This document shows positions 1 through 64,000 of a DNA stretch of 64,000 nt, piece after piece. Made by a program: the position numbers and the translations under genes. Where the stretch lies: positions 551,721,117 to 551,785,116 of the forward strand of contig NC_058131.1 in the NCBI RefSeq assembly GCF_016433145.1, given 5' to 3'. This stretch comes from Gracilinanus agilis (Eukaryota). The notes under the pieces were generated by a model. That model worked only from the letters and a program-made list of their open reading frames with translations. It had not been told where the DNA came from and ran no database searches. The first letter of the stretch is position 1; every line of letters starts with the position of its first letter.

Positions 1-109
1 TGTGCATCGGCCATGGGTGGGGGGAGTGCGGGGAGCGAAGGGGAAAGGAGGAGCATGAATCATGTAACCATGTTAAAAATGAATATTAATAAATGTTTGA
101 AAAAAAAAA
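1..109 (+). mobile_element. L1 3' end with poly(A)
   Basis: G-rich 3'UTR end, catgaatcatgtaaccatg, aataaa and an A-tail. Confidence 0.7.
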
Positions 110-246
110 TCTGGGTTCAGATACTGCCTAGCTGAGTGACCTTGGGCAAGTCACTTATCTCCCACTGCCTACCCTTTACTGCTCTTCTGCCCTGGAACTG
201 GTATTTAGTACTGATTCTAAGATGGAAAGTAAGAGTTTAAAAAAAC
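110..246 (+). mobile_element. 5'-truncated marsupial SINE (SINE1_Mdo/MAR1-like)
   Basis: gtgaccttgggcaagtcactt core and aagagtttaaaaaa tail. Confidence 0.75.
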
Positions 247-249
247 AAA

Positions 250-830
250 GAAGGAGAGAAATGCAATAAATTTGGAAAGCAGGGTGTGTCAGACTGGGAA
301 GAGAGGAACTTGAACACCCAGTACTGAAATGTGAAATTTACTCAGTATGGAAAGAACCAGGGAAGATTTTAAGAATGCTTACTGTGGCAAAGGTATGAAG
401 GACAGTCTGGGGGAAAGAGGCAGACGAAGGGAATTCTGTTAGGATGCTACTACAATATGGCGGCCGTGGCAAGGGGAAGAAGAAGAGGACAGGAGAGACC
501 ACAGAGGCAGTCAACAGTATTTCTTAAATGACTGGATATGGGAACTGAGGGGGAGAAAAGGGTAAGAAATCATCCCTCCCAGGTGGTGCCACAGCTAGTG
601 GTTGAGTCAGAAGAGGAGTACGTGTGGGGTAAAGAGAACTTGGACTTTAGACATGCTGAATATTGAGTAGAGACACCAGTGGGACATTCAGGGGATCATG
701 TCCTATAGGCAACAGGCTATGTCAATCTGGAAATCAGGAAAGCGACCAGGGCCAAACAGATGGATGTGCCATTGGCACTGAGATGTTAGCTGAAGACGAG
801 GGATTAATAACAGCTACAGGATCCAGGACA
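250..830 (-). mobile_element. Degenerate L2 fragment
   Basis: Purine-rich reverse L2 signature (ggactttagacatgctgaa…ctggaaatcaggaaag). Confidence 0.6.
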
Positions 831-892
831 AATCACTTCCCTTTTCTAATCTTTGCTTTCCTCATCTTCCTCACATTGATTGAGTGATTGAT

Positions 893-1060
893 TAAATCCT
901 TACCTTCTGTCTTAGAATCAATTCTGCATATTGGTTCCAAGGCAGAAGAGTGGGTAAGGGCTAGGGCCTAGCCTCTAGGCAAAGGGAGCTACGTGACTTG
1001 CCCAGGGTCACACAGCTAGGAAGTGTCTGAAGCCAGATTTGAATCTAGGATCTCCTTTCT
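893..1060 (-). mobile_element. SINE1_Mdo-like, truncated
   Basis: cttaccttctgtcttagaatc…gtgacttgcccagggtcacacagctagg. Confidence 0.8.
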
Positions 1061-1084
1061 GTAGATTCTAGCTGACATTACTGC

Positions 1085-1850
1085 TGAGGGTACCACTATC
1101 TTTCCAGGCACAAGGGTCATAAGCTAGTGTCATCCTCCTTTCTTACCTCCTATATAGAATCAGGAGCCAAGGCCTGTTAATTTCACCTTCATAAAATGTG
1201 TTGGGTCTCATGTACCCCTTCTTTCTTCTGACACTGCATCTTCACTAGTCCAGGCCCTCATCATCTCATGTCAGGACTATTTCAGTGCTCCACTGGTTGG
1301 TTTCCTTGTCTCAAATCTCTCCCCACTCCACTCAACTGTTAAAAGTGATCATCCTGAAGTGCAATAAATTCTAGTGGCATCAAATTTTAAATCTTCTATT
1401 TGTCTTTTAAAGTCCTTCATTAATCTTCTTAAACTTTTCCTATCTTTTCTATCTCCTTATACCCTACTTTCCTCTATGAACTCTCTAATCTTGTTTTACT
1501 AGACTCCTTAATATTCCTTGCAAAAGACACTCCATATCTGAGCTTCAAATATTTTCACTGCTTGTTCTCCAAGCCAGAACTTTCTCCCTTCCTCATCTCT
1601 ACTTCTTGGATTCTCTGACTTTTTTCAAGCCTCAGCTAAAGTTCCAATCTCTATCAGACACCTTTCCCTGTTCTCCTTAATCTCAGAACCTTCCCCCAAT
1701 ATATCTAGTATATATCTTGCTCATACATAATTGTTTGCATGTTGTCTCCCATGTGAGCTCTTTGTGAACAAGGGACTTGTTTTTTGTCTTTCTTTGTACA
1801 CTCAGAGTTCAGCATAGAGCTTGGCACACAGAAGGCATTTACTAAATGCC
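1085..1850 (+). mobile_element. Degenerate L2 3' fragment
   Basis: Pyrimidine-rich body ending cttggcacacagaaggcatttactaaatg. Confidence 0.7.
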
Positions 1851-2169
1851 AGCTTATTATTTTCTTTGTTGACTACCTCTTCTAGATCCATTCATGTTTC
1901 TCAAGAGTTTCTTCTCCTTTCTCTCTACACTCTCTTCCCTGACAAGCTCATCCACTCAAAAACCATACAACTGAGCAGGGGAACCTTCCCAGAAACTTCA
2001 AACCAAACCACACAGGGAATCATTTGCATCTGGCTACCGAGATGCCTGAAGGAAAGGTCAGAAGATAGAGTGTACAGAAGAAGAGAGGCACTGTAAAAAT
2101 CAGTTTGAAAGGAAGAAAATGGGCATGTGTCTGGGAAGGGAAAGGCCATGGGGTTTAGAGTCTATTTAC

Positions 2170-3836
2170 CTGCATCTCTAAGGGATGGCGGCATCTCTAG
2201 ATCATCTTGTAAAATAACCTCAATAGAATCAGCAACTATGTAAGAGAAGGGGAGAGAGTCACAATAAGGATATAGAAAAGTCAACTTAAAGGCCACCTGG
2301 GAATTTCATTAGAAGCTGGGATCATTAGAGCTGGAAGGAAGTTGAGAACCCATATAATCCAGCACTCTTATTTTACAGCTGAGGAAACAAGAGTCCAGGA
2401 GAGGGGAACTGACTATTCTAAGGTCACACAGGCTGTAAATAGAGATCAGGATGGTATGGTTGGGAAGAGGAGTGGGACAGGAGATCGCTACCTTCATGGG
2501 GGTCAGGGCTGTTGCTGTTGCTCCCAATACCAGAATCATCCATGTGCTGAAAACTGCTGCTGGGCACCTTACTTGGCACTGTCACCTAAGGCCAAAGAAT
2601 GGCTCCATCAGTGCTGCCAATTCCCTCCCCCAAAACTGGGATTTAGACCTGGGCTGCCAAGCTCATGCCCTGCCTTCTAACCCATCCTCTGGAATTTACC
2701 ATGATACTAGAGGAGTTCTGTGTTGATGGCAGGCTAGGTAAACAAGTCCGTTTGTTCTCTCCATTGTCTTCTTCCTCTGAGGAAAGGACAGTGTGGCTTC
2801 TCTTTGGTGGAAGTTTCTGGGTACCTGGCAGGGCTGTGGGAGCACCAGAGGAGTGAGGTCCTACAGTAGGGACAGAGAATGGATCTTGGAAGGGGAGAAA
2901 ATGACAAGATGAGAGAAGATCTGGGAGTGAGGTGAAAGGCAGCAGAAGGCACCGGAAGACTTAGCTCTGCTACTGTGTGACCCTGGGCAGGTCACTTCTC
3001 ACCTTTTTGAGCTTTTGTTGTCTCATCTGTAAGATGGAGTGTAACTACCTACCCCACAGGGAATAACCTACTTGGCAAACTTGGGCGCTTTAAAAATGTA
3101 ACTCCCAATCCACCTGAAGGCCAGCTGCCCTGGGAACAGATGAGTCAGATTCCCTAAAAGCCTCCCACCCACCTCTCAGGGTATGGCTTACACCGCTCCC
3201 AAGGACGGGCACTAGGGAGCACGGGGTTATAATCACCAGGAAGACTGTCTGGAGGCAGGAACCGGTACACCTTGTAAGGCTCAGGCCCCTCCATGTGGCC
3301 TCGCTCTGGGACCTCCTCAAACTCCGAGCTCTTGTTGAGGGCACATCGAAGGCGGGTCTTCCAGGCTGCCGGTTCTGCTTGGTCTCCTTCTCGATACTTC
3401 CCTTTGAATATTGCCCAGGCCTGAGGAAGGGAGGGATGGCACAGAATATGGAATAGTGAATATGGAAAATCCTCAGGCTACCCAACCACCTAGTTGTCAG
3501 AAAGGGCAATTTCCAGATGTCCCTAACACTCAGAAAAGGTCATTGTGAGATTCTTCAGAAAAGCCCATGTCCAAGTCTTTCAGATCTTTGGAAAGCAAAG
3601 TCTCCAAGTCCCTCAATTGTGTGGGGCTTAGAAAAGGGTCTTATAAGTACTTGTACCTTGAAGAAGGCAGCATCTTGCTCTTCTCTGAAATCCTGTTTGC
3701 CAGCATGTTTCCAGGGAATACGGAACATGGTCTTGTCTTCATCGTCCCAGCACACTCCTGGGAACTGTCCACTCTCCACTTGCTCCAGCACCCAGTTCCG
3801 AAGTTTTCGAGTACTTCTAACCCGGCCAGATGCCAT
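2170..3836 (-). CDS. IRF9: Interferon regulatory factor 9, partial (DNA-binding domain and linker; IAD exons lie beyond the left edge of the window)
   Basis: Coding exons 3657-3836 (MASGRVRSTRKLRNWV...DAAFFK), 3237-3420 (AWAIFKGKY...KTRLRCALNKS...PYKVY), 2700-2833 (alternative acceptors at 2860 and 2824), 2492-2585 and 2170-2235. All are GT-AG with consistent phase. Tryptophan-repeat IRF DBD; syntenic next to RNF31. Confidence 0.95.
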
Positions 3837-3897
3837 CTTGGGAAGGACCAGCTAGAAACATCAGCAGAAAGAAGATGAGAATGTAGGCAATGCAGTT

Positions 3898-4087
3898 GTG
3901 TGTGTGTGTGATTTTTTTTTTAAACCCTTAACTTCTGTGTATTGGCTCCTTGATGGAAGAGTGGTAAGGGTGGGCAACGTGACTTGCCCAGGGTCACACA
4001 GCTGGGAAGTGTCTGAGGCCGGGTTTGAACCTAGGACCTCCTGTCTCTAGGCCTGACTCTCAATCCACTGAGCTACCCAGCTGCCAC
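3898..4087 (-). mobile_element. Young full-length SINE1_Mdo-like with 14-bp TSD
   Basis: TSD taggcaatgcagtt at 3884-3897 and 4088-4101. Confidence 0.92.
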
Positions 4088-5310
4088 TAGGCAATGCAGT
4101 TATAAACAACAGCGATAGCAGCCATGATTGACATTTGTAATTCAGGTTTTCATAGTGCTGTAATGTATAACATCAAACAACATTCCTAACATGGTGACAT
4201 TACCCCTGATTTTACAGATGAGCAAACTGACATGGAGAGAAGTTTAGGTGATTTACCCAAGGTTACACAGCTGGTAAATGTCTTAAAGGCAGGACCTGAA
4301 CCCAACTCCAGGCTCCCTGATTCCAAGTTGAGTATGGAGCTGCTGGGCTCATAAGTCTATCTTTACCCCCAAACCAGTCCTCTGTCTCTGCTGACCCTTT
4401 CCTCATTCCTTTCAATCTCTTCTCAAACCACCCTGAAGACTCCAGAACAAAAGCCTCTGAACTATTCAAAGTTCAATCACTTTAATTTCATCATCAATAG
4501 AAATTCTGGAAAACTGTTTTTATCCATAGTCTCTAACTAGATCATTCTGTCTCAGACAAAATCCAACATTTAGAGTTAGGGCCTACTCAGAAATAAGAGG
4601 TGTCAAATAATTTTCCTTCTTTTTAATCACAGTTTCTAACCTGGAAGGATTAACAGGGTACAGTGTGATACAAAACCCTGCCTCAGAGGTTTTCTACCCA
4701 GGAGACCCTGAACAAGTCGATTTATCTCCTTGGGCCTCGGTTTCCTCTTCAGTAAAACGAAGGGGAGCAGAGCTCTGAGTCCCTTTCCACTCTAGATTTA
4801 TGATCTTATTTTTCCTGGAGTATTTCCTGGGGCTGGGCTCGTTCCTCATCCTCAATTCCTATCCAGGGGCCCTGACTCTCTGGTTTGCGATCTAAAGACA
4901 CTAATCCTCAGAGCAGGCCCCTCTCAAAGCCAGGGCAGTGGGAAGGGGGGGAGAGGGGGGAGGAGGAAGAGGAGGAGAAAGAAAGCGGAGCTATCCTAGA
5001 AGTGGGTAGCATGAGAGACAAGAAAAACAAAGGCTTGATGCTGGGCTCTGGCCTGAGTGTCCCTTCCTGGAATGGACCTCCATTCACAGACTCCGAGCCT
5101 TTGGCTCTAGGGTCTGGGGTCTTCGGGCCTAGACCCCCCTGGGCCGGGCTTCCCTCTGACCTTTCCCTGCCCTCTCCCCACCCCCCAGGTATCCCTAGAT
5201 TCTAGGTGTCCATGGCTCCTTGCCCTTCTCTGAATCTGGGTGAGCAGGGGCTGATGGGCCCTCTCCTCCAGAACCAGGTGCCCTCCTCGAGGCCCGGGGC
5301 CTGCCCTTAC

Positions 5311-5400
5311 CTGTGCTGGCAGTCGCCTTGGTGCAGATGAATGCCGAAAGCTGGGTGCAGCTCAGCTCCCCAGTCAGCTGTCTGTCTGTCTCTCTCTCCT
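5311..5400 (-). other. IRF9: Probable non-coding first exon of IRF9
   Basis: Strong minus-strand donor CAG|GTAAGG at 5311/5310, just downstream of a GAS/IRF motif cluster. The upstream boundary (TSS) is approximate. Confidence 0.6.
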
Positions 5401-5418
5401 CCCCTTCCTCCTGTCCCC

Positions 5419-5462
5419 TGTTTCGCTTCCTTTGGGCACCGCCTTTTCCCCGAAATCACATG
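5419..5462 (-). promoter_or_regulatory. IRF9 promoter: EICE/ISRE-like GGAAGCGAAACA, GAS TTCCCCGAA, E-box CACATG
   Basis: TGTTTCGCTTCC at 5419-5430; TTCCCCGAA at 5446-5454 (TTCnnnGAA); CACATG at 5457-5462. Confidence 0.7.
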
Positions 5463-5966
5463 GGCTGGAGCTGCAGGGCGGCCAGCCGCCACTAGGGGGA
5501 AGCCATGACCTGGGAGAAGGGCCTGAGCCAGGAGGCCAGCTGGGGCAGCCCCGCTGGGTGGGGCCGGCCGAAGGGCCGGGGAGGGGCCTGGACAGCAGGG
5601 AGCCCGGAGGAAGGGCCGGGGTCATGGAGTGTGCGGTCACGCCTCGTGTGTGTGCTCCTGAGAACTTTCCTGATTCAGGGATGGGACATCTTACCCTTTC
5701 TCATACATCCCCCTCAGCACTTAGCACGGTGCTGGGCACACTGAAGCCCTTAGGAGGGCTGGGAAGCAGGGAGCGCCGTGGGGGCCATTTGGCACCTTCG
5801 CTTGCTCTAAGCCCTGAACTTTGATTGGGGAGTCAGGAGAGGGATCCCAGGGGAGCTCCTCCACATTCTCTCTGGCCCACCCTCCTCTATCCCTCAGTCC
5901 CCTGGTGCCCTTGGCTAGAAGGGACCAATAAGAAGGACCACCAAGGAGGTTGGGAGCGGAGACACC

Positions 5967-5972
5967 TTTATT
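5967..5972 (-). terminator. RNF31 poly(A) signal AATAAA
   Basis: tttatt on the + strand, about 115 nt past the RNF31 stop codon. Confidence 0.8.
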
Positions 5973-6087
5973 GGTGCTGGAGTTTCTGTGGGAGTCCGGA
6001 GGAAATGTGGGGGATGTGGGGGGGCCTTCCTGAGGGCTCCAGCCCCTGGGAGGGACGAGGGGGCCTTCCTGAGGGCCCCAGCCCCAG

Positions 6088-9000
6088 CTACTTCTTCCTT
6101 CGGGTGATGTTCTGGCCCAGAGGCACCTCCTCTAGCAGTTTCTGCAGGAGAAAACAGGAAAGTGGGTTAGGGGCAAGTTGAGGTCTAAGGTATTTTGAGA
6201 CTTAGGTTTGGCCAAGAAGAGCCTCAAAGGTGTCATCCAGTTTCTTCACCTGTAGCAGTCGAGCCTGATAGGCAGAGGCCTCTTCTCCTGCTGCGGGCTG
6301 GGGTCGGACATGCAGGTAGCGCTCCGTGGCTGTCTCTAGCTCCTCCACCTCATACAGCATGGCTGGGTCCAGTGAGTGGGCATTGATGAGGCTCACCAGG
6401 TACTCCTTGTAGTGTGCCCTGAGAGTGGGAGGAGTAGGGATGGTATTGAACCTACTTTTGGGATTCCTTCTACCCTGGACTCACTGTCCAGAGATCATGA
6501 GACCCTGTGCTGACTGCCCAGACCCCATCCCCAATGTGTGAACTTCAGCACCCATTCTTTGAGGAACCAGTGCCTTCCTCAAAGGAGCATCTGCTCAGAT
6601 GGGTACTTACTGGCAGAGTCCGGCATACCCAGTTGGGGTCTCCTTTCCACAGGCTTCATCCTTGAGACCACCTGGAACCTCCTTCTGTTCCATCACACGG
6701 CAGCCACCTGAGAGGAAGAAAGGGTCAAGAAGATCTATAAGGAAGAAGGGGTCTGCCCAAAACATAATGGACATATTATTCACCCTCTCCAAAGAAAGGG
6801 CAGCTCCCAGGGTGAGTGACAAGAATATGTGGCCAGCATCATTATCTGGAATTATCAACTCTATTCCAGGGTGGGGCCTAGAAATGCTGCCATCTACATC
6901 TCAACCCTTTAGCTCTGCAGAATGAACTATTATCCTACAGGACTTGTTTGTACACTAATTTTGCATTTAATTACATATTCTATTTTTTCAAATAAAAACT
7001 CCCAGAGGACAGGAGTTTTGTTTGAAATACTTCTTTTTGGTGATTACAGAGCCTAAGGCAATACCTACTGGATAGTAGACAATATTAGTGAATGAATTCA
7101 TGAACCATTAAAGTTGACAGCTTTATGGGACTACTTCCTTTCCTACCCTCACCCCATAAATAGTGGAACTGTGACAACACCCACAGCTCTGCCCCTTCTC
7201 CGAAGGAGCTTTCCCACTCAGTAGGCTAATATAACTAGGGCTTGGTACAGATTCCAGGATAACAAATTCACTCACCTCCAGGCACTGCCCGGGTTCCAGC
7301 TGGAGGTTCTGTATTGAAAGTAATGCTGTTGTCCTAAGGAGGGACAGACAGATGAGAATTTTAGTTACCCGTCCCTCCCCCCACCCATTTTGCTTTAGTC
7401 TATATCCCCAGCCCTTCACAATGTTCCATAAAGGGAATCCCTGAGAAGCTAGTGTGAAATTGGGGTAAATCAAGGCTCACTAAGCACTCATTCACACTTA
7501 CACTAGGTCCCCAGTACCCTCTCTAACATCCTGAAATCTTCCCTGACAAGGCCTGTTTATCTAGCCTTGGAGGCCTCTGACCTGTAGCAACTTCTGTAGA
7601 CGGAGAGCATCCCAGTCTCGAAGGTAGAAGAGACAGTCTCGAGGATGATGGCCATGCAGGGATTTCTTCACTCGGCAATTGGGATCTGGACATTTCTGGA
7701 GGAAACCCAAACAAGGGAAAGAGTAAGTTGGAGAGTATTGGGTTCTGGCTTCTCAGTGACCACTTCCTGAGGTATGGATCGGTGATAGAGAACTAGAGAA
7801 TCTGAAGTAAAGAATGGGGAGGGCCACACACTAGGGAAGAGGGAGGGATGCTCGACCATACAGCTTCTCCACTCTTCTTTATACTCTTATCACTTCCTCC
7901 TAATGACTTATTTTAAGTGTAGTCTGATCGAATTCCCCCTCCCAACCTGCTGCCCCCCTCCTCCACCTCAAACATACATTCTTGGCATAGAAGGCACTGT
8001 AGCAGCCACTGCAGAACTGATGGCGGCACTGGGTACAGTGGAAGTGCATGCATCCACCTCGGGCCAGAGCATAGGAGAACTTACACTTGGGACAGTCTAC
8101 GGGAGAAACAGGATTAGGGGTAGAAGCTAGTACAGCTGGCTCACGGAAAGGAGTTTCTCCATCACGACCTTTGACAGGAGTTAGAATGGCAAAGATAGGT
8201 GAGAAACTTGTGGGGTAAATAATGACAGAAAATGGTGAGTGCATGGAGGAAGGGCCTACATCTTGGAGGGGAGGGAGAAAGAGTCTCACCAATGCCATTC
8301 TCCTGCAGGTACATGGCCAATCCCTGGGCCTGATATTCAGGGTCATTGGCACGTTTCCAGCTTTGAAAATCTTCACAGCTCCGGCCCCGATGCTGTTCTT
8401 CCCACTACAGGAGGAATACCAAAGACATTAGCAGGAGACCTCAAGTCCCGAACTATCCCATGACCCTATTCTTACTACATGCCACCTGAATCTTTCAAAT
8501 CTACCCCACTGTTCCAGCCTCACTCTTTTATCCCAGTTCCCACCTTATCCACTTACACCTCCACTCTGATTCATTCCCTTTTACCTGACGCTTACAGCGA
8601 ATACAGAACGTCTGGTGACACTGCGGACATGTGGCTTCTAACTGCTCTCGCTCATAGATGAAGCCAAAGGAACACTGGTTGAGACAGAAGACAGATTATT
8701 ACCATGATATATCCTTACCCCCTTACCCATCCTTTCTGTCAACTAGTCTTTTCTTGGTTTCCTGGGCTCCTTAGCTTATCTCATTGCCATCTCACCTGAG
8801 TGCACCATAAGAACTTGGGGTCACGCATGAGCACACGCTCCGTCAGTTTCTTATGGAACAATGCGTAGGCATCAGGATCCAGGCTCTCTCGCAACTAGGA
8901 GGACATGAAGAGGCAGGTAGAAAGGGTTCCCAATCATCTGGAACCCTCCATGATGTTCACTTTGGGTTCTCTTGGTACCTGGATGTCCAAGGTAGAGAAG

Positions 9001-12000
9001 TAGCTGACCAGCTGGGTCTCATCAGTCAGGTCAGGGCGTCCACAGGCTGGGCACACCATATCTGTGATGTGCTTCTCCTTTAGGGCGATGGTGAAGTGCT
9101 GCCGGAAACAATCTGGACAGATGGTGCACTCACAGGATGTCAGTGCTTGCATCTGGAGCAGGAGGGAGAGTCATGCCAAGAGTCAATAGGGAAGCAGGAC
9201 AAGGGAAGGGGAGAAGAAGCCAAGTTGTTAGGAACAGGAATAGCTTGCTCGGGGTGCATTGGCTGGGAAGGCTCATTGCATCTGAAGGAATGGGAGACTA
9301 TAGCAAAGATTCCTTTGAAATGATGAATAAAAAAATAGTTTGACGATCCTTTAGAAGTGGTCAGATTCAACTGAAGTGGGTTTAAGGGGTCTCATTTCAT
9401 GGGAAAAGGTATACACGCTGGCAGTGAGAGGGATCATCACTCAGCCTAGACTGGAAAAAGGTGGTTACCCGGTTTCGGGGAAGGGCCCAGCCACAGACAG
9501 CACACTCTTGGGCAAGTAGTCGGCGTAAGAAGGCCCGGTCAGGACTATGTCGAACTGCCTCCACCACATCCACTAGCTCATAATTTCTTGGAGTCTCCTG
9601 AAGCAGTGAAAGTGCCAGCTCTGCCCGGCCCCAGCTTGGTAGAGCATATATTGCCAACAGCCTTCGTATCAGACTCTGTTTGGGATGTGAGGATCCAGAA
9701 AAAGGACATGTGTCAAAATACCGTCAACTGCTCGGGCCTTTTCTGGGGCTAGAACTTCACTGCTTTTCCTGCTTCCCCAGGAGTCATCTCAACAAATACC
9801 TGCTTATCCGGCCCATCCCAGGAAGGGTTAGGCTCCGGGGCCTCCCAGAGGCGCTGGTGGAAGGGTTCTAAGCGGTGTCGCTGCAGCTCTGTGAGGGCTC
9901 TCCCCACATCTCCACCATGCTGATAGAGTGCTTGCAGTGTCCCCTCCTCTGGCCCAAAGCCCAGGATCTCTAACTCTCTAACCTGGTAATTGTAGTAATA
10001 AAGAAGAAAGCCACCAAGTCAGAGACATATGCTGAAGCTCTAAATTCTAAGGCCCACATCTCTCAAATCTTTATATTCAACCTAATTTTTATATATCCAA
10101 TTCAGTCAAGTACCTGTTCTTAGACACCCACCCACCCTACTACCCTTTATTAATATTCCCAGATACCAATATATGCCCCAACCCCAATCTCTTGCCCTCC
10201 TAACCTGAAAAAATGCCCTACCTTCCTGCGTCTGGCTCGAACACACTCCTCTACAGCCTCATCCAGGTTCCCGTGGCGAATGAGCCAGGCCTGCTTGGCT
10301 TCTTGGCAAGAGAGTGCACCTAAGCTGGGGTCCTGCCGTCCTGCCATCTCTGCCACCATTTCCAGCACGTAGGGCAGCTCTGACCGAAGCCACTGCAGTG
10401 GTACCTCAGTGCCTGAATACTGCAGTGCTGAAAATACCTCCTCTGGGCATGCACCTTCAGCTTCTCCTGCCTGGGGACATGTCCACCCCCCAGTGGTGGG
10501 GTGGCTTCATTAAGAAAAGGACAAGGGAAGGCATTCTTCACCCCTCCCACCCCAATCAAAAAAAGAGTTCTGCCTGGTACAGGGTATTCTAAAAACTGTC
10601 CCATTCTCAATCTCATGTACTCAGGATTCTTTTTCTCGAGACTTAATCTCCCAACCAAAGCTTACTCGGATCATTGACACCAATCGGAGCCCATCCTCCC
10701 GCATCTTGTCCTGGCGCTGTTGCTCAGTATCTCCCCTGAGTGCGTGCAGAGGAGCAGTAGGGGTGCTAACTCGATGTGCGGACACAGACTTGAGGCAGAC
10801 ACTGGCTCGGGCTCCCTCTCCTAGTGAATTAGGGATCCAGGAAGGAAGAAGTGGTGGAGTTGGGCTACTGGTCCGGTTACACATGGTGCACACCCAGCCT
10901 GGGCCAGAGTTTCGGAAGGTACAGTGGACACAGTGCCAGTCACCAGCCTGGAGAAAGTAGATAGAGATAGTCATTACCACTGTAAGGTTAAGGGCAGAGA
11001 TCTAGGGATCTAGATGGGAAGACAGGAAGAAAAAATCATGGGAAAAAAGGAGGTTCAGAGAGGGAAAAAGATATTGGGGGAAATCAAGGGAAACTAAGAT
11101 ATGGGAGAACTATGGGCAGTCTAATTTGGGGCAGAGTTACCTCCAGAGCAGGCAGGCAGGCACCAGTGTCTCTGACATCCCCCACAAGACTGGGGGGCTG
11201 GGCAAGTCGAGGCCGCTCACATATGGCACATAGCACTGTAGCAGGCTCATTCTCAAAGGTGCAGCTCTGACAGGACCAGCGGCCCCGATGTGGCCCACCC
11301 CCTATTCCAGCTCGAGAGTTCTCGAGCCCTTGCCCTACCCCCTTGCACCCTCGGGGCCGGTCACAGGCTACACACAACACTGCTCGGGCCTCGTTCAGCA
11401 TGGCACAGGCAGCACAGTGCCAAGGTGGGCGAGTGCTAGGTGGCTCGGGAGTTGGGCTTGACCAAGAAGGAAGAGAGCTGTCTCCAAAGGTAGGTGGGGA
11501 AGTGAGCAAGGGCCGTGGTAGGGCTAGGTTTGACAAGCTGTAACAAAAACACAGAATTATCCTAAATACACGGGTAGTTAAATTCTGCATTCCTAAACAT
11601 TTAAAATTTTCTTGGCATGCCCCCAACTCATCCTCCCTTAAAGTAGCTTCTATACTTTTAAATCAAGAAAGGTGTGGGACCTTTTACCTGGAGCTAAGGT
11701 TGGAGGTTGGGTGGTTCCCAGGCAGGGGCTGTCGGAGGTGATGGGCACGGGATGGGTGTCGATGGAAAAGGCAGTCACAGGCTGGGCAAAGAGCATGACC
11801 ACAGGTTGGGCAATGAAGTGTGCCTGGAACAGATCCACATAGAAAGCAAGAACCTGACGTGGTGCCTGGACAAGAGAGAAAGAGTTACACATTACCTGAA
11901 GAACAGTTTCCTCTGGATTATGTGCATAAAATTCACATAAGCTATGAACCACTGTACATTCTTCAATATAACCAGGCTCAAGGAATTCGTTTCATCTCTT

Positions 12001-13830
12001 TAATGAAAGAGAAACAATAAAAGAATAACATTTGCGTATTAGTGATATTTCCCAAATATCTATCACTTTGACAACACACTTGACATTCTCCCCTTTTAAA
12101 AAAGTAGCAATACCTTGAGCTTGGGGAGCAGGAAGAGAATTGGAAGTGGTTTCTCTTAATGGAGAAACTGATTCCGAGAGGGGCAGCATCTAAAGAGGAA
12201 AGGGTGATGTTTAGAGGATTGAGTGTAGCACATAGTCCCCATTTCCCTAGTTTCCTTCTCTTACCAATATCCTCTAATGGTACCAAGGAATTCTTTCTTT
12301 CTTACCTCGCCATTAGATCCCTCTTTTAGCAGCTGTTCCAGTGCCTCTGACCGAGGGTGGGAGTTCTGCAGCCAGAATAAACAGAGCACAATGAGAACCT
12401 CCAATGATACTATCCCTAGGAGCCTGATGCCTATCCACTCACAGAGAAAAAGAAGGAACAGAGTGGATGATCTCTCAGGATACAATAAAGAAGGGGGAGA
12501 GGAAGCAGGCTCCATTTTGGAATTCAGTTAGCTTGGTGTCTATAGGGTGGCTTCAAGTTAGGTTAAGTCCCTGAGATCAGAGTTTCCAAGTCCTACTTAT
12601 AAGATCAGTGTCTCACCTCTAGCAGAAGGGTGAGCTCAGTCCGAAGCAATAAAACATCCATAGTGACTGTAGCCACACGATGCCCATCTGGCTCCTCTTG
12701 CCCCTCAGGGAAGCTCAGCCCATCTGGCTGCTCTTCTGTGTATCCATAAAGGCGGAGCACCTCCCGGCCCCCCTGTCAAGAATTCCCAAGTCACTGTCTG
12801 CCCAAGAACCTCTCCCTCCTAATCTCTTTCCTCTAACTAGGATCCGTATGTTGTACCTCATTACTTCTTCCAGAGACCCCAGGGTAATTTGACATTCTCA
12901 TTTCACCCATTCTCCCATGACTAAGTTGTCATTAAACTAATTCACTCTTTTCACAGAACAGGCTATCTATCCCTAGCATAGGTCTAGCTTCTGGCCTAGC
13001 CCAAAACTTCTAACCCTGTTCCAGTTACCATAGCATCCAATTGCCTAGTGTAGTGATGGGCAAACTAAAGCTTGTGGGTCAGAAGCAGCCCAGCCACCCG
13101 ACATTATTCCTAATCTGACGAACACAATTGAATAGGATAAAACAAAACTTTGAAAGAGTTGCCTTAGCATTTCCTTTCCTTTGGCCCCCTCTTTAAAAAG
13201 TTTGCCCATCAGTGGCCTAGTGGCATCCTCCTAGATCCCTTAATACTTCACCTGCACAGCATCCACAGTGCTTCTGAAGACAGGATTATTGAACTTGACC
13301 CCACGCCAGTATCTGGGTCGCTGTGGACTAAGTAGGTTTCGGCCATATTTCTCTAGGATATTCAATGCAGTGGACAGGCTTCGCAAGTACTCACTAGGCT
13401 GCAAAGGAAGGATATGAATTTGGCAAAATATCTGTGAACGCCCCACATTACAATTCCAAAATTCACATCCCTGTTGTCCATCTCCCTACTTCATTTCTCA
13501 ATCCTTTCTATTCTTTCTTCAGGTCCTGACTTTGTTGCCGCCCATTTCCCAAAAATCCTCTCCAAATGTCAGTCCCCTCCTAGTCCATCTCCTTTGAACA
13601 TATTTTGGGTGGTAATACTCCCTCACCTCTCCTCCTTGGGCATTGCTTTGGACTAGTTGGGAGGCATTCAGCTTTTGGTAGCGGGTGGCAAGGGGCAGGG
13701 AATTGTCCAGCAGTCTAAGCAGCTGCTCTGGTGAAAACGACTGTCCAGGATCCTTCCTCAGGGCGCTCACTAGCTCTCCACGGGCAGTCAGAAAGACCAG
13801 CTCTTCTTCCAGCAGCCCTTCCCCTGACAT
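6088..13830 (-). CDS. RNF31: E3 ubiquitin ligase RNF31/HOIP (LUBAC catalytic subunit), 1075 aa: PUB, B-box, ZF/NZF, UBA, RBR, LDD
   Basis: 21 exons: 13627-13830, 13252-13398, 12617-12772, 12306-12365, 12114-12189, 11688-11865, 11141-11537, 10666-10947, 10222-10470, 9800-9982, 9469-9675, 8979-9152, 8796-8894, 8585-8674, 8290-8404, 7978-8096, 7582-7695, 7276-7333, 6611-6707, 6250-6418, 6088-6141. Total 3228 nt, all GT-AG. Catalytic GGCMHFHC intact; ends [14 protein letters not shown]. Confidence 0.98.
13051..13214. mobile_element. hAT (Charlie/OC1-like) MITE in RNF31 intron 2
   Basis: TIRs tagtgatgggcaaact / agtttgcccatcagtg; perfect 8-bp TSD gcctagtg at 13043-13050 and 13215-13222. Confidence 0.88.
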
Positions 13831-14431
13831 CCTGAGGGAAAGGGGGGCGGCAAAGGGCTGGTTCAGGTGGGAGGGGGTGCTCCTTTGTGCCCCCCAAACT
13901 TCGCAGATTTAGTTCACTCATCTCAAGAAACCGAGAGAAGCCTCAGCCTCAGGCTCCTCTTTTGGGGCTCAGGACGTGTTGTCAATGGCTGGGCCAGGCC
14001 AGTCCCTCCATCTCCCTTCTCCATTCCCCACGGCCGCCGCGGCGGGCAGGTGGGTAGGCAAGCCAGGGGCTCTCATCCCGAGCCCCTGGCTTGCCTACCC
14101 GCTCAGGGCTTTGGCCACCCGGGAGTACCCCGAGGAAAGTAGGGATTCAGGACGACTGAATTGGGCTCTCGGGCCGAGGCCGCGTCACGGTCATCCGTGA
14201 CTAGACATCTGGCCCAAGCTGACCTCCCTCAGTCCCTCCATCTCCCGAGGATCATCTCGAGCCAAGCTTACCTCCGCCCCCGCCCTCCCCAACACTCCCA
14301 GAGGCGACGCCTTCCTTCCCCAACCAACCGGCTCGCCCCCTCTCCGGCTCCCCGGCTCACGCTGCAGCGGCAGGACTGTCGGCCAACACCCCGGCAACGT
14401 TTGGATCTCACCCGCAGCCTGGCTCCCGGGC

Positions 14432-14483
14432 CTCTCTCTCTCTCCCTCTCGCTCTCTCTCTCTCTCTCCCTCTCTTTCTCTCT
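14432..14483. repeat. (CT)n/(GA)n microsatellite in the RNF31/PSME2 promoter island
   Basis: ctctctctc tract with few interruptions. Confidence 0.9.
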
Positions 14484-14599
14484 GGGTAAGGGAACAGGAA
14501 GTCCCCGGGAAAGGGGAGGGACCGCAACTGGTCGGACGGAAGCAGGCGAAGCTAAGCAGGGAGGAGGTGGGAAGGAGGCCTCCGGAGAGGGAGAAGTAC

Positions 14600-15082
14600 T
14601 GAGTGGCCTGGGGGCGTGGTCAGCAAGGAGGCGGGATTAGGCTCAGGAGAGGGGCTTGGTAAACGAAAGGATCCCCGGACTAGGGCGGGGTTTAGATAAA
14701 GAAGGGGGAGCGGCCACAAGGAAGGCGGGTCTTTCCTTCTAGGAGGCGTGGCCTTGGGCGGGGGGCGGGGTTAAAAGAAGATAGGTGGCTCGGTTTGGGA
14801 CTGTAATCTGGGAACTGTAAGAAAGATTCCGGTCCTTCCCCCGCCTCTCGCACTTTCCCAGATGTCTGCAGCGGCCCGGAGCCTTACCTCCTCTCCAGTA
14901 GGGGGATTCTCTTCGCCGAGGTCGCCATATCTCGGGAGGACCAGCAGGGGGCTCCGGGGAGATCAGGGGCCCGACCCTGGCCGGCTGGCCGGGGCGGAGC
15001 TGCCAATGGGGAGTGAAAGTGAAAGCCAAATCCCAAGGTAGGGAGTTGGGAGACCTCCGTGCTTCTTCTGGTTCAGGGCAGC
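14600..15082. promoter_or_regulatory. Bidirectional CpG-island promoter RNF31/PSME2 with GC boxes, tandem ZNF143/THAP11-like motifs, kB-like site, CCAAT and IRF-E
   Basis: GC boxes near 14683 and 14756; TGGGACTGTAATCTGGGAACTGTAAG at 14796-14821; GGGGATTCTC at 14902-14911; CCAAT at 15003; GAAAGTGAAAGC at 15015-15026. Confidence 0.75.
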
Positions 15083-18000
15083 ATGGCCAAAGCTTGTGGG
15101 GTGCGGCTGAGCGGGGAGGCCCGCAGGCAGGTGAGGAGGCTGGGGGCCTGATCCACTGGCTGGTTGGTGTGGGGAGGGGTCTAGTGCACCTGTGCCAGGG
15201 CGAGGGCGCTGGGCTGGGAGTCCGGGGAGCCTTTCTAGCCAGCCCCTCCAGTGCTTTCACTTCTGCTTGGGGCCTCCAGGGTCCTGGCCATGGCCATGCC
15301 ATCCAGGGTCATTGCCAAACCTGGGGCTAGGGGGCCTGTCAGGGAGAAACTTCGTGGAAATTGGGAAAGGGCCTGGCTAGGGTGATAAAGTACTTAAAGA
15401 GGAATGGTGGGAGATAGGCCCCAGATCCTCCACCCCTCCCCACCCTACTTCCTACAGGAACCCCACCCCACCCCACAAACCCTGCTTTCCCTCCACAGGT
15501 GGATGTGTTTCGGCAGAATCTCTTCCAAGAGGTGAGTTGGTTTAGATCCAGTATGATCTCTTAACCTCTGACCTGAGAATGCATTCCCAACCTTCCCTTG
15601 GTATTCCAACCTCTACTCTACTATGATCCATTGCTCATTTTGAGACTCTGGTTGGGTCCTCAATCTTAACCTCTCCCCTCCTATCTGATTTGGTGCCTCC
15701 TCCAGTAGTAGAAAATGTACTGATTTGGGAACCAGATCTGTGTGGCCTTGAGCAAGCTCCTAATTTCTCTGGGCTTCAATTTCCATCTTTTAAAACATTA
15801 GATTGGATCTCTCAAGTCTTTTCTACCTCTAAAGATTTCTGTATCTACAGTTTTTTGAACCAACCCTTTAGCCCCTATCCTTTGACACTCTTAACTTCCT
15901 CCTGTGATCACATTCTTTCTCTGCTTTAGGCTGAGGAGTTCCTTTCAACCTTCCTACCACAGAAAATCATACAACTGAATCAGCTTTTGAAGGTAAGTGG
16001 TGGCTTGTTCTCTTGCTTCTGCTCCTACCAATCTTTCATATGCTCAATTTACATTCAAAATCTGGAGCTCACTTCCTTTATGGGGCTCTGGCTTTTCTGT
16101 GCTTTTCTGTGAGTTCAAGGTCAAAGGAAAGGGTGGAGTTTGAATCTTGGAAACATTAATTAAAGGGCAAGAAGATATATATCAGTTTGGTTTAGTAGGA
16201 AGACTGTGTCTTTGAGACTTTGTGTAGGCTTAAGAGGGAAAAAGCCAAACAAGAACCTAATACTTTTGGGCAGGATGACTCCTTCAATGTAGTTGATCTG
16301 ACCTCCCTTCGAGCACCACTGGACATCCCTATTCCAGATCCTCCCCCCAAGGATGATGAGGTAAGGCCTGATAGAGCAAAATTGCAAACTCCACAGAGAT
16401 GCTATTTCTTCCCCAGCCTCCCTCAGATTTCTAAATTCTACCCCCCTCCTCTCCTTGCTTTTAATTTCATCAGATGGAGACAGACAAACAAGAGAAGAAA
16501 GAGGGTAAGGAGGGAAAGCACTGGGAAGGAAGCAGTTGATTGAGAGATGGCTAGAAAGGTGCCTAAATCCTATGACTGACACTTCATTTCTCCTTTAGTC
16601 CCCAAGTGTGGCTTCCTCCCTGGGAATGAGAAAGTCCTGGCACTGCTTGCTCAAGTTAAGCCAGAGGTTCGGACCCTCAAAGAGAAGTGTATTCTGGTAA
16701 GAGAAACTTCTCTTTTCCTCAGAGAGACCAGTTTCTGAGACTTGGGACTCTCTCATTAATTTTTTTTTCCCTGAAGCTTGAGTCCTTTAAACCCCTTTCT
16801 CACCAAGACTTTCTGGATGGTAGATCTACAGATGGTAAATTCCTTGTGGGGCAGGAATTATTCCTTGCTTTTCTTTCTGTATGTAGTAATATAGAGTATT
16901 GTGCCTTCTTCATGGAAGCATATAAAGACTGAATCAGGCAATCATAGAAACTTCCTCTGACATAGGTGATCACCTGGATCCAGCACCTGATCCCCAAGAT
17001 TGAAGATGGCAATGATTTTGGGGTGGCCATCCAGGTGAGGAAAGGGAAAATGAGGAAATAAGGATTATTATGGTACAGAAATGTTTGAGGTAGGGGAGGA
17101 GATGGGATCATGCCTGGGAACAAAAAGAAAGGGGAAAGAGAAATAACAGTGACCTAGGATGGTAGGAGGAGGTTTTTCTATTTCAATCTTGCACTTCTGT
17201 TTATCTTCTTAGGAAAAGGTTCTAGAACGAGTGACAGCAGTGAAAACCAAAGTGGAAAGCTTTCAGACAACTATTGCCAAGTAAGGTTGACCTGAGGATA
17301 GATGTGGGAAGTGGACGGATCTCTAGAATTCAGAAGTTGTCAATCTCCTGTAAAGGGATGAGGCTTTGGGGAGACACCCTAGAGTTGTTTGATGAACCTA
17401 TAGCACCCATGCAGGAGGGGGCCGTTCCCCACCCCCCTCTCTATGCAGACTGAGGACATTTCTCACATGACTTACCCCTATACCCCACAGCCCAATGGGA
17501 GCACTTACTCCCTTCACTATCTGGGGGTAAGGGAAGGGGGAGAATGACTCACATGTGGCATGAGAGTGCAGTTTGGGCACTTGGTCTCTAAAAGGCTCAC
17601 CATCACTGCCCTAGAGCAATGTGTTTCCTTGGGAGCTCCCATCTCTATAGTCAACTCTTTCTATTCCTATAAGATACTTCTCTGAACGTGGAGATGCTGT
17701 GGCCAAGGCCTCAAAGGAGACTCACGTGGTGAGTGGACCTTCCCACCAACCTCTAAACATCATGGAAAGTCCCTCCAGCTTTTGGCTGAAACATGTGATC
17801 CTGGGAATGGGTGGCAAAGGGGTGCTGGAAAAAGAGCTGCTCTGATCTCCCTGGGAAGGTCTTATTAAGGATTTTCCCTATGTGAGGAAGATCAAAGCAA
17901 AATAAATACACTCCCACAGGGGTGTAAGGATTCCTGGATCCTAGCCATTCTACCTGATTCTGTAAAAATCTGTTTCCTTTGACTGAAACAAAGCATTCCT

Positions 18001-18394
18001 TCAACTTGTCTATTCCCCTCTGAGGAAACAAGGCACAACTCATGTCCTCCCGGAGATATGACCCAATTTTACCTTTTCTATTCCCAGATGGATTATCGGG
18101 CCTTGGTACATGAACGAGATGAGGCAGCCTATGGGGAACTTCGGACTATAGTGCTGGACCTCCGTTCTTTCTATGTGAGTGAGGGTAAAGACTGGAAAGA
18201 TATAAATAAGGATGATCTAAAAGGAAAGCATGGCAAGGGAAGGGGGAGTTGAAAAGAGGTCAGGGAGGGAGCTTCAGATCCCTGAGCACTACCACTTTGA
18301 CTCATCTATCCAGGCTGAGCTCTATCACATTATCAGCAGCAACCTAGAGAAGATCACCAACCCAAAGGGTGAAGAAAAGCCATCCATGTACTGA
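15083..18394 (+). CDS. PSME2: Proteasome activator subunit 2 (PA28 beta), 239 aa
   Basis: 11 exons: 15083-15130 ([16 protein letters not shown]), 15499-15531, 15930-15992, 16274-16360, 16474-16504, 16599-16696, 16966-17034, 17213-17280, 17674-17728, 18088-18174, 18314-18394 (…[11 protein letters not shown]). Total 720 nt. Confidence 0.98.
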
Positions 18395-18413
18395 GTCCCA
18401 GAGCTACAAAGGA

Positions 18414-18419
18414 AATAAA
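18414..18419 (+). terminator. PSME2 poly(A) signal AATAAA
   Basis: 19 nt after the TGA stop. Confidence 0.8.
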
Positions 18420-19297
18420 TGATCTTAACTCTTGTAACAAACTGTGCTAGTTACTTTGTGCTTATCATATCCATTCTGGGGAATTATGGGAGGAGAAGCA
18501 TCAGATACTGCCTCAAGAGCAGTATGACTATGCATTATTTCATTGTCTAGGGATTCCCCACCTTGAAGCACAGTCAGTTCTGGGAAACTAGAATGCTGTG
18601 AGTGTTTTCACATTCCTACAATCGACCTTTTAGTCCAGCATGAGAGTCACAGTCGTGGACCTCTCCTACCATGGCCAAGAAAGTCGGGAGTCTAGTCATC
18701 CTATATATTGGGGATTATGTTATATTAGGATAAATAATCCTAGAGTCTCCAGGTTGAAAGGGGACTTTAAAGGTTATATGTTCCCGTGGCATCCTCTATA
18801 TCACATATTTGAAAAGTTATCTAAAAAATGTAAAGAGTTATCCAGCTGGTACCTGAAAATCTCTACTGAGTAGAAACTCACTACTTTCCAAAGCAGTCCA
18901 TTCCACTTTGGGACAGCTGTAAGGGGCAAGAAATGTGTTTTATGTTTCAGTATCTTTCCTTGTTATTTTTACTCATTTATTTGTTTATTTTGCAACTGGG
19001 TAAGGTTGGGGTGAGGGAGGATATTGAAGGGGGAAACCAGGAAAGACAGAAATGCTTGAGGGCTGGGAGACTGGGAGGAGAGATCTTCTTAGGGCATTCT
19101 TGTTATTTAAAATACATTGAGACACATATTTGCATTGTAGTTAAACTTGTTTTAGATAGTACCTAAACTCTTAACTATAATTATTTTTAAACCCATAACT
19201 TTATAGACCATCAAGTCAAAAGTTAAAATATAACAATACCATAAATAAATCATGACCATAATTACTTCCAAAGCTGCCCCTTTATTTTATGGGAGTT

Positions 19298-19500
19298 TTT
19301 TTTTTTTAAACCTTAGTTCTGTCTTAGAATCAATACTGTTGTATTGGTTCCAAGGCAGATGGACAGTAAGGGCTAGACAATGGGGTTTAAGTGACTTGCC
19401 TGGTGTCACACAGCTAGGAAGTGTCTGAGGTCAGATTTGAACCCAAGACCTCCCTTCTCTAGGCTTGACCCTCAATCCACTAAGCAACTTAACTACTCCC
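19298..19500 (-). mobile_element. SINE1_Mdo-like with TSD
   Basis: TSD attt(t/c)atgggagtt on both sides. Confidence 0.88.
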
Positions 19501-19519
19501 ATTTCATGGGAGTTCTTGA

Positions 19520-21270
19520 AAGGAATGACCACAGATCTCAAATTGTATTCCAAAGTAGTCATCAAAACAATCTGGTCCTGGCTAGGAAAAGAATGGTAGG
19601 CCAGTGAAATAGATGAGGTATGAAATATCTAGTAATAGATGACCAGAATAATTTAGTGTTTGATAAGCCAAACAATCCAAACTTTTGGCAGAAGAATTCA
19701 CTGTTTGACAAAAACTGTTGGGAAAATTAGAAAATGGTATAGCAGATACTAGGGAGAGACTTAACATCTCACACTGGATACCAAGATAAGGTCAATATGG
19801 GAACATGATTTAGATATAAAGGATGATATTATAATCAAACTAGGGGAGCATGGAATAATTTACCTGTCAGACCTATGGATAAGGAAAGAATTTATGACCA
19901 AATGAGAGCATTATAGATGTAAAATGGATAATTTTGATTATATTAAAAAGTTGTATAAATAAAACCAACCGAGATTAGAAGGAAGGCAGAAACCTGGGAA
20001 AAAATTTTGACAGCAAGTATCTAATAATGGTCTCATTTCTCAAATATACAGACAACTAAGTCAAATTTATAAAAATATGTCATTCTCCAATTAATAAATT
20101 ATCAAAGAATATGAATAGGTAGTTTTCAAATTGAGAAATCAAAGTCATCTGTAGTCATGAAAAAGTACTCTAAATCACTCTTGATTAGAGAAATGCAATT
20201 AAAACAAGGTACCACTTCACACATTAGATTGGCCAATCTGACAGAAAAGGAAAATGATAAATGTTAGAGGAGTTACAGGAAAATTGGGACACTAATGCAC
20301 TGTTTGTGGAGTTGTAATCTGAAAATAAGAAAAAAAAATTGTGAGATAGAACAGGATTTAGAATTGGAAGGTGACTAGAGATCAGATAGTTTAGACTATC
20401 TGATCTCTAGTCACCTTCCAATTCTAAATCCCTGTCATTTAATGAACACTTAGAAAAGGACCAAAAGTTATACAGTAAATGGCAGTGTCAAAATTAAAAT
20501 TGAGGCCTTCTGACTTAAAATCTAGTGTTATTTCTACTACCATTTGAGAAAATAAGAAAAATAGGAGGTGGGGAATATGAGTTATAGCAAGAGAGAACAA
20601 TTTAGAACTGTGCCCAAAGAGCTCTAAAACTGTATACCCTTTCATCCAGCAATACCACAATTAGATCTGTATCCCAAAGAGATTTTTAAAAAGGGAGGGA
20701 GGGCTATTTGTAAAAAAAAATGTTTATTGCAGGTCTTTTTTGTGGTAGCAAAGAATTGGATATTGAGGGGTTTTCCATCAGTTGGGGAATAGCTGAACAA
20801 TGGTGAATGGTATATGGTTGTAATGGAATACTATTGTGACATGAGAAATGAGGAGGAGGAGGATTTTCAAAAAATCTGGACTTACTTGAACTGATTCAAA
20901 GTGAAGTGAGCAGAACCAAAGAACACTGGACATAGTAACTAATATTTTTTGATGAATAGCTGTGAATGGCTGTTATTCTCAGCAATACTGTGATCTAAGA
21001 CAATCCCAGAGACTCATGGTAAAAAATGCCATCTGCCTTCAGAGAAAGAACTGATAGAGTCTGAATGAAGAACAAAACATACTATATTTCACACTTTCTT
21101 TTTGTTTGTTTGTGATCTCTTCCACAAAATTACTACTATCAGAAAATGTTTTACATGATTGCACATGTAAAAATCTCTATCATTACTTACCATCTCAGGA
21201 AGTGGGGAGAGAGGGAGGAAGGAAGGAGAGAATTTCAAACTCAAATTAATTTTTTAAAATTGTTTTTACA
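19520..21270 (+). mobile_element. Old L1 ORF2/3' fragment, interrupted by a MIR-type SINE at about 20335-20547
   Basis: L1 motifs (aaactgttgggaaaatt, ctgtatcccaaagagat, ggaatactattgtg); the insert is flanked by the direct repeat gaaaataagaaaaa at 20321 and 20548. Confidence 0.8.
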
Positions 21271-22299
21271 AGTAATTGAGGGAAAATAATATTTTTAGCC
21301 CTTACCTTCCATCTTGAAATACCATGTATTGGTTCTAAGGCAGAAAAGAGGTAAGGGCTTTAGTAAATCAATTGCTTTAGTACTCTTGGGTAACAGTGCC
21401 AACACGAGAGAGGTCAGGATCATGTTTGTTTTATTGATGCCTTTTGTTTTTATGTCATATTTCCAAATAGATCTCCCCTTTACCCTCCTAGCCAGTGAAG
21501 ATGTTTTCCTTTTACCAAAGATTAAAAGAAAAAAACAAACACTTCAGTAAAACCAATAGGTATATCAGCATATGCAACATTCTATATCCTCCACTTTGCT
21601 AACATAAGGAAGAAGATGGATTTTCTTATCTTTTCTCAGGGGACAAACTAATATGTGTATATTTAATTGTATTGATATCTTTCATCTTTATATCACTTTA
21701 AATTTCCCAATATCTCCCTCCTTTCCCCAGAGAGCCATCCATTATAACAATTAGTAAAAAAGAAATGTAACATATATGCTTTGGCCCCCCTCTCTCAAAG
21801 CTAGGTGGGCTACATCTCTTCTCAGGATATAATGAGCAAAAGATGTAATGACTAAGGAAACAAAAGTTTGATCTTCTGAGCACATCAATTTATTAAACAA
21901 CACTTACCAATTGCCTGATATTTTAGAGCCAAGCCCCTTCCTCAATTTAGGGATTGACCCCAAAATTCTCCGAATACACTGGAGAAATAGACTTTTACAC
22001 TTAAAAGCAATAATAAAAAAAAAAAAAAGACCAATTAATTACAAGGAAACAGTAGAACACTAGGTAATTTGATTTCTAATTGGATGAAAGACTAGGGACT
22101 TCCCAAATTGGGAGGGGGAGAGTGAACAAGTACAATTCCCTGAATTTAGGAAATGAGGTGTTCCACTTCTCTCAAGTGTCTGTATACAATTAAAGGAACA
22201 TAGAAATAATAACTGACTGATCAGTATGGGGTCAGTTTTCAAATAAGACATCTAGGTTGCTTGAAATGTACAATTATGAGAAAACTCCTTACATCAGTG

Positions 22300-22866
22300 T
22301 TCAGATTTGATTGTATTTCTTTTCAGCATAACCTGAATCCTTGGTTAAGGGTTTCTAAATAGCAGGTATGGGTGATCCAGCTTCCCAGCCATGAAAGGCT
22401 AAGTTCAATAAGTGCAATAAGTTTTTCTCCCAATTTCCACAATTGAATAAAATTTTTGGCAAGACAGAATTTGGACTAGGCCCATAATTGAACAGAAAAG
22501 GGAACTGAGCTATGTAAGTGGGGGAAATGGGAATTAAATTAAATTAAATTAAATTAAATTAAAATTCAAAGTCTGTGATCTCACCAGAGATGCCTCATCA
22601 CCAAGTTCAAAGCACCAAAAGCTCCCCACAGGAAGTTACCATCATATTTAAAAGACAGCAGCTTCCGTCACTTCCTTCGTCCACCTCCATTTTCACGTGG
22701 ACAAATGGCAGCCTCAACACTGTGTTTTTGACTTGTCACTTACTATCACATGCGGGTCACAGACCTCCCCCTCCCCACTTAATTCTAAATTGGGTGGCTA
22801 TTACTCACATTATTCCTGGTGGCTAAAGTCTAAAGAATGAATGAGGATGAGCTAATTCCATTTACA
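22300..22866 (-). mobile_element. ERV LTR-like fragment
   Basis: Ends in …ccatttaca (TG start on the - strand) and shares cacatg(c/t)gggt(c/t)acagacctccccc with the LTR at 57152-57876. The left boundary is uncertain. Confidence 0.55.
22532..22566. repeat. (AAATT)n pentanucleotide repeat
   Basis: About 7 units. Confidence 0.9.
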
Positions 22867-23029
22867 TAGCTACCTCCAGAACTGAGTCAATGTGGTACAC
22901 TCGAGTCCCACAATTAACCCCTTGCTGTCCTAATCTCAATCCTTTACAATTTTCCTACCAGAGTTCCAGGATACCCTGAGGGGATTGGGGGTATCTTTTT
23001 TTCTATTGCCAGTCTGTGGCCCTGGTCAT

Positions 23030-23525
23030 CTTGTGCTTTAGTCATGTCTGACTCTTTGTAATCATACAGACCAAAGCATGGTCTAATTTGCTTCACTATT
23101 TAGCTCTTGAAGTCTGTCCAAACTTGCTTCCTATCTATCCATAGTTCCTATGACACTATCTATCCATCTTATCCTCTTCCATTTTTCCTTTGCTTTCCAT
23201 CATTCTCAATACCTAGGGCTTTCCCAATGAGATTTGCCTTCTCATTATATGGCCAAAGTATTTAAGCCTCAGCTTCAATATTTGACCTTCCAGCAAATAA
23301 TCTGAATTAATTTCTTTAAGTATTGACTGATTCGACCTCCTCACTGTCCAAGGGACACTTGAAAAATCTTCACCAACACCTCAATTCAAAAGCATCAATT
23401 CTTCGGGTCTCAGCTTTCCTTATAGTCTGACTCTCACAGCCATTTATTGTTACTAGAAAAATAAAATTAACTATTGGGATCTTTGTTGGCAAGATAATGT
23501 TTCTGCTTTTGAGTATGCTGTATTT
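23030..23525 (-). mobile_element. RTE (BovB-like) LINE 3' fragment
   Basis: Translation ILKSRNIILPTK…GCESQTIRKAETRRIDAFELRCW resembles the RTE RT C-terminus. Confidence 0.85.
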
Positions 23526-23613
23526 CCCAGTGACTCTCTCCTCAGGGCCATTTAACTCCTCAATCTTAGGTAACATTTACATTGGAAAAATATAGCACTT
23601 AAAAAATACAGCA

Positions 23614-23745
23614 AGACTAGGTTCAAATCTGGCCTTAGACACTTCCCAGCTGTGTGACCCTGGGCAAGTCACTTGACCCCCATTGCCCACCCTTACCACT
23701 CTTCTACCAAGGAGCCAATACACAGAAGTTACGGGTTTAAAAAAA
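23614..23745 (+). mobile_element. 5'-truncated young SINE
   Basis: TSD aaaaaata(c/t)agca. Confidence 0.85.
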
Positions 23746-24250
23746 AATATAGCAAGAACAACTCTGAGGAACACTCTCTCCTACACTTCTTTGGTCTCTA
23801 GGGGAATGGCTTGAAGCTTAGCTCAATTACTACATAACTTCTACTGCATATTACTACATACCTAACCTACCAAGTTCATGTCCAGCTATGGCGTACCTGA
23901 GGAATGAATTCTTCTGTTGAGCTACAGGCCCAAAGGCCACTCCTAACAATCATTCCTTAGTCACTCAGGTATCATTACTGACCTTGGCTGGGAAACTCGG
24001 ACAGAGCTCTGACTCCTGGATTCCTGTTGCTTTTTCTCCTGAACTCCCAATGTCAGAGACTCCATCCACTCCCTTCACCAGATGCAGGAAGAGAAAGAAT
24101 CTTCTCTTCTTTGAGGGAATTTTGAGATTCTCTCAAAAGCAAATGAGGCAAAGAGGCCGTAGCTGAAGATAATAGATTTTTCTGAATTTTCTTATAGCCC
24201 AACAGCCTTCTGTTTAACATGGGCTTAGCTGAGCAGGACTAGTTACAGAA

Positions 24251-24251
<1 letters not shown>

Positions 24252-24311
<60 letters not shown>
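24252..24311. repeat. (CA)n microsatellite, about 30 units
   Basis: Direct read. Confidence 0.95.
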
Positions 24312-24313
<2 letters not shown>

Positions 24314-24441
24314 CATACACACGCTCTACAGTTCATCTCTTTCTGAAGCAGAACCACCTGAGAAACTCTGCATGTATGCCAGAACCCCAACCCCATTACA
24401 GAAAGAAAAAAAATTCAACAAACTAACCAACACACCCCAAA

Positions 24442-24474
<33 letters not shown>
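24442..24474. repeat. (GAT)n microsatellite, about 11 units
   Basis: Direct read. Confidence 0.95.
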
Positions 24475-24899
24475 GCCATTTTTTAAAAGCAAAAGACGTG
24501 TCATATATTTTTATTAACTCATAAAAAATGCAAAGGGCATACAAATTTTGCTCCTTTTTTTAAAACAGTGAAAAAACAAAACATTTGTGTATGACAGATA
24601 TTTAAAAGATACATCACATTTGACTTGTAAACAGAGCCTTAAAGTTTTAGCAATCACATGTATAAAAAAAAAAAGTTGAAATAGTTGGTAACAAGTTATT
24701 GGTTTTTTTCACCAGAAGGCCAGAGTAATGGCACACTCTTCTTTGGACCAAATGCTATTTTAATGGATGTTGAATATTACTTTAACCTTCTGTAAATATA
24801 AAAGATTGGCTCAGTTACACTCTGAATATGAAATTCATTTCTGCCCAGACTTGTACAGTGCCTACTATATGCCAGGCACTATGCTAAGTGCTTACAGAT

Positions 24900-26980
24900 A
24901 TCCCACTTGATCATTGTTCTGTATCTTTTCATCACCCTCCTCTGCAAAGTGAGGGAAGTCCATTCTCTTATCTCTTTGGGGCCAGGCTTGATCATTAACA
25001 GGTTCCTTTTTGGTTGTTCTTCCTGTTTTACACTGTTGTTATTGTACGTATTACATTCCTGGTTTTGCTTACTTCATTTAGTATTACTTCATGTGTTTTC
25101 CCATGCCTCACTATATTTTTCATATTCATTTTTACTATGGCACAGTATACTTGTGCTACAGTTTGTGGGCATCTATGTTTTGAGGGTTTGTTTTTGCTTC
25201 TGCAGAAAGGGTTGCTATCAATATTTTGTTATGTTTTCCCCCTGTTTTTCAATCTCCTTGGAGGTAGATGGATAGTAGAGTAGGATCTCTGGATTAAAAG
25301 ATATGAACATTTTATCACTTTCTTAGCATAATTCCAAATTGTTTTCCAGAATATTTGGATCAATTCACAACTCCACCAACATTATGTTAGTGAGCCTGTA
25401 CTTTCCACAAGAGATCCAGCATAGACCATTTGCATCTTTTGCCATCTTACTAATGTATTTTTTTAAACCCTTACCTTTTATCTTAGAATCAATACTGCAT
25501 ATTAGTTCTAAGGCAGAAGAGCAGTAACCGTGAGGTGATGGGGGTTAAGTGATTTGCCCAGGGTCATATAGCTAGGAAGTGTCTGAGTCCAGATTTTAAC
25601 ATAAAATCTACTAATGTATTTTCGAATATATATATATATATATAGTGTGTGGGGTTGAAGGGGACTTGTTTTTTTTTTTTAATTTAAATTTTGAATATTT
25701 TCCCATAGTTGCATGTTTCATGTTCTTTCCCTCTCCTCAAAACCTCCCCCCTCTAGCCAATGCACAATTCCACTGGGTTTTACATGTATCATTGATCAAG
25801 ACCTAATTCCATATTATTGATAGTTGGACTAGAGTTATTATTTAGTGTCTACATCCTCAACAATATTCCCATCAGCCCATGTGTTCAAGCAGTTGTTTTT
25901 CTTCTGTGTTTCTACTCCCACAGTTCTTCCTCTGTGTGGCTAGTTTTCTTTCTCATAAGTCCCTCAGCCTTGCTCTGGATCCTGCTAGTAGAGAAGTCCA
26001 TTACATTAGATTTTACCACAGCGTATCAGTCTCTGTGTACAATGTTCTCCTGGTTCTGCTCCTTTCACTCTGCATCCATTCCTGGAGGTCTTTCCAGTTC
26101 ACATGGAATTCCTCCAGTTCTTTATTCCTTTGAGCACAATAGTATTCTATCACCAACAGATACCACAATTTGTTCAACCATTCCCCAATCGAAGGGCATT
26201 CCCTTGTTTTCCAATTTTTTGCCACCACAAAGAGCATGGCTATAAATCTTTTTGTACATGTCTTTTTCCTTATTATCTCTTTGGAGAATAAACCAAGCAG
26301 TGCTATGGCTGGATCAAAAGGCAGATAGTCTTTTAAAGCCCTTTGGGTATACTTCCAAATTGCCATCCAGAATGGTTGGATCAATTCACAACTCCACCAA
26401 CAATGCATTAATGTCCCAATTTTGCCACATCCCCTCCAACATTCACCACTTTCCTTTGCTGTGATGTTAGCTAATCTGCTAGGTGTGAGGTGGTACCTCA
26501 GAGTTATTTTGATTTTCTTGCTTTCTTTTTAAAAATTTAATGTAATTGTTTTTACATTGCCTAGATTTCCCACTGTGTTCCCCCCACCAAAAACACTATC
26601 CATTATAACAATTTTTTAAAAGAGGAAGATAAAAAAATTCAGTAAATTGATCACCACATTGGAAAGATCTGTTCTTTATGTTCAAGAACTCCCACTCTAA
26701 TAATACTACCCTTTCCCTACCCCCTCACCTCTGCAAAGGAGAGGAAGGGGATAACTTTTCATATCTCTTCTTTGAGGTCAAGCATGCTTCTTGTACTTTA
26801 ACAACATTCATTCTATTGTTTTATAGTTATTGTTCCTTGTATTCACCCCTTTGCAAAAACTGTGTGTATTACTTTCTTGTCTCGTTTACCTCGCCTTGCA
26901 CAGATTCACATAAGTTTTTCTGTTTTTCCATTTTTTTTAATGTTATCAAGTTTTTTTGGCAGGGGGAGATGCTTTTTTAA
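24900..26980 (-). mobile_element. Stacked L1 3' fragments, with a SINE at 25462-25608 (TSD tactaatgtatttt)
   Basis: ORF 26013-26408 encodes the L1 ORF2 C-terminus (HCWWSCELIQPFW…PFDPAIALLG…CPSIGEWLNKLWY). Confidence 0.88.
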
Positions 26981-26994
26981 AAACACTACAATAA

Positions 26995-27201
26995 GGGGGC
27001 AGCTGGATGGCTCAGTGGATTGAGAGCCAGACCTAGAGACAGGAGGTCCTAGGTTCAAATTCGGCCTCAGACACTTCCCAGCTGTGTGACCCTGGGCAAG
27101 TCACTTGACCCCCATTGCCTACCCTTACCAATCTTCCACCTATAAGTCAATGCACAGAAGTTAAGGGTTTAAAAAAAATTTTTAAAAATAAAAAATAAAA
27201 A
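26995..27201 (+). mobile_element. Full-length young SINE1_Mdo-like
   Basis: ggggcagctggatggctcagtgg head; TSD actacaataa. Confidence 0.9.
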
Positions 27202-27426
27202 ACTACAATAACATCCCATTATTTTCATGTACCACAATTCTTTAATCCATTCTCCTAATCAGTCAATGAATAAACATTTATTAAACATCTGCTTTGGAGT
27301 TAGGCAATATGCTAAGCACTGAAGGAGGATATAATTCAAACAAAAAATAGTTACTTCCCTCAAAGAGTTCATAATCTATATCTAAGGTCTTTAAAAAGCT
27401 GAAAAAGAAACATAGAAGAGATAGGG

Positions 27427-27722
27427 CAGTGATGGTGAACCTTTTAGAGATGGAGTGCTGGGTCCCCCCCAACCCCTCTATCTCCCCCAACCCTACCACC
27501 CACTTTGGCCTACACAGACAGGGGAGGGAGGAAGTTGGGCAGAGGGAAAGGGCAGGTAAAGTGAAAAAAGTCCTCAGGTACATGGAGAAGGGGAGAGGAA
27601 CAGCTCTGCCCTAGTCCTTCTGGCTTTCTAGTCATGAATTCTGGCAGGCAACTGCAGGGATGCCCACAGAGAGAGCTCTATGTGCCATCTTTGACATGTG
27701 TGCCATAGGTTCACCATCACTG
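27427..27722. mobile_element. hAT MITE (hAT1-like), 296 bp
   Basis: 16-bp TIRs cagtgatggtgaacct / aggttcaccatcactg; 8-bp TSD agataggg / aggtagga. Confidence 0.9.
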
Positions 27723-28934
27723 AGGTAGGAGATGAAGGGTACCCAATGGAGTCTAGTAGCCAGGTACAAAAAGATGGACAAATATCCAGTTAACTTTTCT
27801 TTTTAAATAAAAAAATAATATTTTATTATAATTTATTTTTAGTTATCTCAGCCCCTCCCTTACCTCCCCAAATCATAGAAGGCATCATTCATCATTCAGC
27901 AAACAAATATGTATATATAGATCATGTCTTTTTTGTTTCCACATCTCAGTTCATTCTCTGGAAGTGAACATTCACAAGTTATTCTTCAAATATTAAATCT
28001 GTAGCCATATATATCATTCTCTTGGTTTTATTCATTTCACTCTTCATTGTCTCATGTAGTTCTTCCCAAGTTTTTTTTTCAGTTAATCTACTCATCATTT
28101 CCTATGCCACAGTAGTATTTCATCACAATTATATACCACAATATGTTTATCCATTTTCCAATTGATGAACATCCCTTTGATTTCCAGGTCTTTGCCTCCA
28201 CAAAGAGAGCTGCTATAAATATTTTGGAGCACATAGGTCTTTTCCTTTTTCCTGATCTCTTTGGGAAATAGACCCAGCAATCTGGGTCTAGGGGTATATA
28301 GAGTTTTATAGCTCTCTGGGCATAATTTCAAATTGCTCTCCAAAAAGGTTTGATCAGTTCACAGTTCCACCAACAGTGTATTAGTGTCCCCTTTTTTTTC
28401 ACATTCCCTCCAACATTTATCATTTTAGTAAATCTGATGGGTGAAAGATGATACCTCCTCAGAATTGTTTTAGTTTTCATTTCCCTAATCAGTAGTGATT
28501 TAGAGCATTTTTTAAAAAATGTACCTCTATAAAGCTTTGATTTCTTTATCTGAAAAATATCTGCTCATATCTTTTGCCCAATTATTAATTGTGGGATGGC
28601 TTTTATTCCTATAAATTTGACAAAATTCTCTATATATTTTAGACATGAGATCTGTATCCAGGAGACTGTCTATGAAATTTTCCCTCCAATTTTTTGCCTT
28701 CTTTCTAATCTTGGCAACATTTGTTTCATTTGTACAGAAACCTTTCAATTTAATGTATTCAAAATTATCCATTTTACATTCATAATACTCTTTATCTCTT
28801 GCTTACTCATAAATTCCTCTCCTATCCATAAATCTGAAAAGTGATATGTTCTCCATTCTAATTTGTTTGTGATATTTCCTTTTCTTTCTAGATTATGTAT
28901 CCATCTTGATCTTATCTGAGAGAACGGTATAAGA

Positions 28935-29398
28935 CAGTGATGGTGAACCTTTTAGAGATGGAGTACTGGGCTCTCCCCTCCCCCACTTCCCACCCTGACC
29001 AAGTGCCAGAGACCATGTGACATGCCTCCCTTTTACCCCACACAGGGGAGGGAGAAAATGCTCCCACTGGGCTGCTGGACAAAGAGGTAGGGAATGTGAG
29101 GAATGTTCTCAGGGTAGAGAGGGAGAGGGGAGTGGTCCCAGGGTTCTGCTCCCCTCCAGCTCTGCCACCTGTGAGCCACCCACCTTACCTCCTGTGTGCT
29201 TCCATTGGGCTGTTGGGCAGAGGGGTGTGGGATGTGAAAAATGTCATCAGGCATGGTGGAGGGGGTGAGAGGAACAGCTCCATCCCTAGTCCCTCTGCCT
29301 TTCTAGTAACAAACTGAGGGTGGAGGGGTGGCTATGTGCCCACAGAGAGCGCTCTGTGTGCCATCTTTGGCACCCATGCCATAGGTTCACCATCACTG
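28935..29398. mobile_element. hAT MITE (hAT1-like), 464 bp
   Basis: Same TIRs as the 27427 copy; TSD gtataaga / gcataaga. Confidence 0.9.
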
Positions 29399-29514
29399 GC
29401 ATAAGATATTGATTTATACTTAGCTTCTGACAAACTACTTTCTAGTTATCCCAGCAATTTTTACCAAATGGAAGGTAAGGTGGTTTTTAAAGAATCACTA
29501 CTATGTATTAGTTC

Positions 29515-30150
29515 TGTAATAATGAAAATAAAATATTAAATGTAATGCTAATTTAAAAAAAGATTGTGGTCGCCATCTATAAAATTAACTCTCAAGTCAC
29601 GAGTCTGTTAATAGCTCTTAAAAATTAAGTTTTAATCAAAATGGAGATAAAGTAAAAAGAGGGAAATGTAGAAAGGAGATAGAAAATATCACCTAGCTAA
29701 AATACCCCAAGTTGAATCAGGAAGCTGAAATCTGCAGCCCACCCAAGGCACCTTAGCCCACAAAAGCCCTTGAGTACACAGCAGGCACCAGAGCTCTCGC
29801 TCTGGACCATATTCCACCATCACGCCAACCCACAGAGCTCTCCGTGTCCAGCAGTCCAGCAACGTACGAAGGCAAAATGCGGTGCAGGGTAGGAGGAGCT
29901 GGGGAGGACAAGCCTGGAAAGTGGATTCTATCTACACAGTTCTAAGGCAGAAGAGTAGTAAGGACTAAGCAATGGGGTATAAATGGTTTGCCCAGGGTCA
30001 TACAGGAAGTGTCTGAGGTTATATTTGAACGTAGACCATCTCATCTCCAGGTCTGGCTCTCAATCCACTGAGGCACCCAGCTGCCCAGCAATAGCAGTCT
30101 ATTATGCAAAGCCACTATAATACAGTGCTATTAAACCTCCTTCCTTTACA
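29515..30150 (-). mobile_element. Solo ERV LTR-like element interrupted by a SINE (about 29940-30088)
   Basis: TG…CA ends; gtggtcgcca motif shared with the LTR at 57152. No clear TSD seen. Confidence 0.55.
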
Positions 30151-30869
30151 TTTTCCCCATTAATTCTTTTGCTATTCTTGATCTTTTCTTCTTCTAAAAT
30201 AATTTTGTTATTAATTTTTTTCAAGCCCAATAAGATTATTTTTGATAATTTGATTGAAATGGCATTAAATAAGTAGATTAGGTAGGATTGTCATTTTAAT
30301 TTATTGACTCTGCCCATCTATGAACAATGAATATTTTTCCAATTATTTACTTTTTAATTTATTTATTTTTATTTATTTTTTAAACCCTTAACTTCTGTGT
30401 ATTGGCTCCTTGGTGGAAGAGTGGTAAGGGTGGGCAATGGGGGTCAAGTGACTTGCCCAGGGTCACACAGCTGGGAAGTGTCTGAGGCCAGATTTGAACC
30501 TAGGACCTCCCGTCTCTAGACCTGACTCTCAATCCACTGAGCTACCCAGCTGCCCCCTTTTCCCAATTATTTAGATCTGACTTTATTTGTGTTAAAAGTG
30601 TTTTATAGTTATATTCATGTAGTTTCTGGGTTTGTTTTGGCAAGTAACTTCAACTTTGTTTCCAGTTTTTTTGTCATCACCAAAGGGGATGCTATAACTG
30701 TTTTTGGTGTCAATAAACTCCTTGGGATATATGGCTGAGCAGTGGAATCTCAGAATCAAATAGTATAGTTTTTTTAGCTACTTTATTTGCATGATTCTAA
30801 ATTGCATTTTAGAATGGATTATCCCAAGTCAAAATGCTACTAATATGATTTTTATTTTTATTTTATTCT

Positions 30870-33000
30870 TTTTAAATTTTAAAAAATATTACCTTTATTT
30901 TATTCCAATAACAAATTTACACATAAGTTTTTCAAAGTTACATGATTCATGTTGTCTCCCTCCCCCATTCCCTTCTCCCTCTTGGAGTTCACAAACAATT
31001 CTACTGGGAATACATGTATTATCATTCAAGGAAAATTTCCATATTATCCATTTTTGTAAGAGAATAATCTTATAAAGCGAAAACCCCAAATCATATATCC
31101 AAATAAATAAGTGATAAATCATATGTTTTCATCTGCATTCTTACTCCAACAGTTCTTTCTCTGGAGGTAGACAGCATTCTTTTTCATAAGTCCCTCAGAA
31201 TTGTCCTGGATCATTGTATTGCTGTTGATAGCAAAGACTATTACATCTGATCATTCCACAATATTTGTTACTGCATATAATGTTCTCCCGGTTCTGCTTG
31301 TTTTACTCTGCATCAGTTCATGTAGGTCTTTCCAATTCTTTCTGAAATCATGCTGTTCATCATTCCTTATAGCATGATAGTATTCCATCACCATCATATA
31401 CCACAATTTGTTCATTCATTCCCCAATTGAGGGATATCCCCTCATTTTCCAATTTTTTGCTACCACAAAAAATGCAGCTAATAAATATTTTTGTCCAAAC
31501 AGAGCCTTTCCCATTTTTTGTTATCTCTTTGGGATACAGACCTAGTAGTGGTATTGCTGGATCAAAAGGTATTCGTTCTTCCCTTTGGGCATAATTCCAA
31601 ATTGCCTTCCAGGATGGCTGGATCAATTCACAACTCCACCAGGAATGCATTAGTGTCCTGATTTTGCCATTTTCCCTCCAACACTTATTATTTTCCTTTC
31701 CAGTCATATTGGTCAATTTTCTAGGTGTAAGGGGTTCCTCAGAGTTGCTTTAATTTGCATTTCTCTAATAAAGAGGGATTTAGAACATCTTTTCATATGA
31801 TTATTGATAGCTTTGATTTCTTCATCTGAATACTGACTATTCATATCCCTTGATCATTTATCAATTAGCAAATGACTTGGTTTCCTATAAATTTGACATA
31901 GTTCTTTATATATTTGAAAAATTAGACCTTTATCAGAGAAATTTGTTATAAAAAATTTCCCCAGTTTGTTGCTTTTCTTCTAATTTTGGTTGCATTGGTT
32001 TTATTTGTACAAAACCTTTTAAATTTAATATAATCAAAATTATTCATTTTACATCTTGTAATATTATCTTGCTCTTGTTTGGTCTTAAATCCTTCCCTTC
32101 TCCATAGATCTGACAGGTAAACTATTCTATGTTCACATAATTTACTTATAATATCACTCTATGTTTAAATCATATACCCATTTTGAACTTAGCTAGGTAT
32201 AGGGTGTGAGATATTGATCCAAATCTATTTTTTGCCATACTATTTTCCCAGCAGTTTATGTCAAACAATGAGTTTTTATCTCAAAAGCTGGGATCTTTGG
32301 GTTTATCAAACATTAGACTGCTGAGGTCATTTACCCCTAGTCTATTCCATTGATCCACCCTTCTATTTCTTAACCAGTACCAGATTTTTTTAAACCCTTA
32401 CCTTCTGTCTTAGAATCAATGCTGTGTATTGGTTCTAAGTCAGAAGAGTGGTAAAGGCTAGGCAATGGGGGTCAAGTGACTTGCCCAAGGTCACACAGCT
32501 AGGAAGTGTCTAAGGCCATATTTGAACCCAGAACCTTCTGTCTCTAGGCCTGACTCTCTATCCATTGAGCTACCCAGCTGCCCCCTCCAGATTATTATTA
32601 TTATTATTTTTTTTTTAAACCCTTACCTTCCGTCTTGGAGTCAATACTGTGTATTGGCTCCAAGGCAGAAGAGTGGTAAGGGTAGGCAATGGGGGTCAAG
32701 TGACTTGCCCAGGGTCACACAGATGGGAAGTGGCTGAGGCCAGATTTGAACCTAGGACCTCCCGTCTCTAGGCCTGGCTCTCAATCCACTGAGCTACCCA
32801 GCTGCCCCCTCCCTCCAGATTATTTTGATGATCACTGCTTTATAGTACAGTTTAAGATCTGTTACTGCTAGGTCACCATCCTTCACTTTTTTTTCCATTA
32901 GTTTCCTTGATATTCTTGAACTTTTGTTCTTCCAGATGAATTTTGTTATTATTTTTCTAATTCTATAAAATAGGTTTTTTTGGGGTACTTTGATAGGCAA
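30870..33000 (-). mobile_element. L1 3' about 2 kb, with two tandem SINEs (32386-32582, 32597-32810)
   Basis: ORF2 peptides in ORFs 31360-31716 and 32794-33000; the second SINE has TSD ccctccagattatt. Confidence 0.88.
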
Positions 33001-33299
33001 GGCACTAATAAGATTTTAAAGGGCAAGGTGGTATGACTGGAGGAAGGGGCTTCACAGAGTGCTTAAGCTGCACCAGATTTCCATCTCCAATCCTCTCACT
33101 AATCGTTGCTGCAGGGAAGGACCAGAATACCTTGACTGTAAAGATCACCGAACTCGGCCACAGGAAGGTTGAATCAGGCATCCACTCAGCAGGAACTTGT
33201 AATCTAGCGACTCCCGCAAGTTAGCGGTGCAAGAAAAAGGTGAAGACAAAGCTTTCCAATTAGAACGTGGACAAGGAAGATGCCATCTCTGATAGGACA

Positions 33300-33784
33300 A
33301 GTCAAAGGCCATTAGACCAATCAAATGTCAGGTGTTGGGCAGGACCCGAGAAACAGTCTGTGAGTCGGAGGAGCGGGAGGAGTCGGAGCTTAGTCGGGGC
33401 GGGACACTCGCAGTAGTGGCCACGCCTTAGGGGCGGGAAAGGCGTGGCGTTCACTTCAGGAGATGTCATTGGGAACTGCTTAAGGGGTCGGGCGGGGCAG
33501 GGTGGGAAGAAGCCAGCGTGACAGCTCCGCTTGAGGGAAGGGGCCTGGCAGGGATCCGGGCCGGGACGAATCGGGCCAAGGCCCAAAAGGGAGGGCGGGA
33601 GGTGACGCGGCCGGGGTCCGGTGGGGTGAAGGGGTGGCTGAGGGAGAAGGGAGCCTGCGAAGCCCTGGCCGACTGCGTGCGTGCGGGGCAAGGGAGGAAG
33701 GGGAGGGGCAGGCAGGCAGGCGCAGGTCGGCCTGGCTCCGGGTCCCCAAGACCCCATTTCGCTCCCAGCCAGACCCCGCAGACG
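33300..33784 (+). promoter_or_regulatory. EMC9 CpG-island promoter / 5'UTR
   Basis: CpG-rich, with GC boxes, CCAAT near 33318 and a TGCGTGCGTGCG NRF1-like run near 33675. Confidence 0.6.
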
Positions 33785-35252
33785 ATGGGAGAAGTGGAGA
33801 TCTCCGCCCGGGCCTACGTGAAGATGTGCCTCCATGCTGCCCGCTACCCGCACGCAGCTGTCAACGGGTTGCTGCTGGCCCAGGCGCCCCAGGCGGGGGG
33901 CTGCCTCTGCCTCAGTGACTGTGTGCCCCTCTTCCACAGCCATCTGGCCCTTTCTGTCATGCTGGAGGTCGCCCTTAACCAGGTACAGCCCCCTCCCCCA
34001 GTCTTGGAAATAAATGCCCACTCACTGTCTCCAGGCCTTGGCTTGGCAGGCCCTATCCCCTTTTGCAGCTGTTCATTGGCAGTGCCATCAGCAAAAAAAC
34101 TAATGGGCCCTTTCTCATGGCAGGTAGATGTGTGGGGTGCCCAGGGCAGTTTGGTGGTAGCTGGGTACTACCATGCCAATGCCTCGATGAATGACCAGAG
34201 GTGAGTGAGGGAGCTGGCAGTGGAAGATGGGGTGGGGATTTATTCTAAGGCAGGGGTTCTGAACTTTTCCTGATATCAGGGACCCCCTCTCAGAAAAATG
34301 GTTTGTTGCCTCCATTCATAATTGAAGGAAATGCTAAATTTCAGTTAGAGGTTAGTGAAAATAAAGATGTATTTTTTTCCTTCCAAGTTCACAGGGGGGT
34401 GCATGGACCCCATGTTAAGAAGCTCTGCTCTAAGGTAAATGTTTGCTAGGGTTAAACCCAACCAGTAGTTTTTCCTCTGATTGGACTAGTCTCACCTCAC
34501 CCCCATAGGGGATGAAGAACACCTATTAGCCTTAAATTAATAAATTCCTGCAAATATAGTGTTTGTTCTGCTGCTTGGGATCCTTTAATGACTATGTTCT
34601 TCCTAGCCCTGGTCCCCTTGCCCTGAAAATTGCTGGACGAATTTCGGAATTTTTCCCTGGGGCAGTGCTTATCATGGTAAGGCTGAGGATTGAGGGGCAG
34701 GGAGTTGGGGAGAAAAGAAAGTAGAAAGAGAACCCTGGAACTCTTAACAATCCTTACCTCAACCTCCCAGTTGGATAATCGGAAATTGGTGCCCCAGACT
34801 CGAGTGCCGCCTATCATTGTCTTGGAGGCTCGTGATCGACGCTGGGTCCCCAAAGACAAGAACCTGTGAGTACCTCTATTCTTTTGCCTCAGCACTTCTT
34901 ACCATGTTCTTTGCTTCTAAGTAGCAGAGAAATTAAGTTCAATCTAGGCTCTTGAACCCAAGTTTCTGTTCCTGTCTTTATTCCCTGAGTAAGTCCTAGA
35001 CCTAAACAGTCTGCTTTTGGTCCCAGGTTTTCAGGCTGAATTGAATATTTCTTTTTTGGTGGGTATTTCAGGGTGATGTGGCGGGATTGGGAAGAGTCAA
35101 GGCAGCTCCTTCAAGCACTGCTGGAAGGCCGGGCCCACCGGCTACTTGTTGACTTTGATGCCCATCTTGATGACATCCGTCGTGACTGGACAAACCAACA
35201 ACTCAATACTGAAATTTCTCAATGGGTTGCTGCTGCCAATGGGGCTGCCTGA
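33785..35252 (+). CDS. EMC9: ER membrane protein complex subunit 9, 206 aa
   Basis: Exons 33785-33982 (MGEVEISARAYVKMCLHAARYPHAAVNG), 34124-34200, 34607-34676, 34771-34865, 35072-35252. Total 621 nt; MPN-like EMC8/9 motifs GYYHAN and LVDFDAHLDD. Confidence 0.97.
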
Positions 35253-35279
35253 GTTGGGACCATTGTGGCTAGAACCTTA

Positions 35280-35285
35280 AATAAA
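35280..35285 (+). terminator. EMC9 poly(A) signal AATAAA
   Basis: 27 nt after the EMC9 stop. Confidence 0.8.
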
Positions 35286-35310
35286 AAGACTGGGGAGTGG
35301 TATGGCAAAA

Positions 35311-35316
35311 TTTATT
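35311..35316 (-). terminator. PSME1 poly(A) signal AATAAA
   Basis: tttatt on the + strand, about 145 nt past the PSME1 stop. Confidence 0.8.
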
Positions 35317-35458
35317 GGTGCCTAGAAGGCAAGACATGGATAAGATGGGAAGTTCTAGATGGAAGCTGGACTGTGGCAAGACAAATAATCCTAATGAAAG
35401 GGTGGAATCTTATGCTATGTCCTTCATATTGATGGAGAGGGGAGGCAGGCTCTGTTTT

Positions 35459-38400
35459 TCAGTAGATCATTCCCTTTGTATCTCCCCTGGGCTTCTTGAT
35501 CTTCTCAAAATTCTTCAGGATGATGTCATATAACACAGCCTAGATGCCCAGTAGGAAGGGAGTTGGGGTTATTGTAAGCCCTCAGCAGAGGCCCTTTAAT
35601 GGATTTTTAATCTAAAGCAGAAATTTATTTTCATTTCTTCACTTTCATTTATCCTGAAACTAATGTTCCTTGCCCTCACATTAACCTTCCCTACTTTTTC
35701 CCTGATCTTCCATCAAGCATATCCCAAGGTTTAGTTCCTTACATAAGTATTTCGGATCTCCATGACCATCAGTCTTGTCTCTCCATATTGTGCTTCATCC
35801 AGTTCATGAACCAGCTGTCGGTAGTCACCCTGTGGAGACTTCAGGATTAGTTCTTCACCCTGGCCTTGTCTAATGCCCATCCTACCCTTCCCAATGTCAG
35901 TTCTGGGGGTTTCTTCTTATTAATGCCTCCCTGCCCACTCTGGACCTACTTCCCCACTCACCACATGTGGCTGCTTTGCTGCTTTAGCCACTGCATCACC
36001 CCTTTCTGAGAAATACCTGGTAGGAGATGAGAAAAGTTAGGTGGGAAAATAATGTTCCTTATGACAGCAGAACAAGGAAGACCTTAAAAAAAATGGCAGC
36101 ACTTAGGATGGAAGTAAAGGGCAGTAAGCATTAGGGCAGAGGCAAGATACACATGTGAGACTAGATCACTTACTTTGAGATCTGGGTGTGGAAGCCATCC
36201 AGCTTAGTTCGGAGTGTAGTCATCAGCTCAAATACCTTCTCCTAGGGAAAAGAAAGGCAGGAAAGTGATGACACAAAGTATGGTTCTAAAACAGGATCAG
36301 AATTGGGTGTCTGGGATAAAGCCAGGGTAAGGGCACCTGAACAGCTACTCCAAAGTTGTTTCCATCCTCAATTCGGGGAACTTGAAGCTGCAGCCACATG
36401 GAGACCTGAGAAAAACAATAAGCATTGACAACTGAACTCTGTTCCCCGGGTCCATTCGTTTTCTAAATTTCCCTTATCATCCCACCCCTATCATCTAAGC
36501 TTCAGGTTATATTTCCTTAATTCCACTTGCCCCAATCCTATCTTCCTTCCTCCACCTCCCCAAACCCTTACCCTTACTGTGTTTTGGTTCCAAGGTAGAA
36601 GAGTGGTAAGAGCTAAGTAATGGGGATTAAGTGACTTGCCCCAGGTCACAGAGCTAGGAAGTGTCTGAAGCCACATTTGAACTCAGGATCTCCCATCTCT
36701 GGGCCTGGCTCTCAATCCACTGACCCACCTAGCTGCCCCACTATCTTCCTTTTTCTACTCTGTTAAAGCACTGTGTTCTGATTGACAGGTACCTTCCCAA
36801 CTGGTAAGGCAAAAGGCAGCTGTTGTGGATAAATTGATTCTCTATTGGATGGCCCTGTTCCAAGTCCTGCTAGAGAACTAGGTGAGGATCGGGGCTCACC
36901 AGGTTAAGCTGTTCCTTGACGTCTTTGATTTCAGGCTTCAACCGTGCCAGAAGGGCCACGATCTTCTCATTGCAGCTTACAGGCCCACAAGGAGGACCTG
37001 TGGAGGATACCATAAATCTAAAACTTGAGTGGATGGAGGCAGTTGGCTCTGGGGAGGATCTCATGGGGATAATGCATTAACTAGAGAACCAGGACTCAAG
37101 ACCTATCCCTCATTACCTTTATCTTCATCTTCTTCTTTTTTCTTTCCATCCTTATCCTTCTGCAGAAGGAGAGGAGCCACATGAAATCAAGCTTAAGATT
37201 TATCCACCACCCTGACACTCAGATATTTCCAACCTACCTCTTCGTCCTTTCCCCCTTACCTCCTCTTCCTTCCGACGTTCTTCCTTCTCTTTTTCTTTAG
37301 CTGGGTCAGGGACTGGGATATCCAGAGGGGCCTTTAAGAGACTGAAATCAGCCTCATTCAGAGATGGGTCCTAGAACATGGCAGGGAGAAAGGGTAGTAG
37401 TAAATGACTTCCCCTTCAATATTCCTCACCCTCCAATCTTTTGTCCAGTGCTCCTTTCCTTGACCTTTACACTGCCTCCTCCCTACCCCTAGTACCTTCA
37501 AGAAGTCATCCAGCTCTGAAATCTTCTTGGGGAAATAGCTTCCGAGCAGGATCTCCGCCTGTGTATGAGGTATGGGGTGGGGACAGATGTTTATTGATTG
37601 ACTGGACAGCAGATCAGGGCAAACATTTAGCAGAAGAAAAGAAGCCAAGTTTGTGTGATTTAAGGTTGGGTAAGAATGTATTGGAACTAGGGTGAAAGCA
37701 GTGTTTGGTAGTGAGGTCTTACCTGAGAGCATAACTCCTTTCGGAACAAATCCACCTGTGGGGACAGAATCCAGTAGTTATTTAAGACTAACAGGCAGAG
37801 ACCTAAGGGAAGACTCACATCTCCTTAGGACAGCGGACTTACATGCCAATGAGGCTATATCCAAAGGTATGGAACAGTTCCCAGTGGGGCTGAGTTCAAA
37901 TGAAATATGGAAACATCCCAGGAGGCTTAGAAGCGGGGGAGGTATAGAACAGACATTTCGTGGGCCTGGGTTCAGGGGCGATGTGGGAACTGATCCCAGT
38001 AGGGCTCCGTCTGTGGGAGGTGTGGAACAGTTTTCAGTAGTATTGGGTGAAATGTGGGAACAGACCCCAGTGGGGCAGGATTCTGAGATCAGGAGAGATA
38101 GGGGTGTGCAGGCTTCCCCTGCTTGTTACATATACGGGTCAGGGGCTCTGACCCATCACCCGCCTGGCTTCCTCTCTCTGCTTCGCCTCACCCCATCAGA
38201 CCAAAGCCATGGCACTGCTCCTTTCCCAATGGCAGAGGTCCAACCCTGAAACACCTGCCTAGTTTTCCATTTATAGGTCCCATCTCCCCTCCACATTCAT
38301 TGGGGGTTGGGGAGCTCTAGACCCTACAAGGCTGCTGGTCCTCACTCCATGCTGAAGATTTGTGGGGAACAGCACTTTGGGCTCTCCAGGCAACTGCTTG

Positions 38401-38607
38401 GGTCTGAAGCCCTTTCAACCCCTTCTGGTGGAGAGACCCAGGAGAGGATGGGGGGAGGGGAGTGGGCGAGGAGAAGCAAAGGGAGGCTGATAGGATAAAT
38501 CTGGAGACCACCGCTCCCTCCACCCAGTTCCCTAGGTTCCCCCCATCCCTCCCCTCTGCCCCGCTCACCTTGGCTTGGGCTTCGGGTTTGACACTGAGGG
38601 TGGCCAT
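35459..38607 (-). CDS. PSME1: Proteasome activator subunit 1 (PA28 alpha), 248 aa
   Basis: 11 exons: 38569-38607 (MATLSVKPEAQAK), 37723-37755, 37496-37558, 37260-37370, 37117-37159 (KEKE motif), 36900-36997, 36337-36405, 36174-36241, 35962-36016, 35743-35829, 35459-35539 (…KKPRGDTKGMIY*). Total 747 nt. Confidence 0.98.
36549..36740 (-). mobile_element. SINE in PSME1 intron 6
   Basis: TSD ctatcttcctt at 36538-36548 and 36741-36751. Confidence 0.85.
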
Positions 38608-38662
38608 AGCAGGGGGGGCTAAGGGGCCAGACCGAGCAGCGAGGCAGGAGTAAGGGGGAAGG

Positions 38663-38674
38663 GAAAGTGAAAGC
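38663..38674. promoter_or_regulatory. IRF-E/ISRE in the PSME1 promoter (GAAAGTGAAAGC)
   Basis: Canonical IRF1/2 site 56 nt upstream of the PSME1 ATG. Confidence 0.75.
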
Positions 38675-39053
38675 GACTTTGCCTGTAGGGACTTCCCAGG
38701 GAGGGGAGGGACTGAGCCGGAGGCGGGGTCAGGAGGTAGTTGGGAGAGGGCTGGGACGCGAAAGGCCGGCCCCGGAGCACCGTCCCAGGAGCCCTACCGC
38801 TACCCCGCTGGCTCCGCGGGTTTCTTTTGTCTGCTCCCAGCCCCTCGGAATCTGCTCAGTCTTTGTCTCCAAAGGCATTTTGGCCCAAAGGGATGAACCC
38901 CATCTTCTTCCAACTGCCCAAGCCACCCTCTACCTTCCTTCCCTTCTCCGCCCAGGGCTTCCTCTCCGCGGCGTCTAGCCCGAGCGAAGGCAGACAGACA
39001 TGAAGGCTCACACACAAAACGTTTCCTAAAGTGCTGTCGCCGGTGCAGGAAGG

Positions 39054-39057
<4 letters not shown>

Positions 39058-39084
<27 letters not shown>
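39058..39084. repeat. (TG)n microsatellite between FITM1 and PSME1
   Basis: Direct read. Confidence 0.9.
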
Positions 39085-39343
39085 ATGCACTTTTGGTAGA
39101 ATTGTTCATGGAGGGTGTTGGGAGTAAGACCCCAGAGGAGACCTGAGGAAGAAGTGTGGGAGGCTGGGGCATCCTCCTTTTTTTGGAGATGCCTTGTAAG
39201 GAAACAGTGCCACACCCCAGACCAACCTCGAATGTAGGAAGCGGCATTCGAGGGTCCCTCCCATCCTGCTCTTCAGCTGAGGCTCCCCCCACTATGCACC
39301 TCAAATAAAGAGAAGAGTCCACACTGACCGGCCTTAATTTGCC

Positions 39344-39349
39344 TTTATT
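39344..39349 (-). terminator. FITM1 poly(A) signal AATAAA
   Basis: Begins 4 nt after the TGA stop. Confidence 0.75.
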
Positions 39350-39353
39350 CCCA

Positions 39354-40681
39354 TCAATCGCGTTTAAGTCTGGATTGGGAGCGCCGGGGGTGGGTAAAGA
39401 GCCCGTGGCCAGGACTCCCTGGCGACCAGGGCTGATGGTACCAGCTACCGTAGGTCAGGTACCAGGCAAAGGTGCCCACAGCAGCCCCCACCACCTTGTG
39501 GGTATATTGGTGGAAGTAGATGACGGTGCAGAGCAGCAGGAAGTTCCAGAGGCCCAGCAGCAGGACATTGAGAAGGAAGACCAGTCGAAGAGGGGCCCCA
39601 GCAGGTAGCCCGTGGGCCAGGTATCGGGCAAAGACTGCGGTTTCCTCAGCCATGAGCAAGCAGCAGAAGGTGAGCAGGAAGGTATGAGAGGAGACCGTGT
39701 AGCCCCTCCACTGGTGGCCAGCTGCCAAGCAGCTGCGGCGGTCAGGCAACTCATGGAGCAGCAGCCCCTGGGGCAGAGGCTCAAAACAGGAGCCCGTCAG
39801 ATCCTCAATGAGCAGAAAAGCACGGCCAGCACCCCGCCATACTGCTGCCCCCACCACCAGCCGGCTTAAGTGCCGAGCTGTCACTGCCACTCGTCGTGTA
39901 GCCAGGAACACTACCAGTAGCACAAAGCCACCCAGGAAAGTGCAGGTCCAGCCCCAGGCAGAATTCACAAACTTGCTGTGGGGACAGAAAAGGTAGGGGG
40001 GCTGTTGTAAGGAATCACTCTTTTCTGGATCCCAGGTACTTTTGGGCTTCTCAGCTTCATCTCCCGGGAGTCCCATTTCTGTTCCCCATGGACCTGGCCA
40101 GCTTCCTCTGCCTTCTGACCCCGTTGCCCCTCTGCCTTCATTCGTATTGCCCTGGGCCAAATCACTGACTTTCCCTATTTCCTATGTTCTCTGTCCTTCC
40201 CGAATCCCCTGAAAGACTTCCGAGTCTCATAGAGCATGTCCTGCCTTCTATCTCCTTCCCTTGTGCCCCATAATCCCCCCCACTTGACCTTCTCTTCCAC
40301 CTCTTGGCCTATTTTTAGTGCTCAGACTGGCAGTAGGACAAGAGCCCCAAAGAGGAGGGAGCTTAGAACCGAGTGGATGGAACTAGCATTAAAGGGCCTG
40401 CCCAGAGAGACTTACATGTTGAAGAAGTTGCCGTGACTGGCGAAAATGGTGCGGGGGTTGACGTGGAACTGCAGCAGGGGTCCAAAGATGACAACCGCAG
40501 CTAACCAGGCGTGGTAAAGGCGCTGGAGGCAGGGGCTCCCCAGCAGCCGGGCAGCCTGCTCGCTTCCGAAGTACAGCAGAGCGGATGCCAGCCAGAGCAG
40601 TACCCTCCACAAGCAGCCCAGCACCACTCGAAGCCGGGCCCCCAGGCCTGTCCCTGCCCCCACCCCTAACCCCCGCTCCAT
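39354..40681 (-). CDS. FITM1: Fat storage-inducing transmembrane protein 1 (FIT1), 295 aa
   Basis: Exon 1 40416-40681 (MERGLGVGAG…GNFFN) and exon 2 39354-39975 (KFVNSAWGWTCTF…SSHTFLL…FLLNV…YFHQY…). Total 888 nt. Confidence 0.98.
40309..40318. promoter_or_regulatory. Canonical MEF2 site CTAAAAATAG in FITM1 intron 1
   Basis: ctatttttag is an exact match to CTA(A/T)4TAG; FITM1 is a muscle/heart-expressed gene. Confidence 0.6.
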
Positions 40682-41294
40682 GTTCCCTCCCCTCTGACTG
40701 CTGGTTCTGCTGGGCAGCTGAGGAGGGGCTCGTAGGGCCCCCTGGCCGAGGACAGACAGTGACAGGTGCTGGAGATACAGGGCAGAGCTAGACTGGCAGC
40801 TGGTGAGGGAGAGGGGCGGGGGGCAGCGAGGGGCTGGGGCTGAGTGCGTCAGCAAGAGCAGGCTGTATGTCCTTCCATAACATGGATGTCCTTGTGTCCC
40901 CAAACTTCTCATTCCAATTTATGGGCCAGTGCCCTATGCCCAACATGCCATTCCACCATGCACTTTTAATAGGAAGGGAGGAGGTGGGGTGGTTGGGTGA
41001 AACATTTCAACTTTTTATGAGAAATTAAAAGAATATATCTAGTCACCTTCCACAAGTAACTTCTGCCAGTTTGTATTTCCCAAAGCAGGTGGAGTAAGGC
41101 AAGTACTCCTGCCCATATACCTTGGACATGAGTGGGTGGCTCTGGGGGTCTACCTTGCTGCAGGGAAGGTGTGGGCCTGGCCTAATCCATTGTCAGGTCT
41201 GGGCTGAAGTCCTTGGAAGTTGGGATGGGGGAGCAGAGTGGTCCTGGGAAACCACTTCAAAATTCAAATTTGTATCTTGTACTAATAATTGGGC

Positions 41295-41510
41295 AACCAA
41301 GTGGCACAGTGGATAGAGTACTGGACTTGCAATGAGAAAGACTTGTCTTCCCAAGTTCAAATGTGGCCCTAGGTAAGTCACTTAACTCTATTTGCTTCAG
41401 TTCATCTGTAAAATGAACTTGGAAGGAAATGGCAAAACACTCTAGTATAATCTTTGCCATGAAAACCCCAGTGGGGTCATGGAGTTGAACATGACTCAAG
41501 TGACTGAACC
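41295..41510 (+). mobile_element. MAR1-type SINE (MIR core with RTE-like tail)
   Basis: gtggcacagtggatagag head; gaaggaaatggcaaaacactctagt…gactgaac tail. Confidence 0.75.
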
Positions 41511-42252
41511 ATGATACTAATACTACTCGGGACAGAACAGACCACTAAAATTGGAGTCCTTGGACATGTTCCCTCTTATATCACTGGCCTGGCCTGGGGG
41601 GGAGGGGGAGGCATGGTTGTTCTATACATTATTTTCTTTTCACTATCTCTTCCTAAATATCTGGTCTAGCTTTGAGCTACATCAGGAGACAACATGGCAT
41701 AACAGAAGACCATTGTTCTGCCCTTAGCTTTGCCATTAACAAATTGCATGACCTTTGGTAAGTAAACTGACCTATTGGACATGAAAGGTTTTCACAAACG
41801 GTGGTTTTGGATTAGCAGGTCTTCTAATGTTCCTCCTAACTCTCAGGTTTTCTAAACCTAACCAAGATGCTTTGCGGGCCATCTGTAAAAGTGGTCATCA
41901 TACTGAACTACTTATTCCCTAGAAGAGAGACCTGATATTAATGTATACCTGGGACCTAAATGTTTTCACACAGGGGTCTAGGTTTACTTCTTTTGCTGGG
42001 GAGAAAGTTTTGGATTCTTGGGTGGATAGCAACTTCATTCCATGCCAATTCCCCATTTTTAGTGGGGAATTATCAGTAAAGCAGATGCCTTATGAGGGGT
42101 ATTTAATAGGTTATTTTCAACCCAAAGGAGCATGTCCTAGTTATTAAGTCCTGCACGATGTGTTATGCATTTCAGCTTGTCATGAAGTTGGAGAAGTTTG
42201 TGCAAAGCCTTAGAGTACAAAAAACCAGACCAAGTCAAATTTTGGAGGAAAA

Positions 42253-42258
42253 TTTATT
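42253..42258 (-). terminator. DCAF11 distal poly(A) signal (a proximal AATAAA lies at 42732-42737)
   Basis: tttatt at both positions downstream of the stop at 42997. Confidence 0.6.
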
Positions 42259-42996
42259 GAGGGGGCTAAAGCAAGTAAAAGCAGGAAGGATTCCTACCTC
42301 AACCTGATTAGTCCCCCTATCCATCTGTCCTGAGGGGACACAAGCTGAAAAGTCAGTTCCACAAGGATTAAGATAGGGGCTTCCTACACTGTAGCACCTC
42401 CTACTCCAAAGACACAACGAGGGAGAGCAGATTCCTAGCCCATATTCCCCCCTTCCCCCCAAGAAGGAATGACATTCTTGTCATCATGAAAAAAGGAGAG
42501 CAGTGATAGGGAGAGTGACCTTCTGAATGGCCTGTCTGGCCTTCAACTTGAAGGTTCATGCTACTGGGCCAGGCAGGGGTAAATCAGACTCCAACTGGTC
42601 AGCCCATTTAGACCTAGCCCAGGAACACTAGTCTACTGACCAACCCTCAGAGTCCAAACATGATTATAAAAAATCAGCGTTCCCTGGCTGGCTAGGACCA
42701 TACCTAAATAACTAGCTGTGGGTGACCTCTCTTTATTTTTCAGAGTTGTCTGGCCTGTCTGCCCTAAGGGTAGGGATAGAGGCTGGGCCACAGCACTGGA
42801 TAAGAGCCTAACCCAGCCTCAGAGGGCAGGATACCCCCACCCAGAGTACAGCTAGGTAGAAAAGCTAGGGTTTCTGCTCCTCACCCTCTAACCCTATCAG
42901 CTCCTCCATACATCTCCCTGAGGAGAGAGATAGAGAGGATAGAGTAGGTGATTCCTCTTGGGGTTGTACAGATCAGTCCGTACTGACAGGAAAGAA

Positions 42997-45900
42997 TTAC
43001 TGGGGAGAGGAATAGGCTGCAAAGGAGTTGTATGGTAGGCAGGTGGCAGTACGACAATCCTCAGAATCCAGTGGGTCACTCCTGAAGTACTCCAGTGGAC
43101 GGTACTGCCATAGGCGCAGGTTTCCATCCCACTATGGGGGCCAAAGAGGGATGGCTGTTAGAGGAGGACTCTTCTGAACCTTAAGCCTAAATCCATGGAT
43201 CACTCCAACCCCGCAGTTCCCATTTCCTTCCACAACCCTGCCAATCTCACCGAGCTGCTGACAATCTTCTGCTCAAATGGATGCCAACTGACGTCCCGTA
43301 CACAGGCCTTGTGGCTGGTCAGCTTCTTCACAATTTGGCCACTGAGGAGGTCATATACTATACAGGAAAGAATAGAGAAAAGGCCTCGGTCCATCCACAT
43401 TTTACTCTATGGCAGAGGTTCTCAAGTTTAGCCTTGTGGCCCCTTTGGCAGTCTGAAGAAGTCTTTGGATCCCATCTCAGAATAACTTTTTAAATGTATA
43501 AAAAAAGACTACACAGAATTATGAGAGATATCAATTCTACTGAAAAGGTTATTTAAGAAAACAAAACTCCTGGGTTAAGAACTCCTGCTTTATGGGAACT
43601 TCTTGCCAGCTTAGCCTCCTTAGCCACTTATTCCAGACTTATTTTCCTAGTGAAGCAAAACCTCTCATAGTATACAAGGGTTCTTTTAAAGTCTCTTTTT
43701 CATTATAACCTTGACTATGCCCTACTCTGAAAAGATGTTCTAATGACAGGATGGGGAATTTCAGACCTTAGCTCAGTTTCACCTGGTCTGCAGTCCAGAA
43801 AATTTAATATGCCTTTAGGAGCAATACCTTAGAAAGCTATAAGCTAGAGATGTTCCTGGATATCAATGTATCTCCTTTTGTGTGTCTGTATGTGTCCCAT
43901 CCTCCTGTCCCCACCAGGTTTTTCTATGAATGTATCTGTGTTTCACTTTCAGTATTTATCTTTGTCTTTCTGTGTATTATATATGGATCTCTTTGTCTCA
44001 CTCTGACTCACTCTACTCATCTGTATCTTTTCTTTCCATAAACTAGGGAAAAGTACACATTTCATTTCCTTCTTTCCCTCCATCTTCTATCTATATGCTT
44101 TAGCCAAAATATGGAACTGAAGAACACTTTTCATTATTTCTTGTCTTATAGGATCTGTTTTTAATGAGAAAATTAGCTTGGTGGAATATTTTATAGGTTT
44201 CTCTTAATCTCCCACTTTCTGCCCCCCCTTCCCCCCAACAGATTACTTCTTATGTACTTCAAATTTTTCTTTCTCTTCTGACTTGGCTTTCAGTGGAGAA
44301 ATGGTCTCCCACCTTATGGTGACCATTTGTTTTTGGAGTGATACTTACTGACCACCTTGCCAGTAGAGCAGCCACTGTAGATATATCGTTGGCCAGTGCT
44401 GTGGGCAGGGGAGAATCGGCAGCGGATAAGGGTGTGGAGTACACCATGACCTCGGTATGTCATCACGGAGCTATCCCCAGGGAGCTTCAGTTTCTGCCAG
44501 GCTATATGGAGACAAGGGGAAGGGGAAAGATGGCACACACTCTGTTAATGGGCTCTTCTAGGGTGTAACAATGCTCCTGCATGACTTAGAAAGTTCCTGG
44601 TAGCAAATATGGAACAGAATAATGGAGTCACCAAACTGAGTACTATCTTTGACCTAACTATATCACCACTAGGCAAAGCTGTTAAAAGACAGAAGAAAAG
44701 GACACATATATGCAAAAGTATTTCTAGCAGCACTATAATAATAAAGAACTGGGAGCAAAATGAGTGAACTGAAACATCTGAAAAAAATGTGGTGGGGCAG
44801 CTGGGTAGCTCAGTGGAGTGAGAGTCAGGCCTAGAGACAGGAGGTCCTAGGTTCAAACCCGGCCTCAGCCACTTCCCAGCTGTGTGACCCTGGGCAAGTC
44901 ACTTGACCCCCATTGCCCACCCTTACCAATCTTCCACCTATGAGACAATACACCAAAGTACAAGGGTTTAAAAAAAAAATGTGGTATATGAACATAATGG
45001 AAAACTATTGTGCTGTAAAAAAATATGTATATCAGGAATCCAGAGAAAATTGGGGAAACTTGTATGGCTTGATGAAAAGTATAACTAGAAAAACAATTTA
45101 TACCTTGAAGTAAACAATACTAAGGAAAATACTGAGTCACATTCTTTCCCTTTTTGATGAAAAAAGATCAGAACTCTGATCAAATAGGGTCACCAATCTT
45201 GATTTCAAGAGGACTAATAATGATATATGCATATTTCTTGGCAGAGATGTGGTATTTATGGGTAAGGAATCAGGCATATATATTGCCAAATATGGACAAT
45301 GCATTGGTTTGATTTGCTTAATTGTGCTTTTCTGTTAAAATGGTTTGGCCTTAGGGAACAAAAATAATGACTGTCATTGGGAAGTGACAGCAATGTAAAG
45401 AAAGCATCAATAAAATCTTAAAAAAAAAAAAAAAAAAAGAGGAAAGATCAACTCTGACCTTTCTTAGGCACCTGCTGCCAGCGATAGTCCCAGTATTCTT
45501 GAATGGCTGCATGTCGTGAGGCCTCCATGCCTTCCCGGCCTGAGAAGCGCCGGATATCCCAGAGCTTTATGGTCTGGTCTTTGGAGTTGGTGATGAGGTA
45601 CCGGGCATCACCCTGTGAACGAACCCAGGGTCACAAATTGAAACGCAATTCAAGGTAGAAGAACACAAAATTATATGAGGTCTTTCTTAAGAGTAATGCC
45701 AACTGTTAATCCTAGTCTTGGGTCCTGCCTTATTTTTCTGGTTGATTGGCAAGAGCTAGATCCCTCTGAGACTCTGTAACCTGTTTATGAGTCATGTTCA
45801 TTTCCTGGTGTTTGCCTCAGACCCTTCCTCATGGCCAGGGATTTCTACTTTCTCAGGCATTGGTCAAGTTAAGCTACAGATTGTGGCTTAGGACCAGATC

Positions 45901-48900
45901 TAGTACAGGATATCCTGATCCTTGAGGACTTGTGGGTAGTGGTGGGTTTTATACCCTGTGATTTTTACTCCTTTCCCTTATTAATTAATGACTGGTTGGA
46001 ATTCTTTTTTTGTGAAGACCTTGGCTATAGTCTGAAAGACAAATTCCTATGCCAGCCCTGCTTTCAGGCCCTCCTGGAAGCCAGAGTCTTAGCATATCAG
46101 CTGTGTAGTCCCCCCTCTCCTGTTCACCTTGCTGTCGATGAAAGTGATGCCATCTCGGTGCCCAGCCAGTGCACCCACAGGCTTGGGATCATCTTCACGC
46201 ATGGTGCGCCGGTCCCAAACTTTACAAATGGCATCATCCCCTCCAGAGAACAGGATGTGGGAGCTCGAGTCAGCAAAAGCCACTGCATTCACATCATTGT
46301 CATGAGATTCCATCTAGAGCAAGGAGAAGACAGGCTATCCTAAGTTTTCCTCTTTCTAGCATTCCAGTCAACAGAGATAGAAAACATGATGTTTAGGTCT
46401 CAGGAACAGTACCTGCAATACACGGCGGTTCTGTTCTCTATCAAAGATATAGAGGCATCCATTATTGGCACTGAAAGAAAAAGAGATTTTGGGTTGAGTT
46501 AACAACTGACCAGTATTCTGAAAGTGGCTTCTTTGAAGGTTCTGAGAATTTGTTAAAATTTTATGTTTAAGCTCAAGTCCCTAATCCCATAGAGTCTCTC
46601 TCCAATCCCTCCAATGGAGAAAAGTTGGTCTGAGGCTGAGAAAAAACTTAAGGCCTCAAATCCCTTGTTGGGAGTAGACTAGAAAAGAGGTAAGAAACAC
46701 CTATGTGAAAGTAAGCATGGTTAAAGACCTGTGAGCAACTGGGTTGGGGTTTTGGAATACAGATCTCAAAACCATGTTCAACCTCCAGATTAGAACTGCT
46801 TAATTGTGGAGATCTACCTAAATACTCACCCTCCTAGCACCTCTCGTCCATCTGAGGAGACTGCAATGGAGAAGACAATAAAACTATGTTGATCTGGCCT
46901 AAAAGAGAGTAACAAATTTGTTAGACAGGAAGACTTTTCTTTCAGTCTATATAATCCACTTCAGATCCAAAGAAAGCCATGCACCCCATTTCTGGAGGGA
47001 AACAATAGGGTTCTGCTTATGTGTGTCAGAGTAAGGGCTATCTCAGAGAGAATGCTAGAGTTCTGCTGCATCCATCTACTCCACTCTATTCTTCCTACTG
47101 AGAAGTGATCTGTAGCTCCTACCCAGGGCATCTCCCACTCAGAGGAGCAGATTTTTTTTTTTTTCCTGCTCCCTCCCCTATCAATGTGTGCCTCATTTTC
47201 AGAGAAATTCATTGCAGCTAAGTTTCTGATGGGTCTAGCTGAAGAAGGAAGCCAGTACCTCAGATCCAGGGCAGTGTGTGTGTCTCCCTCCCCGTAGATG
47301 TTGCAGATATGAACTAAGAAGCAAGAGAGACAAGAGTCACTCAAGAGTTTGGGGATGGGCCCCTGTGTAGTTTCAGGGGGCAGAATCAGACTCAAGAGAC
47401 AGAAGTTGAATCAGACAGGAGAGATGAGATATGTTTTAGAAGCAGATTTGAGTTCAATATAAGGAAAGATTTTTTAATAAATTCTGGCTATCCAAAAATG
47501 AAAGGGAAAGCTTTATAAAAATAATGAGTTTCCCCTCACTAGAAGTGTTTGAGCAAATGCATCTATTAGAGATGTTATAAAGATGGTTTCTTCACAGAAT
47601 GGTGAAGCCCTGAATGACATAAAATCTTCATTGTCTTTCTTGAAATCAATACTGTGTCTTGTTTTCAAGGCAGAGGAGCAGTAAGGGGTGGGCAACTGGG
47701 ATTAAGTAAACTGCTAGAAAGCACTTGAGGCCAAATGTGAACCCAGGACCTCTCATCTATAGGCCTGGCTCTCAATCCACTGAGCCACCTAGCTGTCCCT
47801 TCTCTACTTTATAAATGAAGTTAGAACAGCAAAGGAAAGAGAAGGAACACAAGGCAAATTCCATGCAAAAGTTAGGGGGTGTCAGATCATCTGAGAGTAT
47901 GGGCCTCCTATAATGTAGCATGAGAATCTAGCCCAGAGAAAAGAGATGGGAAGATGTAGGATATAGGGACCAAAATGGGAGAAATGATAGGGGTGGTAGG
48001 TATACTCACTGTAATCAGACCAGCTGGAATAGAGGAAGTGGTTCCCATCAGGAGTAAAGGCTACATCTAGAACACTCCAACCTACATCCCGGGCCTTGAT
48101 GCTCTTGAACTTATGGAAGCAGCCATAGCGGCAGTCATATAGCCGAATTGTCTGGTCTGGGAATTGAGAATAGACAAATTTCAGGAAACTTTCTTCCTTC
48201 ACCCTTGGCCACCTAGTATAGTTATGGGATCTTCCTTTTGCTGCAGGGCAGTCAGAATTACATCCTGCTGGCATTTCCCAACATGAGTATCAGAAGGCAA
48301 CTTGAACAGAGGCTTCCCCAATCTATGGGCTGATTGAAATTATTCTCTATTCTGAGTATGGGTTCACAGTTCCCTATTTAAGCAATAGTCGTCTCTGTGT
48401 CCAGGTACCTTGGCAAGCAGATAAGAAGATCTGACCATCCTTGCTGTAGATGCCACAGAAAGCCTTATGGAAATAGGAGTCAGTGAAGCCCAAGTAATTG
48501 GGCAAGAAGCTTAGAAAAAGGAGAAAAATTGTAGTAAGGAGACATCAAGCTAAGGAGGTATCAATGTCAACAGCACCCCAAATAGACCAGTACATGAGGG
48601 CCCCTCCTCTTGGTTTGTAATTCTTTTTTTTTTTTTTTTTTAATCCATAACATCAAGTTTTTTTTTTTTTAAACCCTTAACTTCTGCCTTAGAACCAATA
48701 CTACATAAGAGTAAGGACTAGGCAATGGAGGTTAAGTGACTTGCCCAGGATCACATAGCTAGGAAGTGTCAGAGGCCAGATTTGAACCCAGGACCTTCTG
48801 TCTTTAGGCCTGGCTCTCTATCCATTGAGCTACCCAGCTGCCCCCATCCACCAAGGCTTTTTAACAAATTTTACATTCCTCACCATTTCCTCCGATAGCA

Positions 48901-50947
48901 ATAATTCTCATCCCTCATTTCAATTTTATTAACTCCAACATTCCCTATTAACATCTTAATTTTTAATTTCATCCATTTGGTCCCATCTATTTGTCCCTCT
49001 GGATCTTCCTCAAATATGATACCACCAAATTTGAACTGATAGTAGTATTCCAGCCTTAAACTTACTGAGACATTACTCGAGACCGCTCCCCAGGAGAAAA
49101 ACTGCCATGATGGCAGAGCCCCCGTTCTCTCTGTAGGGAAAAGACATATCAAACTTTTACTGCCAGCTTCAAACTTTTTTTTTTTTAAAGCATTCTCCTC
49201 ATACAAGGTTTGGTTGGCAAACTCCTGACTGCCCTTATATATCTACCCAAATAGTTAACACTTACAAAGCTCTTTAAGGTTTTCATTACTTGATCAAGTT
49301 TCACAATTTTGTGAGATACTCACATTTTCCAGATAGGGAAACTGAAGATTACTGAGGTTAAGTAATTTGCCCAGGGTCAAACATTTGTTAACTGAAGATG
49401 GAGACAAGAACCAGGTCTTCCTGACTCCAAATCCAGCTCTCTATCCATGAAGTACAGGTAAGGAAGCTTACCTGGTGCAACATTCTAGGAAAGCTGTACT
49501 CTTGTGTTAGCTTATTTGATCCCAGCTGTCCTGTGGCCAGTTTTACTTGGGTCTTGATCTCATTGCATTCCAGCTCTCGGGTGTCGGGGTTTGAGTCCAC
49601 TGTAAGAAGACCAAGCCCTTGCCTCAGTCTTTTAAGTCACAGAGGACAGAAGAGGATAAATTGGCAAGAAGGGGACAAGGATGGCAAGGCCCGACCATGA
49701 AGGGAGGGAATGAGGTTCAAAGGATTCTCTTCATCCCCATAACTGATCTTCCTCCCTTCTTCTTTTGACTCCAACCTTTTGTACCTAAATTTTGTTTTGC
49801 AGACTGCTGATCTACAATTCTAGGAGCTAAGTACCCTTTCTTCTTACCAGGTGGATTGTATCTGTCACCGAGACGACCCTCCCAAGTGCTGTCATTGTCA
49901 TCATCTGAGTCAGAGAGTGTATGGATGAGCTGCAGGCTGGTGGCACCAACTTCCTGTACCAGTCTCACCTGGCCCCTGTGGAGAGACCTCATGGCAGGGG
50001 ATGATCCCTCAATACTAACCAACTCAAACTCAGAATCTCACATTCCCATCTCTATTATTAGGGACCCCAAGATAACTATTTGGGCGCTATCAGGTTGTAG
50101 AAGTCTATTCTTGGAAGCAGGGCTAGGAGTAAAATCTTAGGGACTGTATTTGAGGAGATTTCTGGAAATGTTAAGCTGAGATTCTAGAGCCAAAAGTTAT
50201 GGAGTTTTGACTTTACCAGAAGAATTCTACATTGTACAAAGAATTCTGAAGGGATCTTCTGGATCTCATCTTCCTAAATTCCATAATCTCAGGCCATCTT
50301 TAGGCAATAGTCTTTCCCCCAAGATATAAAACTAGGCACAGTCCTTCTCCACTGTTTCTTCATAAGGATCACTTACTTTACCAATTCTTCCCTTTAGTTT
50401 AGTGTTGGAGCTAGGTCAGTTTAAACTTGTTTCTTTTTTTAAGTCCGTATAGGGTCCCTATCACATACTTAGGTCCACTACATCTTTCACCCAGCTTTCA
50501 CTCCCTCTTTCCTCTGTTTACTTACTTGGGAACTCAGGCACATTTATGCAACCAAAGTGAACGCTACTAAAAAAAGAGTTCCCTCACCTACTTGAGCAAG
50601 GCATGGCTAGTAGTAAGCCCATCATTGTGCCACCTCTCCCCAAGCTTAATACTGCTGGTCTCATTAGGAAGAGACTGGAGACCAACAAATTTGGGGAGCC
50701 TCAAGCAAGGAAAATTTTCTTTCCTCTCTCAGAGGCCTAGTGCTGAGGTGCTGCTCCCTGTTCCCTATCTTGGGTAGTTTAGCTTCCCTGTCCTGAATGG
50801 GGAGTGAAAGGGGGTTTTATACTAGAGAGTGAGTTACCTGGGGAGGAAATAGGCCAGATCCACATCGTCATCTTCTTCTCTGTACCAAGGCTCATATCTC
50901 CCATACGGGGAGGCCTCTGAGGCACTGCTGTTGCCTGGAGAGTCCAT
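42997..50947 (-). CDS. DCAF11: DDB1- and CUL4-associated factor 11 (WDR23), 531 aa
   Basis: 14 coding exons: 50838-50947, 49848-49975, 49472-49599, 49066-49130, 48409-48509, 48010-48156, 47259-47313, 46830-46898, 46413-46470, 46128-46313, 45459-45612, 44349-44501, 43251-43357, 42997-43131. Total 1596 nt; WDxR motifs VWDRR and LWDIR; ends YSSPQ*. The start ATG (CAGAAGATGG) is inferred from similarity. Confidence 0.95.
44560..45430 (+). mobile_element. L1 3' fragment in a DCAF11 intron, hosting a young SINE at 44794-44972
   Basis: SINE TSD aaaaaaatgtggt at 44781-44793 and 44973-44985; A-tail near 45420-45438. Confidence 0.85.
47621..47799 (-). mobile_element. Older SINE1_Mdo-like
   Basis: …ctcaatccactgagccacctagctgtccc. 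Confidence 0.8.
48658..48845 (-). mobile_element. SINE1_Mdo-like
   Basis: poly-T + aaacccttaac… to …ctacccagctgccccc. Confidence 0.85.
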
Positions 50948-51399
50948 CTTCTGGTCACAGCATCCTCCACATGCGTGCTGGAGCCTGTCCTCTTCTTGGG
51001 TCTGATGGGGTGCTACCCTGGAGACTCCTGAATGCTGTGTATATGGGAGGAGGAGAGGCAACTGCTCCTCTTCAGGGTTAGGGGTCCTTTCTCCTTGGCC
51101 AGTGACAGCTCCCAGGACTCCAGGAACCGGGACGGACCTGCAGCCTGGAAAGCCCAAAAAAGCCGGGGGGAGGGTCGAGGATCACTCCCGTACCGCCAAG
51201 TGACACCCTCACCCACCAATCACAGCCCTTGGTGGGGAGATTCCTTAGGTTCACCTCCGAGCTCACCTAGCAAAGCCCCAGGGGGAGGGGAAGGGAGAAG
51301 GGGGAGATCCCCAGGAGACCACCAATCAGAACTCTCCTGGAGGAAGAATCTTATCCACCAATCAGAGAGCTCTATTGCTACAGCCGGCAGAGGCGAAAG

Positions 51400-52520
51400 C
51401 CAATGAAGTTAGAATCCGGCTTAACAGCCCTCCCCCCACAACTCCCCCCGACTCCCGGCCACGTGGTATGTCCGGGGTGTGTACAAGGAGTTGGGGGGGG
51501 GATCAGGGTTCCTCCCGCCCAAGGGAGCGGTTAATGGTTAGCCCGCAACCCCCCACCCCGACAAGGGTAGCACAAAAGCCCCAGCGGCATAGAGGGCGGC
51601 GCGCGAGGCCTGGTTATATATATCCACGGCGTTTCCCCCAACGGCTCTACCAGCTTCGCGCGGCTCCGTCACGCACCTCTCTGATTCCCGGGCTCGCCTC
51701 CCGCTTGCGTCACGCGATCGGCCATATCTGTCCCCGCCCACCTTTAGTCCGATCACTGGATGGCGGGTTCGAGTGATTGACAAGTGGGCGGAACTAAGTG
51801 GGTTTGTTATGGAGGGGAGGAGGCGGGGAAAGCAGTTGTTGGAGGAGGAGCGCGTGTGCGTGTGTGTTCGAAGCGCTAGTGGAAGGGCGGGGGCGGGGAG
51901 GGGGAAACAGGAGGGCAGTGTAGGGGAGCGGAGCGTAATGTTGTTGACGCTTGTTTCCGAGGGTAGGAATAGATGGGGAACCCACAGGGTGGGCGCGGCC
52001 GCGAATTCTTCCGGGGTTGTGCTTCTTAGGGAAGAAAGGGAGAGGCAGGATATGCTAATTACTAGCCTTGGATTGGCTAGTTAGGCGCCTCGGGGTTGGC
52101 CTTCACCTAGGCTCTATCTACGGCACTATTTGAAGTCAGTCCCTAAAGTGGCAAGTTCTTCGGGATCCACACTTTTCAGATGATCCCAAAGCCTCCGTTT
52201 GCGCACCTTATCCTCCCTGGTCTCCGCCAAGGCCCCCAGAGCTTTTGTGGCTATTGTACCCTGCTACTAGCGCTCCTGAGGAGACTACCCAGTGTCATCG
52301 TGTGTATCAGGGGAACCTGGAGCCCCAAAAGACTGCTTCCAAAGCTGGAGCCCGGCCAAAATCTCAAACCCGCTCGTGGTTGGGAGTACACCGCCCTGCC
52401 TGGACTTGTTCCTCCAGACCCCCTTATGACCGACTACCCCTCACCTAACCCCCAGGAGAGGCGCCCCTAAATCTGCCTCTTCGGGTCTAAACATGGCCGC
52501 TTCGCTCCTTGCCCCCCCCC
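51400..52520. promoter_or_regulatory. DCAF11 CpG-island promoter
   Basis: Dense CpG; CGTCACGC twice, GC boxes, ETS-like GCGGAAC, YY1-like GATGGCGG (51759) and AAACATGGCCGC (52489-52500). Confidence 0.7.
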
Positions 52521-53789
52521 CCTCCCCTGAACGCACTTGACCTTGAGCTTTTGCTGTTGACTTGCTTCTCCGCCCCTTTTCCAGAGTGTTTGTATGTTTG
52601 TGAATCTTCTCTCTTTGCACTGCCCAGAGGTTTGCAGAGCTCCTCTAAACTCTTACCCCTCCCCCATCACCCCAAAGGGATGAGTGCAGGGTCCAAGGTC
52701 TTGTTCAGCCCCCCTTCCCCCAACACTCTCCCTCTCCTGATCAGGGATCCCAGCTCCCACCCTCCCCTCCTTCTCCAAGTTAATATGTAACTAGGATTTG
52801 GGTCCAAGGTGGAGAACTGCCACGCCTGGGGGAGCCCACCCCAGATTGGAGGTATGGGGAGGCAAAGTCCCATTGTTGTGCTGAGCTAGCAGAGGCCTTC
52901 TTCCAAACCAGAGGGCAACTCTCAGGACCCTCACCCTCTACCCTACAACCTACTTGTAGGTACCTGGCCTGGTTTTCGGTAATTCATTTCTCTATCACAT
53001 ATTTATGACACATTAGGTTAGAGTGTATTCTTCATAGAATCAAAGAACTGGAGATTTGGAAGGGAGCTGGGCCAGGTGGTTGGGGGTGGCATCCAGTCTA
53101 ATCCATAAACAAAAGGAATCCTCACATTGCCTACCAAGCTTGAAGGCCTCCAAAAAGTGCAAGCCCACCACCTCTTGAGGAAGCCCATTCCAACTTTAAA
53201 CCCTTACTTTCTGTTTTAGTAACAACTTTTAAGACAGAATGGCGAGAGGTAGGCAAATGGGGGTTGTGTTTATGGAATCTCCAAGTTTACCCCTGTCCCT
53301 TCTGAACTTGCCTCAAGGGAAGTTCCTTGTTTTAGGCTGAACAATAAACCTTAAAGTACCCATCTCATCTTAGGTAGAATTAGTAGATATAACCAAATCT
53401 TAAGTACCCCTTTGTCTTAGAAGTTTCTCTCATTGTATCAGAGGCCTCTCCCAGGTAGTCCAGCAATGACTGGAATCCTTCTTGTTATCCATTGTAAAGC
53501 ATCAACTTCTCCCTGGCCCTTCCCTTTTCCCATCAATTGGGAAAATCAGTCAATTGAACCTTCCTGTCCTATAGTCTCTAAAAGTTATATAAGACCTCAA
53601 GTTCTTCAGCTCATTGGAAAATCTCCTTTTGAGGTGTTTTTTTTTTTTTTTCTGGGATACTTTGTTCCCAGAGTCCCAGAACCTTGTCTGTGTAGTGTCT
53701 AGCGCTTGACTCTGTAGTGACCCACCAGAGCATTGTCTTCCTTGTTCTGAGTAAAAACTTTCTAACTACTTTAGTGGTTCTGTGTTTTT

Positions 53790-55200
53790 CAGTGTTGATA
53801 GGAGTAAGTGACTTGTGTGAGACACATCTAGAAAAGATTTGATGTCAAATTTGAGCCCAGGTCTTTCAGACTCCAGGCCTGGTACTTTTCCACCCTGCTA
53901 TCTAGCTACCCCTCCTCTATAATTTTTAAAGTGTTTTATTTTACATTGTTCCCATTTATTGTGTAGTTATGCTATGTAGATTTTATAGCATGAACATAGT
54001 ATATTGTAGTATGCAGTATATCTGATAAAGTCCTTATTATGTGCCAGGCACAGGTGCTATAATTATCACTATTATATAGTTGGGGAAATCAAGGCAAACA
54101 GGCTAAGTGACTTGCCCAGGGTTATACAACTAGAAAGTGACTGAGGCTGGATTTGAACTCAGTTCTTCCTGACTTTAAGCACAATGCTCTATCCACTGCC
54201 CTACCTTGCTGCCCCTAAATATGATCTAAGGCAGTGTGATATGGGAAGAGATGTTGACTAGGAGGAAGGATACATATAGTGTCAATGAGGAGGGACTTCA
54301 GAGGCCTAACTCCTCCTGGAATTCACTTGTTCTTTCTGTGATGTCCCAGACAGGGGCCATCTAGAGGTAGCCTTTACTAGAAGACTTCTTGGGATAGGGA
54401 TTTCTCCTTATGGATCCTGGTACAGAATGGCTTCAGATTTCCCCAACATCACTTGTCTCTAGACAATACTAGCTTTCAGCTTCCCTCCTAAAATGTCATA
54501 CCCAAATGTAAAAAGTATTCCAGGAATGGCCTCCTTAGGGCCCAATCCCATGTCTCTTCTGTCTCCCTCATTTTGGCCATTGGATTGCTCTCTCTCTCTC
54601 TTTTTTTTTTTTGAAACCTTTATCTTCCATCTTGGAATTGATATTAAGTATGGGTTTTAAAGGCAGAAGAGTGATAAGGACTGGTATTCGGATTTAAGTG
54701 GTTTGCCCAGGGTCATACAGCTAGGAAGTGTCCGAGGGCAGATCTGAACCCAGGACCTCTTGTCTGGGCCTGACTTTCTATCCCTGAGACACCTCTTGGC
54801 CTCAAAAGATACTAGAGTGGTTTACCATTTCTTTATGCAGTTTATTTTATAGATGAGGATTAAGTGACTTGCCCAGGGTCTCACAACTAGTAAGAATCTG
54901 CAACTGGATTTGAACTAAGGTCTTTCAGACTTCAGGCTCAGTGCTTTATCAACTAACTGCACCATTGGACTCCTTAATGCAGCCTGAGACCAAGTTAGCT
55001 TTCTTACCCAAATTGTCTCATTGCAGACATAAATCAGGACCTATACTGCATAAGACTGTGTAACCCTACATTACTAATTAGCCAAATGACCCTGGGCAAG
55101 TCACCAAAATTTTCTGGGTCTCAGTTTCTTTATCTACAAAACGGGGAAAATACTTTTCTTACCTATTTCACAGCATTGTAAGAAAATACCAGCAATCTCC
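53790..55200. mobile_element. Cluster of MIR/MAR1/SINE1 fragments
   Basis: Repeated gtgacttgcccagggt cores at about 54105, 54700 and 54865, and gaccctgggcaagtcac at 55089. Confidence 0.7.
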
Positions 55201-55590
55201 TTATGTGAGAGTCCTTTTGTGAACTAGTTGTAAAGAGCTAGTTATAACAAGGTGTTATTATTACTCAAAGTAATGAAATTGTATTATTGAAACAGGTTTT
55301 ATAATTCAAGCTTTTAAAATCAGATTTCTTCCCCCTCACACTCCTCAGAATGGGGGAGGCAAAACCCTATTATGATTTGCTTCTCTTGGCTTGGGGAGCC
55401 TTCTTTTTAATATGCTGATGTGTTATCTCTTCCCAGCTGTGTGAAAGGAAAGGGCCATTGTCTTATTTCTTCTATTTCTCCCCACCCCCTCTCCGGCGTT
55501 TTCCCCATCCTCCACTGTGGCAGTGCTGAATAGCTTCTCAGTGCCTTTGACTGCCTGGTGTTAGGTCACTTTTCCTGCTCGCTTGCATCT

Positions 55591-55604
55591 CCACCAGAGG
55601 GCAG
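55591..55604 (+). promoter_or_regulatory. CTCF core motif CCACCAGAGGGCAG
   Basis: Matches CCASYAGRKGGCRS; sits in non-repetitive sequence. Confidence 0.6.
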
Positions 55605-56621
55605 ATGGGGGTAAGCCAAGACAGTCAATTGGCCATTCACCCATTAAAGATTCCTGGCTCCCCACCAGCAAGTCAGCCTACCTACTGCACTGAATTATTG
55701 GGCAAGTGTAGTTCTCTCTGGTTTGGAGCAACCTGATGAGTTTTCATGCAGTGAGAAACACCACTGTGGCTGCTTATGCTGTTTAATTCATACCCAGTCC
55801 TGGCCAGGAGGAAGAAATATATTTTCTCCCAATTATCTTTGGCTTGAAGTGATCTAGACTAATCTTACTGTCTTCATTAAAATCATTTATTGAGGCTCAA
55901 TTGTGCATGGGGGTGTATAAACACTGAGATACTATCTTTGTCCTTCAGGTGCTGTTACTCCCCAGAATGACTACAAGGTAGGGGAATACTTGTTCCTTTC
56001 CCCTTTGCTCAGATAATGTATTTCTAAACCTTTAAACATGCCTTTGAATCTCACTGTGCACACTAAAATGGGACTCAAGACTGCAACTTGACAAGCATTG
56101 AATAGCATTTTACCTCGAAGTTATGTGATATTTATGAAGCCCGTGATTGTGATTTTTAAATAGTAAACAGCTTGGGTAATTGAGATTGTTTTCTCTTGAA
56201 TGCTGTATTCTTCCCCCCCCCCCCCCTTGTTTTTATTCTTTCTAGTTTTATAATCATTTTGAACTTTACTTTAAGTTGGTGGTCTGACTACATAGTCAAC
56301 CGATTCAGGAGTTATCTCCTACATTAGTAATGAATTGTTTCCTTTAAAAATAGAATTAATTTTTTACATTATTTACATGTCTATTACCTCCTAAAATCTT
56401 CTTGAAGAAAATATTCACTTATATAGACTTGAGAGTTCTGTACAGCCACTATTTGGCTTTTTTATTTCTTATTTTGAAACATTTTCCAACATTTCCCCAC
56501 TATTGTTCCATGTTTATTGTTGCACTGAAACCACCAAATATCAAAGAACATTTTTGTTTTGTTGCTTAAAAAAAAATAACCTATCTTCTGTCTTAGTATC
56601 AGTTCTAACACAGGTCTAGGC

Positions 56622-56840
56622 CAGTGTTGGCCAACCTCTTAGAGACTGCATGCCCAAACTGTACCTTCAAGCTGCCTGTGAGCCCACCCCCATTACTTCA
56701 AAATGGAGAAAGTACTTGCATTGGGCTGCCAGGCAGAGAGGCAGGGCAGGAAAAAAATGTCCTCAAGTGTAGTAGACAGGGAGAATAGAGCAGCACTCCC
56801 CATGCCCCTGGGGCATGTGTGCCAGGACTTCACCAAGGAG
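56622..56840. mobile_element. Degenerate hAT MITE inserted inside a SINE (about 56575-56960)
   Basis: Left TIR cagtgttggccaacct; perfect 8-bp TSD gtctaggc at 56614-56621 and 56841-56848; internal cttagagactgcatgcccaaactg resembles the other hAT1-like copies. Confidence 0.8.
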
Positions 56841-57151
56841 GTCTAGGCAATCAGGGTTAAATGACTTGCCCAGGGTCACACAGCTAAGAGGGGTCTGAGA
56901 TCAAATTTGAACCCAGGTCCTTTCAACTCCAGGCCTGTTGTTCTATTCATTCTACCTACCTGCCCCAATCAAAGTATATTTTGATTTAATTTGGTGGTTA
57001 TTTTGGTAGTGTTGTATGATTGCAAGTGATGACTACCACAATCTCTGAAGAAGTAAAGTTGAGAATCACTCAAAGGACAATGGAGAAGCCAGTGGAATGG
57101 ATTTGAGCAGGCTACAGTATATTATATAAATGAAGAATTGTACAGGAGAAG

Positions 57152-57876
57152 TATAAGGGTTAAAAATTATTCTGGTTGGACTGAATATTTAATAGGGTGG
57201 TCGCCAGGAATTTAATTAATTCCAAATGATTTTTTAGCAATTTATTTATAAAATAGAGGGAAAGAGTGAAAGTAAGAATTTCAGAGAGAGGATAGAGTAA
57301 GGGATCTGGCTTAACAAGCTAGACTATGTGCTCAAGCCCTGGCTTACTCCGGCAGGGCTCCAGTAGCCCTAGCCCAAGGGCCTAAGGGTCAGTTAACAAG
57401 AGTTTTAGCCATGAGGCCTCCTCCAGACCTTCCAGAGGCTAGTACCTTCCAGAGGCTAGTACCTCCAGGGGCCCTTCCAGAGGCTAGTACCTCCAGGAAA
57501 AAGCCAAGGAAGGGAGTCAGCCCTTTCACTCACCCATAAGTTCTAAGGAGAAATATAAAGCAGTCCAAGGTCCTCAGCCAGAACTCTTTCAAGGTCCAGT
57601 TCAAGGCGAAAGAGTGAGTACCAGGAAGTTCTTGCAATTTATAAAGACCATTCCTTTTGTCACTTCCTGTGCCTTTCTCCCATTTTATGTGTACCAATCA
57701 CAACAAAAGCTTTGCTTAGGACTGCCCAGGGGGCAATCAGTAGATTCTGATTCGTCACCCACTTTTGCACATGTGGGTTACAGACCTCCCCCACTCAAGT
57801 ATACACTTGATGGGTGTGTATACTTTTGGTGATTAAATCTAAAATGGGCAGGGTAGAGTTAATCCCATCTTCACAA
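57152..57876 (-). mobile_element. ERV 3' LTR (about 725 bp), with internal remnant extending to about 58510
   Basis: On the - strand: PPT aaagggggat then TGTGAAG…; TATAAA at 57638-57645; AATAAA at 57241-57246; end …aacccttata; internal 17-bp tandem ccttccagaggctagta x3 at about 57428-57490. Confidence 0.8.
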
Positions 57877-58149
57877 TCCCCCCTTTAATTGGACCTTGAT
57901 TCAAGGACTTGTTGTAATTTTATTTTTCCTTTACTTAGAATTTTTTGGACATAAGACTTTGATATTTTATATTTCATTCACAAGTTATTTTTCTCTTTTA
58001 TTTGGATTTTTTGATGTTTTTGACTTTCTTTTGCCAATTGATTCATATACCATAAAATTCAGCCATGCATCCCTGAAGGATCCCTTTGTCACCATCCTCC
58101 TCAGGGGGGAATGTATTATTATCCTATAATGCAAAGTTCAAATTCTTTT

Positions 58150-58339
58150 TTTTTTTTTTTTTAAATCCTTGTACTTCGGTGTATTGTCTCATAGGTGGAA
58201 GATTGGTAAGGGTGGGCAATGGGGGTCAAGTGACTTGCCCAGGGTCACACAGCTGGGAAGTGGCTGAGGCTGGGTTTGAACCTAGGACCTCCCATCTCTA
58301 GGCCTGACTCTCACTCCACTGAGCTACCCAGCTGCCCCC
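58150..58339 (-). mobile_element. Very young full-length SINE
   Basis: TSD ttcaaattctttt at 58137-58149 and 58340-58352. Confidence 0.92.
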
Positions 58340-58519
58340 TTCAAATTCTTTTGAGAGTAATTTTAGGATAAGAAATTTGCTACCTCCCCAAATCCAGAAA
58401 GTGAACTGTTTGGAGAAGTCACCTTGAAGATGCCTGTAGAGACTACATGCTGCACCAGAAGATCCAGAGTGAACTTTGGGATGTGATGAATTGAACTGTG
58501 GGGGGTGTTGAATGCATTT

Positions 58520-58716
58520 TTTTTAAACCCTTACCTTCTGTCTTGGAACCAATACATGTATTGGTTCCAAGGCAGAAGAGTGGTAAGAGCTAGGCAATGG
58601 AGGTCAAGTGACTTGCCTAGGGTCACACAGCTAGGAAGTATCTGAGGCTAGATTTGAACCTAGGACCTCCTGTCTTTAGGCCTGGCTCTCAATCCACTGA
58701 GCTACCCAGCTGCCCC
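58520..58716 (-). mobile_element. Full-length SINE1_Mdo-like
   Basis: TSD ttgaatg(c/t)attt. Confidence 0.88.
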
Positions 58717-59179
58717 TTGAATGTATTTGTTTTAAATGTACACTTTTATGCTGAAGGGGACTGCCCCCTAACTGGCTTTTTGTCAATGTGCTTTGCAATC
58801 GTTGGTTTTGTTCTCTTTTCCTTTTATCCCCAAATTACTGTAATTTAAAAGTTGGTTCTATTTACAAGATTCATTGGAGACCAGTCTTCCACGGATCTCA
58901 GAGGAGAATGTGTTATTGGAAATTTTGTACTTTTAAAAACTACATTGTCCAGGAGCCCACTGACTTCCTGTCGTTACATACTGACTTAGGGAATAAATTC
59001 GGTGGATTTCTGGGGCTAGCTTTCTTCTCTGGGAATGAGGGCAGCTATGAACTTGGGACTTTTGAACAGGTAGATTAGCTTGGGCATGTGGTTTTATTTT
59101 GTTACTTATTTATTCCTTTACTTCTAATGATTATTAATAAATTTTATAAAAACATAATAAAGTTATTATTATATATTCA

Positions 59180-59800
59180 TTTTAATTTTTACAGAAGGCA
59201 GTGTAAAGGATGTCATCAGAAAAGTGTAGAAATGTATGGTCAAAAAAATGTTGAGTTTGTCATTTAGTGACGGCAAAATGAAGGCACTGGAATATATGGC
59301 CTCTTGAGGTCCCTTTCAGCTATGGTTCTCTGACCATGAGGAATAACCAATGATCAGCTAGGACGTTCCACTGGATTTCTTACAATGTCAAAAGAAGAAA
59401 AATGAAGGTTCTCAGTATACTTGGTGAACCTCCTATGTCAGAATTATAGGACACAAATCCAAGGCACATTGGATCACAGGAATGTATGGCTTTCATGTGT
59501 CACACTGGACATTGATGAGATCAGAGATCTACTAGATTCCTGGAGTGGGATTATGCTCATATCTTTCTATCTATACTGTTTTATTGAGTTGATTTCAGCA
59601 CGTTGGCCCATTATGACCCATAAATCTGTTTTATTTGTATAGCCAGTCTTCAAGACTAATCATTCCATGAGTCCTTCTCCTGAAGAGTTTTGGACTCCAT
59701 TTAATAATTAGATCTTGACATTATTTTCTTGGTACAAACCACCAATGACACTCACTTCAGCATCATCTATAAATTTGCTGAACCTATTTGCAAGAAGTTA
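59180..59800. mobile_element. Ancient CR1/L3 fragments
   Basis: Degenerate L3-like 3' end and RT remnants (catcatctataaatttgctga). Confidence 0.5.
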
Positions 59801-60928
59801 ATGAATGGAGGTATTAGAGATGTTTATGTAACAGACAAGAGACTTGAGATATGAACAGGAAGAGATCATAGAATCATACATTTAGAGCTTGAGGAGAGCT
59901 AGTTGGTTAACTTGTCCAGCCCTCTTTTTTCATTGTCAAGGAGAGGGAGGTTGTCATACATGTGCTAAGGATTGGAGTCATGAATTAGAACCTAGTTCTT
60001 ATGCCTCCAAATGTTGCATTCTTTCCCCTGGAACATACTGCCTCTGAGTCTTCTCCATAGGAAGTGGAAGAGGACTTGTTTAAAGATCATTGCAAGAGGA
60101 ATCAGGATTTTGTTGAGTTCTGGACACTTCTATCTTAAGATAGAAAAGAATGGGAGGTTGGAAGGTTGGAGGAAAAGGTGGAGTACTGAGGAAGAGTGTC
60201 AGAGGAAGAAGTCTTAAGGGTTTATATGGCTCAGTCTTAGAAGTCAAGGGTTTAGTTTTGGGGGCTGACTGTGGGTTCTACAACTTAGGATCATAGATTT
60301 AGATTTGGAAGGGACCTTAAGAAGTCATAAAAATCCAAGCCTTTATTTTACTGATGAGGACTTACATGATTTAAGGTCACACAGCAAATGGTAGAGCAGG
60401 GATTCAAACCTGAGTCCCCTCCAAATCTAAATCTAGCTATTTCTGAATGTATGACTTTTGTGTTGGAAGGAGGAAGGTTGGACAGTGCTCTCTTCCCTCC
60501 TTCCCACTTATGCTCCCCAAGAGCAGTGTGGAATACTAGATATCTCATTCATGCAACCAGGTAGGAGCTTTCTACAGGCTGGATCGACTCCATTCTACAG
60601 AGACTTCAATAGGGATAAATTGAGAGGTTGGGGGAAGAGGATCATAAAACTGATGAAGGAATGCTGGAGATAGTAATACCTTTTTGCATTGAAAGTTAAT
60701 GAAAGCTATACAAATGTGATGGAAAATAAATGATAACTTATTATTAAATCAACAGCTTAGATGGTATATAATAGGGCTACAGTCTGGTTTGTGACTGTAT
60801 AATAGGTGTTAGTCAAATCAAAGTAGCTCTTATTTCTTGTAACTCTTTCTCTGTAGTTCCCCTGTTGAAAGGAGGTAGCTCATATGCTCTTTTTTCGTGT
60901 ATGTACCTCTGCCCCCTGTGTTCCCAGA

Positions 60929-63900
60929 TTACATTTGTCGTACTCTCTTCTCCATTGACTCCAATTCAGCCAGTACTTCCCGGGGCAGGTCTTGGTTGAC
61001 CTGCTCCCTCAGGTAGCTTCTTACTTCACGGACTTCCTGCTCCCAGAACTCTTTAGGCAATGAAAACAACTCAGCCAAGTCCACAGACCCCAAGCCACTC
61101 AGATTCAATGCCCCTTCCTTTGGCACTAGCCCCACGGGTGTCTTTTGGGCACTCTCCTCACCCTCCAGCCTTCGGCAGATCCAGTCCAGTACACGAGAAT
61201 TCTCCCCAAAGCCTGGCCATAGGAATCGGCCTGCTGCATCCCGCCGGAACCAGTTGACATGGAAGATCCGGGGAAGCTGGACCCCCTGCCGCCCCTCCAT
61301 ACTCAGCCAGTGTTCCAAGTAACGCCCAAAATTGTAGCCAAAGAAGGGCCGCATTGCAAATGGATCATGCATGATAGTTTTCCCTGGGAGAGTGGAACAG
61401 GGTGACAGGTTATCTTGCTTGTTGGAAGGGGAAGGGATACCTCTGAACCAGGACCGGAGGAGCTATGTAACAGATACACCCAGTACATGACGAAGGAGCA
61501 GGATGGTGACAACTGTCCAATGAGGTCCTTGGGGCTGATACGAAGAAGGCAGGTAGGGTCAGGGACAAACTGAGGCTTGAGGAGGCCAAAGCAACGGTCA
61601 GGAACTGGGGTCTGCCTAAAGGACAAGGCCAGCAAAGGGGATGGACGCTGGGACTCACCTTTGTGTTCAGCTGCAGCAGTGGACTCAGAGCGCATGATGC
61701 TGCCCACAAAGACACCATGGCGCCAGTTAAAAGCCTCATAGACTAGGGGTACTCCTGGGAAGCCAAGTAAGAGGATTTCAGACAACTCTTTTCCCAGACC
61801 TCACCTGATTCCCTCTGCCCTTTCTGCCCTTTATGTTGGCTTCAATGGCCTTTGGATTAGCTTGGACCTGCTGTCTTCTCAGTCTCTAGTCTGATATCCC
61901 AGAGGAAGGGGAAATGGGAACTTTGATGAAGGGCTCCTTCAAATAAGAGTGGACTGAAGGATCTCAACCTCTGTGCACAGGTAGGGGAAAGGTTCCTAAT
62001 ATAGAGCCAGACCACTGACTCAGAGGGCAGATTCTCGATCCACCAGGCCTGCAGAGACTGTACCTTTGGGCCGTCGTCCTCCAAAGATGATGGCATCGAT
62101 GGGCACACCCTCAGAGGCCTCCCACGCAGGGTCCATGATGGGGCACTGGCGGGCCGGGGCACAGAACCTTGAATTGGGATGTGCACAGGGCTCCTTGTTG
62201 CCTGCCGCAGATAAGACACTTTTACTTTGAACATACTTTTACTTTACATAACCTGCTATTTGTCCATAATACTTTGGTAGACTTCCTGCAAATCAGAACA
62301 GGGTAAATGGGCTCCTTCCCCAGCTCTAGACTCAAGTCTCACTCCCCAAGAAGGGAATGTTCTTTCTCCTTTGGTGCTGGGGCTTACTGTTTATATGGGA
62401 AAGAGATGTGAGAGTACTTGGTATCCTCAAGGAGCTGGGGACTGTGATGCGACAGCTCTTTCTAGTAAATGATGAAGGTTCCAAGGAGTAGAAATTTGTC
62501 CCTAATGTGATATTAGAAGATTTTTTTACCTGCCCTGCTCAGACCCTGACTGGAGTAGGAAGGCCAGTGTTTAGCTTAGCTGGTTGAACCGATTGACAAT
62601 ATGTAGCCAATACAGTAACTTAGGGATACCTCAGAAAAGGCGCACACCAAAGGTGGGGAGATGTTCCAATGGGAAACCTCGTCAATCTTTTTTTTTTTCT
62701 TTTAAACCCTTACCTTCCATCTTGGAGTCAATACTGTGTATTGGCTCCAAGGCAGAAGAGTGGTAAGGGTAGGCAATGGGGGTCAAGTGACTTACCCAGG
62801 GTCACACAGCTAGGAAGTGTCTGAGGCCAGATTTGAACCCAGGTCCTCCCGTCTTTAGGCCTGGCTCTCAATCCACTGAGCTACCCAGCTGCCCCCACCT
62901 CGTCAGTCTTTAATGAGTGTAGAATCATTGTTTTTTCTAACCTGGGAATCATGGGCCAGATTCTGAGGAGTGAGGCACCTGGCCAACTTATCTCCTCTGA
63001 TTCTGACTGCTTACTGGGAGCAGAGCCACCAACAGCTTTTCCTCTCCCATCTACTCCTCCCTCCGGACCTTGCTATAGGGCATTTATTTGGGAACTGGCA
63101 CTAGACAGTTATACCACTGGATCCAAATATGATGAAAGGTTTGGGAAACTGACCTATAGGGAAAGACTTAATTTTCTGGGCTTCTTCCACTGGGTGGAGG
63201 GTGTGGTTTGGAGTTTAATAATGGTCTTTGAGAAGATGAAGAGTGATTACACAGAGGAGGATAACTGTGATAATAGACCCTGAAAGTATGAATACAGGTT
63301 GTAGGAACCACAAAAGGAGGCCATCCTTCCATTATTTCCTCCCTGCTCTAACCCACACAAGAGTTCTATACTTTTTAACTTCAGAGGGACAGAGAAAACC
63401 AAGGGAGGGGTCAAAAGAAGGACCCAAAGATGATGAAAGGGTTGAAAAACTGGTTTATGGGGAAATACTAAGGGACATGAGATTATTTAGCTGGAGGAAA
63501 AAGGTAAGGGGAGATGAAGAGAAGTGAGCTTAGTAACAGTATTTATATAATGAAGGATGATGCTAGAGTTAGGCTGCAGAAAGGGGAGGCTGAGGACCAA
63601 GAGAAATAAATGTTCCCTTCTCCTACAAGTGGATCTCAAGGTATAAGAAAGAAAAAATTCTTGCTGGGTTGCAAGGACTTTTGGGGACACCTGAATCTAG
63701 GAGTTCTGGTGGAAAAGATTTTTATAATTCTGGGGTATTGGAGGAGGCTGGAATTTCAGCTATGTAGGAGGAGTTGAAGTAAAAGGAACATTTCTACCCC
63801 CATTTCCCCCATTCACTGAGACTGTACCCTAAACCTCTGCCCTTTGACTTGCTATTCTTCACTTACCAGATTTCCAGGCCTTGCCCAACCAGGAAGTGAC

Positions 63901-64000
63901 AGTGACACCAGGTGGGAGGGGCTGGTCAATGCCTTCCCAGTACACGCCACCATCACTAGTCTCTGCTACATTGGTGAAGATTGTATTGCTTTGGATTGTG
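60929..64000 (-). CDS. PCK2: Mitochondrial phosphoenolpyruvate carboxykinase, partial (last four exons)
   Basis: Exons 63867->64000 ([23 protein letters not shown]), 62064-62201 (CAHPNSRFC…IIFGGRR), 61659-61754 ([15 protein letters not shown]…[11 protein letters not shown]), 60929-61383 ([14 protein letters not shown]…FHVNWFR…[11 protein letters not shown]…*). Confidence 0.97.
62691..62896 (-). mobile_element. Full-length SINE in a PCK2 intron
   Basis: TSD cctcgtca(a/g)tcttt. Confidence 0.9.
63130..63620 (+). mobile_element. CR1/L3 ORF2 C-terminal remnants
   Basis: Peptides [13 protein letters not shown]…LIMVFEKMK and [20 protein letters not shown] resemble the CR1 LSYEERLRELGLFSLEKRRLRGD motif. 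Confidence 0.6.

What the first reader, a model, noticed from the sequence alone, without database searches (positions are those of the whole stretch)
20354..20431. Perfect 37-bp fold-back hairpin (4-nt loop) born inside an old MIR-type SINE
20354-20390 (ggatttagaattggaaggtgactagagatcagatagt) is the exact reverse complement of 20395-20431, with loop ttag. The host SINE is highly diverged yet the arms are identical, so the inverted copy is recent or homogenised, consistent with replication template switching, a described route to de novo miRNA hairpins. The 78-nt size suits a pre-miRNA or endo-siRNA, and a stem over 30 bp could engage PKR/ADAR. It sits 1.9 kb downstream of the IFN-inducible PSME2 poly(A) site, on the read-through path. 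It could also extrude as a cruciform.
Basis: partly seen in the sequence, partly recalled or inferred. Interest (0 to 1): 0.72.

Follow-up and report, generated by a model that had tools for sequence, protein, structure and literature searches.

The report
Young copy-error hairpin in a SINE
A perfect 37-base-pair hairpin between two genes of an opossum-like genome is real, but it is a recent DNA copying error that wrote a stretch of an old mobile element backwards, a known and common kind of mutation, and nothing shows that it does anything.

Summary
Bases 20354-20390 and 20395-20431 are exact reverse complements around a TTAG loop. It is the longest short-range inverted repeat in the 64-kb window.

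The host is a diverged MIR-type SINE nested in an L1. It lies in the PSME2-EMC9 intergenic spacer, 1.9 kb past the PSME2 poly(A) signal.

Public read contigs settle origin and polarity:
- A run of the window's own species carries the 3'-arm/flank junction with no mismatch at single-copy depth.
- A relative about 7% diverged has one contig that runs from 20390 to 20432 with only 6 other letters between. That is the single-arm state.

So 41 nt (loop plus inverted arm) replaced 6 nt in one lineage. This is a "3-2-1-4" template-switch mutation, a described class (PMC5453318). Whether replication or break repair did it cannot be told.

The functional ideas have no support:
- No RNA run holds the locus.
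- No Rfam family reaches its threshold.
- The 4-nt loop does not fit the apical loop of 10 nt or more preferred in pri-miRNAs.
- Only about 0.9% of suitable primate TSM hairpins are annotated miRNAs (PMC10710096).

The scan has already noted several such hairpins elsewhere in this genome. Verdict: real, ordinary, low interest.

The parts
20354..20390 (+). 5' arm. This is the original head of the MIR-type SINE in sense orientation, and it served as the template of the inverted copy.
   Evidence: It aligns to the head of the MIR-type copy at 60280-60445. It is present in the relative's contig (X7 record 30, piece 20248-20390).
20391..20394 (+). Loop TTAG. It is part of the 41-nt derived segment.
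   Evidence: The relative's contig skips it; that contig has 6 other letters in place of 20391-20431.
20395..20431 (+). 3' arm. This is the derived, exact reverse-complement copy of 20354-20390.
   Evidence: It is absent from organism C's contig (X7 record 30). Its junction with the 3' flank is present with 0 mismatches in X1 record 6 (20402-20629, depth 29.9).
20335..20547 (+). Host MIR-type (CORE-type) SINE copy, highly diverged and A+T-rich. Its ends are approximate.
   Evidence: With 20391-20431 removed it aligns over head, core and tail to the copy at 60280-60445. The score is 63 against 22.9 +/- 4.2 for shuffles, 50 with the fold-back left in, and 48 with only the 3' arm kept.
20321..20334 (+). 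Left copy of the 14-nt direct repeat GAAAATAAGAAAAA that brackets the SINE; a candidate target-site duplication.
   Evidence: the exact string occurs only at 20321-20334 and 20548-20561.
20548..20561 (+). Right copy of the 14-nt direct repeat.
20318..20593 (+). Segment inserted into an L1 3' region. Other L1 copies have 19 nt here instead.
   Evidence: joint 20317->20594 with 19 letters between, at depth 555, in X7. These are L1 paralogues without the insert. L1 ORF2-end sequence flanks both sides.
18230..18394 (+). Last coding exon of PSME2 (ends ...[11 protein letters not shown], then stop). AATAAA follows at 18414-18419.
   Evidence: Pfam PA28_C positions 122-143 of 145.

Best explanation
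The hairpin is a young, lineage-specific template-switch (fold-back copying) mutation, and it is most likely neutral. A MIR-type SINE had long been sitting inside an L1 in the PSME2-EMC9 spacer and had already diverged. In the lineage of the window's species, a DNA polymerase reached the end of the SINE head (about 20390-20394). It then left its template and copied the 37 nt just made (or the same strand of the sister duplex) backwards, from 20390 down to 20354. It returned to the original template at 20432. The result replaced 6 ancestral letters with 41 (TTAG plus the inverted arm) and made a perfect 37-bp inverted repeat in one step. In the four-point model this is switch-point order 3-2-1-4.

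Shown: the structure, the derived state in this species and the single-arm state in a relative.

Inferred: that a single event did it, that it arose at a replication fork and not during break repair, and that it has no function.
For: - The arms are exact reverse complements with a 4-nt spacer.
- Both arms carry the same private differences from another family member, so the copy postdates the SINE's decay.
- Removing 20391-20431 restores a colinear alignment to the MIR-type copy at 60280. The score is 63 against 50 with the fold-back and 48 with only the 3' arm; shuffles give 22.9 +/- 4.2. In that alignment the host has a 7-nt gap close to the junction, just before the TAGT that ends the 5' arm. 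The relative's 6 extra letters lie at the junction itself.
- In organism C, one 451-nt contig at single-copy depth (35.7) covers 20248-20390, then 6 letters, then 20432-20752. It has 33 mismatches, about 7%, which matches the divergence implied by the word share. It spans both L1/SINE borders, so it is the orthologue.
- In organism A, a 233-nt contig at depth 29.9 (neighbouring contigs 25.7-32.2) holds 30 nt of the inverted arm plus 198 nt of flank with 0 mismatches. It begins inside the arm, as a k=31 graph must at a 37-bp inverted repeat.
- The event type and size are described. Type 3-2-1-4 and its mirror case made up 31% of high-confidence human-chimp events (PMC5453318). Each human genome has thousands of TSM patterns, up to 318 bp long (PMC9435742).
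- Zero arm differences fits a young age. If the event dated from the A-C split, about 2.7 differences would be expected, with P(0) about 0.07 (my arithmetic).
- Other template-switch hairpins were noted in this same genome (unchecked leads).
Against: - The six letters in the relative were not printed, so microhomologies at the switch points could not be examined.
- The state in organisms B and D is unknown.
- The X1 run may come from the individual that was assembled, so it is not independent proof of fixation in the species.
- The loop-spanning contig was not among the pieces listed.
- Absence of function is inferred from priors and from missing evidence, not shown. No true RNA or small-RNA data could be examined.
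Confidence: 0.85

Rival explanations
1. The product is the same but the enzymology differs. A double-strand break in the SINE was repaired by alternative end joining. The resected 3' end snapped back on itself, a polymerase such as Pol theta copied 37 nt, and the extended end was joined to the other side. This is a templated 'snap-back' insertion, not a replication-fork switch. It is a variant of the best explanation, not exclusive of its main claim of a recent, neutral fold-back copy.
For: The change is a small deletion (6 nt) plus a templated reverse-complement insertion copied from the immediately adjacent sequence. That is the scar type described for Pol theta-mediated end joining and SD-MMEJ (PMC4912351, PMC5068794 and PMC5728401, found; abstracts only read).
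Against: From my own knowledge, not checked here, templated insertions by end joining are usually shorter than 37-41 nt. The four-point model makes no assumption about mechanism and fits equally well. Sequence alone cannot separate the two.
Confidence: 0.25
2. The hairpin is a newborn functional RNA element. It would be transcribed by read-through from interferon-inducible PSME2, or from the nested repeats. It would then be processed into small RNAs (miRNA or endo-siRNA), or act as a 37-bp dsRNA ligand for ADAR or PKR.
For: The stem length of 37 bp is close to the preferred 35 bp (PMC10710096). Both strands fold very stably. The hairpin lies on the same strand and downstream of PSME2. Template switching has produced real miRNAs in primates.
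Against: - No listed run holding the locus is on record as RNA.
- The 'RNA?' run X15 covers unique spacer and repeats as evenly as the DNA runs do.
- No Rfam family reaches its gathering score. The best, mir-2329, scores 48 bits against 90, a generic hairpin match.
- The apical loop is 4 nt against a preferred 10 nt or more.
- The locus is intergenic, about 13 kb upstream of EMC9, with three further + strand AATAAA at 19244, 19958 and 20093 before the hairpin.
- It is absent in a close relative, so there is no conservation.
- Only 0.9% of suitable TSM hairpins in human genic regions are annotated miRNAs.
Confidence: 0.04
3. It is an assembly or sequencing artefact: a fold-back chimera or mis-join that does not exist in the animal's DNA.
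For: Fold-back chimeras occur in long-read libraries. The best-matching run may be the assembly's own sample. The loop-spanning contig was not listed.
Against: Short-read k-mer contigs of X1 contain the inverted-arm/flank junction (20402-20629) with 0 mismatches at depth 29.9, the same as neighbouring single-copy contigs. A 31-mer at about 30x is in the reads, not made by an assembler. Library fold-back chimeras mirror whole reads, not 37 nt. The contig breaks exactly where a true inverted repeat longer than 31 nt forces a break.
Confidence: 0.03
4. Two SINE copies inserted head to head, with the arms later homogenised by gene conversion.
For: Inverted SINE heads do occur in this window (60294-60315 and 60414-60435).
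Against: Only 37 nt are duplicated, and there is no second SINE body. Both arms share every private substitution and indel relative to another family copy. The relative has a single arm at the orthologous site.
Confidence: 0.01

Closest known systems
Short-range template-switch mutations (TSMs), four-point model type 3-2-1-4 / 1-4-3-2 (Loytynoja & Goldman 2017, PMC5453318; Loytynoja 2022, PMC9435742)
   Same: A single event writes a reverse-complement copy of adjacent sequence, replaces a few ancestral bases and creates a perfect inverted repeat. The outgroup lacks it. The 37-nt copy is well inside the reported range (up to 318 bp).
   Different: This is a marsupial-like genome and not a primate, and the site is inside a SINE nested in an L1. 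The published polymorphism screens masked repeats. The switch-point microhomologies could not be read here.
TSM-born primate miRNA genes (Monttinen, Frilander & Loytynoja 2023, PMC10710096)
   Same: The birth mechanism is the same and the stem length is near 35 bp.
   Different: Those loci have expression support, apical loops that fit Drosha/DGCR8 and mostly intronic positions. This one has a 4-nt loop, is intergenic, has no RNA evidence and matches no known family.
Snap-back templated insertions of Pol theta-mediated end joining / SD-MMEJ (PMC4912351, PMC5728401)
   Same: A deletion plus an insertion templated in reverse complement from the flanking strand.
   Different: Those are repair of a break, not a fork error, and their inserts are usually shorter (my own knowledge). 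The two cannot be told apart from this sequence.
Quasipalindrome correction in bacteria (Ripley model, as cited in PMC5453318)
   Same: Intra- or inter-strand template switching yields a perfect inverted repeat.
   Different: The classical model needs a pre-existing near-perfect inverted repeat. Here the relative has no second arm at all, so the repeat was created and not corrected.

Membership tests
Template-switch mutation (four-point model) | A fragment that is the exact reverse complement of nearby sequence (the 2->3 fragment) | tested here: met
   20395-20431 is the reverse complement of 20354-20390, 37 of 37.
Template-switch mutation (four-point model) | The parent or outgroup sequence lacks the inverted fragment, so the state is derived | tested here: met
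   Organism C's contig joins 20390 to 20432 with 6 other letters between (X7 record 30). Only one outgroup was seen; B and D were not resolved.
Template-switch mutation (four-point model) | One switch event explains the difference more simply than substitutions plus indels | tested here: met
   A 41-nt segment replaces 6 nt, and 37 of the 41 are explained exactly by one inverted copy. No formal model comparison (fpa) was run.
Template-switch mutation (four-point model) | Permitted switch-point order, with point 4 after point 1 | tested here: met
   The order on the reference is 3 (20354) < 2 (20390) < 1 (about 20390-20394) < 4 (20432). This is type 3-2-1-4, an observed type.
Template-switch mutation (four-point model) | Arises at a replication fork and not in break repair | not testable with these tools
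   The model itself is agnostic on this point. Sequence alone cannot decide.
Canonical animal miRNA precursor | Stem of about 35 bp | tested here: met
   37 perfect pairs, plus a few pairs at the base. The criterion is as stated in PMC10710096.
Canonical animal miRNA precursor | Unstructured apical loop of 10 nt or more | tested here: not met
   The loop is 4 nt.
Canonical animal miRNA precursor | The locus is transcribed and yields discrete 5p/3p small RNAs of about 22 nt | not testable with these tools
   No listed run holding the locus is on record as RNA. Contigs cannot show RNA ends, and X15 behaves like DNA.
Canonical animal miRNA precursor | Match to a curated miRNA family | tested here: not met
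   The best Rfam hit, mir-2329, scores 48.3 bits against a gathering score of 90. Nothing passes its threshold in the whole window.
MIR-type (CORE) SINE, as host element | Colinear similarity to another family copy over head, core and tail | tested here: met
   The single-arm version aligns to 60280-60445 with a score of 63, against 22.9 +/- 4.2 for shuffles. The head motif occurs 4 times in the window against 0.34 expected. The subfamily was not determined, and the resemblance to the MIR consensus is from memory only.
MIR-type (CORE) SINE, as host element | Insertion flanked by a target-site duplication | tested here: inconclusive
   The 14-nt exact direct repeat lies at 20321-20334 and 20548-20561. 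About 18-30 nt of unassigned sequence separate the right copy from the point where L1 similarity resumes.

The most novel reading that the evidence does not exclude
The fold-back is a newborn, species-specific dsRNA gene. PSME2 read-through under interferon would carry the 37-bp perfect hairpin into RNA, where Dicer makes endo-siRNAs or a proto-miRNA from it, or ADAR and PKR sense it. That would tie a brand-new small RNA to the interferon response.
Probability: 0.03. Interest if true: 0.6.

Novelty: new member of a known kind. Interest (0 to 1): 0.15.

Why it matters
This is a clean case, polarised by an outgroup, of a perfect hairpin created in one step by template switching. It lies inside a transposable element of a marsupial-like genome, a compartment that the published human screens masked out. 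With the other cases the scan has noted in this genome, it could feed a census of how often such raw material for new RNA hairpins arises outside primates. On its own it changes nothing known. It also warns that perfect stems in old repeats need no selection or 'homogenisation' to explain them.

Tried and rejected
- BLAST of the element against the window found no second copy at E<1e-3, so in-window paralogues could not serve as an ancestor proxy. A looser search found only one good family member, at 60280.
- MAFFT on the split pieces misplaced the head. This was replaced by pairwise local alignment.
- An Rfam E-value scan gave only sub-threshold generic hairpin hits: mir-2329, MIR7504, mir-962 and a Streptococcus sRNA. 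The gathering scan of the whole window gave nothing.
- The one run guessed to be RNA (X15, organism B) was laid to test read-through. Its depth over unique spacer and over repeats tracks the DNA runs, so I rejected it as RNA evidence.
- Setting min_likeness to 85 brought in more than 100,000 L1 and SINE paralogue contigs per run. They flooded the tables, so organism B's state at the hairpin and the six ancestral letters were not displayed.
- Head-to-head double SINE insertion and arm homogenisation were considered and rejected (see rivals).
- The bacterial, viral and metagenome collections and the big protein searches were not used, because they cannot bear on an animal intergenic repeat.

Full report
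**1. The observation**

Bases 20354-20390 are the exact reverse complement of 20395-20431, with TTAG between them.

| Fold | Energy (kcal/mol) | z-score |
|---|---|---|
| RNA, + strand | -68.9 | -14.3 |
| RNA, - strand | -68.0 | -16.1 |
| DNA, + strand | -43 | -15.1 |

No shuffle in any of the three runs folds as well. A scan of all 64 kb for inverted repeats with arms within 200 nt puts this one first. The next perfect one has 21-nt arms. Chance cannot produce it. The window contains no N.

**2. The surroundings**

- Upstream on the + strand lie the last two coding exons of PSME2. They read ...[18 protein letters not shown]... and [26 protein letters not shown]-stop at 18394, and match Pfam PA28_C up to profile position 143 of 145. 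AATAAA follows at 18414-18419.
- RNF31 exon 1 (PUB_1 domain) lies on the - strand at 13519-13830.
- The next gene downstream is EMC9 on the + strand, with exons at 34687-34866 and 35040-35249 (UPF0172). PSME1 follows on the - strand.
- The hairpin is thus intergenic, in a 15-kb A+T-rich spacer full of repeats.
- Three further + strand AATAAA hexamers (19244, 19958, 20093) lie between the PSME2 poly(A) site and the hairpin.

**3. The host element**

- The flanks (…cactaatgcactgtttgtggagttgtaa… and …caatttagaactgtgcccaaagagctctaaaactgtataccc…) are L1 ORF2-end sequence (recognised from my own knowledge).
- In a relative's reads, high-copy L1 paralogues join 20317 to 20594 with 19 other letters between. 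So 20318-20593 is an insertion into that L1.
- A 14-nt exact direct repeat, GAAAATAAGAAAAA, brackets the element at 20321-20334 and 20548-20561.
- The inserted element is a MIR-type SINE. With 20391-20431 taken out, it aligns colinearly over head, core and tail with the copy at 60280-60445. The score is 63 against 22.9 +/- 4.2 for shuffles. It drops to 50 with the fold-back left in and to 48 if only the 3' arm is kept.
- Hence the 5' arm is the native SINE head, and the loop plus 3' arm is the addition.
- Both arms carry the same private substitutions and indels relative to the other copy, so the duplication came after most of the SINE's decay.

**4. Reads**

The best holder of the 2-kb stretch is run X1 of organism A, with 0.54 of the sampled words. 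Runs of organisms B, C and D hold 0.05-0.09, which implies relatives about 5-7% diverged. All runs are Logan contigs. Two records decide the matter.

- *X1 record 6.* This 233-nt contig at depth 29.9 lies on 20402-20629 with 0 mismatches. It holds 30 nt of the inverted arm joined to the 3' flank. It begins inside the arm, exactly where a k=31 graph must break at a 37-bp inverted repeat. Neighbouring single-copy contigs have depth 25.7-32.2. The junction is therefore in the reads at full depth and is not an assembler's join.
- *X7 record 30 (organism C).* This 451-nt contig at depth 35.7 lies on 20248-20390 (record 1-130) and on 20432-20752 (record 137-451). It is one contig that crosses both L1/SINE borders, has 33 mismatches (about 7%) and has only six letters where the window has 41. 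This is the orthologous locus in the single-arm state.

The local alignment to the other MIR-type copy shows a 7-nt gap in the host just before the TAGT that ends the 5' arm. This is close to, but not exactly at, the junction where the relative has its six extra letters.

The state in organism B was not among the rows shown, and neither were the six letters. Both read tools were then at their caps.

**5. What it is**

A 41-nt segment, of which 37 nt are an exact inverted copy of the immediately preceding 37 nt, replaced 6 nt in the lineage of the window's species.

- In the four-point model the switch points lie in the order 3 (20354), 2 (20390), 1 (about 20390-20394), 4 (20432).
- This is type 3-2-1-4. 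Together with its mirror case it made up 31% of high-confidence human-chimp events, and it is described as a one-step route to hairpins (PMC5453318).
- Human genomes carry thousands of such patterns each, up to 318 bp long (PMC9435742).
- The model does not say whether a replication fork or break repair is responsible. A Pol theta-type snap-back insertion would leave the same scar (papers found). I cannot separate the two.

On age: had the event happened at the A-C split, about 2.7 differences between the arms would be expected (37 nt x about 7.4%), giving P(0) of about 0.07. So it is probably clearly younger than the split. No 'homogenisation' is needed.

**6. Function**

Nothing supports one.

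- No listed run holding the locus is on record as RNA.
- Run X15, guessed to be RNA, covers unique spacer and repeats in the same proportions as the DNA runs. I treat it as DNA.
- Rfam gives only sub-threshold, structure-driven hits, and nothing passes a gathering score in the whole window.
- The stem length suits a pri-miRNA, but the 4-nt loop does not fit the preferred unstructured apical loop of 10 nt or more (PMC10710096).
- In that study only 0.9% (57 of 6,054) of suitable TSM hairpins in human genic regions are annotated miRNAs, and the successful ones are enriched in introns. This hairpin is intergenic.
- A 37-bp duplex is long enough in principle for ADAR or PKR binding (established knowledge), and for cruciform extrusion. 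Both remain possibilities only.

**7. Comparison and novelty**

This is a new instance of a known mutation class. The scan itself has noted at least five other template-switch hairpins elsewhere in this same genome. Two were followed up with the same verdict (s1-153817, s1-153909). I treat these as unchecked leads. The only mild point of interest is that the event lies inside a SINE nested in an L1, a compartment excluded from the published human polymorphism screens.

**8. Verdict**

- The origin by template switching is supported and is polarised by an outgroup.
- The functional readings are unsupported and unlikely, at about 3-4%.
- Interest is low.

Noticed in passing
window 14052-14100: A perfect 21-bp G+C-rich inverted repeat with a 7-nt loop. 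It lies between RNF31 exon 1 (13519-13830, - strand) and the start of PSME2, so in their shared promoter zone. It could be another template-switch product or a dimeric factor site.
   Followed up: no
window 58535-58578: A 26-nt, 96% palindrome. Its half matches the loose-end consensus (..TATTGGTTCCAAGGCAGAAG..) of a very high-copy SINE seen at 19366 in the read tables. It therefore looks like a fold-back at a SINE head.
   Followed up: no
window 60294-60315 and 60414-60435: The head and tail of a single MIR-type SINE copy are 95% complementary over 22 nt with a 98-nt spacer, giving an imperfect long-loop hairpin within one element.
   Followed up: partly
window 19258-19460 and 21278-21378: Fragments of an extremely high-copy SINE (summed contig depth up to about 1e7). 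Contigs in all four runs join about 19337-19340 to about 21327-21332, and a 19-nt, 89% inverted match links 19357-19375 to 21296-21314. Related repeat pieces therefore bracket the L1 block that holds the hairpin.
   Followed up: no
window 13519-39000: The gene order is RNF31(-), PSME2(+), a 15-kb repeat-filled spacer, EMC9(+), PSME1(-). From memory this matches the human chromosome 14 cluster. The PSME2-EMC9 spacer here is swollen by L1 and SINE insertions.
   Followed up: partly
run X15 laid on window 18450-21450: The run labelled 'RNA?' shows even depth over unique spacer and the same repeat proportions as the DNA runs. It is probably DNA and should not be used as expression evidence.
   Followed up: partly

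What the first reader, a model, noticed from the sequence alone, without database searches (positions are those of the whole stretch)
57152..57876. ERV LTR poised as an alternative promoter and first coding exon for an N-terminally extended DCAF11
On the DCAF11 strand the LTR has TATAAA (57645-57638). About 70 nt past the expected TSS comes its first ATG (57537-57535), followed by G and a consensus donor: ATGG|GTGAGT (57534/57533). Splicing to the DCAF11 acceptor at 51144 gives ATG GGC TGC AGG…, in frame through the 66 open codons into MDSPG. The product is a 67-aa extension starting MGCRSV (Gly2/Cys3, possible lipidation), and the splice bypasses the LTR's own AATAAA. The neighbouring acceptor at 51137 would be out of frame. 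This would be a lineage-specific, retrovirus-driven isoform of a CRL4 substrate receptor. All parts are visible in the sequence; their use is unproven.
Basis: partly seen in the sequence, partly recalled or inferred. Interest (0 to 1): 0.7.

Follow-up and report, generated by a model that had tools for sequence, protein, structure and literature searches.

The report
Passenger retroviral LTR upstream of DCAF11
A lineage-specific retroviral remnant in an opossum genome carries a promoter box, start codon and splice signal that would fit in frame onto the DCAF11 gene, but many copies of this repeat carry the same signals, the gene's own annotated first exon already opens the same longer frame, and the remnant is likely read through from upstream rather than acting as a new promoter.

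Summary
The motifs are real: TTTATAAA 57645-38, ATGG|GTGAGT 57537-28, and an in-frame join to acceptor 51144 that would give a 67-aa extension. They do not single out this copy. Of 29 other copies, 21 have TATAAA, 21 the donor and 5 the full in-frame set. The 66-codon leader does not need the LTR. DCAF11's own CpG-island exon (ATG 51725, donor 51677) opens it, matching the NCBI 617-aa Gracilinanus model over the 118 residues compared, and it is also open in wombat. The LTR is not solo. It is the 3' LTR of a 2-kb chimeric insertion (57152-59193, 4-bp TSD) that is absent in a related organism and lies 3 kb downstream of same-strand PCK2. In three runs not on record as RNA, exact contigs cover U3, the insertion's unique junction and sequence past the donor, which fits read-through if the runs are RNA. 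The junction 57534->51144 was not tested directly. Verdict: a passenger or poly(A) LTR with latent splice potential; the LTR-driven isoform is unproven (about 12%).

The parts
57152..57875 (-). LTR of family B (TG...TA), in 3'-LTR position of the insertion
   Evidence: 8281 first-look candidates, 40 scored; best other copies 81-82% identical over full length; 7 of 15 copies with scorable ends have a 4-bp TSD
57638..57645 (-). TATA box (TTTATAAA)
   Evidence: TATAAA intact in 21 of 29 other copies
57528..57537 (-). First ATG after TATA, one G, then consensus splice donor GTGAGT (phase 1); C at -3
   Evidence: donor in 21 of 29 copies; an ATG 4 or 6 nt before the donor position in 22 of 29 (15 phase 0, 7 phase 1)
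57241..57246 (-). LTR poly(A) signal AATAAA
57876..57886 (-). Polypurine-tract-like run directly before the LTR; junction to family-A internal sequence at 57883
   Evidence: the same run precedes copies L005 and L027; family-A copies diverge after 57883; 1 match in the genome at up to 2 mismatches
57883..58908 (-). Family-A internal sequence, split by two later SINE insertions (about 58150-58340 and 58520-58716)
58909..59193 (-). 5' LTR of family A (about 285 bp, starts TG)
   Evidence: occurs twice, 82% alike, at both ends of a 4.1-kb LTR-internal-LTR element in L044
57148..57151 (.). Target-site duplication, left copy (GAAG on +)
59194..59197 (.). Target-site duplication, right copy; flank 59198 onward joins 57151 directly in organism B
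   Evidence: 26 of 30 letters agree, compared by eye
51677..51725 (-). DCAF11 CpG-island first exon, coding part: ATG 51725 (G at -3 and +4), donor after 51677, in frame with the leader
   Evidence: its spliced translation equals the first 118 residues of P0015 = XP_044521156.1
50838..51144 (-). DCAF11 exon 2: acceptor 51144 (alternative 51137), 66-codon open leader, main ATG 50947
   Evidence: single copy in the genome
50955..50972 (-). Short out-of-frame uORF (ATGs at 50972 and 50963, stop 8 nt before the main ATG)
60929..61384 (-). Last coding exon of the GTP-PEPCK gene upstream on the same strand (PCK2 by gene order, recalled)
   Evidence: PF00821 E 5.7e-53; stop codon 1736 nt from the insertion and 3683 nt from the LTR AATAAA

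Best explanation
57152-57875 is the 3' LTR of a lineage-specific, non-coding chimeric ERV insertion (57152-59193) between PCK2 and DCAF11, whose TATA box, ATG and splice donor are shared family features, and it is likely read into from upstream (extended PCK2 3' UTR or the family-A 5' LTR), likely acting as a passenger or distal poly(A) site rather than as a DCAF11 promoter. DCAF11 is likely driven by its CpG island. The 66-codon open leader predates the insertion (inferred from wombat) and, where it is read at all, would be opened by the gene's own exon-1 ATG at 51725. Shown: anatomy, family base rates, empty site, match to the annotated protein. Inferred: read-through, poly(A) use, lack of promoter activity.
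For: Family base rates: TATAAA 21 of 29, donor 21 of 29, full in-frame set 5 of 29; the donor hexamer is no more conserved across copies than 36% of 627 hexamers. A CpG island (obs/exp 0.9 at 51501-52000) has its own in-frame ATG and donor. NCBI's G. agilis model uses that exon and its name carries no isoform suffix. 0 of 15 listed cluster members (of 37) start MGCRSV: 3 are extended, 8 start MDSPG, 4 start otherwise. The wombat leader is open and of the same length, 46 of 66 identical against 499 of 534 in the core, which equals about 15% unselected nucleotide change. 3'-LTR anatomy: PPT-like run, upstream 5' LTR, TSD around the whole block. In X19-X21, contigs with 0 differences cover U3 (57706-57873), bridge the unique junction (57841-57977) and cover 57320-57505 beyond the donor; this means read-through if the runs are RNA. 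In organism B a 2454-nt contig at depth 391 bridges the empty site; if colinear it would reach 61354, inside PCK2's last exon. Human data: U3-positive LTRs are classed as poly(A) or read-through, and promoter LTRs avoid sense genes within about 8 kb upstream (PMC3386233, passages).
Against: X19-X21 are not on record as RNA, come from one study and may be the assembly's own sample; their RNA nature is inferred only from size (83-101 against 3224 million letters). X6 is RNA by guess only, and only 30 letters of its loose end were shown. Contigs give no strand, start or end. Tissues are unknown, whereas LTR first exons are typically oocyte- or zygote-specific (PMC5538554). 265 loose ends and 776 contig pieces were not shown. 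Four AATAAA/ATTAAA hexamers lie between the PCK2 stop and the insertion, so much PCK2 RNA may end earlier. 45 promoter-active 3' LTRs were found in the human study. 22 of 37 cluster members were not visible.
Confidence: 0.66

Rival explanations
1. One reading: in oocyte, early embryo or testis the LTR initiates near 57610, splices 57534->51144 and yields DCAF11 with a 67-aa extension, like rodent MT LTR first exons.
For: All motifs are intact and in frame. A crude donor score of 4.2 lies between those of the CpG-island donors at 51677 (3.95) and 51267 (4.9) (approximate matrix from memory). The family has an MT-like TATA-ATG-donor layout (PMC5538554). The insertion is lineage-specific. The distance is plausible (6389-nt intron).
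Against: 5 of 29 copies share the same set, so it is not a sign of selection here. 3'-LTR position and a sense gene 3 kb upstream. The intron would cross 8 AATAAA, 5 acceptor-like sites and the CpG promoter. C at -3. No such model among 15 of 37 listed proteins.
Confidence: 0.12
2. The donor is used only by read-through RNA from PCK2 or the family-A LTR, giving rare PCK2/ERV-DCAF11 chimeric transcripts with upstream stops that would make no extended protein.
For: Exact contigs are continuous from upstream into the LTR; intact donor and acceptor; four ATGs lie in U3 upstream of the TATA box.
Against: No joint or loose end at 57534 among the rows shown, although many rows were not shown.
Confidence: 0.1
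3. The LTR is silent: methylated and not part of any stable RNA; the contigs seen are DNA or nascent background.
For: CpG depleted (2 CpG per 500 nt); 44% of assayable human LTRs were silent (PMC3386233); run types are not on record.
Against: Contig sets of 83-101 million letters hold 57-76% of this copy's words, and exact contigs reach depths of 7-128; this is unlikely for thin DNA of a 3.7-Gb genome (inference).
Confidence: 0.12

Closest known systems
Rodent MaLR/MT and MT2 LTR 'plug-and-play' first exons (e.g. MTC-driven Dicer1O; PMC5538554, passages)
   Same: An LTR carrying promoter, TSS, poly(A) site, an internal splice donor and an AUG, upstream of a host gene in sense orientation.
   Different: Marsupial family with 4-bp TSDs (ERV1-like by recalled rule, not ERVL); this copy is a 3' LTR, not solo; no transcript shown; the host frame is already reachable from the native first exon.
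LTR-donated poly(A) sites of host genes (PMC2553571, passages; poly(A) and read-through LTR classes in PMC3386233)
   Same: Sense LTR downstream of a host gene's last exon with an intact AATAAA; sequence upstream of and within U3 is contiguous in contigs.
   Different: Cleavage at the LTR site is not shown; the element is a chimera of two LTR families.
DCAF11/WDR23 N-terminal isoforms (PMC13373504, passages; PMC5428976 and PMC6692315, search listing only)
   Same: Differences near the N-terminus of this CRL4 receptor change its nuclear/cytoplasmic ratio and degrader activity.
   Different: The human isoforms differ by residues 45-70; no LTR origin was found in print.
NCBI-annotated extended marsupial DCAF11 models XP_044521156.1 (617 aa) and XP_027698971.1 (626 aa)
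   Same: The same 66-codon leader in front of MDSPG.
   Different: They start from the CpG-island exon (Gracilinanus) or, by sequence resemblance, from the region just before the acceptor (wombat), not from an LTR; both are computed models.

Membership tests
ERV LTR | TG...CA termini | tested here: met
   TG at 57875; this copy ends TA, while many copies end CA
ERV LTR | Short target-site duplication | tested here: met
   4 bp in 7 of 15 scorable copies; here around the whole insertion and confirmed by the empty site
ERV LTR | TATA box and poly(A) signal in order; PPT before a 3' LTR | tested here: met
ERV LTR | Association with gag/pol/env or a PBS | tested here: inconclusive
   No ORF of 170 aa or more except one LINE-like frame (label recalled) in 6 fetched loci; no coding provirus was sought further
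Solo LTR | TSD directly flanking the single LTR, no internal sequence | tested here: not met
   Flanks differ; PPT-like run and internal sequence upstream
LTR-initiated first coding exon (MT-type) | Intact promoter motif, AUG and donor inside the LTR, in frame with a host exon | tested here: met
LTR-initiated first coding exon (MT-type) | Capped transcription start in the LTR, U3 not transcribed | tested here: inconclusive
   Contigs cannot show starts; exact contigs cover U3 in 3 of 3 own-organism runs not on record as RNA
LTR-initiated first coding exon (MT-type) | Splice junction from LTR donor to host acceptor | tested here: inconclusive
   Only the donor side was laid; no joint or loose end at 57534 among the shown rows, 265 loose ends not shown
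LTR-initiated first coding exon (MT-type) | Protein product detected | not testable with these tools
   No proteomics or ribosome profiling; 0 of 15 listed models (of 37) start with the LTR peptide
LTR-donated poly(A) site | Sense orientation downstream of a host last exon, intact signal | tested here: met
LTR-donated poly(A) site | Mapped 3' ends at the LTR R/U5 border | not testable with these tools
   Only contigs were available
N-myristoylated protein (PROSITE PS00008, recalled) | Gly2, small residue at position 6, no Pro at position 7 | tested here: not met
   The peptide has Val6 and Pro7; pattern from memory

The most novel reading that the evidence does not exclude
A high-copy opossum LTR family with a built-in TATA-ATG-splice-donor module acts as the marsupial counterpart of rodent MT LTRs, and this recently inserted copy drives a germline or embryo isoform of DCAF11 with a new N-terminus that changes its localisation or substrates.
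Probability: 0.1. Interest if true: 0.6.

Novelty: new member of a known kind. Interest (0 to 1): 0.23.

Why it matters
If the LTR is only a passenger or poly(A) donor, this is one more lineage-specific ERV insertion remodelling a 3' UTR: ordinary. If it were used as a first exon, it would be an LTR-driven protein isoform in a marsupial, for which the searches made here showed no clear precedent (listings only), in a CRL4 receptor whose N-terminal variants differ in localisation and degrader response (PMC13373504). The family-wide ATG-donor module (22 of 29 copies with an ATG just before the donor position) gives a testable lead for LTR-initiated transcripts in opossum oocytes and embryos, where transposable element families are expressed at genome activation (PMC12221971).

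Tried and rejected
Run search: no RNA holder listed on record; 18 of 22 rows were small-share 'RNA?' guesses, of which one (X6) was laid; the other 17 are no evidence. In one search the flank 56950-57149 had no depth in X19 and X21 and depth 3-4 in two bins of X20; this would fit an RNA end in the LTR, but lack of cover proves nothing and is not counted. Protein searches with exon 2 and P0015 residues 1-125 returned only the marsupial DCAF11 cluster; the 50%-representative search returned 0; the exon-2 peptide has no Pfam family. No DCAF11 retrocopy exists to reveal germline first exons (1 match). A second cluster look-up showed the same 15 of 37 members, so Monodelphis isoforms X1/X2 were not seen. 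Rejected: solo LTR (no own TSD); family-A sequence as the normal internal part of family B (0 of 11 family-A loci have LTR B beside them); protein-level selection on the leader (70% against 93% identity; an unselected leader stays open in 32% of simulations at that divergence, indels not modelled). Literature: DCAF11+LTR+alternative promoter 0 papers; DCAF11+myristoyl 4 listings, none on topic by title. No supplements were read. Earlier scan findings: none.

Full report
Observation. Joining ATGG to 51144 reads without a stop into the main ATG at 50947, 67 residues in front of MDSPG. The LTR starts TG at 57875 and ends TA at 57152.

Locus. G000 has 3.70 Gb. The gene on the minus strand is DCAF11 (WD40; cluster of marsupial DCAF11 proteins). 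Upstream on the same strand lies a GTP-PEPCK gene (PF00821; PCK2 by recalled gene order) with its stop codon at 60929. The window's exon translation equals the first 118 residues of the Gracilinanus agilis record XP_044521156.1, so the window is from that opossum or a very close relative.

The motifs are family traits. The LTR has 8281 first-look candidates in the genome, of which 40 were scored and 29 other copies fetched; the best are 81-82% identical. Pairwise against the window copy, 21 of 29 keep TATAAA and 21 of 29 a consensus donor. In 22 of 29 the first ATG lies 4 or 6 nt before the donor position (15 phase 0, 7 phase 1; 2 others have an earlier ATG with a stop, 5 have none), and 5 of 29 have TATA, donor and phase-1 ATG together. 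These are the best-matching copies, so the rates may be high for the family as a whole. The donor hexamer is matched or exceeded in conservation by 36% of 627 hexamers. Roughly one close copy in six placed here would look equally 'poised'.

The extension does not depend on the LTR. The CpG island at 51500-52500 (obs/exp 0.9 in 51501-52000) holds an ATG at 51725 in strong context and a donor after 51677, in phase with acceptor 51144. This is the start of the 617-aa NCBI model, whose name has no isoform suffix. Two wombat models (626 and 622 aa) carry the same 66-codon leader open, from a different start. Of 15 listed members (37 in the cluster) 3 are extended, 8 start at MDSPG, 4 start otherwise and none starts with the LTR peptide. 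The leader is 46 of 66 identical to wombat against 499 of 534 in the core (ungapped count). Simulated unselected change of 15% gives 71% identity and leaves the frame open in 32% of 5000 runs; 9.6% of 20000 shuffles are open. So the leader behaves like a conserved 5' UTR that happens to be open. A short out-of-frame uORF at 50972-50955 could explain its invariant 3' end (inference). A real native extension is not excluded.

The LTR is the 3' end of a chimeric insertion. It lacks its own TSD and is preceded by a purine run also seen before copies L005 and L027. The 1.3 kb upstream belong to a second family, A (3502 candidates), split by two SINEs. L044 shows family A as LTR-internal-LTR with 290-bp LTRs, and the window's 59193-58909 is such an LTR. 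None of 11 family-A loci has LTR B beside it, and the junction is unique in the genome. GAAG flanks the whole block at 57148-57151 and 59194-59197. In run X6 (organism B) a 2454-nt contig at depth 391 matches 56968-57151 with 15 differences and 3 gaps, then continues with letters matching 59198-59227 at 26 of 30. This is an empty site with one GAAG, so the block is one lineage-specific insertion, less likely an exact deletion in B. How a provirus came to have two unrelated LTRs and one TSD is unexplained.

Transcription. No listed run is on record as RNA. X19-X21 (organism E, one study) hold 57-76% of the LTR's words in contig sets of 83-101 million letters, against 3224 million for X22, so they are probably RNA (inference); they may be the assembly's own sample. 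Contigs with no difference cover U3 (57706-57873, depth 11-23), bridge the unique junction (57841-57977, depth 41-128) and cover 57320-57505 beyond the donor (depth 7-20) in all three, and 57245-57349 in two (depth 28-36). If RNA, this is unspliced sequence entering the LTR from upstream, the U3-positive pattern that PMC3386233 classes as poly(A) or read-through (passages). The X6 contig, if colinear, would reach 61354 in PCK2's last exon, which suggests that the site lay in a long PCK2 3' UTR; its remaining letters were not shown and X6 is RNA by guess. The junction is therefore untested, not refuted.

Mechanism. Most likely (0.66) the LTR is read into from PCK2 or the family-A LTR and may offer its AATAAA as a distal poly(A) site, while DCAF11 starts at its CpG island. 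Human data favour this: promoter LTRs are depleted of sense genes within about 8 kb upstream, and promoter-active 3' LTRs had silent 5' LTRs; against it, 45 such 3' LTRs were found (PMC3386233). LTR-donated poly(A) sites are common and sense-biased (PMC2553571, passages). It needs a 6389-nt intron across 8 AATAAA, 5 acceptor-like sites and the CpG promoter. Even a junction read would not prove it, because read-through RNA could use the same donor (0.10). Silence is the remaining rival (0.12). The proposed lipidation is weak: Val6 and Pro7 fail the recalled PROSITE pattern.

Novelty. No paper held DCAF11, LTR and alternative promoter together. Listings for marsupial LTR chimeric transcripts (20 of 128 shown, 15 of 245 shown) showed none on this locus. 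The held library lacks most subscription papers and no supplements were read. Human DCAF11 isoforms that differ near the N-terminus differ in localisation and degrader response (PMC13373504, passages), so a true LTR isoform would matter. As it stands this is a new member of a known kind, an ERV insertion with latent regulatory motifs. Interest 0.23.

Noticed in passing
window 57152-59193: One insertion with a single 4-bp TSD but two unrelated LTRs (family A at the 5' end, family B with a PPT-like run at the 3' end), joined at a shared AAAG; the junction is unique in the genome. Origin unexplained.
   Followed up: partly
family-B LTR copies L002-L030: An ATG sits 4 or 6 nt before an internal splice donor position in 22 of 29 copies: an MT-like first-exon module in a high-copy marsupial LTR family.
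   Followed up: partly
window 51725-51677 and 51144-50948: The NCBI Gracilinanus model has an 82-aa N-terminal extension (617 against 535 aa) from the CpG-island exon; wombat models have the same leader open from another start. Whether it is translated is unknown.
   Followed up: partly
window 50972-50955: Short out-of-frame uORF ending 8 nt before the main DCAF11 ATG; could regulate translation.
   Followed up: no
window 51620, 51712, 51267, 51213: A TATA-like TATATAA at 51620 and a CRE-like TGACGC at 51712 suggest a start site downstream of ATG 51725; donors at 51267 and 51213 offer non-coding first exons.
   Followed up: no
window 56968-60929 (run X6): A deep contig of organism B bridges the empty site, hinting at a PCK2 3' UTR of 2 kb or more that runs towards the DCAF11 promoter.
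   Followed up: partly
L048 8717-9043 and L049 8638-9015: Two family-B copies share about 300 bp upstream of the PPT-like run, part of which matches family-A internal sequence in inverted orientation.
   Followed up: no
P0002-P0015: Full-length marsupial DCAF11 models start MDSPG, without the Gly2 that human DCAF11 has (human start recalled, from no call).
   Followed up: no
window 22726-22771: A short 79% match to part of the family-B LTR, probably another LTR fragment.
   Followed up: no
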